From the NCBI GenBank assembly GCA_951406725.2, contig OX597817.1, forward strand, positions 150,288,001-150,352,000: a stretch of DNA of 64,000 bases. The letters are read 5' to 3'. The position numbers and the translations under genes are program-made. Shown piece after piece: positions 1 through 64,000 of this stretch. Within the stretch, counting starts at the first letter, position 1, and each line of letters begins with the position of its first letter. The notes below the pieces were generated by a model. It saw only the letters and a program-made list of their open reading frames with translations, was not told where the DNA came from and searched no databases. This stretch comes from Octopus vulgaris. Taxonomy: Eukaryota.

Positions 1-43
1 AAGTGATGTTGTTAAAGTATATATTTTCATTTTATATTTATAT

Positions 44-590
44 GTGCTGCATTCAAGAGGAGATTCAGACAGGTTCCCCACAGGCAAGACACATAGGTAT
101 AAAATCTTCTGGGAAGGGAACAGTGATGGGGTAGGTGGTGTGGGCATACTTTTTGCAGAGAAATGGGTTGATAAGGACATAGAGGTAGTCAAGTTCAGGC
201 TAGTCTTGCAGAATAGTATAGCTGCAATAATCTCTGCCTACGCCCCACAAGTGGGTCTACCAAACGAACAGAAGGACCATTTGAGTGTTGGGCCTCACAG
301 AAGCAATAACCGAAACCTTTAGCATTATATCATGCTTGAGAAGAAGAGCCATCAAGCCAAGTAAAATCACAGTTGTGGCAGATACCAGTGTCACGCAAAT
401 GGCACCCATGCTGGTGGCACGTAAAAGCACTCATTACACTCTTGGAGTGGTTGGCATTAGGAAAGGCATACAGCTGTAGAAACCATGCAAATCAGACTGG
501 AGTCTGGGGGCAGCCTTCCAGCTTGCCAGCCCTGATCAAACCATCCAACCCATGCCAGCATGGACAACGGACATTAAATGATAATGATGA

Positions 591-592
<2 letters not shown>
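44..592 (+). mobile_element. Internally deleted RTE-clade LINE: AP-endonuclease fragment joined to the RTE 3' tail
   Basis: ORF 44-322 (YKIFWEGNSDGVGGVGILFAEKWVDK...IISAYAPQVGL) resembles an RTE APE domain. It is followed by the same 3' tail (ggagtggttggcattaggaa...catgccagcatgg...(tga)n) found at 5930-6108. Confidence 0.8.
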
Positions 593-645
<53 letters not shown>

Positions 646-1182
646 ATAGGCCTGTTTCAGTTTCCTTCTAAATCTACTCACAGTATTTTAGTTTGCCTAG
701 GACCACGCAAGCAGACACTTGCCCAAGGTGCCATACAATGGGACTGTACCTGAAACCATATTCTTGGGAAGCAAACTTCTTAACCACACAGCCATGCCCA
801 TGCCTGTAAACATATACTTGTGTGTGTGTGCATGCGCACATGCATGCACATACACACATATACAGAGATAAAAAATTTATGATAAATATAACAACAAAAA
901 TAAACTGAATGCTAAAGCGCTATTAACATTCAATATAAGATTAAGAAAGTGGAAGTGTCTTTGGCATTTTGAACTTAGGTATTTTTCAGAAAGTTAGATA
1001 AGATAGGAGAAAGAACTGTAGAGGAAGGAAAGAAAAATAATTGTTATGGAAAAATAAGTTTTGTTCTATGTTCAGTCATGTTGAAAATCATGGAGTCTGA
1101 ATGACCAGAAATGATGGAGAAGGAATGAAGTTTCATTTGTACAAGAGCAACAGGGAAGTAATTATGGGTAAATTATGCAAGT

Positions 1183-1405
1183 GTATGTATGTATGTATGT
1201 ATGTATGTATGTATGTATGTATGTATGTATGTATGTATGTATGCATGCATGTATGTATGCATTTATGTATGTATGTATGTATGTATGTATGTATGGATGG
1301 ATGGATGGATGGATGTATGTATGGATGGATGGATGTATAGATGTATGTATGTATGTATGTATGTGGGTAGGTAGGTAGGTAGGTAGGTAGGTAGGTTGGT
1401 AGGTA
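1183..1405. repeat. Compound (TATG)n/(GGAT)n/(GGTA)n microsatellite
   Basis: Read directly from sequence. Confidence 0.95.
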
Positions 1406-1751
1406 TGTAATTGTTCAGTATATTTCAAGATTTCTTGCCAATAGAGAAAGAACCAGTTTCTAACCTAGATCCAAGGTTCCTTCATTGGAATTTCAACATC
1501 AACAACACAGTATTTATATTTGTATGTATGTATGTATGTATGTATGTATGCATGTATGCATGTATGTATGCATGTATGTACAGATTTGTAAGTTTTATGT
1601 ATGTATTCTTATTCATATCGTTGCATATCTAGACATGCTCATATATATTTAAATGATAAACTTCTGGAAAGTTTTACAGATTTTTACAGTTCCAGTGATG
1701 AATTGGATCTGTAGTCTTCTAATTAGCTTTTTCTCTTTTACATATATACAA

Positions 1752-1908
1752 TGGGCTTCAGTTTCCGTCTACCAAATCCACTCACAAGGCTTTGGTCAGC
1801 CCGAGGCTATAGTAGAAGACACTTGCCCAAGGTGCCACACAGTGGAACTGAACCCGGAACCATGTGGTTGGTAAGCAAGCTACTTACCACACAGCCACTC
1901 CTGCACCT
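1752..1908 (-). mobile_element. tRNA-derived SINE family A, 5' half
   Basis: Reverse complement of the head seen at 14701, 17803 and 33005 (gtggctgtgtggtaagtagcttgc...gggttcagtcccac). Confidence 0.85.
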
Positions 1909-3174
1909 AAAACAGGTTGCATTATTCATTTTTGCCATTCCTTTATCTACTTCCAATACAATCCATCACTCTCATCTCTTCCACTACCTTCTCATCCCAA
2001 TCACTCTGTTTCTACCATCACACCCTTGCTCTCATTTCCCTACCCAACCTGATTCTCCTGTCATGGCTGTCTCTTTCATTCATCTCGTCAACTAAATAAT
2101 TGAATAAGTGAGCACTATATAGAGTTGTTATGAGTCTCTAATCTTCAAGGGATAAATGCACCGTACAATTTTGGGTGCCACTAGAAATCCACCCAAGCAA
2201 GACATTCTGTAAAGTCGCTGACAAGTGAATTTAGAGGAACTTTTCACTTCGCTGAGAACATAGTAACCTCTCTAATGCTGGTGCCATGAAAAAAATGCAC
2301 ACAATACATTTTGTAGAGTGTTTGATATCAGGAAAATCATCAATTCAGAGCCACCAAGTAACTCACAAGACAACGAATTATGAGAAGAGCAGGAGCATTT
2401 GAGGAGGTGAACTCATGTCAGAGGATTAAAGGTTAGAGGGTGACAAAGAGACAGAGAGGCAGTAACAGGTGGGGGAATTGGAAGAGGTGATCTAGTAACA
2501 GATGGTGAAAGGTTAGAGTGTGACAGAGAAATAGAGAGGCAGAAATAGGTGTCTTGCTATAGAGGATGTACATGGTTATCCACCGAGCGAGACAAAGAGA
2601 GAAAGAGAGAGAGAGTAACCAAGAATGAGGGTAGAAATAGGTTTGCTGCTGTAAAGGAGATATCTGGTTACCCAGCCAGAGGAAAGAGTGAGGAAAAGAG
2701 GGAGAGGGAGAGTAGGAAACAGCAAAAGTATAAGAGAGAGCAGGAGAGAGATGGTGAAGTGTCAGGGTATACTCATAAGTAACAAGGATCAGAGCATAGA
2801 TATGATGGCAGAGTAAAGAAAAGAGAGGTATGAAGGTCATAATATGCACAGTCAGGTGTTGTTAAGAAGGTGCAAGTAGGGAGCGGGGATTGCAGTGACT
2901 GACAAAAACCTGGGTAGAGGGCAAGAAAGAGGATTGGAAGACAATCATAGTTTATGAAGAGGAAATGTGAGGAAGAGAAAGATGCTTTTTAGAATGGATG
3001 TAGTTTGGTTTCTTGGGGTAGGGTGTGTGAAAAGTTTGTTGTTACATGGGGTGGGACACAACTCTTCTAGTTTTGCTGATGTGGGCAGGTCTTCTCTAGA
3101 ACCTCATATCACCAAACATCTCAGTTCATATATATATACGTGGCAAATGCTCAGGAGCAATAAACACTGGAAAT

Positions 3175-3801
3175 GTGCAGAGACCAACTTCTGCCACGTT
3201 CCAAGGAGACAAACTAGAAGTAGTTGATAGCTTCCGCTACCTAGGAGACCAAGTCAGTAGCGGCGGTGGGTGTGCTGAAAGTGTAACTGCTAGAGTAAGA
3301 ATAGCCTGGGCAAAGTTTAGAGAGCTCTTACCCCTGCTGGTGACAAAAGGCCTCTCGCTCAGAGTAAAAGGCAGACTGTATGATGCATGTGTACGTACAG
3401 CCATGCTACATGGTAGTGAAACATGGGCCGTGACTGCTGAGGATATGTGTAAGCTCGCAAGAAATGAAGCCAGTATGCTCCGATGGATGTGTAATGTCAG
3501 TGTTCATAATCGTCAGAGTGTAAGTTCCTTGAGAGAAAAGTTGAACCTAAGAAGCGTCAGTTGTGGTGTGCAAGAGAGACGGCTGCGCTGGTATGGTCAT
3601 GTGACGAGAAAGGCTGAAGATAGTTGTGTGCAAAAGTGCTACACCCTAGCAGTTGAGGGAATCTGTGGAAGAGGTAGACCCAGGAAAACCTGGGACGAGG
3701 TGGTGAAGCACGACCTTCGAACTTTAGGTCTCACTAAGGAAATGTCTAGAGACCGAGACCTATGGAAGTATGCTGTGTGTGAGAAGACCCGGCAAGACTA
3801 G
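3175..3801 (+). pseudogene. RTE reverse transcriptase C-terminal fragment (open 208 aa)
   Basis: Motifs as above; the RT core lies outside the 5'-truncated copy. Confidence 0.88.
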
Positions 3802-5935
3802 TCAGGCCATAACCCGTGGCCCCTACCTGGGACGTAGTCAGTCCTCCTGTGCATACCTTCCTTCTTGTGACACTTATGAAGACCTGTTGAGGCAAGTGAA
3901 AATCAAATCAAAACAAATCAAAATAGATGAACATCAGTGGAATTGTATTCTTTGTGGTACCAGTGCCGGTGGCACACAAGAAAACCACCCAAACGTGGCC
4001 GTAGCCAGTACCGCATCGACTGGCCTCCGTGCTGTGGGCACAACAAACACCATCCGATCGTGGCCGTTCGCCAGCCTCATCTGGCACCTGTGTCAGTGGC
4101 ACATAAAGACACCATCCGAAGACCCGGCGACGTAGTCAGTCCACCTGTGCATACCTTCCCTCTTATGACACTTGTGAAGACCTGTTGAGGCAAGTGTGTG
4201 ACACTTGTGAAGACCTGTTGAGGCAGAGGCAAGTGTGTGACACTTGTGGAGACCTGTTGAGGCAAGTGTGTGACCCTTGTGAAGACCTGTTGAGGCAAGT
4301 GAAAATCAAATCAAAATCAAATCAAACCAAATCAAAATAGATGAACATCAATGGAATTTGTATCTTTGTGGTTCCAGTACCGGTGGCACACAAGAAAACC
4401 ATCCGAACGTGGCCGTAGCCAGTACCGCATCGACTGGCCTCTGTGCTGTGGGCACAACAAACACCATCTGATCGTGGCCGTTCGCCAGCCTCATCTGGCA
4501 CCTGTGTCGGTGGCACATAAAAACACCATCCGAAGACCCGGTGACGTAGTCAGTCCACCTGTGCATACCTTCCCTCTTATGACACTTGTGAAGACCTGTT
4601 GAGGCAAGTGTGTGACACTTGTGAAGACCTGTTGAGGCAGAGGCAAGTGTGTGACACTTTGTGAAGACCTGTTGAGGCAGAGGCAAGTGTGTGACACTTG
4701 TGGAGACCTGTTGAGGCAAGTGTGTGACACGTGTGACACTTGTGAAGACCTGTTGAGGCAAGTGAAAATCAAACCAAATCAAAATAGATGAACATCAATG
4801 GAATTTGTATCTTTGTGGTTCCAGTACCGGTGGCACACAAGAAAACCATCCGATCGTGGCCGTTCGCCAGCCTCATCTGGCACCTGTGTCGGTGGCACAT
4901 AAAAACACCATCCGAAGACCCGGCGACGTAGTCAGTCCACCTGTGCATACCTTCCTACTTATGACACTTGTGAAGACCTGTTGAGGCAAGTGTGTGACAC
5001 TTGTGTAGACCTGTTGAGGCAAGTGAAAATCAAAATCAAATCAAATCAAATCAAACCAAATCAAAATAGATGAACATCAATGGAATTTGTATCTTTGTGG
5101 TACCAGTACCGGTGGCACACAAGAAAACCATCCGAACGTGGCCGTAGCTAGTACCGCATCGACTGGCCTCTGTGATATGGGCACATAACAAACACCATCC
5201 GATCGTGGCCGTCCGCCAGCCTCATCTGGCACCTGTGTCAGTGGCACATAAAAACACCAACCGAAGACCCGGCAAGACTAGTCAGGCCATAACCCATGGC
5301 CCCTACTTGGGACGTAGTCAGTCCACCTGTGCATACCTTCCTTCCTTCTTGTGACACTTGTGAAGACCTGTGAAGACCTGTTGAGGCAAGTGAAAATCAA
5401 ATCAAATCAAATCAAAATAGATGAACATCAATGGAATTTGTATCTTGTGGTACCAGTGCCGGTGGCAACACCATCCGAAGACCCGGCAAGACTAGTCAGG
5501 CCATAACCCGTGGCCCCTACCTGGGACGTAGTCAGTCCACCTGTGCATACCTTCCTTCTTGTGACACTTGTGAAGACCTGTTGAGGCAAGTGAAAATCAA
5601 ATCAAATCAAAACAAATCAAAATAGATGAACATCAATGGAATTTGTATCTTTGTGGTACCAGTGCCGGTGGCACACAAGAAAATCATCCGAACGTGGCCG
5701 TAGCCAGTACCGCATAGACTGGCCTCCGTGCTTTGGGGACGTAACAAACACCATCCGATCGTGGCCGTCCGCCAGCCTCATCTGGCACCTGTGTCGGTGG
5801 CACATAAAAACACCATCCGAGCGTGGCCGTCTGCCAGCCTCGTCTGGCACCTGTGTCGGTGGCACATAAAAACACCATCCGAGCGTGGCCGTTCGCCAGC
5901 CTCGTCTGGCACCTGTGTCGGTGGCACATAAAATC
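3783..5935 (+). repeat. Hierarchical tandem array in the LINE 3' UTR
   Basis: Anchor gaagacccgg at 3783, 4118, 4532, 4914, 5263 and 5477, with internal ~30-bp, (aaatc)n and ~61-bp sub-repeats. Confidence 0.92.
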
Positions 5936-6115
5936 ACCCACTACACTCTCGGAGTGGTTGGCGTTAGGAAGGGCATCCAGCTGTAGAAACTCTGCCAGAT
6001 CTGACTGGCCTGGTGCAGCCTTCGGGCTCCCCAGACCCCAGTTGAACCGTCCAACCCATGCTAGCATGGAAAACGGACGCTAAATGATGATGATGATGAT
6101 GATGATGATATATAC

Positions 6116-6148
<33 letters not shown>

Positions 6149-6227
6149 CACATGTATATACATACATGCTTACTTGGAACTGGATGCATGGCAGTCAGTC
6201 AAATAATAATATAAATGATATATATAT

Positions 6228-6557
6228 ATGGCTCAGTGGTTAGAGCGTCGAGCTTACGATCGTGAGGTTGTGAGCTCGAATCCCGGACCGGGCTGCGTGT
6301 TGTGTTCTCGAGCAAGGCACTTTATTTCACGTTGCTCCAGTTCACTCAGCTGTAGAAATGAGTTGCGACGTCACAGGTGCCAAGCTGTATCGACCTTTGT
6401 CTTTCCCTTGGATAACACTGGTGGCGTGGAGAGGGGAGGCTGGTTTGCATGGGCGACTGCTGGCCTTCCATAAACAACCTTGCCCGGACTTGTGCCTGGG
6501 AGGGTAACTTTCTAGGTGCAATCCCATGGTCATTCATGACCGAAGGGGGTCTTTACC

Positions 6558-6561
<4 letters not shown>
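6228..6561 (+). mobile_element. tRNA-derived SINE family C (CORE-like central domain)
   Basis: A box tggctcagtgg and B-box-like gctcgaatcc; near-identical inverted copy at 54293-54632. Confidence 0.88.
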
Positions 6562-6594
<33 letters not shown>

Positions 6595-6620
6595 GTATAT
6601 ATATATATATATACACACAC

Positions 6621-6852
6621 ACATGAAATACGAAAATAAATGAGTCCAATATGGAAACGAGAGAAACAAATAGAAAACAGGACAAGTAACATAAAGAACG
6701 ACCCTTCATCAGTTGTCATTCAATGCTCGATATGATGTGTAGATAGACAGCCGACAGCTGATGAAGGGCCATTCTTTATGTTACTTGTCCTGTTTTCTAT
6801 TTGTTTCTATTGTTGTTTTCATGTTCACCTCATTTGTTTTCATATTTCATGT
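6621..6852. repeat. Imperfect palindrome with ctgatga in both arms
   Basis: agaaacaaatagaaaacaggacaagtaacataaagaa...cccttcatcag versus ctgatgaaggg...ttctttatgttacttgtcctgttttctatttgtttct. Confidence 0.85.
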
Positions 6853-6905
6853 TGTTTACAGTTGGTGACGTCCTGTACCCATATATGCATATGTGTGTTT
6901 GTATG

Positions 6906-6943
<38 letters not shown>

Positions 6944-6954
6944 TAAAGCTTCAA

Positions 6955-7110
6955 CGTTGGCGTTAGGAAGGGGTTGGCATTAGGAAGGGCATCCGGCCGT
7001 AGAAACATTGCCAGATCAGACTGGGCCTGGTGCAGCCTTCTGGCTTCCCAGACCCCAGTTGAACCGTCCAACCCATGCTAGCATGGAAAGCGGACGCTAA
7101 ACGAAGATGA

Positions 7111-7115
<5 letters not shown>
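6955..7115 (+). mobile_element. RTE 3'-tail fragment (similar pieces near 16270-16500, 17380-17560(-), 26057-26330, 55620-55828, 57411-57747(-), 60030-60210, 60360-60560(-))
   Basis: ttggcattaggaagggcatcc...aacccatgctagcatggaaagcggacgctaaacgaagatgatga matches the LINE tail at 5957-6108. Confidence 0.85.
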
Positions 7116-7153
<38 letters not shown>

Positions 7154-7670
7154 TATATGTTTGTGTGTATATGTACATATGTAAGTGTGTGTGCATGCAC
7201 ATGCACACACACACACATACACACACACAGATGCAGACAAGATGGCTGAGCAATCAAAAAGTTTGCTTTACAGTTATGTAGTGTCAGATTTAGTTACTCT
7301 GTGCAACACCTTGGGCATGGGTCTTCCATAATAGCCCTGGGTTGACCAAAAGCTTGTGACTGAATTTGGTAATGGAAACTGAAAAGAAGCTTGTGTATAT
7401 GTGTGGATGTGTGTCCCTTTGTTTTGACATTGCATGCTAATTGTAAACAAATTTCATTCTTGGTGACAGTTATTTGCAATCTTCTGTGAAAACATGTCCC
7501 AACTAAAAAAAAAAAACAATATTATCTTGCTTGAAGACAGGTAAGGATTGGTAACAGGAAAAGCATCCAGCTGCAGAAATTTTGCCCCAACAAATCTTGC
7601 CTGACATTTAAATACATGGAGAAATAGATTTTAAATTGATGATGATGATGATATGTGTGTGTGTGTGTGT

Positions 7671-7758
<88 letters not shown>

Positions 7759-8051
7759 AGATAATATGGATGGGGTGAAGTGTTTATGATTGTCACTTAT
7801 GACTTAACAACCTGTGTAGGTTTCTTTAAACCCTGATAACTTAGCAGTTCAGCAAAAAACAGACAGAATAAGTACTAGACATGAAATCAACAAAATCTTT
7901 CAAGGTGGTGCCCCAGCATGGCCATAATCCAATAACTAAAACAAAACAATGGAAAGATAAAATAATATTTCTCTTTAGATAGCTTAAAGCTTCAAATAAA
8001 TAATAAAATAAAGATATTTATAAATACTCTATATTTTTGTTATGTTACATT

Positions 8052-8125
8052 CTTCTGATGTGGTCTCATGGTTAGAATTCCCAATTTTCTCTTGGCTCAT
8101 TATAGTTGAATTCCTGACAAAGAAA
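8052..8125 (+). pseudogene. Degenerate tRNA-Glu-like sequence
   Basis: gtggtctcatggttagaattc...gttgaattcctg resembles tRNA A and B boxes; the stems are broken. Confidence 0.3.
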
Positions 8126-8189
8126 CATTAATATTTTCACATGTCAGTGCCCCAAATAGTTGGAACCAATAAAACTGTTTATTTGTAAA

Positions 8190-9851
8190 TCTCTTATTAT
8201 AAAAGGCAGATTTTATCTGCCTCCCTTTGTCACTTATAGAAATCTACAATATAGGATTTCTTCAATTACAATTTACCTAGCATTTTTAAGAGTAGAATGC
8301 ATCGGGTCATGCCAGGTCCAGTTTTTAAAATTTAAACTCCAATTAAGCAAAATTTACAGAAAACTCACATTCTGGTGTGTATGTCAAATGCTTTTCTTAA
8401 TGTGGTTTACACCACACGCACACGCACACACACAGTGTGCAACGAATAAAATGAAAGTAAATAGCGACAGAGTGATTTGAGGAAGACTAAACTGAAAGTA
8501 TTTAAACCACTACTCAAAAAATAAAAAAACACAGCAAACAGAAACAAATAAATACATAACGATTTACTCCTCACACAATTTCTTCAATTAGAGTTTACCT
8601 AAGATTTTTCAAAGTACTCCATTCGGTCATGCCATAATATATTTCTTTCAATTTCACCCCCAATTAAGACAAAATTCGAGAAAACTCAATATTTTAACAT
8701 TTCACTCCGAAAGCATTGATGTACATGTGTGCGTGCGTGAGTGTGTGTGTGTGTGTGTGTTTGATGGGTTGTGCGACACAGAAAGTGTGGTGTGTAAGTG
8801 AAGTGCTTTTGTTAGTGTGTGTAAAGAGACAGACAGAGTGAAAGACAGAAATAACTGAACTTTTTTATTCACTTTTTGTAGTGAGTGACTGAGAGAGAAA
8901 AGAGAGAGAGAGGTTATGTATGTATATATGTATGTATGGCTTCAGTGACACACACACACAAAAACACATACCTACGTACACCTAAAGCACGCACACACAC
9001 ACACACACAAGCGGAGCGCGAACTTCAAAATTTTGGTAGTATTAATTTGCGAGCGTACTTCTAAGCACGCGTAATTGAAAGTTTTCACTATGATATCATC
9101 ACGTGCGAAAAAATTCGAAGGGTTTTGAACAATTGAGATACAGATGTCACGCCTGTATTGAAACCATTGCTAAGCTGCCGTAATTGCTTAATTAAGACTT
9201 TGTTTAAATTGAAAGGGGCAAATATGTGACGAGGTTGAAAAAAAATACCCCAGAAAAAAAAATGTACTGCTGGTATTTATATAATTCACTACTATTTTGC
9301 TACAATGTCATGAAAAAGAAAAAATTTAGGTATGTAAATCGAATTCGCCACCCCCTTTTCCCCGTTCGCGTTTGTGTAAAAAAAATTATTATTTAAGTTT
9401 TAAAAATTATTTACTTTGTTCAAAAAATATTAATATTAATTAATTTTCAAGAATTATTTCATTTTATTCTGTAAAATAGTAATTAATTCATTTATCTGTA
9501 AATCCGCGAGGTTGTTACTCAGGCACCTAGAATGGTAACCTTCAACTAACACTATCTCCTCCGAGACCCTGCGGCGCAAGTTGACCAAAATTGAGAGTAT
9601 GGTAGAAGAAGGGTTGCTCTTCCTTCCATAGAACATAAAATTCAAATCGGACCATGTTAACACCAAAAATTATTTACATCAAAAAGATGCTTTTTTCTAT
9701 GAAAATCCCTATTTTTTACGATTTTTTCACTGCTGTGTCGCCACTTTTCGGTGTATTTTGACCAGAAAAATGTTCACAAAATTTTTACTTTTCAAAATTA
9801 CAATTCCAGCGGGTCGAAACAAAACCGAGCAACGCCGGGCAATACTGCTAG
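8190..9851 (+). mobile_element. Non-autonomous Helitron
   Basis: A|TC 5' end, 3' hairpin ccgagcaacgccggg then ...CTAG|T. The first ~260 bp are repeated almost exactly at 11425. Confidence 0.85.
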
Positions 9852-9989
9852 TATATGTATAAATGTAATATATATATTAAATATATATATACATATATAT
9901 TTAATTGGTTTCAGCTCAAAGCTGTGGTCATGCTGGGACATCACTGTTTTGCTACACTATTATTATTGAGAGCCTCCTCTGATATGTGG

Positions 9990-10445
9990 CATTTGGTCAA
10001 TAAGGGAGTTTGATGTTGCAGTCCTCATTTGCATCTGTTGCCACAAAGTAGGTTCATCTGGGACTCTCGACAGGAAGAAATCCAGTTTTGCTTTGAAAAC
10101 ACCTACATCCACTTTATGTAGGTCTCTCAGGCTCTTTGGGAGAATATTAAAAAGCTGTGGGCCCTTGAAACCAAGGCTGTTTTAGTAACTGGTCCTGAAG
10201 TGTGACGTCATTGTTGGATCTTTGGCACTGTGCAGCTGCAATCCATTCTGGCATTTGTGTAGCTTTCAATGCCAAAATTCAGCACAATCCCTTCTAGGAT
10301 CTTCCAGATGTATATTACTGCATATCTCTCCCACTTTTGCTCCAGGGAGTAGAGTCTTAACTGTTTTAACCTTTACCAGTAGCTGAGCTCTTGCAATGAG
10401 ATGATCTTCTTTGTGAAACTTCGCTGGATTACTTCAAGGTCCACT
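9990..10445 (-). mobile_element. CR1-group LINE RT C-terminal relic
   Basis: Minus-strand translation LEVIQRSFTKKI..LSYW*RLKQLRLYSLE...YIWKILEG...KAKLDFFLSRVPDEP, with stops. Confidence 0.8.
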
Positions 10446-10446
10446 A

Positions 10447-10826
10447 TGCACAAGTGTGACTGTGTGGTAAGCAGTTTGTTTTCTAACCACATGGCTCTAG
10501 GTTCAGTCCCACTCTGTGGAACCTTGGGCAAATGTCTTCTACTATAGCCTTGGGCCAACAAAACCCTTGTGAGTTGATTTGGCAGATGGAAACCAAAAGA
10601 AGCCTGTGTGTATGTCTTTGGTTTTGCGTTTGTCCCCTATTACCACTTGTCAGCCGGTAATGGTGTGTTTATGTCCCTGTAATTAAGTAGTTCTGCAAAA
10701 GAGACAGAGAGAATAAATAACAGACTTTAAAAAAAATACTAGGGTTTGATTCATTTGACTGAAATCCTTTGTCAAAGTGGTGCCCCAGCATGGCCACAGT
10801 CTAATGACTGAAACAAGTTAAAAAGA
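10447..10826 (+). mobile_element. SINE family A, diverged and CpG-depleted
   Basis: Similar to the copies at 14701 and 33005. Confidence 0.8.
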
Positions 10827-10875
<49 letters not shown>

Positions 10876-10934
10876 TAGGTAGATACATACATACATACAT
10901 GCATACATATATATATATATATATAAATACTCTT

Positions 10935-11400
<466 letters not shown>

Positions 11401-11424
11401 CACACACGCACACACACACACACA

Positions 11425-12669
11425 TCTCTTATTATAAAAGGCAGATTTTATCTGCCTCCCTTTGTCACTTATAGAAATCTACAATATAGGATTTCTTCAA
11501 TTACAATTTACCTAGCATTTTTAAGAGTAGAATGCATCGGGTCATGCCAGGTCCAGTTTTTAAAATTTAAACTCCAATTAAGCAAAATTTACAGAAAACT
11601 CACATTCTGGTGTGCATGTCAAATGCTTTTCTTAGTCTGGTTTACAGCACACGCAAACGCACACACACAGTGTGCAACGAATAAAGTGAAACTAATTCAC
11701 TGGGTGTGTGTTGACAGGTAGACAATAGAATGCGATGGCGATGGCGATGGCGATGTAATATTTGTTTCTGTCTATCACGCTGATAGATACATGAGTAAAA
11801 TGTATGGCAAGCTAAGAGATAAGAGTGAGTGAAAATGTTCTTGGAAGAGAGTAAATAGCGACAGAGTGATTTGAGGAAGACTAAACTGAAAGTATGAAAC
11901 AGTGTTTATGTATAAACAGACGACACTTATATATAGTTATGTATGCATCCGTTTAACCCTTTCGTTACCAAACCACCCGAATTTACCTATTCATATTTAA
12001 ATGAGAATATCAGAGTAAATCTCTTTAGTACATTCGTGAAAATCCGTATTATACTTCGTAAACACTTCAAATACAGTTTTGTACAAAAATCGAAGTGTAA
12101 TTTTAATTCCGTGAATTATGGGAGATTTTTTTTTCTGAAATTTGTTCCTATTGTGTTTTCAAAATTTGTAATTCTGACAAAAAATGGATACGAATTTCAT
12201 TATATCAAGCAGCGAGTCAGAATTCGAAGGATTTTCTACTGAAGACCTTCATAAATCTAACTCTATGACTGAAAAAAAAAAGCATCTTTATATAAGAGTG
12301 AAGTTGTGTGTCTGTCTCCTACGATTTAGATTCCTAACTACTCCCACATTTTGCGGTGCAGTTTAACCAAAAGCGGGTATCTTATAGTCGTGATTCATAT
12401 CGAGCCCTTCTGGGTATTAGCGCGCGTCTACGATGAGTCTACGATTTTAAAAAAATTTACCATCATATTTTTCCATTTTAATGCATTTTTTTCGCTTTTA
12501 TATAAGGGAAGTAACTCTCTAAAAATATCTACGATGTGTCAACGATTTAAAAAAAAATTTACCTTAATTTTTTTTCAATTTTTAATGCATTTTTTGGCTA
12601 TAACTCTCTAAAAATGCTTATATAGTTATTTCCCTTACAAACCCGAGCAACGCCGGGTGATACTGCTAG
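11425..12669 (+). mobile_element. Composite Helitron (family-1 5' end, piggyBac-like piece, second Helitron 12285-12669)
   Basis: A|TC at 11425 matches the 8190 copy; TTAA|CCC at 11953; a new A|TC start at 12285; hairpin plus CTAG|T at 12669. Confidence 0.8.
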
Positions 12670-13814
12670 TATATATATATATAAATAAAATTTATTTCAA
12701 CATTGTTTCATTGTTTGAATAAATATTTTCTATTTTACTTTGTTTCTATTTATTTTTCCTCTTTTCTACTTGTTTACTCTTTTAATTGCAACTGACAAAT
12801 AAATATCTAATTACTTTCAAGGGCAAACCCATCACTTTTCTTATCATAATCATCAACTTTCTTTTCATCATCATCATCATTGTTGTCATAGTTGTGATTG
12901 TCATCAGTTGCCATCGTTGTCAGTACAGACAGACTCCATCCTGGCTCATAAGCTCACTCTATGCTTTCCTAACATTCTCTCCTCCTCAACAATCATGGTA
13001 TTTCTCCCCCCCCTCCGCACCTCTCTTACTTAATCTTCGCACTTTCTGCCTGCCACCCTTTCACATTCTCTTCTTCCCCCTTTCCTCTCCTTTCATTCTT
13101 CACTCTTTCTTCTCTTGACTGCTTTTCACAATCTTCTCTTCCTTTACTCCTCCCACCCACTTCTTCTTCTTCTTCTATTCACCTTCTCTTTAATCTCTGT
13201 CCCTCCCTCCCTCCCTCCTTCATACCTTTCCTCTTCAACATTACCATGTCTTTTTTCTTATCCTTGTTTCCTCTCTTCCCTTCTCTCTGCCATTCTTCAA
13301 CTGCTTTGCTATCTTCATGTTTCGTATCAACTTTATCTTCTGTGATTCTCTTCCATTTTCTCTATTTACTTTCTTGTTAGATTCTGAATTGCACTGCGTT
13401 TCTTCTTTCTGATGTTTTCTTTCATTTAAGCTAATTATAATGCAATATATTCCTTACAAGACTGTTTGGCTTTGCCTTTTTAATTATTCAAAATCTTAAA
13501 AAGAAGCCGCTTCACAATTGTTCTACATGTATTTAATTTGTTTTGTTTTCTACCTGCTTCTATTTCCTTTTAAATAATTAATTTATTTAAACAAATTTTT
13601 AAATAACTTCTTTTTTAATTTCAAGAGATTTTAACTTTGGATCAATAACGAAATATCAGTTTGGAATCTCAAGAATTCTGTTAAATTTGACTTACTATTG
13701 CTTCACAAAACTAAACGTTGCTGTTAAAAAAAGTCATCATCGTGATTTCTAAGATCACCTTTACAACACCTAAATGTGCAATATCATTAATGAGTGACAT
13801 ATTATTAGTCAATA

Positions 13815-14312
13815 CAGTGATCCCTTGTTTATCACAGTAGATTGGTGCCGAGACCGGACCCGATAACCGAATTTCCGTGAAGTAGGGACACCATATTTAC
13901 AGTGTTTATTTAACGTGTATTTGGACTTTTAAAACCCTCCCTGTACTGTTAACCACCCACCCATTACAGTAGTCTATTAATAACAAGGACAACTGTTAAG
14001 CAATAACACTTTAGATTTTAAAAAATAAACAATTGTTACTGTTACACAGGCCAGATTACAAAATACAAAGCTGTGATTCGTCGTCTCTCTCCATTGCCCT
14101 AATCACAGCCCGTCTTAAGTTCAAATAACCCTGTATATGATTATTTGCTATTTTACGCTTGTTTTGTTGTTCCTAGACTAGGAAATAATATTTATTATTA
14201 ATATTTTAATGGATTTAATGAAAAATTTTAGGTGTTCATATATATATATTTTAAAAATCTGCGAAGTCGTGAATCCATGATAGTTGAACCACGAAGTAAC
14301 GAGGGATCACTG
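13815..14312. mobile_element. Tc1/mariner-pogo (Tigger-like) MITE
   Basis: TA|cagtgatccct ... agggatcactg|TA terminal inverted repeats with a TA target duplication. Confidence 0.85.
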
Positions 14313-14531
14313 TATCTTTACTGGTGAGCTTCTATCACTAAAACAACAGCTTTTGATTCTCAGAACTTTCTAGTTACTCTCCACCGCTTTTGGGTTCACC
14401 CCAAAATACACCACATTTTATTCTCCTCTTCCTCTCTAATCCTATACCCATCTTTATATCACATCAAGCATCAACTTGAAATGCTATATAGAGTAGCCAA
14501 ATTTATCTCAAATTAAAGTCTACCATTTTAA

Positions 14532-15143
14532 CTCCTTAGCATTCAGACCAGCCATATCTGGTCCAAATACTCTATCTGTTTTATATTCACACTAGCCAGA
14601 TCTCACGTCTACCCTACAAAAGTCATTCTAAAAATAAATCATCACATCATTGAGATCTTGAAGTTATGAGACAACGCATGATAAATTTAAAACAACGTGA
14701 ATAAGAGTGGCTGTGTGGTAAGTAGCTTGCTTACCAACCACATGGTTCCGGGTTTATTCCCACTGTGTGGCACCTTGGGCAAGTGTCTTCTACTATAGCC
14801 TCAAGCCGACCAAAGCATTGTGAGTGGATTTGGAAGATGGAAACTGAAAGAAGCCCGTCGTATATATGTATGTGTGTGTATATGTTTGTGTGTCTGTGTT
14901 TGTCCCCCCACCCCCAACATCACTTGACAACCGATGCTGGTGTGTTTATGTCCTCGTAACTTAGTGGTTCAGCAAAAGAGACCAATAGAATAAGTACTAG
15001 GCTTACTAAGAACAAATCCTGGGGTCGATTTGTTCGACTATAGGTGGTGCTCCAGCATGGCCGCAGTCAAATGACTGAAACAAGTAAAAGAGAAAGAGAA
15101 AGAGAGAACTACATTTGACAGAGTAATCTGAATGCTTAAAGGG
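14532..15143. mobile_element. piggyBac-type MITE interrupted by SINE A
   Basis: TTAA|ctccttagcattcaga ... tctgaatgcttaaaggg|TTAA. Confidence 0.7.
14701..15105 (+). mobile_element. SINE family A, full length
   Basis: tRNA-like head, central microsatellite, tail ...gactgaaacaagtaaaaga. Confidence 0.9.
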
Positions 15144-15606
15144 TTAAAAACTAAGATGAACCATCAGTTGGATAAAACAGTCCAAGGTATAAGATGGAAT
15201 GGTTAAGGCTAGAATATTTTTGATCATGGATAAAACACTTCTCTCTACACCAAACTAGAAAAAGAAATCACATTTATTCCAATTACTAACTTAATTAAAC
15301 TATTACAAGGTTTGCTCATTTAGAGCATACCTATATATATAGGTATGCATTAGTGGTGACAGTGGCAGTGGTGATGGTGGTGGTATGCCATCATCATCAT
15401 CACATGATGTATGTGTAGAAGCATGTGTGTGTGTGTGCATTAAACAGATCCTGTCATGCTATCTCACACGGATTCTGCATATGCATTACATAAGGAGTTC
15501 ATGTCTATGGAATACTCTTCCACTTCATTGTAATTTAAGAAAGTAAATAATTCAGTCGATCAGATAACAGGATATTCATCACTGAAACCAACAGAGAACC
15601 ATTTAC

Positions 15607-15656
<50 letters not shown>

Positions 15657-15779
15657 ATGTCTGCCCATGTGTGTGTGTGTGTGTGTCAGTGTGTGTGACT
15701 GTGTATGTCCATGTCTGTGTGTCCATGTGTCTGTGTGTGTGCGTGTGTGTATTGATATCTTTTATTGTTTCTTTATTTT

Positions 15780-16130
15780 ATCTTTTACTGGTTTCAGTCA
15801 TTAGACTGTGGCCATGCTGGAGCACTGCCTTGAAGAACTTCCAGTTGTATGAAATGACCCCAGTATTTATTTTTTTAAAAACTTGATACTTATTCTATCA
15901 GGCCCTCATACAGGAATGTAAACACACCAACACCGATTGTCAGGGAGTGGGTGGCAAACACAGACACAAAGACATAGACACACACACAGAGGGCTCCTTT
16001 CAGTTTCCATCTATGAAATACATAGATGGGCTTATAGTAGAAGACACTCCCCCAAGGTGTCACGCAGTGGGACTGAACTTAGAACCATGTGGTTGAAAAA
16101 CAAACTTTTTACCACACAGCCACACCTACA
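15780..16130 (-). mobile_element. SINE family A, diverged
   Basis: Reverse-complement similarity to family A. Confidence 0.75.
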
Positions 16131-17802
16131 CTTATATACACCTCCTTCATTGCAACAAAACCCAGCTCAACTCTAACCTCTTCCTTTTTATACCTTAATT
16201 CCTATCTAACATAAGGATGCAACACCCACCCCCCTTAGGCTTGTAGACTTGTAAGATACAAAGTCACCTCAATAATGCCGGTGACATGAAAAAAGCATCC
16301 AGTACACATTGTAAAATGGTTGGCATCAGGAAGGGCATCCAGCCATAGAAACGATGCCAGAGCAGACACTGGAGCTCGATGTAGTCCTTGGACTCATTGG
16401 ATCCTTGTCAAATTGTCCAACTCATGCCAGCATGGAACATGGATGTTAAATCATGGTGATGACAATGAGAATGATGATGATGACAACGACGACAATGATG
16501 ATGATAATGTTGGTATATGTCGATAAATATAAATATTCATACACACATAAACAGAGCTGGTGATGTATAATATTTCTTCTAACGCTATTACATCATGACT
16601 ACATCACCTGCTTTTATTTCTATGCATATCACTTACTATCTTTACCTCAGCGAGCATGAGGCAATAAGCAGGTATCCAGATGTGCATTTACTCATCCTGT
16701 TGAACATAGCAGCCAAGTCTTTTAAAATACATTTACCGTTTAAAAAAGAAAGGATACATTGCACAGTATAGTCCATGATATACAATAAAAAAACTGTCCT
16801 AAATGAATAGCTTTCATCATAGATCTGCTTGATCAGGACCGACCTTGGGTTAAACAAAACAAAAACAAAAAATTTTCATTAATATGATGCACCTGCATCT
16901 TCCTCAGCTCCCATACTCTACAGTGTTTCCTCCTCAAGATTCTGTGGTAACCATTTTTGTCTAATTATGCCTCCCCCAAATCTTCATCCCTCTGGAACAT
17001 AGAAAGATGTTGGAAGAGTTATGCTGCCAATCCTTATATCTATTCATTTTCTCATCAACCCACCATTTCTTTACAACATCAACATCTCAATTTACATTTA
17101 TTTTCAACAATATTTTTAATGTGTATTTTCTCATCTAGAATGTTCTGGAATGTAACTTGGACTAATAATAAAACTTGGCTTATTTAAATTCTAACCTCAG
17201 TATTAGTGTTCAATTATTTGTCTACCTTTGAATTTGAAGTTCTTCATTTTTATACTTTCTTAAAGGGCATACCATTCTAAAATATACACAATTTACAATT
17301 AAGGACCCATTCTACACAGCAAGATAGAACCTGAAACCACACAATAATGAAGTGGACTTTTTTATCAGATGTAAGCTATCATCATCACTCTTTAATATCT
17401 GTGTTCAGTACTAAAATGGGTTGGACAGTTTGACATGATCTGAGAAGCTTAAGGGCTGTGTTGGTCTCCAGCGTCTGTTTTGACAAGGTTTTTATAGATG
17501 GATGCCCTTCCTAACTCTAACCACTTTACAGAGTGCACTGAGTGGTTTTTGTGTGGCACCAGCGTTTTCAAGACAAGACCTCTTCTCAGAATAGGAGTGC
17601 AGTATTGAAGGATGCTTTGTATCTAGTGTAGAAGAGCTAAAATAGGAAAATAGGACAAAAACAGATATTATTTTTGAAATATATATGCAGCCCTCAACTT
17701 TTTCAATCTAAAGAGTTTTTTTTTTAATCCACCATTTATACATTATTATTTTTAGCTTTCTCTGTTTTGAGTTCCACTGTTAAAAACAAACAAATTATTT
17801 TA

Positions 17803-18213
17803 CATAGGCGTAGGAGTGGTTGTGTAGTAAGTAGCTTGCTTACGAACCACATGGTTCCAGGTTCAGTCCCACTGCATGGCACCTTGGGTAAGTGTCTTCT
17901 ACTATAGCCTCGGGCCAACCAAAGCCTTGAGTGAATTTGGTAGACTGAAACTGAAAGAAGCCTGTCATATATATGTATATATATATAGGTATGTGTGTGT
18001 ATATGTTTGTGTGTCTGTGTTTGCCCCCCCCCCCAGGACTGCTTGACAACCAATACTGGTGTGTTTACATCCCCGTGACTTAGCGGTTCAGCAAAAGAGA
18101 ACCGATAGAATAAGTACTAGGTTTACAAGGAATAAGTCCTGGGGTTGATTTGCTCGACTAAAGGCGGTGCTCCAGCATGGCTACAGTCACATGACTGAAA
18201 CAAGTAAAGAGAG
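17803..18213 (+). mobile_element. SINE family A, full length
   Basis: Same layout as the 14701 copy. Confidence 0.9.
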
Positions 18214-18556
18214 TATTCTCTCAAAGTTTCTAAATTCTTGGCATACAGAGTGTATGTATTTTCTTTCAGAGTTACTTAAGTTCTTTCTAATGCTTATTGG
18301 AGTTCAGGCTGGTTGTGAACAAAATAACAAGACTTTTTGAATTAAGGAGGTTCACAGGGTTTGTGGTTGAGTTAGTGGGGGCATACAGTCATGCATGCAT
18401 GTATGTTTTTTTGTTGAGTTTTAACTAAGTTCTTGAGAGAGTTCAAGCTGGTTGCTAAGAAAACATCAAAACTTTTTGAGTTAAGAGAGTTCCCGATGGT
18501 TATAAATGTGGCTGAATTGTTGTGTTGGTGGAGATATTGTCGCACACACACACACT

Positions 18557-18863
18557 TATTGTTTCTTTGTTCCTTCTCAAGCCATGCCTGGCTCATAAGG
18601 GCCAGTTTCCCGGTTTCTTGGCGTAAAGGTTCCCCACCTGGATGGGATGCCGGTCCATCGCAGATGAGCTGCAAGATGCAGGAAGAAAGAGTGAGAGAAA
18701 GTTCTGGCGAAAGAGTCAGCAGAAGTTCGCCATTACCTTCTGCCAGAGTCGCGTGGAGCTTAGGTGTTTCACTCATAAACACACACATCGCCCGGTCTGA
18801 GATTCGAACCGGCAATCCCTCGACCGCAAGTCCGCTGCTCTAACCACTAGGCCATGTGCCTCC
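18557..18863 (-). mobile_element. tRNA-derived SINE family D
   Basis: Minus-strand head ggcctagtggttagagcagcggac...ggttcgaatctc; related copy at 28719-28990(+). Confidence 0.87.
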
Positions 18864-19569
18864 ACACACACACTTGGGTGCGTGCAACAACATTTCCACC
18901 AATGCATCAACAACTCAACTACATCTATAAACATCAGGAACTCTCTTAACTCGAATAGTCATGTTGCTTTGTTACACACACTTTTGTGTGTGTATCTCAG
19001 AATTTTTGGAATGTCTCACAAATCTTCATTGTGCTGTTAATTTGATTGGGTTTGGAGAATTCGCATCAGTTTCTTTTGCTCTTTCTTCAAAAACCTAGTA
19101 TTTCTAGATTTTTGTGTAAATTTGTTGGTGCATAACCTAATGCAAAGTACGCTCGCATTCACTCAGCCTCGTCATACATTACGTCACGTTGAATCTCCAT
19201 GAGAACTACGTTAAGGGTACGCGTGTCTGTGGCACCCTCAACCACTGACACGTTAACTTCACGAGAAGGCTATTCCATTATAGGATCAACAGAAACTCTT
19301 GCCGTCGTAACTAATGAAGTTCTTCAACCCAACTCTGAAAACATTCCAGCCATGATCGCCCAGACTTTTAATTATAGTGTATCTAGGATCACATAATCCA
19401 TTGTGTCTTTCTATTTTTAAGATAACAGGGTGTGATTCGAGAGAGTTGGCTGCTATTTCTAATAAGTCGAACAGCAATATAAAGCTGCCTATATTTAGGA
19501 TAATATATGAGATAAATAAAGCTATTGATGACAAATGCAAAATCACGTAAGCAAAAAATTCTAATGAAT

Positions 19570-19720
19570 CGAAATTACCCTCTTAAATAAAGAAAGTAAA
19601 CAAAAACCCAGTGGGGGTTCAGAAATTTCAATAAATTAGGAATTAGATATTCAACCGTTGAAAGTCTTGTTATTTCATGGACGTAGCCATGGTTTAGACC
19701 GGAAAAGGAAATTTCGTCAC
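19570..19720 (-). promoter_or_regulatory. Candidate housekeeping promoter / non-coding first exon of a leftward gene
   Basis: Minus strand has TTCCGG (Ets-like), ATGGCTACGTCCAT (YY1-like) and a downstream donor-like gagg|gtaatt. It sits at the apparent CpG-poor/CpG-rich boundary. Confidence 0.3.
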
Positions 19721-20006
19721 TCATCAAAATGGATCCACTATTAGTAGTCTAAATCACAGGAAACACAAAATTAAAATAAATGTTATGCAATAATATTTGC
19801 ATATAAGGACATTGGATTGGCAGATCTGTTAAAGCGTCGGGAAAATACTTTCCAGTATTTCATCTGGCTCTTTAAGTTCTGAGTTTTAAGCCTTACCAAG
19901 GTCAACTTTGACTTACATCCCTCCAAGGTCGATAAAATAAAGTATCAGTCAAGCACAAGGGTGATGGTGTCGATTAACATGCGTCAATATTAGTGATCTT
20001 GTCCTA

Positions 20007-20480
20007 GGTGGCGAGCTGGCAGAAACGTAAGCACGCCGGGCGAAATGCTTAGCGGTATTTTCCTGCGGTTACGTACTGAGTTCAAATTCCGCCGAGGTCG
20101 ACTTTGCCTTTCATCCTTTGGGGGTCGATAAATTAAGTACCAGTTACGCACTGGGTCGTTGTAATCGACTTAATCCGTTTGCCTGTCCTTGTTTGTCCTC
20201 TCTGTATTTAGCCCCTTGTGGGGGTAGTAAAGAAATAGGTATTTTGTCTGTCTTTATGTTCTGAGTTCAAATTCCGCCGAGGTCGACTTTAGCCCTTTGT
20301 AGACCAAAAAAAAAAAAGCATTTCATATGTCTTTACGTTCTGAGTTCAAATTCCACCGAGGCCGACTTTGCCCTTCATCCCTTTCGTGGTCGATAAAATA
20401 AGTACCAGTTGAGCACTGGGGTTGACTTAACACCTTCCCCGAAATTGTTGACCTTGTGTCAAAATTTGAAACCGACATTA
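20007..20480 (+). mobile_element. SINE family B (Deu/Nin-domain-like) tandem copies
   Basis: ggcgagctggcagaaacg head plus aggtcgactttgcctttcatcctt...gtcgataaattaagtacc central domain. Confidence 0.85.
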
Positions 20481-21424
20481 CTGACCTCGTGTCTAAATTA
20501 AGTAACAAGTAATTTTAATTGCATGGAGCTGTGGGGGGAATGTCGTCCAAGTACGTCGAATCTTCCTCCTCTGATTATAGGGTTGCATTTGTAATAACTT
20601 TGAAAGTATGTGATAAAGAGAAGGTCCGATGCGAAACTGTTCCCTTGACATGTGCTTGTGTCTCGGTGGTTGCTAAAATAGATGAGGTTGACGTACACCC
20701 AGAAGAGGTTGGATCCACCTACATCTGATTTTTTATTCATCGTAAAAGCTGCGAATATCATGAGTGCAATGTTAAAGTTAAGGGTTATGTCATCATTGTA
20801 GGAATGTGTTAGAAGTCACACCGACAAGTTTAATGTAATGAAGGCTGATCGAAGGAAGATTGAGTACGAAACATTGATGGTACGTACTGTCAACAATAAA
20901 CAATATAGATAATAGCATAATTGAGAGAACAGTTAAAAAATATACGCGCGCGAACGCATGCATATACATACACGTACAAATCAGTACTTAAAAACGAGCT
21001 AACGATATAATCCCTCCACTTGCTAGAAATAGTAGCCAAATTTCCTTTAGATGGACACTGACTTCTTCAAAAAGAATGGGACGTATTGGGTCATGTAGTC
21101 CAAGCCGCACTATTTTTGAAGTGAGAGACAGACAAAGAGAGGGATGAAAGAGAAGGCTCTTAGTTTAATGCTTTTTCTTCATCTTGGGTCTGTTTGAACA
21201 CGGGGTCGATTCGGATCCAAACAACTACCTCGCTTAAAATACCTTTTAATTTACTACCTCCAAATTAGCCTCTTCCTTCTTTTTATTAGAATTTGAATTA
21301 GTTTGTTCCTGTGCATATGTTATTTGGGAATTTAAAACTACTTTCACTGTTCTGAAATTTCAAAGGCAGCCTTGTAAAAGCTATCAGCAGTTTGTGAAGT
21401 ATTGCGACTTGCTGAAGAAATGTC

Positions 21425-21510
21425 AGCCAATCAGAGGCTCGATATTTACTGACGTCATCGCATAGCAATGACGTCAGACGACTATACGAGTTCTTTACGA
21501 TTGCCAATGT
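21425..21510. promoter_or_regulatory. CCAAT box plus two perfect CRE palindromes
   Basis: agccaatcag at 21425, TGACGTCA at 21450 and 21469, second gccaat near 21503, in non-repetitive sequence. Confidence 0.45.
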
Positions 21511-21708
21511 GCTAGAAGGTTTCTGTAACAGCAAAATAAAAAGTTTGGGTGGAGAAAAATAAATAAATAAATAAAAAAAACTTTGCCAAATATTTAACAA
21601 TTGAAAGTCAGACAAATAGACTGATGGCCTGGCAAATAGACACATAGGTAGTTTACCTATTGAATATATTAAAAGTGTGTATGTCTACATGTATATATGC
21701 ACATGTAG

Positions 21709-21771
<63 letters not shown>

Positions 21772-22044
21772 CATATATATATACATATATATATATATAT
21801 ACACACACACACATATATATATATAGACATACACACATACATATAAATACAAACATACATACATATAAATATATACATACACACAGACATGCATATACAT
21901 ACATGCATACATGCATACATACATACATACATACATCATACATACATACATATATACATACATACACACGCGCATATATACAGGGTGTCCATAAATTACC
22001 TTTACAATTTGAAGTGTATACATAGATGAATGGATGGGCGGATC

Positions 22045-22086
<42 letters not shown>

Positions 22087-22087
22087 C

Positions 22088-22133
<46 letters not shown>

Positions 22134-22929
22134 ATTAGAGTTGGGAAATGCTAGATGAAAATGTAGGGGAAAACGAAAAAGGTGGAGTGAAATGCTGGAG
22201 GAACGGTAAAAGAGGAATATAAATCGAGAAGAGCAAAATAAACGATGTAAAGAAATAAAAAACGCAGACATTATAGTTCAAGAAAAACAACACGCAAATA
22301 TTTAAGTAATAAAACAGTAGATAGGGAAGCATCTTTTTTCGTAAGCTTCTGTGAATCGTTCGTTACACGTCCGTCAGTTGGAAAGAAGCCAAGTCTTCAT
22401 ACGTTCGACTAAAATATGTATCTCAAATAACGAAAAGTCTCAAAAACAAGAAATAACGCATATAGCAGCGCCATGAAAGCTTCCCAATCAGTTTAATACT
22501 AAACAGTGAGGTTAATTTCTTCTTGAGTTTTAAAACAGAGTTTCGAGGAAATACTGTTACGACATCTTCTAAAGACGATCAAATTATTGTCGAGATTTTC
22601 TAGATTGCAAATTATATTTTCTGCACAGAATGTGCTACTAACTTGGGTAGAACATATTCTAAAATATCTTTCTTCCTGATAAGTTTTAATATACAACTAA
22701 ACTTTAGCGAAATAATGGTTTCTAATTTAGTCAGAAGGCCAGTAGTTGAGAGGGGAAATGTGTTCGTCGATACCATCAACTCCAGTGCATGACAAGGACG
22801 AGAGAGAGAGAGAGAGATTAATTTTGTGATTGATCGCAGTAAGAAACATTGTGTGTTTCAAGCTTCAGCAACAAGCTCCAATAACAAATTTTGAAGAAAT
22901 ATTGTGTAATTGAAGCTTCAATTACAACA

Positions 22930-23250
22930 GTCCTACTGCGTGGCACCTTGAGCAAGTGTCTTTTACCATAGCCTCGGTCCGACCAAAGCTTTGTGAGTGG
23001 ATTTGGTAGACGGAAACTGAAAGAAGCCTGTCGTATATATGTATATATACATGTGTGTGTGTGTGTGTCTGTGTTTGGCAACCGATGGTGGTGTGTTTAC
23101 GTCCCCGTAACTTAGCGGTTCAGCAAAAGCGACCGATAGAATAAGTAGTAGGCTTACAAAGAATAAGTCCTGGGGTCGATTTGCTCGACTAAAGGCGGTG
23201 CTCCAGCATGGCCGCAGTCAAATTTCTGAAACAAGTAAAAGAATAAAGAG
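22930..23250 (+). mobile_element. SINE family A, 5'-truncated
   Basis: Matches the family A body and tail. Confidence 0.87.
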
Positions 23251-24044
23251 TATATATATATATATATATATATTAAAATTGGAATTTATGAGAATTTTCT
23301 AGACATTCTAGAAGTGATGAAATCCAAAATAAACCCCGGCAAGATTTTAACTGAGAACATAAAGTGACAAAAAAAAAATACTGCATCGCATTTTGTCCGA
23401 TGTTCTAACGATTTTGCCAATCCACTACTCTAAACTGATTAAGGCACAAGGCCTGCTATTGTAAAGAGAAAGGTGTTAGTTGATACCATCACTTCCAATT
23501 CTTGACTAGTGCTTTATTTCATTGATTTCGAAATAATGAACGACTAAGAAAAACTCAGAATGTAAAGAGCCGGAACAACTACCTCCAGTAGCGTAGCTAG
23601 AGTCTATTCTGCCCGGAGCAGCCCTTGAGTCTGTTCCCCACGTCCCTTATAAGGCCTGGATAATATTTTAGGGCATGCTCAAAAGACTAAAGGAATTAGA
23701 TTGTCAACTACTCTTTTTCAAGAAGAAGAAGAAGAAGAAGAAGAAGAAGAAGAAGAAGAAGAAGAAGAAGAAATTGTTTCAGACCATAAAGTCCAGGAAA
23801 CCCCTAAAACATATATTCCCGTTTGGATTTTATTAATTTAACCCTTAGGTTCTGAGAGAAAATGCATCAACCATAATATATGGGATAATTCCTAGAATGG
23901 AAAGATACAGAAACTTGAAATAGTTTATATTTATCCTGCTATGAGCCACTATCGTAGCTTTCCGTAAGGTTGAAGCCATGATAATAGATTTAAATAAACT
24001 CAAGTTTTAATCGAACATAACTTCCGATTAGTTAGACCAGCCCG

Positions 24045-25010
24045 TTTCATATTTTCTCCCCAAATAGTTCACTTTGTTATAAAGATTTTGTTCTATTGGT
24101 AGTATCAAAGAAACACTTTGTACCCACTTCAGATTAAAATATATTAAAACTGGAATTTATAAGAATTTTCTAGATATTCTAGACTTAAATAATTACTTTC
24201 TTTGAGTAAAAGTTACTTAATTCCAACTAAATAATAAGCACCTTTCTTTGTTATAGTACAGATGCTGCCTCTGTGTATTTTATTTTTATTACAGTATGAA
24301 ATTGACGGTTTTATGTACAATATAATTTTGTTACTGCATACATCAAGTCAATATCAGTACTTGCTCTCAGATCGCAATCATACAACTACCGAAAGTAACA
24401 CACACACACATACACACACTTTATTCTTGATAGATTTTAAAATAACTTTGCATTTTTTTAAGAATGTCTGATACCAGTTCTGGGGAGTATGATGACTCTG
24501 ACTTGTATTTCTCAAATTACAAGGATTCAGAATTAGAAGATATTGACTTTTCAGATTCGTCAGGTGATGAAGACTAGCAACCTAACATTACATTTTGGTT
24601 CATTGTGAATAATCTTCAGTCTGCTACAACCCCAGTGCTTCATTCCAAATTGTGATATTGTGTTATCGAATAACATCGAGGTGAACTTAAACTCGGAAGC
24701 AGTAGATTTTTTTCTTTGGCTTTATGTACTTCAGACTTCATTCAAGCAGTTGCAGAGGAAAGTAACAACCATGGTAGAACCAAAGTAGAGAAACAGCTAT
24801 CTCTGAGAAAAAGACTTTTTCATATTTTCTCCCCAAATAGTTGACTTTGTTATAAAGATTTTGTTCTATTAATAGTATCAAATAAACTCTTTGTTCTCAC
24901 TTTAGATTAAAATATATAAAAACTGGAATTTATAAGAATTTTCTAGACATTCTAGACTTAAATAATTACTTTCTTTGAGTAAAAGTTACTTAATTCCAAC
25001 TAAATAATAA
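24045..25010 (+). mobile_element. piggyBac transposase relic flanked by ~193-bp direct repeats
   Basis: 24045-24237 is nearly identical to 24818-25010. Between them are acidic DDSD..DSSGDED and AVDFF...IQAVAEESN, like a piggyBac N-terminus. Confidence 0.6.
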
Positions 25011-25786
25011 AAAATAAAGAAAAAAAGTGTTGGGTCTGTGAAATGGTTCAGCGTTAAAGCATCGTAGGCCAAATGAAATCAGCGAGGATTCCGTAAAGTC
25101 AAATGCGTAGAGCCAAATCGACTGTGCCAAATCCCTACGAAGAGGAAAATCTATAACTCCTCTTTCACAAACATTGATAAACGAAATACAACTATATCTA
25201 ATTACATCTGGTCTCTAAAAGAGAAAGTTGCAGATATAATGTTAACTGGGCATCCCTGAAAGGTGTAGGCTTTATATAAATGATAGCAAAATTTGTGGCT
25301 TCTGAATTGTGGAAAAAAAAGCTTGGGCCTGAAAAACTCACAGCAACCAAGGTTATATTATGCCAAATCGGAGATTCATATTACATGTGTGTGCATGCGT
25401 GCGTTCGTGCGTACGTTCGTGTGTTGCTAGCGAAATGGCATGAGCTGGTTGTCTGAGCAACTGGTTTTAAGGGCGGAACAAACAGGACATAAAGTTTACA
25501 AAAATAGCGATTCTCACTTTGAAACTAATGATTTTGAAAATCTTTTTAGATTACGGAACGCCCAGCTCTCTCATGTATCCATGTTTAAAATTTCAGCACG
25601 ATCGGATGAACAATACTCGAGTTATAAGCGCACACAGACAGACAGACTGAATGGATTTTATATGTTCAGATATCGAAATTGCGTTTGACCCTCTGGCTGA
25701 TAACTGACGAGGAATTGTGACCTGTGTTTTCTGTTTGCCTATGTATTTAGTATATGTTCGTTTGTTTATTTACTACACGTTTTTTT

Positions 25787-25863
<77 letters not shown>

Positions 25864-26364
25864 CAAAGCAATTAAGATTCAAGTCAATTCCAATGAATTT
25901 ACTTGAATGTGGTACTTAACTTAGATGCACCAGAAAAACTATATGGTGTTAACCATACAGTAATGTGGGGTGATTATAAACGAGAAAGAAGCAACACTAA
26001 AAACTAATCCATTCTTGTTGCTTCTTTCTCGTATATATATATATATATATATATATTGGCTTCCGTGCCGGTGGCACGTAAAAAGCACCAACCGATAGTG
26101 GCCGTTGCCAGCCTCCCCTGGCACCTGTGCCGATGGCACGTAAAGAGCACCCACTACACTCACGGAGTGGTTGGCGTTAGGAAGGGCATCCAGCTGTAGA
26201 AACACTGCCAGATCAGGCTGGAGTCTGGTGCAGCCTCCTGGCTTCCCAGACCACGGTCGAACCGTCCAACCGATGCTAGCATGGAAAACGGACGTTAAAC
26301 GAGGGTGATGATGTTGATGATGATGATGATATACATACGTATATGTACATACTTGCATCTATAC

Positions 26365-26436
<72 letters not shown>

Positions 26437-26438
26437 TT

Positions 26439-26569
26439 ATTTATTATATAGAAGGAGCTTCTACAGGACTAGAACTGTTTCATTCAAGAGAAATCTTCAG
26501 GAAGCTCCTGAAGATTTCTCTTGAATGAAACAGTTCTAGTCCTGTAGAAGCTCCTTCTATATAATAAAT
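26439..26569. repeat. Perfect palindrome (64-bp arms, 3-nt loop)
   Basis: 26439-26502 is the exact reverse complement of 26506-26569. Confidence 0.95.
26453..26509 (-). ncRNA. Type I hammerhead ribozyme (Penelope-associated type)
   Basis: Minus strand: AGGAGCUUC-CUGAAGA-u uuc ucuu gaa u-GAA-ACAG uucuaguc CUGU-A/GAAGCUCCU. 9-bp stem I, intact core, GUA cleavage triplet. Confidence 0.8.
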
Positions 26570-26635
26570 TAATTTTACTCTGCTATGTATTGAGTACCTT
26601 ATTTACTGTGGTTAACCCCGAATCAACCCGGGACC

Positions 26636-26698
<63 letters not shown>

Positions 26699-26879
26699 GG
26701 AATATGAACTATTTTTTCGAACAACGAAAGACACAAATGGAAAACAAGACAAACAACATAAAGAACGACCCGTCATCAGTTGTTGGCTGTTTTTGTACTC
26801 TCGTATTTCGAGCATTTAACAACAATATGCGCTTTTAACATTTAACAACATATGATGTAACTCGTCAGGAGGATTGACA

Positions 26880-27880
26880 CCGCTGTTACTAGACAGAGTA
26901 TCCAATAGGTGGTTGGGAACTGCGATAGGTGTCAATCCATCAACCTTTCTCCGGGTGTACATGAGCAGGGAAACATTTCGGTAGAGCACAATTGGAGACG
27001 ACTAACAGTGGATGTAGCACACTACCGGCAGGGGGCGTATCTCTCGATGGTCGACTGTGGGCCAGGTCGGAGAGCCATTTGGAGGGAATTGAGAGCAGGC
27101 ACTGCGGATGAGATAGCACGTATTCTAAACGAGGTATTCTTAGAGCGAGGCCCTGTGGACGAATTGCCGATGGACAACAGCACAGCATTTCGTTCGGAAG
27201 CGCTGTAGAAGATGCTTGACAGGTGGAAAGTGCACCGTTTCTTCAGAGCGGCATATAGGCCGAGTGGAAATGGGATCATGGAGAGACATCCTTGAGCAAT
27301 CAAGGCCATGGCAGAGAGGGGACACGTCTCGCCGCTTGAAGCAGTATTCTGGTACAACATGTCACCCCGATCAGGTCAGTCAGAAGAGTCCGTTCCACAT
27401 AGAGAGATATTCAAATATGAATGGTTGCATCTGAGTAAAGCATCGAGATGCCCTGTAGAAGAGAGAGGACCTGTCTTCGTAGAGGTGGGAGATGAAGTCT
27501 GGGTCAAGCCACCAAACTCAGTGGAACAGAGGAATAGTGACGTCTGTCAATTCCAAAAACAACATTCCTGTGGATAGAATGCCACGTTATGTCTTAGATG
27601 TTTGTAGGATTGTCGCTTCTTCGGATTATGATGGTGGAGATGAGGAAGAGAATAAGGTTCCCAGCTTAAGAAGATCACAACGTGCAATGCGCCCACCCGG
27701 GTGGGTGGTAGATTTCGGAGATCGGGGGGAGGGGGGTCGTGTGCGGATGAGCTGCAAGAAGAGGGTCATGACGTCAACGGTCAAGGGACACCAGAAGAGG
27801 AGGCGCGAGAGGGGAAGTGGGGGAGGCGAGCGTCGGGCTCTTTTTGCCCGCCGGCGGCATCTTGAACGTCATAAACATAA
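26880..27880 (+). mobile_element. Gypsy-like LTR retrotransposon integrase relic with PPT and LTR-like end
   Basis: CDRCQ...WRRLTVDVAHY...MVDCGPGR...MDNSTAFRS...AAYRPSGNGIMER (rve DDE) then VGDEVWVK...LRRSQR, with stops and frameshifts. G-rich tract near 27725. Confidence 0.85.
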
Positions 27881-28434
27881 TTGAAAATACGTTTGGCTGA
27901 TTATATATAGCAAGGGCCTCCATTGGTGAAGGTTGATCGTTTATCTGCATATCGTTCCAGAGGCCTAGACATATTTTGAAGAAGACTGGCAATTGCTGAT
28001 GCATGAAAACCTCCCTTTTACATGCTACCAATGTTTATCATAGAGAAAGACACCAATAGAATAAGAAGCAAAGTTTCAAAACAAATTACCGGGGCTTTTC
28101 CAATTGATGATGCGAGGTTATCGGCCACTAGCACCCAGACTGATCTTCCGAAGCCTCCCAAACTGCATGTTGTTAACCAGCAAAGGGCTGAGCGTCAGGG
28201 AGGCATGCAGTCTCATTCATTTGAGCGGGTGTTGGATGGCCGCTGCCGCGCAATTGAAGGGAAGAAGCGGCTGCTACATTTCCACGTTGAGAGCACAGTC
28301 GAGGCCCATTGGTGGTAGCACAAGTACTGCAGGTAGCACCCTATGAGAATTAGGGTGGGACGCTATATCGGAGACTGGAGCACTATTCAATAATGAGGAT
28401 ACTGTCATTATTGGGGTCATTTGATCGATTAAAA

Positions 28435-29020
28435 TAGTTGTTCTCAACCGGGGTCCATATAAGATTTTTGGAGTCCACACTGCAAAATAGTAAATTGGGG
28501 GATGCACAATAATATTTTAAGGACCTCTGAAAAAAGTTTGCTTTAGATATTGGTATGTATTGCAAGACACAGCAAGCATCTTACAAGTTAATGTGTTGAA
28601 AACAAAATAGGAATTTTTAAAGGAAGCTTCAATAAAACTAGTTTTTAAACATCAAATGGCTATGGAGTTCCACCAGAATAAAATAGTAATTAAAGAGATC
28701 CATACATAAAAAAAAACGTGGAGGTACATGGCCTAGTGGTTAGAGCAGCGGACTCGCGGTCGAGGGATCGCGGGTTCGAATCTCAGACCGGGCGATGTGT
28801 GTGTTTATGAGCGAAACACCCAAGTTCCACGCGGCTCTGGCAGAAGGTAATGGCGAACTTCTACTGACTCTTTCGCCACAACTTTCTCTCACTCTTTCCT
28901 ACTCTTGCATCTTGCAGCTCACCGGCGTCCCGTCCAGGTGGGGAACCTGCCCTTGTGAGCCAGGCAAGGCTCGAGAAGGAACAAACAAAAAAATACTTTT
29001 AAAATGGTTGAGAACCCCTG
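28435..29020. mobile_element. hAT-type MITE with SINE D inserted (28719-28990)
   Basis: tagttgttctcaacc ... ggttgagaacccctg termini. Confidence 0.65.
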
Positions 29021-29429
29021 GAGTAAACCCTTCATGGCAGTGCTGTAGCATGGCAGTCACCCAGTGACTGAAACAATTAAAATAATAAAAGAATAACATT
29101 CAGAAACGCATCTGCTCGGTCTGTTGCCGTTTTTATCCGGTTTTTACAACCAAAAATGCAGTGGACCATCCATACAAATACCCTGGTTGTTGTTTAATCC
29201 CCCAAATCTGTCTTAATGAAACAGATTTATGATTAAAGGGGTTCTTGTTGCGAACATTCCGTCTATTTTTGTAGACATTGTGTAGTCGAATGTGTCCCTT
29301 TGTTTTTGAGATAGTAAGATGTGACTTGAAGGAGAATTTTGCTGCTATTTTTAGCAGGTCGGGTGACCACGTTCAGACTCTTGGTTGGCTCTTCTGATGT
29401 TGTTGCTATTTCTGCAATTCATACATATT

Positions 29430-30020
29430 ACACCACTGCAGTTGCTGCTGCTGCTGCTACTACTACTACTACTACCACCACCACCACCACCACCACCACT
29501 ACCACCACCACCACCACCCCAACCACAATCAAAAACTACCACCGCCGCCGCCGTCATTTTTTTCTTTATTACTATTCCTACTCCTACCACTACTACCACT
29601 ACTAATACTAATACTACTTCTGCTGCTTCACCACCTTCATGGCCATCACTACAACTATCTCTAGGTCTGCCACTACTACCACAACCACCACCACCACCAC
29701 CACCACCACCACACTCTCCCTCTCCACCATAACTGCCATCCTCATCACCACCCCTCCTCCTCTATCGTCGTCGCCGTCACCACCACTGCATACCACACCC
29801 TCCCTTTCCTCCATAACTTCCACTCTCATCACCACCGTCGCCGGCGCCGCCGCCGCCCCCACCGCCACTGCCATCACCGTCCCTAACACCATCACTGACA
29901 GTCTCACCACCACCATCACCACCACGACCTTCGTCTTCATAACTTCTACCTTCATCATCACCACCGCCGCCGTCGCCTCCACCACCATCGTTACTACTAC
30001 TACTACTACTACTATTACAT
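29430..30020. repeat. Degenerate (CAC/TAC/GCC)n trinucleotide low-complexity tract
   Basis: Read directly from sequence. Confidence 0.9.
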
Positions 30021-30554
30021 ATATATATATATGTATATAATTCTGCCCGATCAAGGTTGGTGTGTTTAGTGGGGGCGACGATCAACGGTAACAAATTACG
30101 TGGGTTGATTTGATTAACCAGTTGTGATGCAAGATGCATTCACCGGTAGAATTTGGACTGTCTTTCTCCTGTCATATTGGTTTCTGTTTAGGTGAAAGGG
30201 AGTAGGAAACTGAGTGGGGGGGTCATTCATTTTGAAATAGTATTAAAGACCTTAATGAATAATGAAATATTCTGTTGTGTCTTTGCAAATCAAATCCAAA
30301 AACAAAATATAATGAAATAATTTAAATCAAAAATCGAAACTAAAGGTTAATTCTTATACACACTCACTGAAGCATTAAAATAAGACTTGCTTCCCCTCAT
30401 ATTCGCATATATTTGCAAGTGTTATTCAAATTTTGAAACTGAATCGAAACTATATAGCGAGTTCTGTTCATAACCAAGCTGTTTTTTTTTCTTTATTACG
30501 TTGCTTACTGGACACATAACACGTCACCCTGCTCAACACCATAACATGGTGGTA

Positions 30555-30775
30555 AGAAACGTTAGCACGCCGGGCGAAATGCTTAGCGGTATTTCGTCTG
30601 CCGTTACGTTGTGAGTTCAAATTCCGCCGAGGTCGACTTTGCCTTTCATTCTTTCGATGTCGATAAATTAAGTACCAGTTACGCACTGGGGTCGTTGTAA
30701 TCGACTTAATACCTATGTCTGTCCTTGTTTGTCCCCTCTGTGTTTAGCCCCTTGTGGGTAGTAAAGAAATAGGTA
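30555..30775 (+). mobile_element. SINE family B
   Basis: Family B body and tail ...gggtagtaaagaaatag. Confidence 0.88.
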
Positions 30776-31622
30776 ATAATATTGGCTTCGGATTTTGGCA
30801 CAAGGCCAGTAATTTTGGGGTGGAGGTGGTTAGGCGATTACATCGACACCCGGTGTATGATTGATATTTATTTTATCGACCCCGAAGTCCTGGGGTCGAT
30901 TTGCTCGACTAAAGGCGGTGCTCCAGCACAGCCACAGTCACATGACTGAAACAAGTAAAAGAGTATATATACACACACACACATATACACACATACTTTC
31001 TTTCCATCTCATTTTCTCTTACACACAAACCGTTGTCCCCCGACCCCATGCTTGTCTGCAGATGTTCATCCACATTAAACCTCACCTGGATGGGAGGGCG
31101 CTGCCCCTCCCCCTTCTCTGACTGCTTATATAAGAAAAAAAAATTCCTTATAACCATACAACCAATGTGTGTGCGTTGTCCGTGTGTGTGTGTGAGTGTG
31201 AGTGTGAGTCTATGTGTGTGTGTGAGTGTGAGTGTGAGTCTATGTGTGTGTGTGAGTGTGAGTGTGAGTCTATGTGTGTGTTGTATGTATGTGTGCATCT
31301 GTTTTACTGTATGTAGTTTGCAGGATATTCTGGAGATAAAGGTATATAGGTAAAGTGATAAAGAAGCAACGAGCGATTTCTAAAAATAAGTGAAAGTAAA
31401 CATTTTTGTCAGTAACAGAACCTAGGTACCTTTCGGTGTATCAATTTACCTGCGAGTGATTTCTTCTCTTGAAGAGAATGTAATATTTATATGCATTGAT
31501 AGAAGATATTCGTTTTCAAACGACTGACATCTAGTTGCTAGGTTCTTAGAATTGGTGCTTGCAGGGAGGGAGAGAGAGAGAGATGGAATGGGAGAGAGAA
31601 GGAGACAGGCATATAGACAAAT

Positions 31623-31675
<53 letters not shown>

Positions 31676-33004
31676 CCTACACCAAATAGACAAGGTGTAG
31701 TCTATTTTTAGTGCTGTTACTTACTCCATTCATGCTTTCTCTTCTGTTGTTGGCATTTGCACAAATTTTACTTCCGTCAGTGGATGGTAAATTCACAAAT
31801 AAACGGTGCTTGATGATCGGGCATCCTAACACACTTCATACTTGTGCCATACTACTTCGGAAAGCGTCAATAACAATGTTTTAAACTTTATTGAGGGATC
31901 AATTAGTCAAAGTGATAGATGAGTGATTGTGATATTTCCTATTTTGTTATCAATCGTGTCAACCCAATATGCGTAGCATTGCCAAAAAAACCGCAACACT
32001 AAGGCTAGCCGTTCAAGAATTTGGACCTGGAGATCTCCATTTCCAGTGACTTCGAGGGCCACTTCCCAATGGTGTCGGGCGGCAACGAAGAGCCCTCGAC
32101 TACAACAAGACGACCAAAGTTTTTTTTTCCAAGGTCTGAGGTCTCCCGCCCCTAAGCCCTAGACCATCACCTAATCACCCTTACCCGTCTTGTTGCTTAA
32201 CAACAACAACAACAACACTAAGGCTAGAATTCATTTTGAGATCCTAAAAACACTTTAGTTCTGATCAACTACTAACCCTCTACAAGACCCCGGGAAACCC
32301 TACACTGGAATATGACTCGCATCAGTTGGTCGACTTTGAGTAACGTGAAATAAAGTGTCTTACTCGACGCACCGCATAGAATTGAATTCACAACTGTGAG
32401 TTGAATACCCTAGCCTATAAGCCATGCGCCTTCATGACTTTGAAGCTCCACACACAAACATCCAAAAGTAGATCATTTAACTGAGTGGAAAATATCCTCT
32501 CCCCAACAGGCTTCAACCACTGGCTCATCAGCGGGGTCTATGTCTTTCTCTTTGCTTCATATATCTCTACAACAACGGTGTCTGTTCTTCTGAAATAACC
32601 ATCTGCTTACCTATTCTAAATAAATCTATTCACCCCACTCATCTTTATTCCTCCCAATGTCTTCTTAGCCCTGTCACACCGTATTCCCGCAATAGCAGAA
32701 ATAGGTTATACGTCATCTCTGCTGGATTTCAGGTAAATCAGTAATGAACAATACCCATAGAAAATGAAGATGCAGCCGATTTTGTTCATTAGTTTGACTG
32801 CAATCGTTACACTTGAACTGTATATGCAACTATTTATCTTTTTACTCGGGAGCCCAAGTAGAGGGTAAAGTTAGACACATGGGCCCAATTCTGAGAGAGT
32901 TAAGGCATGGGCTTACTGGGAAGATGCCTTAGGGCCCAACAGGTCTAAGGGCCTAATTCTGACCTATGTATATTGTAGCTTGCTTTCAATAAATAAATAC
33001 TATT

Positions 33005-33188
33005 TAGGCATAGGAGCGGCTGTGTGGTAAGTAGCTGGCTTACCAACCACATGGTTCCGAGTTCAGTCCCAGTGCGTGGTACCTTGGGCAAGTGTCTTCT
33101 ACTATAGCCTCGGGCCGACCAAAGCCTTGTGAGTGGATTTGGTAGACGGAAACTGAAAGAAGCCCGTCGTATATGTGTGTGTGTGTGT

Positions 33189-33238
<50 letters not shown>

Positions 33239-33447
33239 TGTGTATACGTTTGTGTGTCCGTGTTTGTTCCCCCAATATCGCTTGACAACCGATGCTGGTG
33301 TGTTACGTCCCTGTAACTTAGCGGTTCGGCAAAAGAGACCGATAGTATTAGGCTTACAAAGAAGTCCTGGGGGTCGATTTGCTCGACTAAAGGCGGTGCT
33401 CCAGTATGGCCACAGTCAAATGACTGAAACAAGTAAAAGAGTAAAAG
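33005..33447 (+). mobile_element. SINE family A, full length, inside an older hAT-like MITE (~32900-33507)
   Basis: Family A layout; the flanks end in ...gacagccctg. Confidence 0.85.
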
Positions 33448-33779
33448 ACTATAGAGCCCAGTACATTGATTTACCCAGGGGCTTATAATGCTGTTAAGAC
33501 AGCCCTGACTCCACCCGTCACTCTTATTGCATCTACTTCCCAGACACACTAAACCGTTTATGCAGTCCTTCCCCATCAAATTGCAATCCCCAGAAATCCT
33601 TTCCCAGCCACTTTTCTTCTCCCTTGCACACCGACCTACACATGAAATTAACTACATCGCAAAGTGCCCAGCTCACACTCTTCATATAAATATTGATTTT
33701 TTTAACAGGCACAAGGCTAATCTAGGAAATATTGGTTCCAAATTTTGGTACAAGGACAAGTTCGGAGGAGGGAGTTAGT

Positions 33780-34560
33780 GCTCAACTAATATTTTATCGA
33801 TTCTGAAAGGATAAAAGGTAAAGTAGACCACGGTGGAATTTGAACTCAGAACGTAAAGATGGACGAAATGCCGCTAAGCATTTCGCCCGGTGTGTTAACG
33901 ATTCTGCCAGCTCGCTGCATTAAATCTAAGCAATATTGGTTTCCCATTTTGGTACAAGGCCAGTATTTCTGGGGAGGGGTAAGTTGATTACATCTACCCC
34001 AGTGCTCAACTGGTACTTATTTTAACCACCCCTAAAAGGATAAAGGGTAAAGTCGACCTTGGCAGAATTTTAACTCAGAACGTAAAAACGGGCGAAATGC
34101 CGCTAAGCATTTCGCCCGGCGTGCCAACGTTTCTGCCAGCTCACCGCCTTGACTTCATAGAAATATTCTTTTCTACTCTAGGCACAAGGCCTGAAATTTG
34201 GGGGGAGGGGGCAGTCGATTAGATCGACCCAGTATGCAACTGGTACTTAATTTACGGACCCCCGAAAGGATGAAAGGCAAAGTCGACCTCGGCGGAATTT
34301 GAACTCAGACCATAAAGACAGACGAAATACCTATTTCTTAACTACCCACAAGGGGCTAAACACAGAGGGGACAAACAAGGACAGACAAACGGATTAAGTC
34401 GATTATATCGACCCCAGTGCGTAACTGGTACTTATTTAATCGACCCTGAAAGGATGAAAGGCAAAGTCGACCTCGGCGGAATTTGAACTCAGAACGTAAC
34501 GGCAGACGAAATACGGTTACGCATTTCGCCCGGCGTGCTAACGATTCTGCCAGCTCGCCG
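33780..34560 (-). mobile_element. Tandem array of SINE family B copies
   Basis: Four repeats of aaagtcgacctcggcggaatttgaactcaga-like sequence. Confidence 0.88.
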
Positions 34561-35157
34561 TCTTGCCTTCATAGAAATATTGATTTCTAACTGGCACAAG
34601 TCTTATCAAGGAAATATTAACATATTATTCCCGCTGAAATTAGCCGTGCCTTTCTATCGTTTTTTTTTTTTCTTTTTTAACTTATTTACTTTTGTTTCTT
34701 TATGTTTTCTGCGCAATATTCTATATCTACAAAATAATTGCAACGTGATAGCTTTATGATAACTCGAACTCACGTAATTCTAAAAGCATGACTCAAACCA
34801 TGTAGCATCCACCTGTTGTGGGATAGGTTCTGACTACTCATGAGTGAAGCGTCGATTTTTTTAATTATGTATGGCTTAGTCAGAAAAGGAAGGGCAGTAA
34901 GTACGTCTATAACGGTGGGTGGGGAGGAAAAATAACACGATGATGGGTTATCTTGACACCGGGAGACATTAAGTGGACTCTGCTAACGGCATACAAGAGC
35001 TGTAACGTAGTTGGGTGTAGGGGACAAGGGGGGCGGCCGCCCAGGGCGATGATTTTGTTGGAGCGGCACTTTTAGAAGCAATCACTACGTAGGGTGGAGG
35101 GAAAAGTTAATGGCTTGTTCGAGCGACACACAGTCTCGCTACGTCACTGTCCAAGGG

Positions 35158-35461
35158 ATACATTATGGGGCGGAGGTAAAGGACATAGACCGCATCCCTT
35201 TTCTGCTTTTTTTTCTTTTCTTTTTTTTTCTACCGAAACCCATTTTTCCGACTGCGGAGATACCGAATCTGCAAAAAAAAAATCGGTATTTTAAAATTTT
35301 TATTCCCCCTACCCCTAACCCGGTACCCTTTCAAGGGTGTTTATTTACTTTTTTTTTTTAATGAAAAATTGGAATTAAAAATTTTTAAATGCCGATTGTT
35401 TTTGCAGATTCGGAATCTTCGCAGTCGTAAAGATGTCCTTTACCTCCGCCCATTGTGGTAT
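35158..35461. repeat. Long inverted-repeat (MITE-like) element
   Basis: gggcggaggtaaaggacat / atgtcctttacctccgccc and cgaatctgcaaaa / ttttgcagattcg. Confidence 0.8.
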
Positions 35462-35549
35462 TAAAGCGAATGATAGATTGAGTTTATTATACATTTGGCG
35501 GTCAGTTAACGTAATTTTTTTTATTTTTACATAATGACTGCCCTAAAAA

Positions 35550-35880
35550 ATATTGTAATATTTCGGGACGGTCATTTGTTTTTTCTTTTCTTGCCAAACA
35601 CTATTCGTTCTTTACTCGTTTATTATTGTTCTTATACTATCTTGCATTGTCTTTCTATGGTGACACCGTAGAAAGACATAATGGACTAAACAGAACAGAA
35701 GGAGACACGTGGGATGGAAGAGTCACTGCAGAGGTTACAGGTGTGTGACGAAAGATTTCCAGACAATGGACCTAAGATAAAATAAAAACAATAATAAACG
35801 AGTAAAGAACGAATATATATATAGTGCGTGTGTTTATTTGGCAAGAAAATAAAAATGACCGTCCCGAAATATAACAATAT
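35550..35880. repeat. Long inverted-repeat element
   Basis: atatttcgggacggtcattt / aaatgaccgtcccgaaatat and ttctttactcgtttattattg / caataataaacgagtaaagaa. Confidence 0.82.
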
Positions 35881-35920
35881 CTGTTTCAACACACGATTTC
35901 ACATCAGGAATCTTACAAAA

Positions 35921-36434
35921 GGCAATGTTTCGTTTGTCGTAGCACACGTTTCCGTCGATTTCCTCCGTCGATTTCCGTAAAAAATGTAAACACTGAATCG
36001 TCCGTCCGTCCGTCCATCCATCCATCCATACATACATACATACATACATACATACACACACACACATACATACACACACACACATAGATACATACACACA
36101 TACATACACACACACATACATAGATACATACACACACACACATACATATACACATTTCTCTCTTTCACACGTTACTCTCTCTGTCTCTTCGCACACACTA
36201 ACAGAAGCACTTCACTTACACAACATACTGTCTGTCTCCCACACCCCATCAAACACACACACGAGGACTTCAAAAAGAAATTCCCTCGTCATAAAATCGC
36301 TTCCTCTTAGTCTCTTTCGCTCTCATTACTTCAAATATTCCCGCAAAGCCATATGTAAAAAAATAAAAGTTTTTTTACGGAAATCGACGGAGGAAATCGA
36401 CGGAAACGTGTGCTACGACAAACGAAACATTGCC
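35921..36434. mobile_element. Young MITE with 64-bp perfect TIRs and 5-bp TSD (CAAAA)
   Basis: caaaa|ggcaatgtttcgtttgtcgtagcacacg... ...cgtgtgctacgacaaacgaaacattgcc|caaaa. Confidence 0.9.
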
Positions 36435-37201
36435 CAAAAGGAAACGTAATGCTATAAAAATGTTGAATAAATATTATTAATGTTGAGTTGTAACGTTATC
36501 TATTTTATTTCATATCGTAAAGTTTCCTGGAAAGATCATCAAGCCATATTTGTCTTCTGGTGGCTTTACAGAACATACAAGGGTTGTGGCATATTTCGTG
36601 GTTTATCATTGCCTACCACACCACACGGAGCTTAGTTTTTAGCCTATGGGAGTAACTGAATTGAGTCTATTCAACAGGCTTCTGCACAGTTTACATCTAT
36701 AAAATTCCACTTGTGAGGCATTGGTCACCTTGAGGTTTACGGAGAAGTTACTTTCCCGAGTAACTTTGCAGCGGAATCGAACCGAGAACCATGTGGGCGC
36801 ATTTTAACCACACTGCAATACTTGCAGTTACTCGTATATTCTTAAGTAACACATAATAACAATTGTTGAGTTTAAGGAGAACATTAAGATGTTTTACTTC
36901 CGTTTTATTGTTGCCGCTCCCCTCATCCATCCTCTTTCTCTATATCATGAAGAGAAATCTTATTTCCATTCGCCGAAAGAAACCCTCAAAATATTTTAGT
37001 TTCCTCAACATTTCCAAAATTTGATAAAACTAGGCTCTTTTCTTCTGATCAGTTTGCTGGATGCTGCAATAATAGTTAAACATCAATCAAAACAAATCAA
37101 GATTTATCTGCTTTCTCATCTATTCACCACCTCTTACACTCTCTTTCCATCACGAAAACATACATAAATTTGTACTTGTACATATATCTTCCATACATTT
37201 G

Positions 37202-37340
<139 letters not shown>

Positions 37341-37900
37341 ATATTGAGGAAATCAGTTTATTTTTATTACATTGCTATTTGAGGCATGAAATTTTAAGTA
37401 ATAATTTCTTTAAATTATTACGCATATTTTTTATGCTTCATTTGCTGGATCAACATTTTCAAGTAAAGCCGTAACATCTTCAAAGCCATTTATTAAATAT
37501 AGTTTATGGGTTGCAATTGTACAAATTAAATTCAATGAAATAAAAGTATTGTAGATGGAAATAAAGCAATTTGAAAGTTAGATATCCAACAGTGTCCGTT
37601 GAAGGTGAAGCAGATAACGAGTGGAAACTTGTGCATGACACCGTCACACATAACTCGTGTTAAATGGAGACGACAGCATAAAGACTCAATTCTTTTTTCT
37701 CATATCAAAGGAACACACTTGTTCTTCTACCTCACCGTCTCTAGTCGTGAACCAACTCAACAGAAAAGAAAAAAAAACTTCAAAATTGCAGCATATGTTA
37801 GTCCTCAAATGTTCTGATGATTTACATGGTGCCGTCTGAGGGTGGGGTGGCACGTTGGGGGTAATATTAATCTATGCATTCTGTGGCTATCGATTAGTGA

Positions 37901-37939
<39 letters not shown>

Positions 37940-38979
37940 ATATAATATAATATAATACACACACACACACACATATATATATATTTATATATATATGTAT
38001 GTATGTATATTTATATATATATTCCCCCAATGCATTGCCTTGCCCTGGAAGCTTATATTGCTGTTTAACCGACCCTACCAGACCTCACGCGGTTATTTCT
38101 CTATAGAACTAACCTTCTCGAATTGGTAAAACACACACACACACACACATGCACACACACACACATACATACATAAAGTTAAGTAATAGTTCGGAATATT
38201 TAAAATATTTTGGAATATTTATTTTGTCTAGATTGATCCGTTTTTCTTTCCATTTAAACTTTCTATCTGAAATAAATTGCATTAAGGATCGCCAATTTAA
38301 GCGTGCAGCCCTGCTCCAACGTTACGCCATTTCTTAATGTTGAAATACATAACAAAAAACGAAAAAAAACATAATAAAAGCTTCTTTCATCTACAACCCG
38401 CAGATTCTGGTCCCATCGTCCATCGTCTTTTTAATATACTTACTTTTACTAATTCAACACAAAAACACTTCCCAATGAGCTGTCTTTCTTCTGCTTCTTG
38501 AAATTTATACTGCTTATCTTCATGAGACCCACAATAAACATTTCGCACAGAGTGAATTGTCAGAATAAAGACACCTGTGTTGCATCCTAAAAGAAATTCT
38601 TGGGGCGTGTTTACTTAATGGTTAGTGGAATACTGTATATTCCTAACGGATTTAAACATTGAAACAAATACATAAACGTCAGCTGGAGATTGTGTAAGCC
38701 ATTTTCATTCTCAAACACCCAAAATGTCAAATTGAACAAGTTACAGCTTTGAAATTAAATGTTAAGACGTTGTCAGACGATATGTTTTACTAAAAATCTG
38801 CTAATTTTGCTTTGCAGAATTTAATAATTAAATAAAACAGAATATTGGAAATATGCAAAAATTTAAATGAAGGAAACAGTTTTTCGTACACATTTACCAC
38901 CTCCATATATTTCAATATGTACATATATTCATTCACACACACATACACACACGCACACACATACGTACATATATATATA

Positions 38980-39207
38980 TTTCTTTACTTCCCACAAGGG
39001 GCTAAACACACAGGGGACAAACAAGGACAGACATAGGTATTAAGTCGATTATATCGACCCCAGTGCGTAACTGGTACTTAACTTATCGACCCCGAAAGGA
39101 TGAAAGGCAAAGTCGACCTCGGCGGAATTTGAACTCAGAACGCAACGGCAGACGAAATACGGCTACGCATTTCACCCGGCGTGCTAACGTTTCTGCCAGC
39201 TCGCCGC
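38980..39207 (-). mobile_element. SINE family B
   Basis: Reverse complement of family B. Confidence 0.88.
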
Positions 39208-40428
39208 CACATACGTTCATATATATGTATACACACATGTATATGTTCTTTTTATCATGCATATATTGTCTAGTAGTTTAAAATTAAAAAGAAGTTAAAC
39301 ACTCCAAAATAGCTTTCCAAAATTTTATCTGAGCAAATCAAGAAAAAAAAATTTATTGAATACAGCCTTCTATTTGTGAGGGCAAAGTGTGAAACGCGTT
39401 ACTTGGAAATGTGACCAATATCATAAAACGCTGTAAGGACCGTGCGATGCGAAGTGACGAGAATGGTTCTTCAGTACATCACACAGCCCTTACAATAAAT
39501 ACATAAATTGAATGGCACACATAAGTCCCAGAGGGAAAAAGGAGACACAACCGAAGACTTTTTTCATAACTGAAATCCTTTGACCAACCTAATTGCCTAA
39601 CATGATTTCGAAAGATTATTAACGAGTGGTCAATAATGCTGTTAGAATATTTTCTCCAAATTCATCTCAAATGATTTTTGACTTCCCATTTCTCCCTTGT
39701 GTATTTTAATCTTTTCAAACAAACGCCTGTGACAACAATACGAAAATCTCGCAGAATTTGCATTGGAGGTGCACACAGTTGTAATCATTGCATTTATATC
39801 ACTCTTAAATGTAGTAAATTTCTTTCGAATACTTATGCAACAATTACAGCTTCCTTTAAGAAGACCAACCGCTCTTAGATTATGTAGAGAATATGTGGTT
39901 TGGATGCACAAACTGTCGCCTTGTCCACTGCTCGACTTTACGATGGTCATACACTTTGGAATTAGATTTTCTGTAGCATTGAAAGGTGCCTCTAAAACAA
40001 ATAATTCTGGTGAAATTTGGCACCAATCATTCAGTAGATTGAACGAAAGATCACATCCTGCAATCTAGGAAATTTTCAGTTATCTTGAAAAATCAACAGT
40101 AAAAAAAAAGCGTAATACTACAACTATATATCAATGATGCAGGCATTCCATATCACTAAGAAATATTATAAGAAAAGATCCTATTATAATAATAGAGCAG
40201 AAAGAATTCAATGCATCATCAATGAATAACAAAAATCTCGAAATATTCAATTATTTAAGAGCTATTGATCTATCGCCCATATCTTTTTAGAATGCTTCTT
40301 CCTCCCTCCAATTTAAAATAATGCTATCTCCTTTTTACTACGTATTTTCTTTTTAGATTCATTTTTTAAAAGTAAATTTTCTTTTTCTTTTTTTTCTTCG
40401 TATATGTATTGAATAAATTTGATATAAG

Positions 40429-40513
<85 letters not shown>

Positions 40514-40944
40514 ATTTCTGTTTTGTTGTTGATAAAATGTAACGTTTTTTTATTCTGCGAATAAAAAAAAATTTAAACATTCAACGAAGTATTTACTCTG
40601 CGGTTAAAAAAACAGAGCAATGTATTTACCAACGATGTATGTGGCATGACGATGAATTTATCGACGACGTATTTGGTTCGCAATGAAATTACAGGCGACA
40701 TCTCTTCCTGCGATGAATTTACCAGATACCGTTACAAAGTAATGAAGGCAAACTTAATTAAATATAAATAAGTAAATTTAACATAAGAAGAATTAATATA
40801 TATTTCTTTACTACCCACAAGGGGCTAAACACAGAGGGGACAAACAAGGACAGACAAAGGGATTAAGTCGATTACATCGACCCCAGTGTGTAACTGGTAC
40901 TTAATTTGTCGACCCCGAAAGGATGAAAGGCAAAGTCGACCTCG

Positions 40945-41900
40945 ATAGGTGCAGGCATGGTTGTGTGATTAAGAAATTCGTTTTGTAGCCACGTGGTCTT
41001 GGGTTCAGTCCCACTGCGAGGTACTTTGGGGAAGTATCCTCTTCTATAGTCCCGGGCACTAAATTTTTTCCCACGAGAGTTCCGGACCCCAGTAATGAAC
41101 GCATTTGCATACAGCCAATGAGAGCTCATCTTCACCATGTCAAGTTAACAAACACACTCTGTCAAGCAAACTCAAGACGAAGAACGGTGTTTTAAGTCGA
41201 CCGATCGCCAAGTTATGCCTAATTTTAGGAGACAAGTAATTTGATTAGATTTGCATCTATACATATTACCGGATTTTATTAGGGCCCCATGTGGTAAAGA
41301 TGTGGATGGGAAGAACATGGATAGAGGGTGATGTGCTCGCAACTTACTGTTTTACAAGGTAAACAACAATACAAATAACTACGTAGAGGCAGCCATGGTT
41401 CAAACAAGAACAAAAACAAGAACAACAAGCATTATTAAAAGAGAAAAGAAGCATGGTCATTCCTTATCCAAGTGACCTTATCTTATTGCCCATCACTTGT
41501 TGTGCGCTCATAAATTAGTTTGATAGTTGAGCTCTGATTTGCTCTATGCAAATGAGTTCATAGCTGAGGCCCGGAACTCTCGTGGGAAAAAGATTTCACG
41601 CCCCGGACCGACTAATGCCTTGTGAGTGAATTTGGAAGGCAGAAACTGTGTAGAATTCCATTGTATACGTATAAGTATGTGAATGAATGTGTGTGATTTT
41701 GTGTCTGTGTTTATCCCTACACCTGCCACATGAAAACCGATGTTTGTTTATATCCCCGTTATTTAGTTCGACAAAAAGACCGATAAAATATGTACCAGAC
41801 TCAAAAGTGATTCCTGGGGTGTCGATTTGTTTGACTAAAACCCTCCAAGGCAGTGTTCCAGTATGGCCGCAGTCAATTACTAAAAACAAATAAAAGATAC
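40945..41900 (+). mobile_element. SINE family A split by a TIR element
   Basis: The SINE stops at ...tatagtcccgg and resumes at ccggaccgac... Confidence 0.8.
41056..41602. mobile_element. TIR element (~75-bp TIRs, CCGG flanks), copy 1
   Basis: ttcccacgagagttccgg...atttgcatacagccaat..gagctca with its inverse at 41528-41602; ccgg on both sides. Confidence 0.82.
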
Positions 41901-42589
41901 AATAAAAAAAAATGACTCGCTAGCTTAGGAAAGAAAAGTCTTAGTATGTGACTGAGTAACAATTGTACACACCTAGCTCCTGACGTCCCCACACGGATTA
42001 GCGGTGAGCGGTTCGTTGGTTTATTAGTGGGATAATTTGACAGCGAAATATTTTCACGGGCGTATATTTGTCATTTGCTTTATTACTTCTTGCATACAAA
42101 TTTACAATGTAATATAGTCATCTCCATCAAATTGTATTGTTTCTCCCGGTAACAAAACATTTTAATATACAAAACTGTTTTTGCAAGGAAAGGGATTACG
42201 AAAACAGGATAAATTGACCTTGAATTCTTTATTTTATCATAGTATTATTTACTTAGTTGTTTATTTTTCTGACCGCATTATTTTCAACTATTTAAGTTAA
42301 CAATTAAGAATTCTATTATTTATCCTTGGAACAAAGCTTTTAACTATAACACAGATGATGGACGATTACGATTACTCTTCTCTTTCACTCGACATTTCAT
42401 CCTTCAAATTGTGAAAACATTCATTGCAAGCAATAACAATGACCGGACATATTTTCTCTGATTCTGCCGTATAACAAGAGAAGTAATAACGAAACAAGAA
42501 GAGATTTTAAAACTCTAGCATGATAGTTTTGTGCATGATGTATTTTATGAGAAAAATTGTTTGATTTTTGGTTTCGGACATGAAATTCA

Positions 42590-44640
42590 TAGTTTCCAAC
42601 GTTTAGAGGTAAAAGGTGTATTGTTCTTTAGTTTCCTTAAATGCGACGCCCCATGGTGGCAAAAATGTCGGACACCGATAGATGATTAAGAAAGTAGCCA
42701 GTGTACTGAAATGGTGGATCACAGATTAACCCAGAATATATCACAGAATGTTGCAATGTCCGTGGAAGCAATCACCCAGGCGACACTAACATAGAAGGCT
42801 CCATAGAGTTTGCATGTGATTCTATATATGGTGTTGGCGGATGTGTAACTGAGGTTTTGTGTAATTTACACTAGAATTTGGGGCCGGTGATAGTTGTGGC
42901 GTTATTAATTCAGGGAGCAGATGTGACATCTAGGGCTGAATTTGAAAGTATTTGTTTTGGAGTAGATAGGGGATAGGTGGATAGGGAGCTTCTAACAAAA
43001 ATGATACAGAGATCCTTTTCTCTTTTGAAAGAGAGTTTGGTTCGGGAAAGATCGGAGCAGCTGTGAGATCAGGGGATGCAAATTAGAAATTGCTAAGTAG
43101 TATGCGGAAGGGTTGCCGGCTGGCGAAATTTTTTTCCCACGAGAGTTCCGGAACCCAGTAATGAACTCATTTGCATACAGCCAATCAGAGCTCACCTTGA
43201 AAATCCACTTACTGTGTACTACTACAGTACAATCAGTCAGGCATAGAATGGTGTATGCCACTCTGTGAGTACAGCATAGCAGGTCTCACATAAGCACGAC
43301 ATCCCCCCATCATCCTCATAGATCAATTGAGCACCATCTCTATACGCAACTAACATTAGGTAACTATGCTCAGACTGAGATTAGTGATACTGCATGTACC
43401 CAAGGAGGGCGCAATATGACACAACGCCATATTGATAACGATGTTTCCAGATCAACACCAACATTTTAAATTAGGAATGTACAAAATCAGTCAAAAAATT
43501 AGGAAACTACACTCATTTACATTTTCTAGTAAATTACGCAAATTGGCAACACTTCTGGCATCATCGGTGAGCAGCTCTCCATTCAACTTTATACACTAAA
43601 TTTCACATTTGTCTCCCCTATTAACCCGTTTAGAACAGTTAGATTTTGCTATAACACACATTATCCACTGAACTCAGCCAAAGTATTTTTTGTGACTAGG
43701 TGGACGCTAGTTTGATAGTTGAGCTCTGATTGGCTGTATGCAAATGAGTTCATAACTGGGGTCCGGAACTCTCGTAGGGAAAAATTTCGCGGCCGGCTGG
43801 GGGATGAAGGAGAGAAGGATCCGATTTGTGGGTATGCGTGAAAAAAATCAGAAAATCATCGGACTTTCGACAGCATCGGTCCGAGAGGGTAAAATCTTCA
43901 GCCAATAGAGGATACTGTCGGCTGAAGAAGTGACGCATTTCTTTAGATTTAGAGCTAGAAGTTCGAATCGATGCTGTACAGTGAGAGGAATGAGAAAGTA
44001 CATTTGGAGTGTAATGAGAAATAGTGGAGGTAGTCGTGAGAGTTAGTGAGTTTGTAGTGGAGAGAGAGGACAGGTGGAAATTGTAGATCGTGACAGTGAT
44101 ATCAAGGAAGCAAATGGAGGTATTTGATATGGTACAAGTGAATTTTAAGAAAGAGTGGAATCTACCGACATGTTGATTGTTGTGGCGTGAATGAGGTTTA
44201 TGTAATTCAGACCCATCTTAGTACCCATAGCGATCTCTCTCAAATGTTGATAAAACTCGTCAGGAAAGAAGAGGCAATTAACAGTGAGGACGAGAGAAAT
44301 CGGGTGGTGAAGGTTAGTGGTATTGAGTAGGAGAAGGGAGCTGCATATGAGAATGGGCTATAAAAAAAGATAGGTCGTCGCTGTGGGGAAGACTTTGTTG
44401 AATGATTTGACGTTCGTAGTAAATAGAATTTAGGAATGTCTAGAGGGAATAGCAAACCAGTTAAAGGGGTTCAGAGCATGGTTGGTGCCCTTAATATGTG
44501 TTAGTAAGGCAGAGATAAGGAGTTATAGCAGTTTATTGAGGAACATGGAGAAAGGTTGGGTGAGACAGTCCCTGGCAAAGACAATAGGACAATTGTGGAT
44601 TGTCGACTTTAAGGATTCTAGAGATGAAATAACGGAGGTA
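42590..44640 (-). mobile_element. Decayed Penelope-like element (RT plus GIY-YIG endonuclease)
   Basis: Minus-strand remnants PKFYLL, DVKSF, FYQH..IAMGTKMG, KFTCTISNTSICFLDI, EMRHFF..YP, PRCHIC..ITGP..TSANTIYRITC...RLGDCF, in PLE order with many stops. Confidence 0.8.
43120..43792. mobile_element. TIR element (same TIRs, CCGG flanks), copy 2, inserted in the Penelope relic
   Basis: ccgg|ctggcgaaatttttttcccacgagagttccgg ... ccggaactctcgtagggaaaaatttcgcgg|ccgg. Confidence 0.85.
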
Positions 44641-44937
44641 CACTCATTTACTACGTATGTGAGTCCATGTTTATGTCCTGTAACTTAGCTATTCGTCAAA
44701 GTGTTCAATAAGTGAAAAATGTAGTGGAGCCGATATGATCAATTAAAATCAGCATGGCCGCAGACCAGAGGCTGAAACTATTTGCTATAAAAGGTTATGG
44801 GACTCTATTGTAGATAAAGAAAAAAATAACAACCAAAGTTTCTAAAACTGCTGTAATGTTTAAACTAATTCGACATAAATCTGTTTTTCCAAATATTTAT
44901 TCTGATGAGTAATAGTGGTAAATATGATTTTAAGAAA

Positions 44938-44971
<34 letters not shown>

Positions 44972-45954
44972 GGAACACGCAAGATGAAGAAAACTCAGTG
45001 ATTGTACATGTTAGTGATAACAATTAACAGAGCTTCAGAATTTTTCAAACAACTGAACTTCACATTTAAAATTAAGAATAGTTTTGTCTTGTGCTATACA
45101 AAGAATCATACGCACAAGAGTTGTTTTGAAGAATTTGGAAGTAAACATTTTCCTAAAACTAACATACACGTAATACAATCCAAGAGTTTGTAGGTGTCAA
45201 TAAGCTTCGTTACCGTGCATATATTTGGCGTATTTATATTTTATTTTAAGGAAACTGTTAAGTTGTTATGATAATTTATTGTTATAACCAGCAAACGTAA
45301 GCTGTTCGTTATAATACCAACGTAGCATAACTGTTTTTCCATTCACCTTGCTGTGGCTCCTGGTTTTCATCAGTCGTTATTTTGCAGACGATAGACAGCT
45401 TTTTGACGTCATCAGTGAATGTAAATAGTTTTCTTTATTAAAAGAATTTCGTTTGCTTTTTCTGACATTCTTCCGCTTACCTTCCTTACTATTCAGTTCT
45501 TTTCCATCCATGTCTGAGAGCATTCTTAACTTTGACGCAAATATGCTTGCAGGAATAAATAAACATGGGTGTTATTTTGGCATAGAAGTTGCGAATTATA
45601 TTTACTAAATTCATTGTTGCTCATGCGGCAATGGAAATGGGTTTGGGAAACTAGGGGTACACCAGGGTCCCAGAGGTTGAAATTGGGAAGACGGAGAAAG
45701 AGGTAAGACGCTGTTAGAACCCCTCCTCTGTGGGCTGAAAAGTAGGAAAGCACCATCCCCTTGCGCAACCCACCGCATTTCCATCACTTGTTTTATTATT
45801 TATACTTATTCAGTTTCATTAAGGGAAAAACGAACTGAATGGAAAACTAAATGACGACGAGAATTAATTTGTTACGATACCAGACTAGCTGTCCCCGAAA
45901 AACAGCTGCTGGAGGTCCTAGATGATGACATTTCTTTTCATGATTATCATCATC

Positions 45955-46188
45955 TATTTCTTTACTACCCACAAGGGGCTAGACACAGAGGGGACAAACA
46001 AGGACAGACAAACGGATTAAGTCGATTGTATCGACCCCAGTGCGTAACTGGTTCTTAATTTATCGACCCCGAAAGGATGAAAGGCAAAGTCGACCTCGGC
46101 GGAATTTTGAACTCAGAACGTAACGGCAGACGAAATATCGCTAAACATTTCGCCCGGCGTGCTAACGTTTCTACCAGCTCGCCGCCTT
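45955..46188 (-). mobile_element. SINE family B with 15-bp TSD; further copies at 46222-46620(+)
   Basis: atgattatcatcatc on both flanks. Confidence 0.9.
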
Positions 46189-47178
46189 AATGATTATCAT
46201 CATCGTTGTTTTTATTGTTATAAGGCAGCGAGCTGGTCAAATCGTTACTGAGTCGTTACGTTCTGAGTTCAAATTCCGCCGAAGTCGACTTTGCCTTTTA
46301 TCCTTTCGGGGTCGATAAATTAAGTACCAATGAAACACTGGGGTCGATGTAATCAACTAGTCCCTTCCCATCAAATTTCAGGTCTTGTGCCTTTAGTAAA
46401 AAGGATTATTATTATTATTATTATTATTATAAGGCAGTGAAAGGCAGAGCAGCCAGAATAGTTAGCGCGTCGGACAAAATGCTTAAAAGCGTTTCTTCCG
46501 GCTCTTTACATTCTGAATTCATATATCGCCGAAATTAACATTACCTTTCATCCCTCTACAATCTATGGCGTCAACTAACTCTCACACCACAAAATTGCTG
46601 GCCTTGTGCATAAATTATTATTGTATAGGCGCAAGTTTGGTTGTGCGGTTAAGGAATTTACTTCCTGACCACATGGTTTCGCGTTCAATCCGACTGCAAG
46701 GCATCTAGGGCGAGTGTTTTCTACTATAGCTCCGGGCCGATCAAAGACTTTTAAGTAGATTTAGCAGACAGAAACTGAAATAATACGTACGTATGTATAC
46801 CTGTGAGTGTGTGTGAATGTTTGCGCCATTTTGTCATGCATCGCGTGATAGTTGTAAAAGAGTGCCGCCCATTTTCAATATTCTTCGAAAACATGCCCAG
46901 CCACATGTCTAGAGATATCAACTTGCTTGGAAACAAGCGAGGGTTGATAACATAAAGAACATGTGATGGCTTTTGGTTGATAAGGAATGAGCATATCCGT
47001 CCTTTTATTTTTTACCCCCTGTTTTCTGTATGTTCCTTCTTCGACCTTATGTATGATATATTATATTACATAACACACACACATACATACTTGACAATTA
47101 CAGAAAAACAAAAGACGAAGACTGGTGTATGAACAACAAGTAGGTGTATTAGTTTGGCGCTCGGGAAAGTGAGTAAGT

Positions 47179-47214
47179 CTTTTACGTTTCGAACCTACGC
47201 TCTTAGACAGAAAG
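47179..47214 (-). ncRNA. Degenerate minimal hammerhead-like motif
   Basis: CUUU-CUGUCUA-agagc gua gguuc-GAAACGUA/AAAG. Stem I and the GAAACGUA half are intact; CUGAnGA is mutated. Confidence 0.4.
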
Positions 47215-47330
47215 GAATAAAAGAGAATAAACAGAGAGAGAATTAAAAAAAAACTTTGTATGTATGTAGTATGTATATATGTATGTATGTGTGTGTATAT
47301 ATATATATATGTGTGTGTGTGTATGTGTGT

Positions 47331-47401
<71 letters not shown>

Positions 47402-48233
47402 TGTGTGTATGTGTTATAAAGATATATCATTGTTTTATATGTATGTACGTTATGTTGTATTATAAATTTATAAATAAATTATTTGCTCCATCAGGAAACA
47501 AAATTATTTTCCCGACAAAGTTCAGTGCGTTTGTATTTCCACAGAAGATGCAATTAGTTTGCTGATGAGCAAGATATACTTTTTGTTATAAAGGTAACTA
47601 AAGCATACAGACGAGTACAGACTACACTGTATTACTAGTTAAATCAATAACAATGAATCATTGTTTGAATAAAGAAAATGAATAATTTATATGTAGTCAA
47701 TAAAAAAATATGAACCAGTTTGAAATCCAAAGGAAATTAGAATAATAAATATTTGAATATCATTTGAAAAGCAAACTTTAAAATAAAACCGTAAGTTGTA
47801 GATAACGATGTTGCACACATCAGATACATTGTTTTTAGCATCGTTATTACGCCTGTCGTATCGAGCGTCCATATTTACTTCAGCTAATAATTTCAGATCA
47901 TTACCTGGACTATATGTGGGTGGTAGATTGACACATGAAAATAGAAAGTAGACAATACACATGAAAATATACATGAAAATAGAGCACTAAGCTAAATGTT
48001 TAGTAAGTTAACTTAATACAAGAATCAGCAGAAATCCAAGAGATGTTCACAGTTAATATTATTGGGTGCAAAGAAGGCAAAACAGTCACAAAGTAAAATT
48101 TGAGTGAAAATATAACGTTTCTGATATAGATCCTGATGGGTGTCTAATTGCAACACCAGTGATTACTCACTCAATGTTTTCCTATATCAACAGCGACGGA
48201 TTTTATCCATAATAAATAGTTTCCACTGTGTAC

Positions 48234-48278
48234 ATGCAACTGACGAAGCCTAAGGAGATAGAAATGTGCATCTAGCAA
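48234..48278 (+). ncRNA. Degenerate minimal hammerhead-like motif
   Basis: augcaa-CUGACGA-agccuaaggagaua-GAAAUGUGCAUC/uagca. Core intact; stems I and II imperfect. Confidence 0.45.
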
Positions 48279-49461
48279 TGTCAGCATCCCTGCTGAACGA
48301 TCACCGTCTGTTACTGATATATTTTTGAGCTTTTAAACACAGCACGTCCATAAGTGATGTTATCTCCAGATGAGCACATTAGTAAATTTGCTTTTTCAGA
48401 TATATTTAGTAATACATGAAGTATGATACACTGATGATCACACACACACATATGATTCGACTGCAATATATTTTTACAGAATCTAATTTTTATCAAACTT
48501 GCAGGTGACTGAAAGGAAATCGGTGAAATTTGAAAATGAGAAGAATGAGAAATATGTGATGTCCTTGAGAAAGAGAAATAATCTTCACACATTTATCGTA
48601 GAACACTTCTCTTTTGCCAGTTAACCACTATTTGTGTCTAAGTGAGGGAGAGAGAGCGGTCTTGGCAACCAGTCAATCGTAGAAAAGGAAAGGGAGTGAG
48701 GATTAGCAGATTGATTCGCTCATTATTTACTTTTATCAACTTGGCTGATATTTAAACTCCAGACATCAGGCTGAAAGGTAAACACTGGGAATGTCTAATT
48801 CGATGCTGCTCCGTCTGTAACAGTTGGACATTACATGAGAGAGAAGAGCTGTGGAGGCTGATTGAACACAGAAAGATAGGAACTTTATGCTCTGTTTGGA
48901 CATGTACGAGAGAGAAGGGCATTTGAGGGTAAAATGCAATGGAACTCTGGTTAGACATATATTAAACAGAAGGGTATTTCAGGGTAGATTTAATTTAGAC
49001 GCAGTTGGACAACTATTAGAAAAAGGGCATTTCATACTCCGGATAGATACATATAAATCAGAAGGGCATCAGAGATTGTGCTCCACATGAACATACAAAG
49101 ACGTTAGAGAATAGATTTATGTACATGTTGGACATCTACGAGACATAGGGCATTGGAGGGTAGATCTAATGACCTCCTGTTAGACATATTAGAAGGTTTT
49201 TTTAATGCTGATTTCTAAAATAAAAGTACAATAACTGAGAGGACTATGGTGGCGTGCCACGAGAGAAATAACAGACAGACGCACCATAAACAGTGTTTCT
49301 ACTCAAGAAAAAATTCATAATATCCAGCCAGAAGTATTTCAGACATCGATCTTTGTACTTTCGTTAATAACATTAACAAACATAGGCTTATGAAGAAAAT
49401 TTGATCTTGAGGAAATTTAAACTTGAGGTCATTTTGTGTACATATATACATACACATATAT

Positions 49462-50170
49462 GCTCACTCCCTTTATCAAATCGACATTACCTGTACAGGT
49501 TCAAAGGATGCAAACATATCAAATGACGAAATGCTCACAAGAGCAACGTCAAATGAAGTGCTTTGCTCAAGAACACAACATAACGCCCTGTCTGAGGATC
49601 GAACCCACGATCTCGCAATCGTGAGTGGAACACCCAAACCACTAAGCTATGCACCTTCACAAACACACACACGCATATATATATATATATATATAAACAT
49701 ATACCTATATATATATACACACACATATATATACATATATACACATATATGTATGTATATGTGTGTGTGTGTATGTATATGTTTATATATATATACGCGT
49801 GTGTATATGTATAGGTATATGTTTATAAATATATATATATATGTATGTATGTGTGTGTGTGTGTGTGTGTTCGTGAAGGCGCATAGCTTAGTGGTTTGGG
49901 TGTTCCACTCACGATTGCAAGATCGTGGGTTCGATTCCCAGACAAGGCATTGTGTTGTGTTCTTGAGCAAAGCACTTCATTTGACGTTGTTCTGTGAGCA
50001 TTTCGTCATTTGATATGTTGGCATCCATTGCACCTGTACAGGTAATGTCGATTTGATGGAGGGAGTGAGCTTATGTCCACAAAAACATTAATTTGATCAC
50101 TATAAACAAATCCTCTGTGTGTTTGTTCAGTAAGAAATTGTCGAACCCTCATACGTCGTTTAACGACGGG
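49462..50170. mobile_element. Head-to-head inverted pair of tRNA-derived SINEs (family E)
   Basis: 49462-49670 is a reverse complement of 49862-50070, with a microsatellite spacer; A/B boxes tagcttagtgg and ggttcgattcc. Confidence 0.88.
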
Positions 50171-50177
50171 AGAGTCC

Positions 50178-50210
<33 letters not shown>

Positions 50211-52219
50211 CGGTAGAGATAGATTAGTAGACAATATTATAAAATGTCGGAGTCAGCAATTGTGACGATAAAAATTTGTTGTTATTATAATCGCATACTG
50301 TAGGATGTGAAAGATGAACAATGCGTAAAGTTTTAAGAAAGTGTTTATTTACCGTTACGCTACAAATACCTTGCCTCGACGAGCAGGTTATGATAAATCC
50401 AAAAGCATGCGAAGTAAAGTTTGTGTTTGTGTCCACTTCATTGTTTAGTAGTAAATAGAGAGAGATAGAATGATGTTGCAAGAGAACAGAACTAAAGCTA
50501 GTGAGAGTTGGAGGGTTGTGGGACGTTGACTCACAGTTGCTGACAGTAAACTTCATTTCTCCCTCTGACCAAGGTTCTAGCTGGTCAACTAGACTTCGTC
50601 GTCACCAAAGTGACTACTTGGTTGATTCGTCACCGACTAGTGACTAACTGATTTTTGCTTGGGGCGTGCTAGCTTATATGACTATCCAGAAGGATAGATA
50701 TATCATTGAGAGCAAAAGATTTAGTTGGTGGTCTTGTAAATTCTATTCTAGCTTTTGGTGAAGTAGAAGGGGTTAGAAAGGGTCAAGTGGTGAAGACATT
50801 ATTTCGGCCTAGCTAAAGGCATCTGGAAAATGTAAAAACTGCTGTCAGAGAAAACCCATTGTTCCATCGTGGGAAAAGTTCTGTAGCAGTGTTAATTTAA
50901 ATTTGCCTGTGGTGGATCGAATCCATTTCATGCTTGCAAAATCCACTACATCTCTATATATATTTCCCCATGGCCAATCATATTCTCGCAGAATACTGGA
51001 AATAACACTTATTTACAACTATCACACCATGTCAAGACAAGGCGACGTATATATTTATTTACACGATGGGCTTCTTACAGTTTCCATCTACCAAATTTAT
51101 TCGCAAAACTTTGGTTGACATGGAACAATAGTAGAAAACACTTTCCCAAGGTGCCATGCAGTGGGACTGAACCTGAGACTGTTTGGATGGGAGACGCCTA
51201 AATATCTACTTTTGTTATCTTCAGGGGTTCACTTTGATTATCAATTATTCAAACTTGTACTGGCCCAAATTCTTCGTAACTATTTTTCATTGTGTTAAAA
51301 CCTGCTCGAAGCACGTCTGGTTAAACTATACAAGTAATGTCCAATAACAGAGAAGCTCTTTCTTGCCTGCATAGATTGGCCTTCATTCTTAATTTATGAA
51401 AGTTATTTCTTTTTCTTTGAGAAAGTCGCTAACATTTGCCACTAGGTTTTAGTTTTCTTTCTTCAACTAAGAGGAAAATTTCACCTGAAAAGTATTTTTG
51501 CACTTGTCATTCAGTACATAACCTCAAACCACCACCTTATGGAACATATACTTTCTTTACAATTTCTTGCGGATAAAATCTCAGGCTTATATAGCATCCG
51601 GAGTTAAAACTTACATCTTAAAAGCCAAATTTACAGAAAGGATAAAAATACTAACAACTATGTCATCGTTTGGATTAATAAGTGGCGGAATAAATAGAGA
51701 AGAGATTAAGAAGATTCTCAAAAATTACATTTTAAACGATATTTTTTCACTTCACCAAATAAAATTTAGCTCTTAACTATTTTCATGATACTGAGGATGT
51801 CGATACAAAATTAACCTAGATTTACATTCTATAGTTTATGTTATACGTACCTGTTGCTGTGGAAATATTAATCGTTGTAATCAGAAATAGATTACACGAG
51901 ATGAACTCATACTTGCGTGAAGCAAACCAATTCTGACTGTAACTCGATATTTTTGCTTGCGTTATTCAACAAAAAACTGTAATAGTTGATGTTAACTATT
52001 CACACCTCCCGTCTTTAATCAGAACGGAACTATAACAGGACCATTATTGGACACTTGCTATGAAAATTGAAATTTAAGGACAGAAAAAAAAAAGAACAAA
52101 TATTTTTGTAAAGTCATATTTGACGTGTTCAAGTACATTCGGACGTGATAAGACATTCCGCTGGGGAAATAGTCAGGAGAGAAAAGTCTGCTTTTAGACA
52201 TGTGTGAAGATACATTTCT

Positions 52220-52314
52220 GGGCTGTGAACGACGCCATTGGATCGTAGAACACATGCGTTTCCGCGTTTTCTCGCTTCGTCAGCGACGAAAACCAACTCT
52301 GTCACTCATAGCCC
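52220..52314 (-). ncRNA. Extended type I hammerhead ribozyme
   Basis: Minus strand: gggcuaugagugac-agag-uugg-uuu-ucgucg-CUGACGA-a gcg agaaaa cgc g-GAA-ACGC au GUGU-U/cuacga-u-ccaa-uggc-gucguucacagccc. Long interrupted stem I. Confidence 0.7.
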
Positions 52315-53427
52315 GATGAGAATAAAATTATTCCTTTTAAAACAGCATATGGTAAGTACGTTGGTGTCTGTAAATCTTAGTCAAGCTTGAATTAAATAAA
52401 TGATGCTGCAGGAAGCAGCGTCCAATAAAAAAAATATTCGTGTACAGTCATGTTTGACACATTCAAGTGCATTCATATTTCAAAGAGATTAAAATTTCAA
52501 GGATGCTTTAGTTAGTACTATAAAACAATTACTACGTAATGGAAAAATAATTTTGGTTGCATCGACAACCAGTCCTTCCACACTCAAACAGTAACAATAT
52601 CAGCTATGTAATTGACACAATAGCTATTATTAAATAATTGACAGAGAGAGAAATCATGTGTATAAAATATAAACATATATTATTATTCATCACATGATGG
52701 ATTTCAACTTTTGTATGAATTCTTCAAGTTAGTAAAAATATTATAATAGGATTTCCTTTCTCAGTTGGACAGATTGTGATGAGTTAACAGTTATTTATCC
52801 AACACAACACATTGCCCGTCTACATCATTGCTAAGCTTCAGTACAAGAAAATGCTAGAATTAGCATCATGAGGATGCCGCTCGTGTTTATGTTGTCTCTT
52901 CCCGTTTCAAGATTTATTTTAAAGTTTTCTTCATATTCCTAGGTTCTTCCTATCTAGCTAGGCTGCGTAGGAAGGAAGTAAATATTATCAGCAGAAGGTG
53001 AAATAAAGAAATACAAAAGTAAGAACATAAACAATTGTATTACATGATTATATAACTAGACTAGCAGCAAGGAATTTGAATCATATTTAGAAAGTTCTAA
53101 CAGCTGCATATTTTTTTAACACGTCTTTCAGTTGATGCTAGATTCCTTTCCGGTTACAAACAAGCAAAGTTACCAGGTTTAAAATACTTCTGAGAAAAGG
53201 AGACAATAGAAAGAGCTTCTATATATCCATACATCATCCAGTCAGCAATTAAATAAAGTAATGCCAGTAATGAACTTAAACATTGTCGAGGAGGTGGAAT
53301 AAAATTAAATATACACACAAATTCTTCCATTTTTTTTCTTTTTATTGTTTCGTTTTCCTAAATTACATTGGCCGGGGAGGTGGGGAGGGCATGTAAACAG
53401 GAGAAATGGCACTCAAAACATAAGTAT

Positions 53428-54040
53428 ACTCTTTTTTGCTTGTTTCAGTCATTTGACTGCGGCCATGCTGGAGCACCGCCTTTAGTCGATCGAGCAAATC
53501 GACCCCAGGGCTTATTGTTTGTAAGCCTAGTACTTATTTTATCGGTCTCTTTTGCCGAACCGCTAAGTTACGGGGACGTAAACACACCAGCATCGGTTGT
53601 CAAGCGATGTTGGGGGACAAACAGACACACAAACACATATATATATACGACGGCGAGCTGGCAGAAACGTTAGCGCGCTGGGCGAAATGCTTAGCGGTAT
53701 TTCATCTGTCGTTACGTTCTGAGTTCAAATTCCGCCGAGGTCGACTTTGCCTTTCATCCTTTCGGGGTCGATAAATAAAGTACCAGTTTCGCACTGGGGT
53801 CGATGTAATCGACTTAATCCCTTTGTCTGTCCTTGTTTAGCCCCTTGTGGGTAGTAAAGAAATATATATATATACGACGGGCTTCTTTCAGTTTCCGTCT
53901 ACCAAATCCACGCACAAGGCTTTGATCGGCCCGAGGCTACAGTAGAAGACACTAGCCGAAGGTGCCACGCAGTGGGACTGAACCCGAAACCATGCGGTTG
54001 GTAAGCAAGCTACTTACCATACAGCCACTCCTACGCCTAT
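53428..54040 (-). mobile_element. SINE family A with SINE B (53649-53863, +) nested in its microsatellite
   Basis: atatatatacgacgg on both sides of the nested copy. Confidence 0.9.
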
Positions 54041-54292
54041 ATATATACATATTTTTAATATTCAATAGAAGCAACAGAGTGACTCAAAAGCCGACAGTTT
54101 CGTACATCAGCACTGATCAAACTAGTTACAGATGAAGGGGTTAAATATTTATATACCAGTGTATTTGTTTCAGAACTATCCAGAAAAATACCATTATCGC
54201 TGGTATATAAATTTATAACTTCTTGATTAGTAACTAGTTTGGTAGGTGCTAACGCTCGAAAATCTGTCCTTGAATCTCTCTGTTGCTTCCAG

Positions 54293-54632
54293 TAAAGGGT
54301 AAAGACCCCCTTCGGTCATGAATGACCATGGGATTGCACCTAGAAAGTTACCCTCCTAGACACAAGTCCGGGCAAGGTTGTTTATGGAAGGCTAGCAGTC
54401 GCCCATGCATACCAGCCTCCCCTCTCCACGCCACCAGTGTTATCCAAGTGAAAGACAAAGGTCGATACAGCTTGGCACCTGTGACGTCGCAACTCATTTC
54501 TACAGCTGAGTGAACTGGAGCAACGTGAAATAAAGTGCCTTGCTCGAGAACACAACACGCAGCCCGGTCCGGGATTCGAGCTCACAACCTCACGATCGTA
54601 AGCTCGACGCTCTAACCACTGAGCCATGCGCC
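54293..54632 (-). mobile_element. SINE family C
   Basis: Near-identical inverse of 6228-6561. Confidence 0.9.
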
Positions 54633-55039
54633 TTCACTAAGTAAACATCTAAAATATACACGCACACACCCAGAGACCTTTCACTTTCGATTACCAAATC
54701 CACTCACATGGTTTTGATCAACCCGAGGCTGTAGTAGAAGAGACTTGCCCAAAGTGCCTGCTGCGAAGAGGGGCTAAACCCGTGACCACATTGTTGGGAA
54801 GGTAATTAACCACATTGTGAGATGGTTTTAAGCGATTAGGTTCAGTTAATATATATAAAGGAAATATCACAATTTCTTTAAGTGGGATTCAAACTCAGTT
54901 TGCTAGTTACTTGTGCCAAGCTGTTTCTAATTAAATATGTAAATTAAGTAATTATATATTCAAATCTCAAACATACAAATTATAAACACTTTTTCAAATA
55001 ACATTCCGCAGTAAACTTTTACCATAAAACAAAACTACA

Positions 55040-55400
55040 TAGCGTGGGTGTGTCGTAAGAAGTTTGCTTCTCAACCACATGGTTCTTGGTTCAGTCCCAC
55101 TGCGTAGCACCTCAGGCAAGTATTTTCTGCTATGGGCTTGGGCTGACCAAAGACTTGTGAGTGGTTTTGGTAGACGGAAACTGAAAGAAGCCCGTCACAT
55201 ATATATATATATACATACACAGGTCTCTTTGTCCTCCACCATTGCTTGACAACTAGTTTTGAGTTTACGTGCCCGTAACTTAACGGTTCGGCAATAATGA
55301 CCAACAGGCTTAAAAAAAAAAACTGGGGTCCATTCATTCGACTAAAAATTCTTTAAGGTGCTGCCCCAGCCTGGTCGCGGTTTAATGATAAACAAGTTAA
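55040..55400 (+). mobile_element. SINE family A (other copies near 46625, 51060, 54675, 56030, 56670, 57230, 58130, 59340, 59530)
   Basis: Family A similarity. Confidence 0.8.
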
Positions 55401-58400
55401 ATTAATTTAAAAAATTATATGCAGCTATCTCTACATAACAGTATTGCAGCTAAATATCCTTGGGAATTTTCTTGTCTGCGGAGGCGCGTGGCTTAGTGAT
55501 TAGCGTAAGCGGCTGATGATCGTAAGGTCATGTGTTCTATTTCCAGCGGCGCACTGTATCCTTGAGCAAGACACTTTGCTCCAATCTACTCAGTTGACTA
55601 AAACGAATAGCGAAGACCTGTTATGGCATGTGAAGTCGTTGTCGTGGCCGATGACAGTACCGCCTGATTGGCACTTGTGCCAATGGAACGTAAAAAGCAC
55701 CATTCGAGGAAACTTTGCCAGATTGGATTGGAGACTGGTGCAGCCTTCTGGCTTGCCAGCCCTCAGTCAAACCGTCAAACCCATGCCAGCATGAAAAACG
55801 GATGTTAAACCATGACGATGATGATGATTTCAAAGGACCAGCATTGTTACATTCTCTGCGACATTGAATCTCCCTGAGAACTACGTGAAATGTATGCACG
55901 CATCGGCCACTTGCACGTTAATTTCACGAAGCCGTTCCGTTGATCTGATCAACTGAAACCCTCGTCGTCGTAACCGACGGAGTGCCGGTTTTAATTTTCC
56001 TATATAGCACTTTCGTTATTCAGAAAATCTGGCTGTGCGGTTAGGGAGCTTGCTTCCTAGCTACATGGTTTCGGGTTCAATCCCACCGCGTGGCACTTAG
56101 GGCAAGTGTCTTCTGCTATAGTCCCGGGTCAACCGAAGCTTTGTGATTGAATTCGGTAGACGGAAGTTACTGCCCTGTGTGTATATGTGCGTGTAGGTGC
56201 TTGTGCCTCACCGAAAGAGAGAGAGGGTTATTCAGAAAATCTATGAACACCAATGGAAAATCTGGCTTATTGCATTTTCCAAAATAGACAAACGACAAAT
56301 GTATCGATTCATTCTTAATACGTTTAGGTAGATTCAAACGTGAATAATCTGATCCCTGTTGTTTCTCGTTACCGGAGACCCTCCCCATTTTAGACGATCA
56401 TGTTCCAATCCTGCCAGAACGTATTAATAATAGACAGATACGTTACTGTTCAGATTATCGCCTTTCTACGTGCACGCCATGACTTACAAACAACCAAAGA
56501 ATTTAGCAAAATATGCCAGATGGTTCAAACCTACGTAATTTATAAATAAAACCATTTTTGAAAAACGACCTTATATCAATCGGTACAAAGATCATAGCTG
56601 CTGTACGTATAAATATACAAACATACATTCGTTGAATGTAGCACTCAAAAACTATTCCGCGTTTAATCTTCCATCTTTTACTGTCATTAGACTGCGGCCA
56701 TGCTGGGAACACCTCGAAGAATTTTTAGTCGAATGAATCGACTTTTATTTCTTTTAAGCCTAGTACTTATTCTATTATTCTTTAGCCGAACTACATTACG
56801 GGGACGTAAACACACTAACACCGGTTGTCATGAACGAAGACAAAAAGACACACACACACCACAGACCTCTTTGAGTTTCCGTCTCCCAAATCCACTCACA
56901 AGGCTTTGGTCACCCAAGGATATTAGAATATAAAACACTCGCCCAAGATATCACAAACCATGTGGTTGAAAAACAAATCTTCTTGCCACACAGGTTTTTT
57001 TTTATTATTCAAAATCTAAGACAGCTGACCAGTTCTTGTTTCCAATACACAGTATTGGGTATCTTTCATGAAAATACATATTTATAGAAGAAAAAAAAAA
57101 AAAAAACCCCGCAATAGGCCGTTGCATTCAAAGTAGCCAACAATGGTGAAGAATTACACAATCTGAGTAAGCGAAAAGAATTCGTTATGAGATCACTTTA
57201 GAATCTTCCAAAATAATTTAATTTCATTATTTACTCTTTTACTTGTTTCAGTCATTTAACTGTGGTCATACTGGGGCACCGCCTTTAGTCGATCAAAAGC
57301 CTAGTACCTATCTATCTGCCGAACCGCTAAGTTACGGGGACGTAAACACACCAGTTTCGGTTGTCAAGCGATGTTGGGGTGACAAACACAGACACACAAA
57401 CATATATATATCATCATCATCGTTTAACGTCCGTTCTCCATGCTAGCATGGGTTGGACAGTTCGACCGGGGATCTAGGAAGCCTGCACTAGGCTCCAGTC
57501 TTATCTGGCAATGTTTCTACAGCTGGATGCCCTTCCTAACGCCAACCACTGAGTGTAGTGGGTGCTTTTTACGTGCCACCTGCACAGGTGCCAAGCGAGG
57601 CTGGCAATGGCCACGGTCGGATTGGTGTATTTTACGTGCCACCGGCACGGAAGCCAGTCGAGGCGGCGCTGGCATCGGCCACGAGTCGGATAGTGCTTTT
57701 TACGTACCACCAGACCAGGGATCCTGGCTGGTTCAATTCGATTTCGATATATATATATACGAAGGGCGTCTTTCAGTTTCCGTCTACCAAATCCACAAAC
57801 ACCCGCACTCGAAATGTAGTTTGTTCAAGGAGATACAGCGTGACGAGGATGGCCCTACGAATAACAAGTGCAACTCATTTTCACCAGCTGAGCGCACTGG
57901 AGCAATGTGAAATAAAGTGTATTGCTCAAGGACATATGCTGCCGGAAATCGAACTCACAGTTTTAAGATCGTGAGCCGAGTACCAAAACCACTAAGCTAC
58001 ATGCCTTCACAATGTTCGACAGGAAAGCAGTTATAGCAGACAAATTTCCAGTTAAGAATGAAGGGGGAAAAAACCCTTAGAGAATTACTTTCGTCATTGC
58101 TACAGGATTTATTCGGGTGTCCTTAATCATGTTTTACTTGCTTCAGTTATTCAAAACGACTTATTCTTAAGTCTGGTATTTATTGTATGGATTTTTCTGA
58201 AACGTTAAGCTACGGAGTTTTGGAAAGTTATACCAACACACTGTCCACACACACGATGAGCTGCTTTCAATTTCCATCCACCAAATTCACTCACATGGCT
58301 TCGGAATGCCCAAGGATGGACAATTGGCCGAGGTCCCGCGCAGGTAGGACTAAATCTAAAACCGAAGTGAACTTGACCACACAGCCATGCCAGTGCCTAA

Positions 58401-58658
58401 GAATATTCTCGCAGGAGAAATTAGTAAAATCGATTTTAATATACAACACTTGGGTAAATTAAAATAATACATAACTTTTTAATTTAACAGCATTAAAAAA
58501 ACTGGTCATAATTCATAACTACTTTTCATACTGCATTTTTTTTTATGAAATTGAAATGTTGAAAATATTGAATAAAACATGACAATTGCAGACAGAAATT
58601 AATTAGATTTTAGATCAGTATACAGATTTTCAAAGAATGTTAGAAATTTTCCATATTT

Positions 58659-58713
<55 letters not shown>

Positions 58714-58851
58714 TTATTTGTAGGTTAACAAAGCAACCAATGGTTTCATGCAGTTAAATCTCTTAACACTTATCAAGCTTACTAACTCATTCAGCTCGAT
58801 ATTAGCATATATATATATATATTTTATTTAAAGGACACAATACGTCTTTAA

Positions 58852-58905
58852 GTGCTACTAATAGTTTCATATGTTGAGAAATATATCGAACATATTCATC
58901 AGGCC
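58852..58905 (-). ncRNA. Type I hammerhead ribozyme motif in the arm of a palindrome (58823-59068)
   Basis: gggc-CUGAUGA-AUAUGUU(13-nt loop)AACAUAU-GAA-ACU auu AGU-A/gcac. 7-bp stem II; stem I short with one mismatch. Confidence 0.6.
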
Positions 58906-60663
58906 CAAACCTATATGCTGCCTACTGTTTTTTTTTTTTCGTGTTTGTAATTCAATTTTTTTTTTAGTTCGTTATATGTGGTTTGTGCCTGATGAACATG
59001 TTAGATATTTTGTAACATAAAAAACTATTAGTAACACTCAAAGAAATTAATTGTGTCCTTTAAATAAATAATATTTATCTCACCAGGTGGAGTACTTTTC
59101 TTGTTGAATTTTCTATCACAGAAAGTACATTATATAATATATATTTATATCGCTTAAGCACTGCGATATTAATATCCTGGTTTAAAATGTATGTTTCTGG
59201 ACTGAGCGCTAATAAGAAGATCGGTTATTCTTTTGTCATCACTTTGTGTGTGTGTGTGTGTGTATGATAATTTTGTTTTTGTGTTATTGGCAAAATGGCC
59301 ATCCTGAGATAGAAAAAAAAAAAATATATATATGATAGAACCAAACCCACTAACAAGACTTTGATCAGCCCAGAGCTTATAGTAGAAGACACTTCTTGCC
59401 CAAGGTGCCATGTAGTGGAACAAAGCCTAAACTAAGCAATGGGGAAGCAAACTGTTTAATCATAGCCACACACACATTATATATGCGAAAGATACATTCT
59501 AACACACATCTCCATTTCACATGTATATAGATAGGTACAGGTGTGGCAAGGAGTTTTCTTTCCAACCACATGGTTTGAGGTTCAGTCCCACTGTGTGGCA
59601 CCTTGGGCAAATGTCTTCTACTACAGCAGCAGCAGGCTGACCGAAGCCTTGGGTGGGTTTGGAAGACGGAAACAAAGCTCGTCGCATGTGTATTGGTATG
59701 CGTGTGCATCTTTGTGCCTGTCTTCCACCATTACTAACCGGTATTGGTGTGTTAGAATAAATACCAATTCATTCGACTAAAAATATTTTTAAAGATGGTG
59801 TCCCACCATGGCTGCAATCATTTGACACAAAAGTAAAAGATTTTAAAAAAATAAAATTTAAAAAAAAAAGAGAGAGTTCAGTTTTGGACTATCTTAACTA
59901 ACCTCAAAATGGTCCAGAAACAAAATGCAAAACAGTAACACCAAAGTTTTACTATATTGGTTAGACATTGCTACAAAAACACATACCTTTAATCTTATGA
60001 CACAATTTTAATAAATTAAATGACATATACATTGCCATGTAAAAAGCACCCATTACCCTTTATAAAATGGTTGGCATTAGGAAAGGCATCTTGTCATAGA
60101 AACCATGCCACAACAGACAACTGGAGTATAGTGCAGATCTCTGCTTTGCCAGCTCCTGTCAAACCATCCAACCCATGCCAGCATGGTAAATGGACGTTAA
60201 ATAATGATATATAAATTGCATAAGTAATTTTTTTTGATACTTTCATTTTTAAGAAAATTCACAATCCCCTGGATCAAAAGCCACCGTACAAGATGAAACA
60301 AAAGGTTAAAAGAATCTTTCCTTAAACATCTACTCTATGATAACACATAACCAAAATCACCATCATCATCGTTTAACGTCCGCTTTCCATGCTGGCATGG
60401 GCTGGACGATTTGACCAAGGGCTCGCGAACCAGATGACTGCACCAGGCTTCAATCTTGATCTGGCAGAGTTTCTACAGCTGGATGCCCTTCCTAACGACA
60501 ACCACTCCGAGAGTGTAGTGGGTGCATTTACGTGCCAGTGAGGCGGTACTGGCAACGACAATGCACAAGTAAATGATTAGAAAGAGGTTGCTGTTTTCAT
60601 TTATCAGTCACCTCATTAAAACCAGTTAATTTTATTACACAAGTAATTGTTAACAGAAGACAT

Positions 60664-60893
60664 AAATACTATTGAACCTTGGGTGAGGCATTATGCCGGG
60701 AATAATAAACACATGCACTGGTTCGGTCCTTTATTGCTATTGTTAGTTAATCCACTAACAAATCTATCAATAAGCTGTTAGATTTGTTAGCGGAGTAACT
60801 AACCCATCAACTAACAATACTAATAAAGGACCGAACCAGTGCGTGTGTTTATTATTACTGGCATAATGCCCCTCCCAAGGTTCAATAGTATTT
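60664..60893. repeat. Long imperfect palindrome (MITE-like)
   Basis: aaatactattgaaccttggg...cactggttcggtcctttatt versus aataaaggaccgaaccagtg...cccaaggttcaatagtattt. Confidence 0.88.
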
Positions 60894-61710
60894 CATCCAA
60901 TACACAAATTCTCATCAAGAATCTTGCAAACCAAATACGAATACAAGTAATTCATAAAAAATAAACAAAAATGCAATTTACTTCTAAGTTTGTGCAAAAT
61001 AAATAAATAAATAAAGTAATTATGAATCGAGATGCAAGTATACCCAGAGACAAATGTAGTCAAGATCAAAAGCAGTTGTAATAATGACTATGGTCTCTTA
61101 TAGAGTGTCGGAGATTCCATTTTGAAACAAATGATGAAAGATAAAACAAGTTAGAAAGTGAAGCATGATCCAATTATTCTGAAGCATTTACTTATTCACT
61201 TTAGTAATTCAGTGAAGCCAAGTTTTATGGGTGTGGTGTTAACAATGAGGTTTACATTTCCTGTTATTGCTAGTTTCATTTATAATTATACTGCCTTCCC
61301 CATAGATGACTCTTAAGAAAAGTCAGAGCTTATTTATACATATACAAGATATATTTTTCTGACATTTTTCAGTTCCACCAAAATTGGTGTACACAAGTAC
61401 AGGAATCTGACCGGCTGCCATCAGTTTGTGCCAGTCACCAAGAATTGGGTGTTTTTAGACCCCAAAGAGCTGATTTCCTCCATAAAATCAGGATAACTGC
61501 AGCCCACCTGAGAAATGAGCCCCACGAAATGGAGTGACTGCTGCAGTGAGTGTCATTAGCCATTCTCCACAGCAACACCTTTGCAAATGTCTGCAAGGTG
61601 CAGCTAAATATGCCACTTATTCTGAAGTATACAACCTGCTACCCACCCCCTGCCCATCTGCTGCTTAATCTCCACCACACTTTTTCCTATATATATATAT
61701 ATATATTTAA

Positions 61711-62175
61711 TGCACATTACTTACATTTGACAGATATTTGTCCTCATCTTGTTTGTTAGCACAATGTTTTGGCTGATATACCCTCCAGCCTTCATCAGGT
61801 GTCTTGGGGAAATTTTGAACCTGGGTTCTCATTCCTAAGGTATTTTTCAATATTATTATTATTATTATTCAGGTCACTGCCTGGAATCGAACCCAGAATC
61901 TTAGGGTTAGTAGCCCACTCTCTAAACCACTACACCATATGTCCATGGGCATATAGTGTAGTGGTTAAGAGCGCGGGCTACTAACCCCAAGATTCTAAGT
62001 TCGATTCCAGGCAGTAACCTGAATAATAACAACAACATCGAAAAATACCTTAGAAATGAGAACCCAGGTTCAAAATTTCCCCAAGACACCTGATGAAGGC
62101 TGGAAGGTATATCAGCCAAAACATTGTGCTAACAAACAAGATGAAGACAAATATGTCAAATGAAAATAATGTACA
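61711..62175. mobile_element. Spacerless ~230-bp-arm palindrome: head-to-head tRNA-like promoters, each followed by a decayed minimal HHR
   Basis: Centre ccatgg at 61943-61948. The arm has tagtgtagtgg and gttcgattcc boxes, then gacac-CTGATGA-aggctg..cagcc-aaaacatt-gtgc (62085-62129). Confidence 0.85.
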
Positions 62176-62329
62176 TAATTCCTCATCTCTTAAATATAGA
62201 ACAGTAGTTTTAATGTGTTTACTTTCTTTTCTTCCTATTCAAATAATGTTATTAAAAACAAAGTTCAGTTTTATTGTTTAAAAAAAATATATACAAATAA
62301 ATACAATACACACACAAGAATTCTTTCAA

Positions 62330-62910
62330 ATTTTGGCACAAGGCTAGCAATCTTAGAGCAGAAGGACCCAATTACATCAACCCTAGTACTAAACTCGTAT
62401 CTATTTTATCGACCCTGAAAAGATGAAAGGTAAAGATTGAGCTCATCAGTATTTGAACTCACAACATAAAGAATCAGACTAAATGCTACTATGCATTTTG
62501 TTTGAAGTGCTAACAATTCTGCTAGCACACTGCCTTAATAATAATAATAATGGTTTTAAATTTCGGCACAAAGCCAGCAATTTCGAGGGGGAGGGTGTCC
62601 AATTACATCCACCTCAGTGCTCAACTAGTACTTTCTTTATCAACATCAAAAGAATGATAGGCAAAGCCAACTTTGGCAGGATTTGAACTCGGAATGCAAA
62701 GATGGACAAAATGTTGCTAAGTATTTTTGCCAGATCGCCTCAATAACAGCAGCAGCAGTAATAATTTTGGCACAACGCCCGGAATTTTGTAGGGAAGAGT
62801 TAAGTCGATTATAGCAACCCTAAAAGGACAAAAAGGAAAATTGGTCTTGGTGAATTCGAACCCAGAATATAAAGAGCTGGAAGCAAACTGTCACCAAGCA
62901 TTTTGTCTAT
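62330..62910 (-). mobile_element. Old, CpG-depleted SINE family B copies
   Basis: Decayed tcgaccctgaaaagatgaaagg...tttgaactc units. Confidence 0.7.
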
Positions 62911-63695
62911 AAGCTCACCACCTTAACAACAACAACAACAGGAGGGGGAAAAAAAAAAAAGGAAAATGTGAATGTGATAAACTTCATGTACAAGTGTTTT
63001 ATTAACATTTTAATTTTATCGTACTGTACCTGTATTAGTATGGTTTCCACTGCATACTAATTGAGAAGCAAGAGTTTAACTTTTTTTTTTTTTTTTTTTT
63101 TTAAGTGAGATTTCTCATTTTGAACTCAGCATACTCAACAAGAAATTTTATTCTCACATTCTGTCAATACTGTTTGTCATCATAAAAAAAAAAAATATAA
63201 ATAAAATTAGTCCAGTCCAGTTTTCTGCTCAAGCCTCGACCCACTCTATATTTAATAATGTCTATGTATGCACATTTTTTTCTTTTTTTTCATTGTGAAT
63301 TTTTTTGGAGCCTATGATGGGAAAGATGTGGTGTAGAGAGGACATTTTTCTCTCTCAATATTTTGTACTGTACAAAGGAGGAAAACGGTCTTCTTTTTAC
63401 ATTTCAAACTCACCCTCCACATTTTAGTTGAAAAGGTTAATTCAAAAAAAATTTTTTTTTGTAAATGTTAATAGCTATCTTAATAGTTTGAGATGAAATT
63501 AAAACCTGACCACTAAATAGCTGTTAACGTGTACCTTACAGAACAAATTAGCAAACACAATTAGCATTGTATTACAACTGTTGTTCATCAGGAAGAAAGA
63601 CAGAGGGAAGAAGAGAAAACCAAAGGTGGTTGTTACCATTAGAAGACAATGCCAAGTCAGAGGTGCTTAATGTTGGGGGAGAATTACTTTGTCCA

Positions 63696-63872
63696 TTATC
63701 TACTTAAACTATGTGACCTAGCACGTCCACCCAAATAGCAGGACTTTTTAAAAAATGGATCCTTCAAAGCTTCTTTTAGTGTTATTCGCGCCAGGGGATC
63801 ATATCGTAGCATCTTCCAAATCAAATCAAACAGAAGCACGTGGTCCTCATTGTTGGGCTCCATTATGTACCG
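63696..63872 (-). CDS. CLK2: Terminal coding exon of a LAMMER dual-specificity kinase (CLK/Doa family)
   Basis: Acceptor ttttttaatacag| then a phase-0 59-codon exon RYIMEPNNEDHVLLFDLIWKMLRYDPLARITLKEALKDPFF...RSHSLSR*. Kinase subdomain XI plus a CLK/Doa-type C-terminus; upstream exons lie beyond the window. Confidence 0.88.
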   Translation of the reverse strand, partial: RYIMEPNNEDHVLLFDLIWKMLRYDPLARITLKEALKDPFFKKSCYLGGRARSHSLSR

Positions 63873-64000
63873 CTGTATTAAAAAACGAAAAATAGACATC
63901 AATGTAAGTAAATAAACATATGACCATACAAGCAATTTTCTGAAAATATTATTATTGATTTTCAATATTTTGAAGGATGAAATAGAGACTACAAGAAAAG

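Follow-up and report, generated by a model that had tools for sequence, protein, structure and literature searches.

A 64,000-nucleotide stretch of Octopus vulgaris DNA (hereafter the window), an AT-rich piece of animal DNA dense in microsatellites and in short interspersed repeats that appear to be of octopus type, had been described from its letters as holding a retrozyme-like unit, with a minus-strand hammerhead ribozyme set between two direct repeats. Here we ask whether this ribozyme and its repeats belong to a mobile element, what kind of element that would be, and how the copy came to lie where it does. Statements about earlier work refer to excerpts of the cited sources.

The hammerhead and its fold

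The window carries a type I hammerhead on its minus strand (Table 1). Both core boxes (CUGACGA and GAAA) and the GUU ending at 52249 lie where the preliminary description had placed them, and the CUGANGA box, the GAAA box and the NUH cut site follow one another in type I order. A type I descriptor, mildly fitted in that it was composed once the motif was known, matched the window once and none of 300 dinucleotide-shuffled 64-kb windows. The proposed check against Infernal Hammerhead_1 came out negative, with no hammerhead family in Rfam matching at the gathering threshold or at E values up to 10.

Folding gives a stem I of 22 pairs and two mismatches across two internal loops, so that the two-loop extension described earlier stands, but the single mismatch described with it becomes two, C·U at 52285/52247 and A·C at 52309/52225. 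The proximal part of stem I, beyond which the looped extension runs, is about 6 bp long, with five of its six pairs formed in this copy, and the 17 distal pairs have pairing probabilities of 0.48–1.0 (at least 0.88 in 16 of them). Stem III is the near-palindrome that had been reported, a short sequence predicted to allow a dimer, with a self-duplex of −12.4 kcal/mol. Next to G12 there is no Watson-Crick 10.1–11.1 pair; in this copy the position is an A·G, followed by three G-C pairs, and an extra A follows A9. That the G10.1–C11.1 closure, highly conserved according to the excerpts of PMC4209133, is here either absent or flanked by an extra base counts against a retrozyme reading. A mismatch at the base of stem II also occurs in the active axolotl motif Amex2 (excerpts of PMC7229834), where it is U·U rather than the A·G of this copy or the A·A of others.

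Table 1. Coordinates in the window of the hammerhead, its terminal repeats and the whole insertion
Feature	Position	Strand	Basis or remark
Hammerhead core, first box (C3–A9)	52277..52283	-	sequence and fold
Hammerhead core, second box (G12–A15.1)	52259..52262	-	sequence and fold
Predicted cleavage site, after GUU	52248..52249	-	sequence and hammerhead numbering
Stem I, 5′ arm	52284..52314	-	fold; C at 52285 is a mismatch peculiar to this copy
Stem I, 3′ arm	52220..52248	-	fold
Stem II: three G-C pairs, 6-nt loop, A·G closure (A·A in other copies)	52263..52276	-	
Stem III, near-palindrome of 10 nt that is perfect in other copies; dimer interface by prediction	52250..52259	-	
Small hairpin directly 3′ of stem I; two RNA-type contigs end in its loop	52200..52215	-	
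Whole insertion: one 334-nt unit plus 43-nt overlap (1.13 units)	52098..52474	-	repeat pair and contig depth
Terminal repeat, 5′ copy (overlap)	52432..52474	-	35/43 to 52098–52140; related contigs align there
Terminal repeat, 3′ copy, element sequence	52098..52140	-	summed depth 203–236 vs 11.6 in flanks
Block most matched by other copies, 3′ end in ribozyme sense	52098..52177	-	contig tables

Terminal repeats and a dispersed family of copies

The two repeats that bracket the hammerhead, 334 bp apart as first noted, are identical at 35 of 43 positions in an ungapped alignment, which blastn lengthens to 46 nt (E 4.6e-6), and no comparable pair with a spacing of 150–500 bp occurred in five block-shuffled windows. 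The unit they define is 334 bp long, non-coding and 40–41% GC, and thus falls with its type I hammerhead within the published range of 150–450 bp and GC below 50% (excerpts of PMC7229834); the flanks are AT-rich, at 32% GC. A run from another study, X3, contains all sampled words, and a contig of run X1, which may be the source, spans the unit without any difference inside it. The spanning contig and the X3 words together rule out an assembly artefact.

The stretch or part of it was found in 17 of 24 listed runs, under four organism labels and from 10 studies, and contigs of four of these were aligned to 51650–52950 at 80% likeness. X1 is DNA-type; X8 (1,503 million letters) bears another organism label, is of unrecorded type and was grouped with X1 as DNA-type; X9 and X11, from two studies, are RNA by guess. 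No run with the stretch is recorded as RNA, which says nothing about expression, and of the runs guessed to be RNA only the two aligned ones enter the analysis. In X1, 43 of 44 contigs match only partly and 39 are less than 90% alike; in X8 the corresponding counts are 37 and 36 of 41. Depth in X1 stays at 11.6, the single-contig level, in every bin outside 52046–52485 and ranges from 15 to 236 within the unit, highest at 52090–52177, where neither summed contig depth nor contig counts are to be read as copy number. The limits of this extra depth agree with the repeat pair, and other contigs extend from the 3′ repeat copy into 52141–52185. The unit belongs to a dispersed multi-copy family.

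Because the extra contig depth includes the terminal repeat, the repeat is element sequence and not duplicated host DNA. For the same reason a target-site duplication of the SINE or LINE kind was rejected, the terminal repeat being the most multi-copy part of the insertion. No flush target-site duplication was found either, the best match between the flanks being 10 nt with one mismatch, AT-rich and not flush. The family data also refute a chance motif beside a chance repeat, to which we assign a negligible probability: the absence of an Rfam match, and a hammerhead fold that is not the predicted minimum, would suit such a coincidence, but it is opposed by the descriptor result (0 of 300 shuffles), the repeat result (0 of 5) and the dozens of related contigs that fall within the unit alone.

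The contigs show permuted and inverted relatives, observed among the listed pieces and loose ends. A joint from 52311 back to 52098 (a step back of 214) occurs in one contig each of X1 and X8, which may be one orthologous locus. In X1 the piece beyond this joint covers 52098–52171, so that this relative has no fewer than 74 nt of 3′-block sequence lying 5′ of its ribozyme, where the window copy has 43, and another X1 contig joins 52163 to 52429, placing both repeat blocks in one contig. One X8 contig links 52142 to 52326 with a change of strand, and in the same run the majority letters that precede 52100 (six contigs) resemble by eye those before the second repeat; in X9, one contig runs through the ribozyme into letters that by eye resemble the inverted 52130–52150 region. 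The joints carry no measure of the length between their two sides, so that the 334-nt period is one measured in the window copy only. There is no tandem array and no second ribozyme of the family within the 64-kb window.

The earlier description of the insertion as a monomer plus overlap fits both the 334-nt unit with its 43-nt overlap and the permuted copies. A single-copy locus with no relatives, the outcome it had named as contrary, is not what we observe, because the family is multi-copy, includes permuted copies and carries variants that favor the fold.

These variants were placed on the ribozyme fold. Among the 19 listed variant sites in 52219–52315, 13 are paired and six unpaired, two of the latter being core positions. 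Listed variants at 9 of the 13 paired sites keep or create a pair, one of them through a double change at 52238 and 52296 that apparently lies in a single X8 contig. The four that break a pair, and the two that change the core, weigh against a retrozyme reading; each such change is found in one contig per run, apparently from one decayed locus. None of the five variants present in at least three contigs of a run breaks a pair. The variant at 52285 turns the C·U of stem I into A-U (four contigs in X1, three in X8), that at 52252 makes stem III a perfect palindrome (three and three) with a self-duplex of −16.2 kcal/mol, that at 52230 changes U-G to U-A (four and six), that at 52235 lies within an internal loop, and that at 52263 converts the A·G at the base of stem II to A·A (three and two). 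Of the two caveats raised at the outset, the mismatch in stem I thus reflects decay of this copy, while a non-canonical stem II base is also found in other copies. Judged site by site rather than by a covariation analysis of full relative sequences, the variants lend modest support to selection having acted on the hammerhead fold in the family.

Three further common variants, at 52131, 52135 and 52138, turn 52123–52146 (plus strand, in the conserved 3′ block) into a near-palindrome, which is possibly a recognition hairpin.

State of the copy and the RNA-type contigs

For the window copy, the predicted minimum is a structure that pairs the 5′ arm of stem I with the stem II region, and the hammerhead fold is 13.9 kcal/mol less stable. 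Substituting the family letter at 52285 narrows this gap to 6.8 kcal/mol and raises the probability of the third stem I pair from 0.20 to 0.84. This copy is thus predicted to be a poor ribozyme now, prone to misfold. Folded as a circle, the unit is 56–57% paired and no more stable than its shuffles (z −0.5 and −1.2), an ordinary fold that, although taken from a decayed copy, speaks against a retrozyme reading in comparison with the highly self-paired circles in the excerpts of PMC7229834.

Of the 43 repeat sites, 8 differ between the two copies (19%; Jukes-Cantor distance 0.21). The insertion is also present in an X8 contig, which over 825 nt shows nine letter differences and a single gap of 22 nt, and is therefore much older than the split between these two organism labels. 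If the repeats began identical, applying to this octopus the clock in the excerpts of PMC13282606 (0.09 for 25 million years) places the insertion roughly 30 million years ago, with wide error. The single copy is probably an old, decayed fossil, inactive at this locus.

RNA-type contigs in X11 (52206–52555) and X9 (52209–52413 and 52431–52603) come from this very locus. They cross the predicted cut site and reach 80–130 nt into the unique right flank, which stands against a retrozyme reading, as does the finding of no circle junction or other joint in either run; contigs are unable to show absence, and the missing cover of 51650–52177 in X9 and X11 is not taken as evidence of silence. Circular RNAs are lost from poly(A) libraries. 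These contigs are strandless, of depth 3–4 and of unrecorded library type, and they are compatible with weak read-through, with antisense RNA or with DNA carried into the library.

The contigs of X11 and X9 end at 52206 and 52209, about 40 nt past the cut and with no loose end, at a place where the DNA contigs continue, which weakly hints at a transcript end there. We think it very improbable that the old copy has been co-opted and helps to define or destabilize the end of a host transcript reading through it. Such a role could draw some weak encouragement from two studies agreeing on these ends and on the reach into the right flank, but the ends do not coincide with the cut, the depth is low, the RNA type of the strandless runs is a guess, and the copy is predicted to misfold. 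Nor was a host exon found: among 121 stop-free frames of at least 75 aa, a set that small exons would escape, Pfam gave one sub-threshold match and none that was convincing.

Origin of the insertion and relation to known elements

We consider it probable that the locus is an old dispersed copy of a 334-bp hammerhead repeat of the non-LTR-retrozyme type, one unit plus a 43-bp overlap, inserted by Penelope-like machinery from a circular or head-to-tail RNA and by now a poor ribozyme. Excerpts of PMC7229834 and PMC7761336 describe tandem units that are transcribed, self-cleaved, circularized and copied by reverse transcription into cDNA longer than a unit, for which Penelope-like elements are proposed as partner, and those of PMC11167929 describe a purified Penelope-type protein that nicks AT-rich DNA and primes inside the RNA downstream of the ribozyme. 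On this model, active family members would give multi-unit transcripts that cut themselves once in every unit, probably as dimers held by the palindromic stem III, and the unit-length RNA would be ligated into a circle or kept as a multimer. A Penelope-type enzyme would then nick AT-rich DNA and prime about 150 nt downstream of the cut, near 52098, and reverse transcription would cover 334 nt and halt 43 nt into a second round. The block at 52098–52177 is likely to be the region in which reverse transcription starts. The window copy agrees with this model in its AT-rich flanks, inverted relatives and 43-nt overshoot, and in a family depth that is highest at the 3′ end, some 150 nt beyond the cut. 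These data fit a circle and a linear multimer as template alike, and Penelope-type terminal extension gives the same shape too. Because it has only one cut site, the lone copy is unable to release a unit-length RNA or a circle.

Several features are likely signs of Penelope-type insertion, namely the opposite-strand joint in X8, the inverted continuation in X9, the want of a flush duplication, the AT-rich flanks and a nearby Penelope-like remnant. This remnant (43988–44609, minus strand, 8 kb from the unit, a decayed reverse transcriptase with stops and a frame change) places Penelope-like elements in the same genome; its best match in a protein search has E 4.9e-14, and when its long matches were scanned GIY-YIG was found in 10 of 10 and RVT_1 in 8 of 10 (E up to 0.001). 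At the DNA level it does not resemble the unit, which weighs against the retrozyme reading. No reverse-transcriptase and GIY-YIG frame adjoins this copy, and the ribozyme lacks the minimal Penelope form of long stem II, short stem I and no stem III. In tblastn, 10 Penelope-type proteins matched only 42877–44609 and one weak zinc-finger spot, with nothing in or near the unit.

The insertion might instead be a 5′-truncated piece of the pseudo-LTR of an autonomous Penelope-like element, with the 43-bp repeat as its "tail" and never a 334-nt unit or circle. This is the main alternative, one that we regard as unlikely, yet to be taken seriously. Excerpts of PMC8557442 report for such elements tails of 30–40 bp, which can sit at either end, and truncated copies in inverted orientation; PMC11167929 reports fixed internal starts of reverse transcription downstream of the ribozyme in one tested element, and PMC4209133 an extra A after A9 in Penelope-type ribozymes. 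The inverted joints, the 3′ depth peak and a 73-codon frame without stops (52279 to 52061) that crosses the ribozyme all accord with it. The relative whose 3′ block extends for 74 nt or more upstream of its ribozyme exceeds the tail length, though, and the hammerhead has type I proportions rather than the minimal 7–8-bp stem II and 4–5-bp stem I of PMC4209133. The negative tblastn result in and near the unit also speaks against it, although N-termini are poorly conserved.

A tandem array that is cut out would likewise yield a permuted, more-than-unit piece, so the copy could be what is left of a satellite-like repeat that spread as DNA, by unequal exchange or extrachromosomal DNA circles, with the ribozyme as passenger and no RNA intermediate for this copy. 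The preprint 10.64898/2026.07.22.740005 permits, in its excerpts, a birth from a Penelope terminus followed by local amplification, and the two RNA-type runs show no RNA circle. We nevertheless judge this improbable: the depth peak at one end and the inversions fit primed reverse transcription better, and the common variants favor the RNA fold. The retrozyme reading has to accommodate, for its part, that no tandem dimer or multimer was seen and that the 334-nt period comes from this copy only.

The kind of element is already described, and the copy is an ordinary member of it. With the metazoan non-LTR retrozymes of coral, mussel and axolotl (Cervera and de la Peña 2020, excerpts of PMC7229834) it shares the type I hammerhead, the non-coding unit of a few hundred bp with GC below 50%, multiple copies, no LTR and Penelope-like elements in the genome; it differs in being a lone 1.13-unit copy with no array seen, in its 10-nt palindromic stem III and ordinary circle fold, and in being known from DNA and contigs rather than from circular RNA. 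The vertebrate retrozyme monomers ("solo", excerpts of 10.64898/2026.07.22.740005) are likewise dispersed single units tied to Penelope termini, and are read there as offspring unable to transpose, whereas our host is an invertebrate and no autonomous partner with a matching terminus was identified in this analysis. The same preprint found cleavage in only 1 of 9 dimers tested. Penelope-like pseudo-LTRs (excerpts of PMC4209133, PMC11167929 and PMC8557442) have in common with the copy a type I ribozyme, a palindromic stem III region, an additional A behind A9, relatives that are truncated and inverted, an AT-rich site and no clear target-site duplication; the copy departs from them in its long looped stem I, short stem II, apparent 334-nt period and lack of an attached reverse-transcriptase frame. 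The hammerhead repeats of Schistosoma Sm-alpha and newt satellite 2 (excerpts of PMC6155905) also combine an extended looped stem I and weak stem III with a repeat of about 330 bp, but the hammerhead here matches no Rfam hammerhead model.

We found no report of a hammerhead retrozyme in octopus or other cephalopods, in a search of the main texts of mostly open-access papers. Octopus and cephalopods go unmentioned in the excerpts of PMC7229834, PMC5680766 and PMC7761336, and those of PMC8557442 name Octopus only for Naiad elements. The locus thus adds a host lineage without an earlier report in this search to those with hammerhead retrozyme-type repeats, through a family that escapes Rfam. One-unit-plus-overlap copies are the footprint predicted by the circle-template model, and a genome-wide set of them could test fixed-site Penelope-like priming on circles, which the papers still treat as hypothetical, while the non-canonical stem II base that copies share offers a cheap biochemical test of core tolerance. 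We would speculate, as a doubtful proposition, that in a new cephalopod retrozyme family the hammerhead works without a Watson-Crick stem II base, offset by a 10-bp palindromic dimer helix and the 22-pair stem I, that younger arrays elsewhere in the genome still make 334-nt circles, and that a constant 3′ end, some 150 nt beyond the cut, marks the site at which a Penelope-like enzyme primes on the circle.

Other searches and structures were set apart from the unit. Pattern scans for relatives in viral contigs gave 0 and 0; matches in metagenome contigs (4) and prokaryote genomes (2) were put down to chance, the rest of the ribozyme or unit being missing. A scan for bacterial promoters and terminators, not applicable to this host, gave 2 and 1 sites, which were disregarded. 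Another CTGACGAAG...GAAA string at 48240 (plus strand) fails the type I descriptor and has no similarity to the unit. A 233-aa stop-free frame at 3100–3801 (plus strand), with no Pfam match, is followed by an irregular tandem array at about 3.8–5.7 kb; we take the frame to resemble an RTE-type LINE reverse transcriptase in its C-terminal portion. At 54054–54303 lies a nested, MITE-like inverted repeat with arms of 62 and 34 nt. The inverted repeat at 58813–59078 has by eye a minimal hammerhead-like motif with a 7-bp stem II (minus strand, from 58902) and a decayed hammerhead-like copy on the plus strand near 58990. Finally, 61710–62176 is a near-perfect fold-back with arms of about 230 bp, each holding by eye a minimal hammerhead-like core (first box 62090–62096) whose second box is AAAA rather than GAAA, and looks like an inverted Penelope-type terminus.

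Follow-up and report, generated by a model that had tools for sequence, protein, structure and literature searches.

Endonuclease-bearing Penelope-like elements (PLEs) leave a distinctive insertion product. In PMC8557442, PLEs are described with an inverted, 5'-truncated copy, a 30-40-bp tail and a bias towards microsatellites, and in PMC3846280, Pen2a_Av is described with an inverted pLTR, a 31-bp tail on one side and an 8-10-bp target-site duplication (TSD). For the anole element Poseidon PAc, PMC11167929 states that the tail spans the interval separating two starts of reverse transcription, that the enzyme cuts ATT on both strands, that hammerhead mutants still insert in vitro and that no RNA-seq reads end at the cleavage site. 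Short non-autonomous derivatives of PLEs are known in the form of MRC1 and its relatives, non-LTR retrozymes (PMC8557442; bioRxiv 10.64898/2026.07.22.740005; PMC7229834), and also from PMC6685494. Pol III heads have been described on non-autonomous LTR elements (PMC10886601), and the octopus tRNA SINEs OK, OR1 and OR2 (Ohshima and Okada 1994) are cited in PMC4758252; OR2 is listed as a CORE SINE.

The locus described here lies in a 64-kb stretch of DNA (the window). In our reading, to which we give a probability of roughly 0.7, it is a decayed insertion belonging to an abundant octopus repeat of ~260 nt that consists of a tRNA-like head, an (AAT)n tract and a hammerhead-bearing PLE-type 3' end, for which Pol III is the likely polymerase and a PLE enzyme, acting in trans, the likely means of copying. 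Alignment of 61710-61945 (minus) with 61946-62176 (plus) gave 89.8% identity over 236 columns with a spacer of 0 and an E value of 7e-88, which bears out the spacerless palindrome proposed in the first-pass annotation. The element extends beyond the 61711..62175 given there, as the right arm alone continues to 62206, and 61713-61714 is a better position for the outer end of the left arm. The order of parts within an arm was correctly given as A- and B-box-like motifs, a CTACTAA loop, (AAT/AAC)n, CTGATGA, helix II and AAAACATT-GTGC, except that an interval of ~55 nt between the microsatellite and the hammerhead, present in each arm, had been omitted. Read outward, CTGATGA is followed in each arm by one extra A, a 6-bp helix II and then AAAACATT-GTGC. 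No second copy of the arm was found within the 64-kb window, where just short matches to the head and the microsatellite were seen. No open frame of at least 120 aa overlaps the ~260-nt unit, which is thus non-autonomous, without an RT and GIY-YIG ORF. The features of the locus are listed in Table 1.

Table 1. Features of the palindromic locus, in coordinates of the window.
Feature	Position	Strand	Basis
(TA)n microsatellite and AT-rich target, left flank	61690..61709	.	sequence
Left copy of the 7-bp TSD candidate (TTTAATG)	61706..61712	+	control comparison
Left arm, inverted full-length element copy without 3' tail	61713..61945	-	arm alignment and family read ends
Right arm, full-length copy with tail; family unit ~260 nt	61946..62206	+	depth up from 61946, collapse after 62206 in 4/4 runs
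Right-arm tRNA-like head, with A box starting at 61954 and B box at 61999	61946..62021	+	box motifs; ARAGORN and Rfam negative
tRNA-like head, left arm; A box from 61937	61870..61945	-	box motifs
(AAT/AAC)n stretch joining head to PLE-type end, length variable	62022..62038	+	loose ends at 62022 and 62029 are more AAT units
Minimal type I hammerhead of right arm, decayed (A in place of G at G12 and G16.2; helix I pair lost at 62129)	62085..62130	+	motif scan and family letters
Minimal type I hammerhead of left arm, decayed by the same three changes	61758..61803	-	arm alignment and motif scan
33-nt one-sided 3' tail, PLE type	62174..62206	+	depth; loose ends 62202 and 62206
Right copy of the 7-bp TSD candidate	62209..62215	+	control comparison

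The A-box-like and B-box-like motifs of the head are 45 nt apart and correspond to tRNA positions 8 and 53 if 61947 is taken as position 1, so that the first base of the head is at most one off from tRNA position 1. The two boxes at the 5' end are thus spaced as in tRNA-derived SINEs. ARAGORN found no tRNA in the window, in either arm or in the version carrying the family majority letters, down to -ps80. A blastn search with the head returned just 19-23-nt matches at non-significant E values of 0.6-8, 11 of the 25 listed being on annotated tRNAs; the head may resemble tRNA-Arg. The sense strand of either arm has no T4 run, which is compatible with Pol III read-through, if weakly so.

The repeat family was read from four public sequencing runs aligned to 61921-62250 at 80% likeness. 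Two are sets of contigs, X1 (species label A) and X8 (label C), and two, X23 and X24 (label C), are raw RNA reads from one study, of unrecorded library strandedness and sampled to ~6% of each run. Two further runs, from insect metagenomes and with small word shares, were left out of the family analysis, and contig depth was not taken as copy number. The arm or part of it was present in 20 of the 24 runs listed, and the runs with arm shares of 0.32-0.64 fall under five species labels. The exact 31-nt arm pattern had 0 matches in metagenomes. Matches to the family comprised 35,446 contigs in X1 and 15,235 in X8, together with 8,246 RNA reads in X23 and 6,818 in X24, and the family has the short, dispersed, high-copy and non-coding character of a SINE. 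In all four runs, family depth rose at 61946-61955, was continuous to 62206 and collapsed thereafter. The lowest RNA depth bin between head and hammerhead reached 77% and 79% of the head peak, and one contig covers 61976-62116 and links the head to the hammerhead part. This continuous depth and the spanning contig show that the head and the hammerhead part form one ~260-nt unit. Separate occurrence of these two parts elsewhere would have spoken against the first-pass annotation; across the family reads and contigs they were found together. The loose ends of contigs in the microsatellite consist of further AAT units.

The depth of the hammerhead part was ~1.5 times that of the head in both RNA runs and was also higher in contigs, as expected from 5' truncation or from other elements that share the 3' end. 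This excess would also suit an origin of the entire unit, with its head, from the pseudo-LTR or 3' end of an autonomous PLE; the copies would then be ordinary truncated stubs, and the head a captured fossil or a PLE promoter instead of the place where a SINE RNA of its own begins. Further points for such an origin are 380 RNA reads of X23 that share one sequence upstream of 61943, only loosely like an inverted head, and the unrelated hammerhead-like stubs that form the same head-to-head pairs in the window. We nevertheless consider it unlikely, since depth falls off steeply at 61946-61955 in all four runs, the head starts where a tRNA would, the inverted joints described below cluster at 61946-61959, and neither the shared sequence nor any other upstream loose end was among the six loose ends listed for each of X1, X8 and X24.

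RNA reads of the family pointed neither to a discrete Pol III transcript nor to cleavage. Neither starts nor ends of RNA piled up in X23 and X24, both mate directions were about equally frequent, and 85-86% of the RNA reads continue into unlike sequence. A>G and T>C changes were found at more places in RNA (25/21 and 25/22) than in DNA (12/6 and 11/7). C>T and G>A changes double too, however, so that the excess is no evidence of A-to-I editing.

A scan for CTGANGA, a helix II of at least 4 bp and AAAA[CT] returned three sites in the window, including both arms, compared to a mean of 0.17 and a maximum of 1 in 30 shuffles. In the present copy G12 is A, the helix III tetramer is ACAT and one helix I pair is lost; the C at 62129 that breaks helix I is a third hammerhead change common to both arms. 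The family majority carries other letters. Among the RNA reads of the two runs, 62118 is G in 1913/2819 and 1579/2284 (68-69%), 62123 is G in 1909/2383 and 1515/1923 (79-80%), and 62129 is T in 1674/2243 and 1350/1824. By summed depth of the DNA contigs, G makes up only 42% at 62118 in both X1 and X8 and 49% (X1) and 84% (X8) at 62123, and T makes up 93% and 95% at 62129. Since the DNA contigs carry the same letters, these are not products of RNA editing. The T at 62122 in ~40% of the RNA reads reflects decay of the same CpG on its opposite strand. Once the majority letters are put in, helices I and II make all 11 of their target pairs and helix III becomes a self-complementary ACGT. The first-pass annotation had proposed that reversal of two CpG>CpA changes yields a classic minimal hammerhead and had left the matter to the consensus; the family majority is indeed GAAACGTT, and the present copy is decayed.

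Judged by its letters, the family majority is an intact predicted minimal hammerhead ribozyme (min-HHR) of the kind that PMC4209133 describes for metazoan PLEs. It has the full core (CUGANGA ... GAAA ... UH), one unpaired base before helix II, G10.1-C11.1, a helix II of 6 bp (6-8 bp in min-HHRs), a helix I of 5 bp (4-5 bp) and a palindromic 15.2-16.2. In contrast, the present copy lacks G12 and the helix III palindrome and fails at the core, where G12 is A. Free folding gave no hammerhead fold (z -0.87), which is expected for a motif without helix III. Rfam searches at E up to 10 returned no hammerhead family and no tRNA, and the miRNA and lncRNA matches obtained were driven by the hairpin and lay below the gathering score. 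Pairs of min-HHRs on opposite strands are reported 100-700 bp apart in PMC4209133; the corresponding distance here is 292 bp. As its two hammerheads lie on opposite strands, the palindrome layout cannot give a cis dimer. The predicted fold of a read-through RNA is one long hairpin of 209-226 pairs. With opposite-strand hammerheads and a read-through RNA that would fold as a single hairpin, the palindrome appears to have no ribozyme function, and the locus, a dead copy, is probably functionless.

A 27-nt motif of the family was found at four metagenome loci representing two distinct elements, and in 0 genome contigs and 0 viral contigs. In L002 and L003, the same helix II and core lie ~100 nt behind a broken Penelope-type RT/GIY-YIG frame with candidate Penelope RT and GIY-YIG motifs. 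Pfam returned no family on three L002/L003 frames, and Atlas feature hits to HTH_animal and GIY-YIG were present on 18-38% of cluster members; the PLE identity of L002 and L003 is based on these hits and the RT and GIY-YIG motifs. In L001 and L004, helix I covaries at two pairs. Among the contigs and reads searched, no autonomous PLE sharing the 3' end of the octopus unit was found, the 27-nt motif being all that it has in common with a PLE remnant from another source. Within the Penelope-like remnant of L003, a short (TTAGGG)n tract at 3047-3075 interrupts the RT region. L001 (283-692) and L004 (564-969) share a 415-nt repeat, 90% alike, that ends ~13 nt after the hammerhead motif and in L004 adjoins a LINE RT frame.

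The right arm carries 62174-62206, a stretch which the left arm lacks. Tailed ends at 62202/62206 were among the loose ends listed in all four runs, and we read the ends at 62202 as reads stopped by a mismatch at 62203. RNA reads leaving the family sequence after 62173, listed as loose ends at 62154, numbered 427 and 302. The presence of both tailed and tail-less ends among the reads shows that both 3' ends are general in the family. The 3' end is a fixed, non-repetitive sequence that ends at 62206 or 62173, and the family was found to lack the poly(A) or simple-repeat tail that a SINE shares with its LINE. A 7-bp direct repeat (61706-61712 and 62209-62215) frames the unit beside (TA)n at this one locus; a 7-bp match was found in 15/5000 random pairs and in 39/4942 pairs of the real left with a random right side (0.3-0.8%).

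Joints between family copies were also informative. Among the 15 joints listed of 132, seven connect opposite strands. Six of these seven combine a position within 61946-61959 with one at 61998, 62037, 62073, 62082, 62156 or 62164, and are full copies abutting an inverted, variably 5'-truncated copy; the five listed from DNA rest on one contig each, all from X1. No end-to-head (head-to-tail tandem) joint was seen among the 15 joints listed of 132. Spacerless centres recur in the family, as shown by 110 and 96 contigs whose letter at 61942 is absent from the present locus. Depth 13 nt into the inverted head was 17% and 12% of contig depth at 61946 and 3% and 2% of that at 61955, values for which hairpins may be under-read, and in RNA it was 37% and 40%, a share that seems to come from few loci. 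On the question, raised by the first-pass annotation, of whether copies are usually palindromic, spacerless palindromes are thus a minority (12-17% of contig depth at 61946).

The perfectly abutting inverted arms and the TSD candidate are what a miniature inverted-repeat DNA transposon with long terminal inverted repeats as arms would show. The asymmetric ends, with the arm ends 33 nt apart, largely refute such a transposon, as just 2-3% of contig depth at 61955 (12-17% at 61946) runs at least 13 nt into an inverted head and the partners are variably truncated; this origin is highly improbable. The one-sided tail, the 7-bp TSD candidate and the truncated inverted partners instead make up a PLE signature that had gone unnoticed in the first-pass annotation. 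Compared with endonuclease-bearing PLEs, the locus is alike in its inverted copy at the 5' end, its one-sided tail of 30-40 nt, its AT-rich, microsatellite target with a short TSD candidate, and its hammerhead near the 3' end. The octopus unit differs in that it has no ORF and carries an A/B-box head with a fixed 5' end rather than a Pol II pseudo-LTR promoter. The head-to-head form, part of the architecture that had been called unusual, is an ordinary insertion product of endonuclease-bearing PLEs (PMC3846280, PMC8557442).

Head-to-head pairs with hammerhead-like motifs occur elsewhere in the window. A near-perfect 68-nt palindrome with a 5-nt centre and a CTGAAGA...GAAAC hammerhead-like motif lies inside (TA)n at 26435-26657; its right arm is ~70 nt longer, and it is likely another PLE end. 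At 58813-59130, the arms of a second pair are 83% alike across a ~70-nt spacer. The left arm, which abuts (TA)n, keeps CTGATGA, a 7-bp helix and GAAAC, and the right arm has lost the G and is ~55 nt longer. These two pairs are unrelated in sequence to the palindrome and share its layout, which also suggests that the head-to-head form is not unusual. A further head-to-head pair, at 6562-6933, starts with CTGATGAAGGG between (TA)n tracts and has a third partial copy at 26720-26798; no GAAAC box was found in register.

The combination of a tRNA SINE with a hammerhead, also part of that architecture, is known from schistosomes (PMC6765202, PMC2770079). Sm-alpha and Sj-alpha are alike in being short, high-copy repeats with a tRNA-derived Pol III head followed by a hammerhead. 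Sm-alpha, however, forms head-to-tail tandems with multimer cleavage and a canonical hammerhead, whereas the octopus family has a minimal hammerhead, head-to-head copies and a PLE tail. In the text available on them, MRC1 and its relatives resemble the family as short, non-coding elements with a PLE-type end that are presumably moved in trans. They form head-to-tail arrays, and no tRNA or Pol III head is mentioned there; the octopus family has a tRNA-like head and is arranged head-to-head. OK, OR1 and OR2 share a tRNA-like head in octopus and are set apart by description, OR2 being a CORE SINE. OR2 is about 270 bp, roughly the length of the octopus unit.

These comparisons bear on whether the family could instead be a LINE-mobilised tRNA SINE, like Sm-alpha or the catalogued OR2, with a hammerhead relic and a palindrome formed by a second insertion or a fold-back rearrangement. 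Such an account draws on a head architecture similar to that of other SINEs in the window (29-34 letters alike of 55), on the schistosome precedent and on the presence of another head-to-head SINE pair in the window (49458-50074). It is very unlikely, as the 3' end is two-stepped with no poly(A) or simple-repeat tail, the inverted partners are truncated at many places and one TSD candidate encloses both arms. In addition, independent copies would have fewer changes in common than the two arms do, matches of the arm to other SINEs in the window are confined to the head, and OR2 belongs to the CORE SINEs.

Within the paired region, 13 listed sites of the right arm differ from the family majority. 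Six of these changes (61957, 61996, 62072, 62118, 62123 and 62129) recur in the left arm, compared to 2.45 expected for an independent copy (P 0.017), so that the arms are not independent insertions. This agrees with the proposal in the first-pass annotation that the same inactivating changes in both arms reflect one template or conversion. CpG transitions account for 5/6 shared but 3/15 changes private to one arm (Fisher p 0.014; differences in the microsatellite and at the boundaries not counted), private status assuming that the 77 variant rows beyond those listed hold no majority letter. Four of the six shared changes fall within a 90-nt stretch that holds one arm difference (permutation p 0.019). 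Both the CpG bias and the clustering lean towards changes that are younger than the insertion and were passed between the arms, by hairpin mismatch repair or template switching, rather than inherited. On the other side, the numbers are small, the windows were chosen post hoc, 15 private changes stay uncorrected, and a single decayed template would also yield identical arms, given that hammerhead-dead RNA still inserts in vitro (PMC11167929). We hold later correction and a decayed template to be evenly balanced.

The anatomy of the locus, the family unit with its intact hammerhead, the one-sided tail, the recurring head-to-head joints at the 5' end and the losses in the present copy can be accommodated in one scheme, in which the PLE enzyme acts in trans. 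A 5'-truncated PLE end may have inserted in the (AAT)n tract behind a tRNA-like head. Pol III would read from ~61946 through the whole unit, whose sense strand offers no T4 run. The PLE enzyme would then bind the PLE end, cut AT-rich DNA and begin reverse transcription from two sites, one including the tail and one excluding it. In a single event, a second copy, often truncated, would be set inverted at the 5' end of the first, and a spacerless palindrome would result when both copies reach the RNA 5' end. The hammerhead is in this scheme a putative passenger of the PLE end, dispensable for insertion.

Several other repeats are present in the window. Two copies of another tRNA-headed SINE lie head-to-head across a (TA/TG)n spacer at 49458-50074 and are closer to each other (~93% alike) than to other copies in the window (72-76%). 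A separate 230-nt palindrome at 60664-60893, 800 nt left of the main palindrome, has 88-nt arms (91%) and a nested inner hairpin; it has no other copy in the window and is probably MITE-like. Just right of the main palindrome, at 62329-62930, are three decayed SINE copies ~230 nt apart, probably of the octopus OK type. A 233-aa frame at 3100-3801 is the 3' end of a LINE reverse transcriptase, with Octopus proteins as its closest named relatives (90%, 84% and 71%).

Neither a tRNA-headed SINE with PLE insertion marks nor any octopus hammerhead element was found in the literature searched, and the O. vulgaris repeat paper makes no mention of hammerheads. The family may nevertheless have been named before. 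The palindrome, the tail and the minimal hammerhead are already known as PLE traits; the new part is the tRNA-like head on a short element moved by a PLE. SINEs are classed by their LINE partner. We tentatively suggest, at somewhat less than even odds, that the family represents a class of SINE partnered with a PLE, not a LINE, in which a Pol III head on a PLE pseudo-LTR has reached high copy across several octopus species and seeds long RNA hairpins. If this is true, the inverted copy that PLE insertion routinely adds would supply such hairpins ready-made, in a lineage noted for A-to-I editing on a massive scale. A SINE-PLE pairing would be added to those described, as a rare case of a SINE borrowing a Penelope rather than a LINE enzyme. 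The ~260-nt unit with its fixed 5' end would be a minimal natural substrate for the building of the inverted copy and the tail, steps that PLE papers call unresolved. Among recently active octopus SINE families, 893 of 900 are unclassified (PMC13282606), and the same reading, if true, suggests that some of these may be PLE-dependent.
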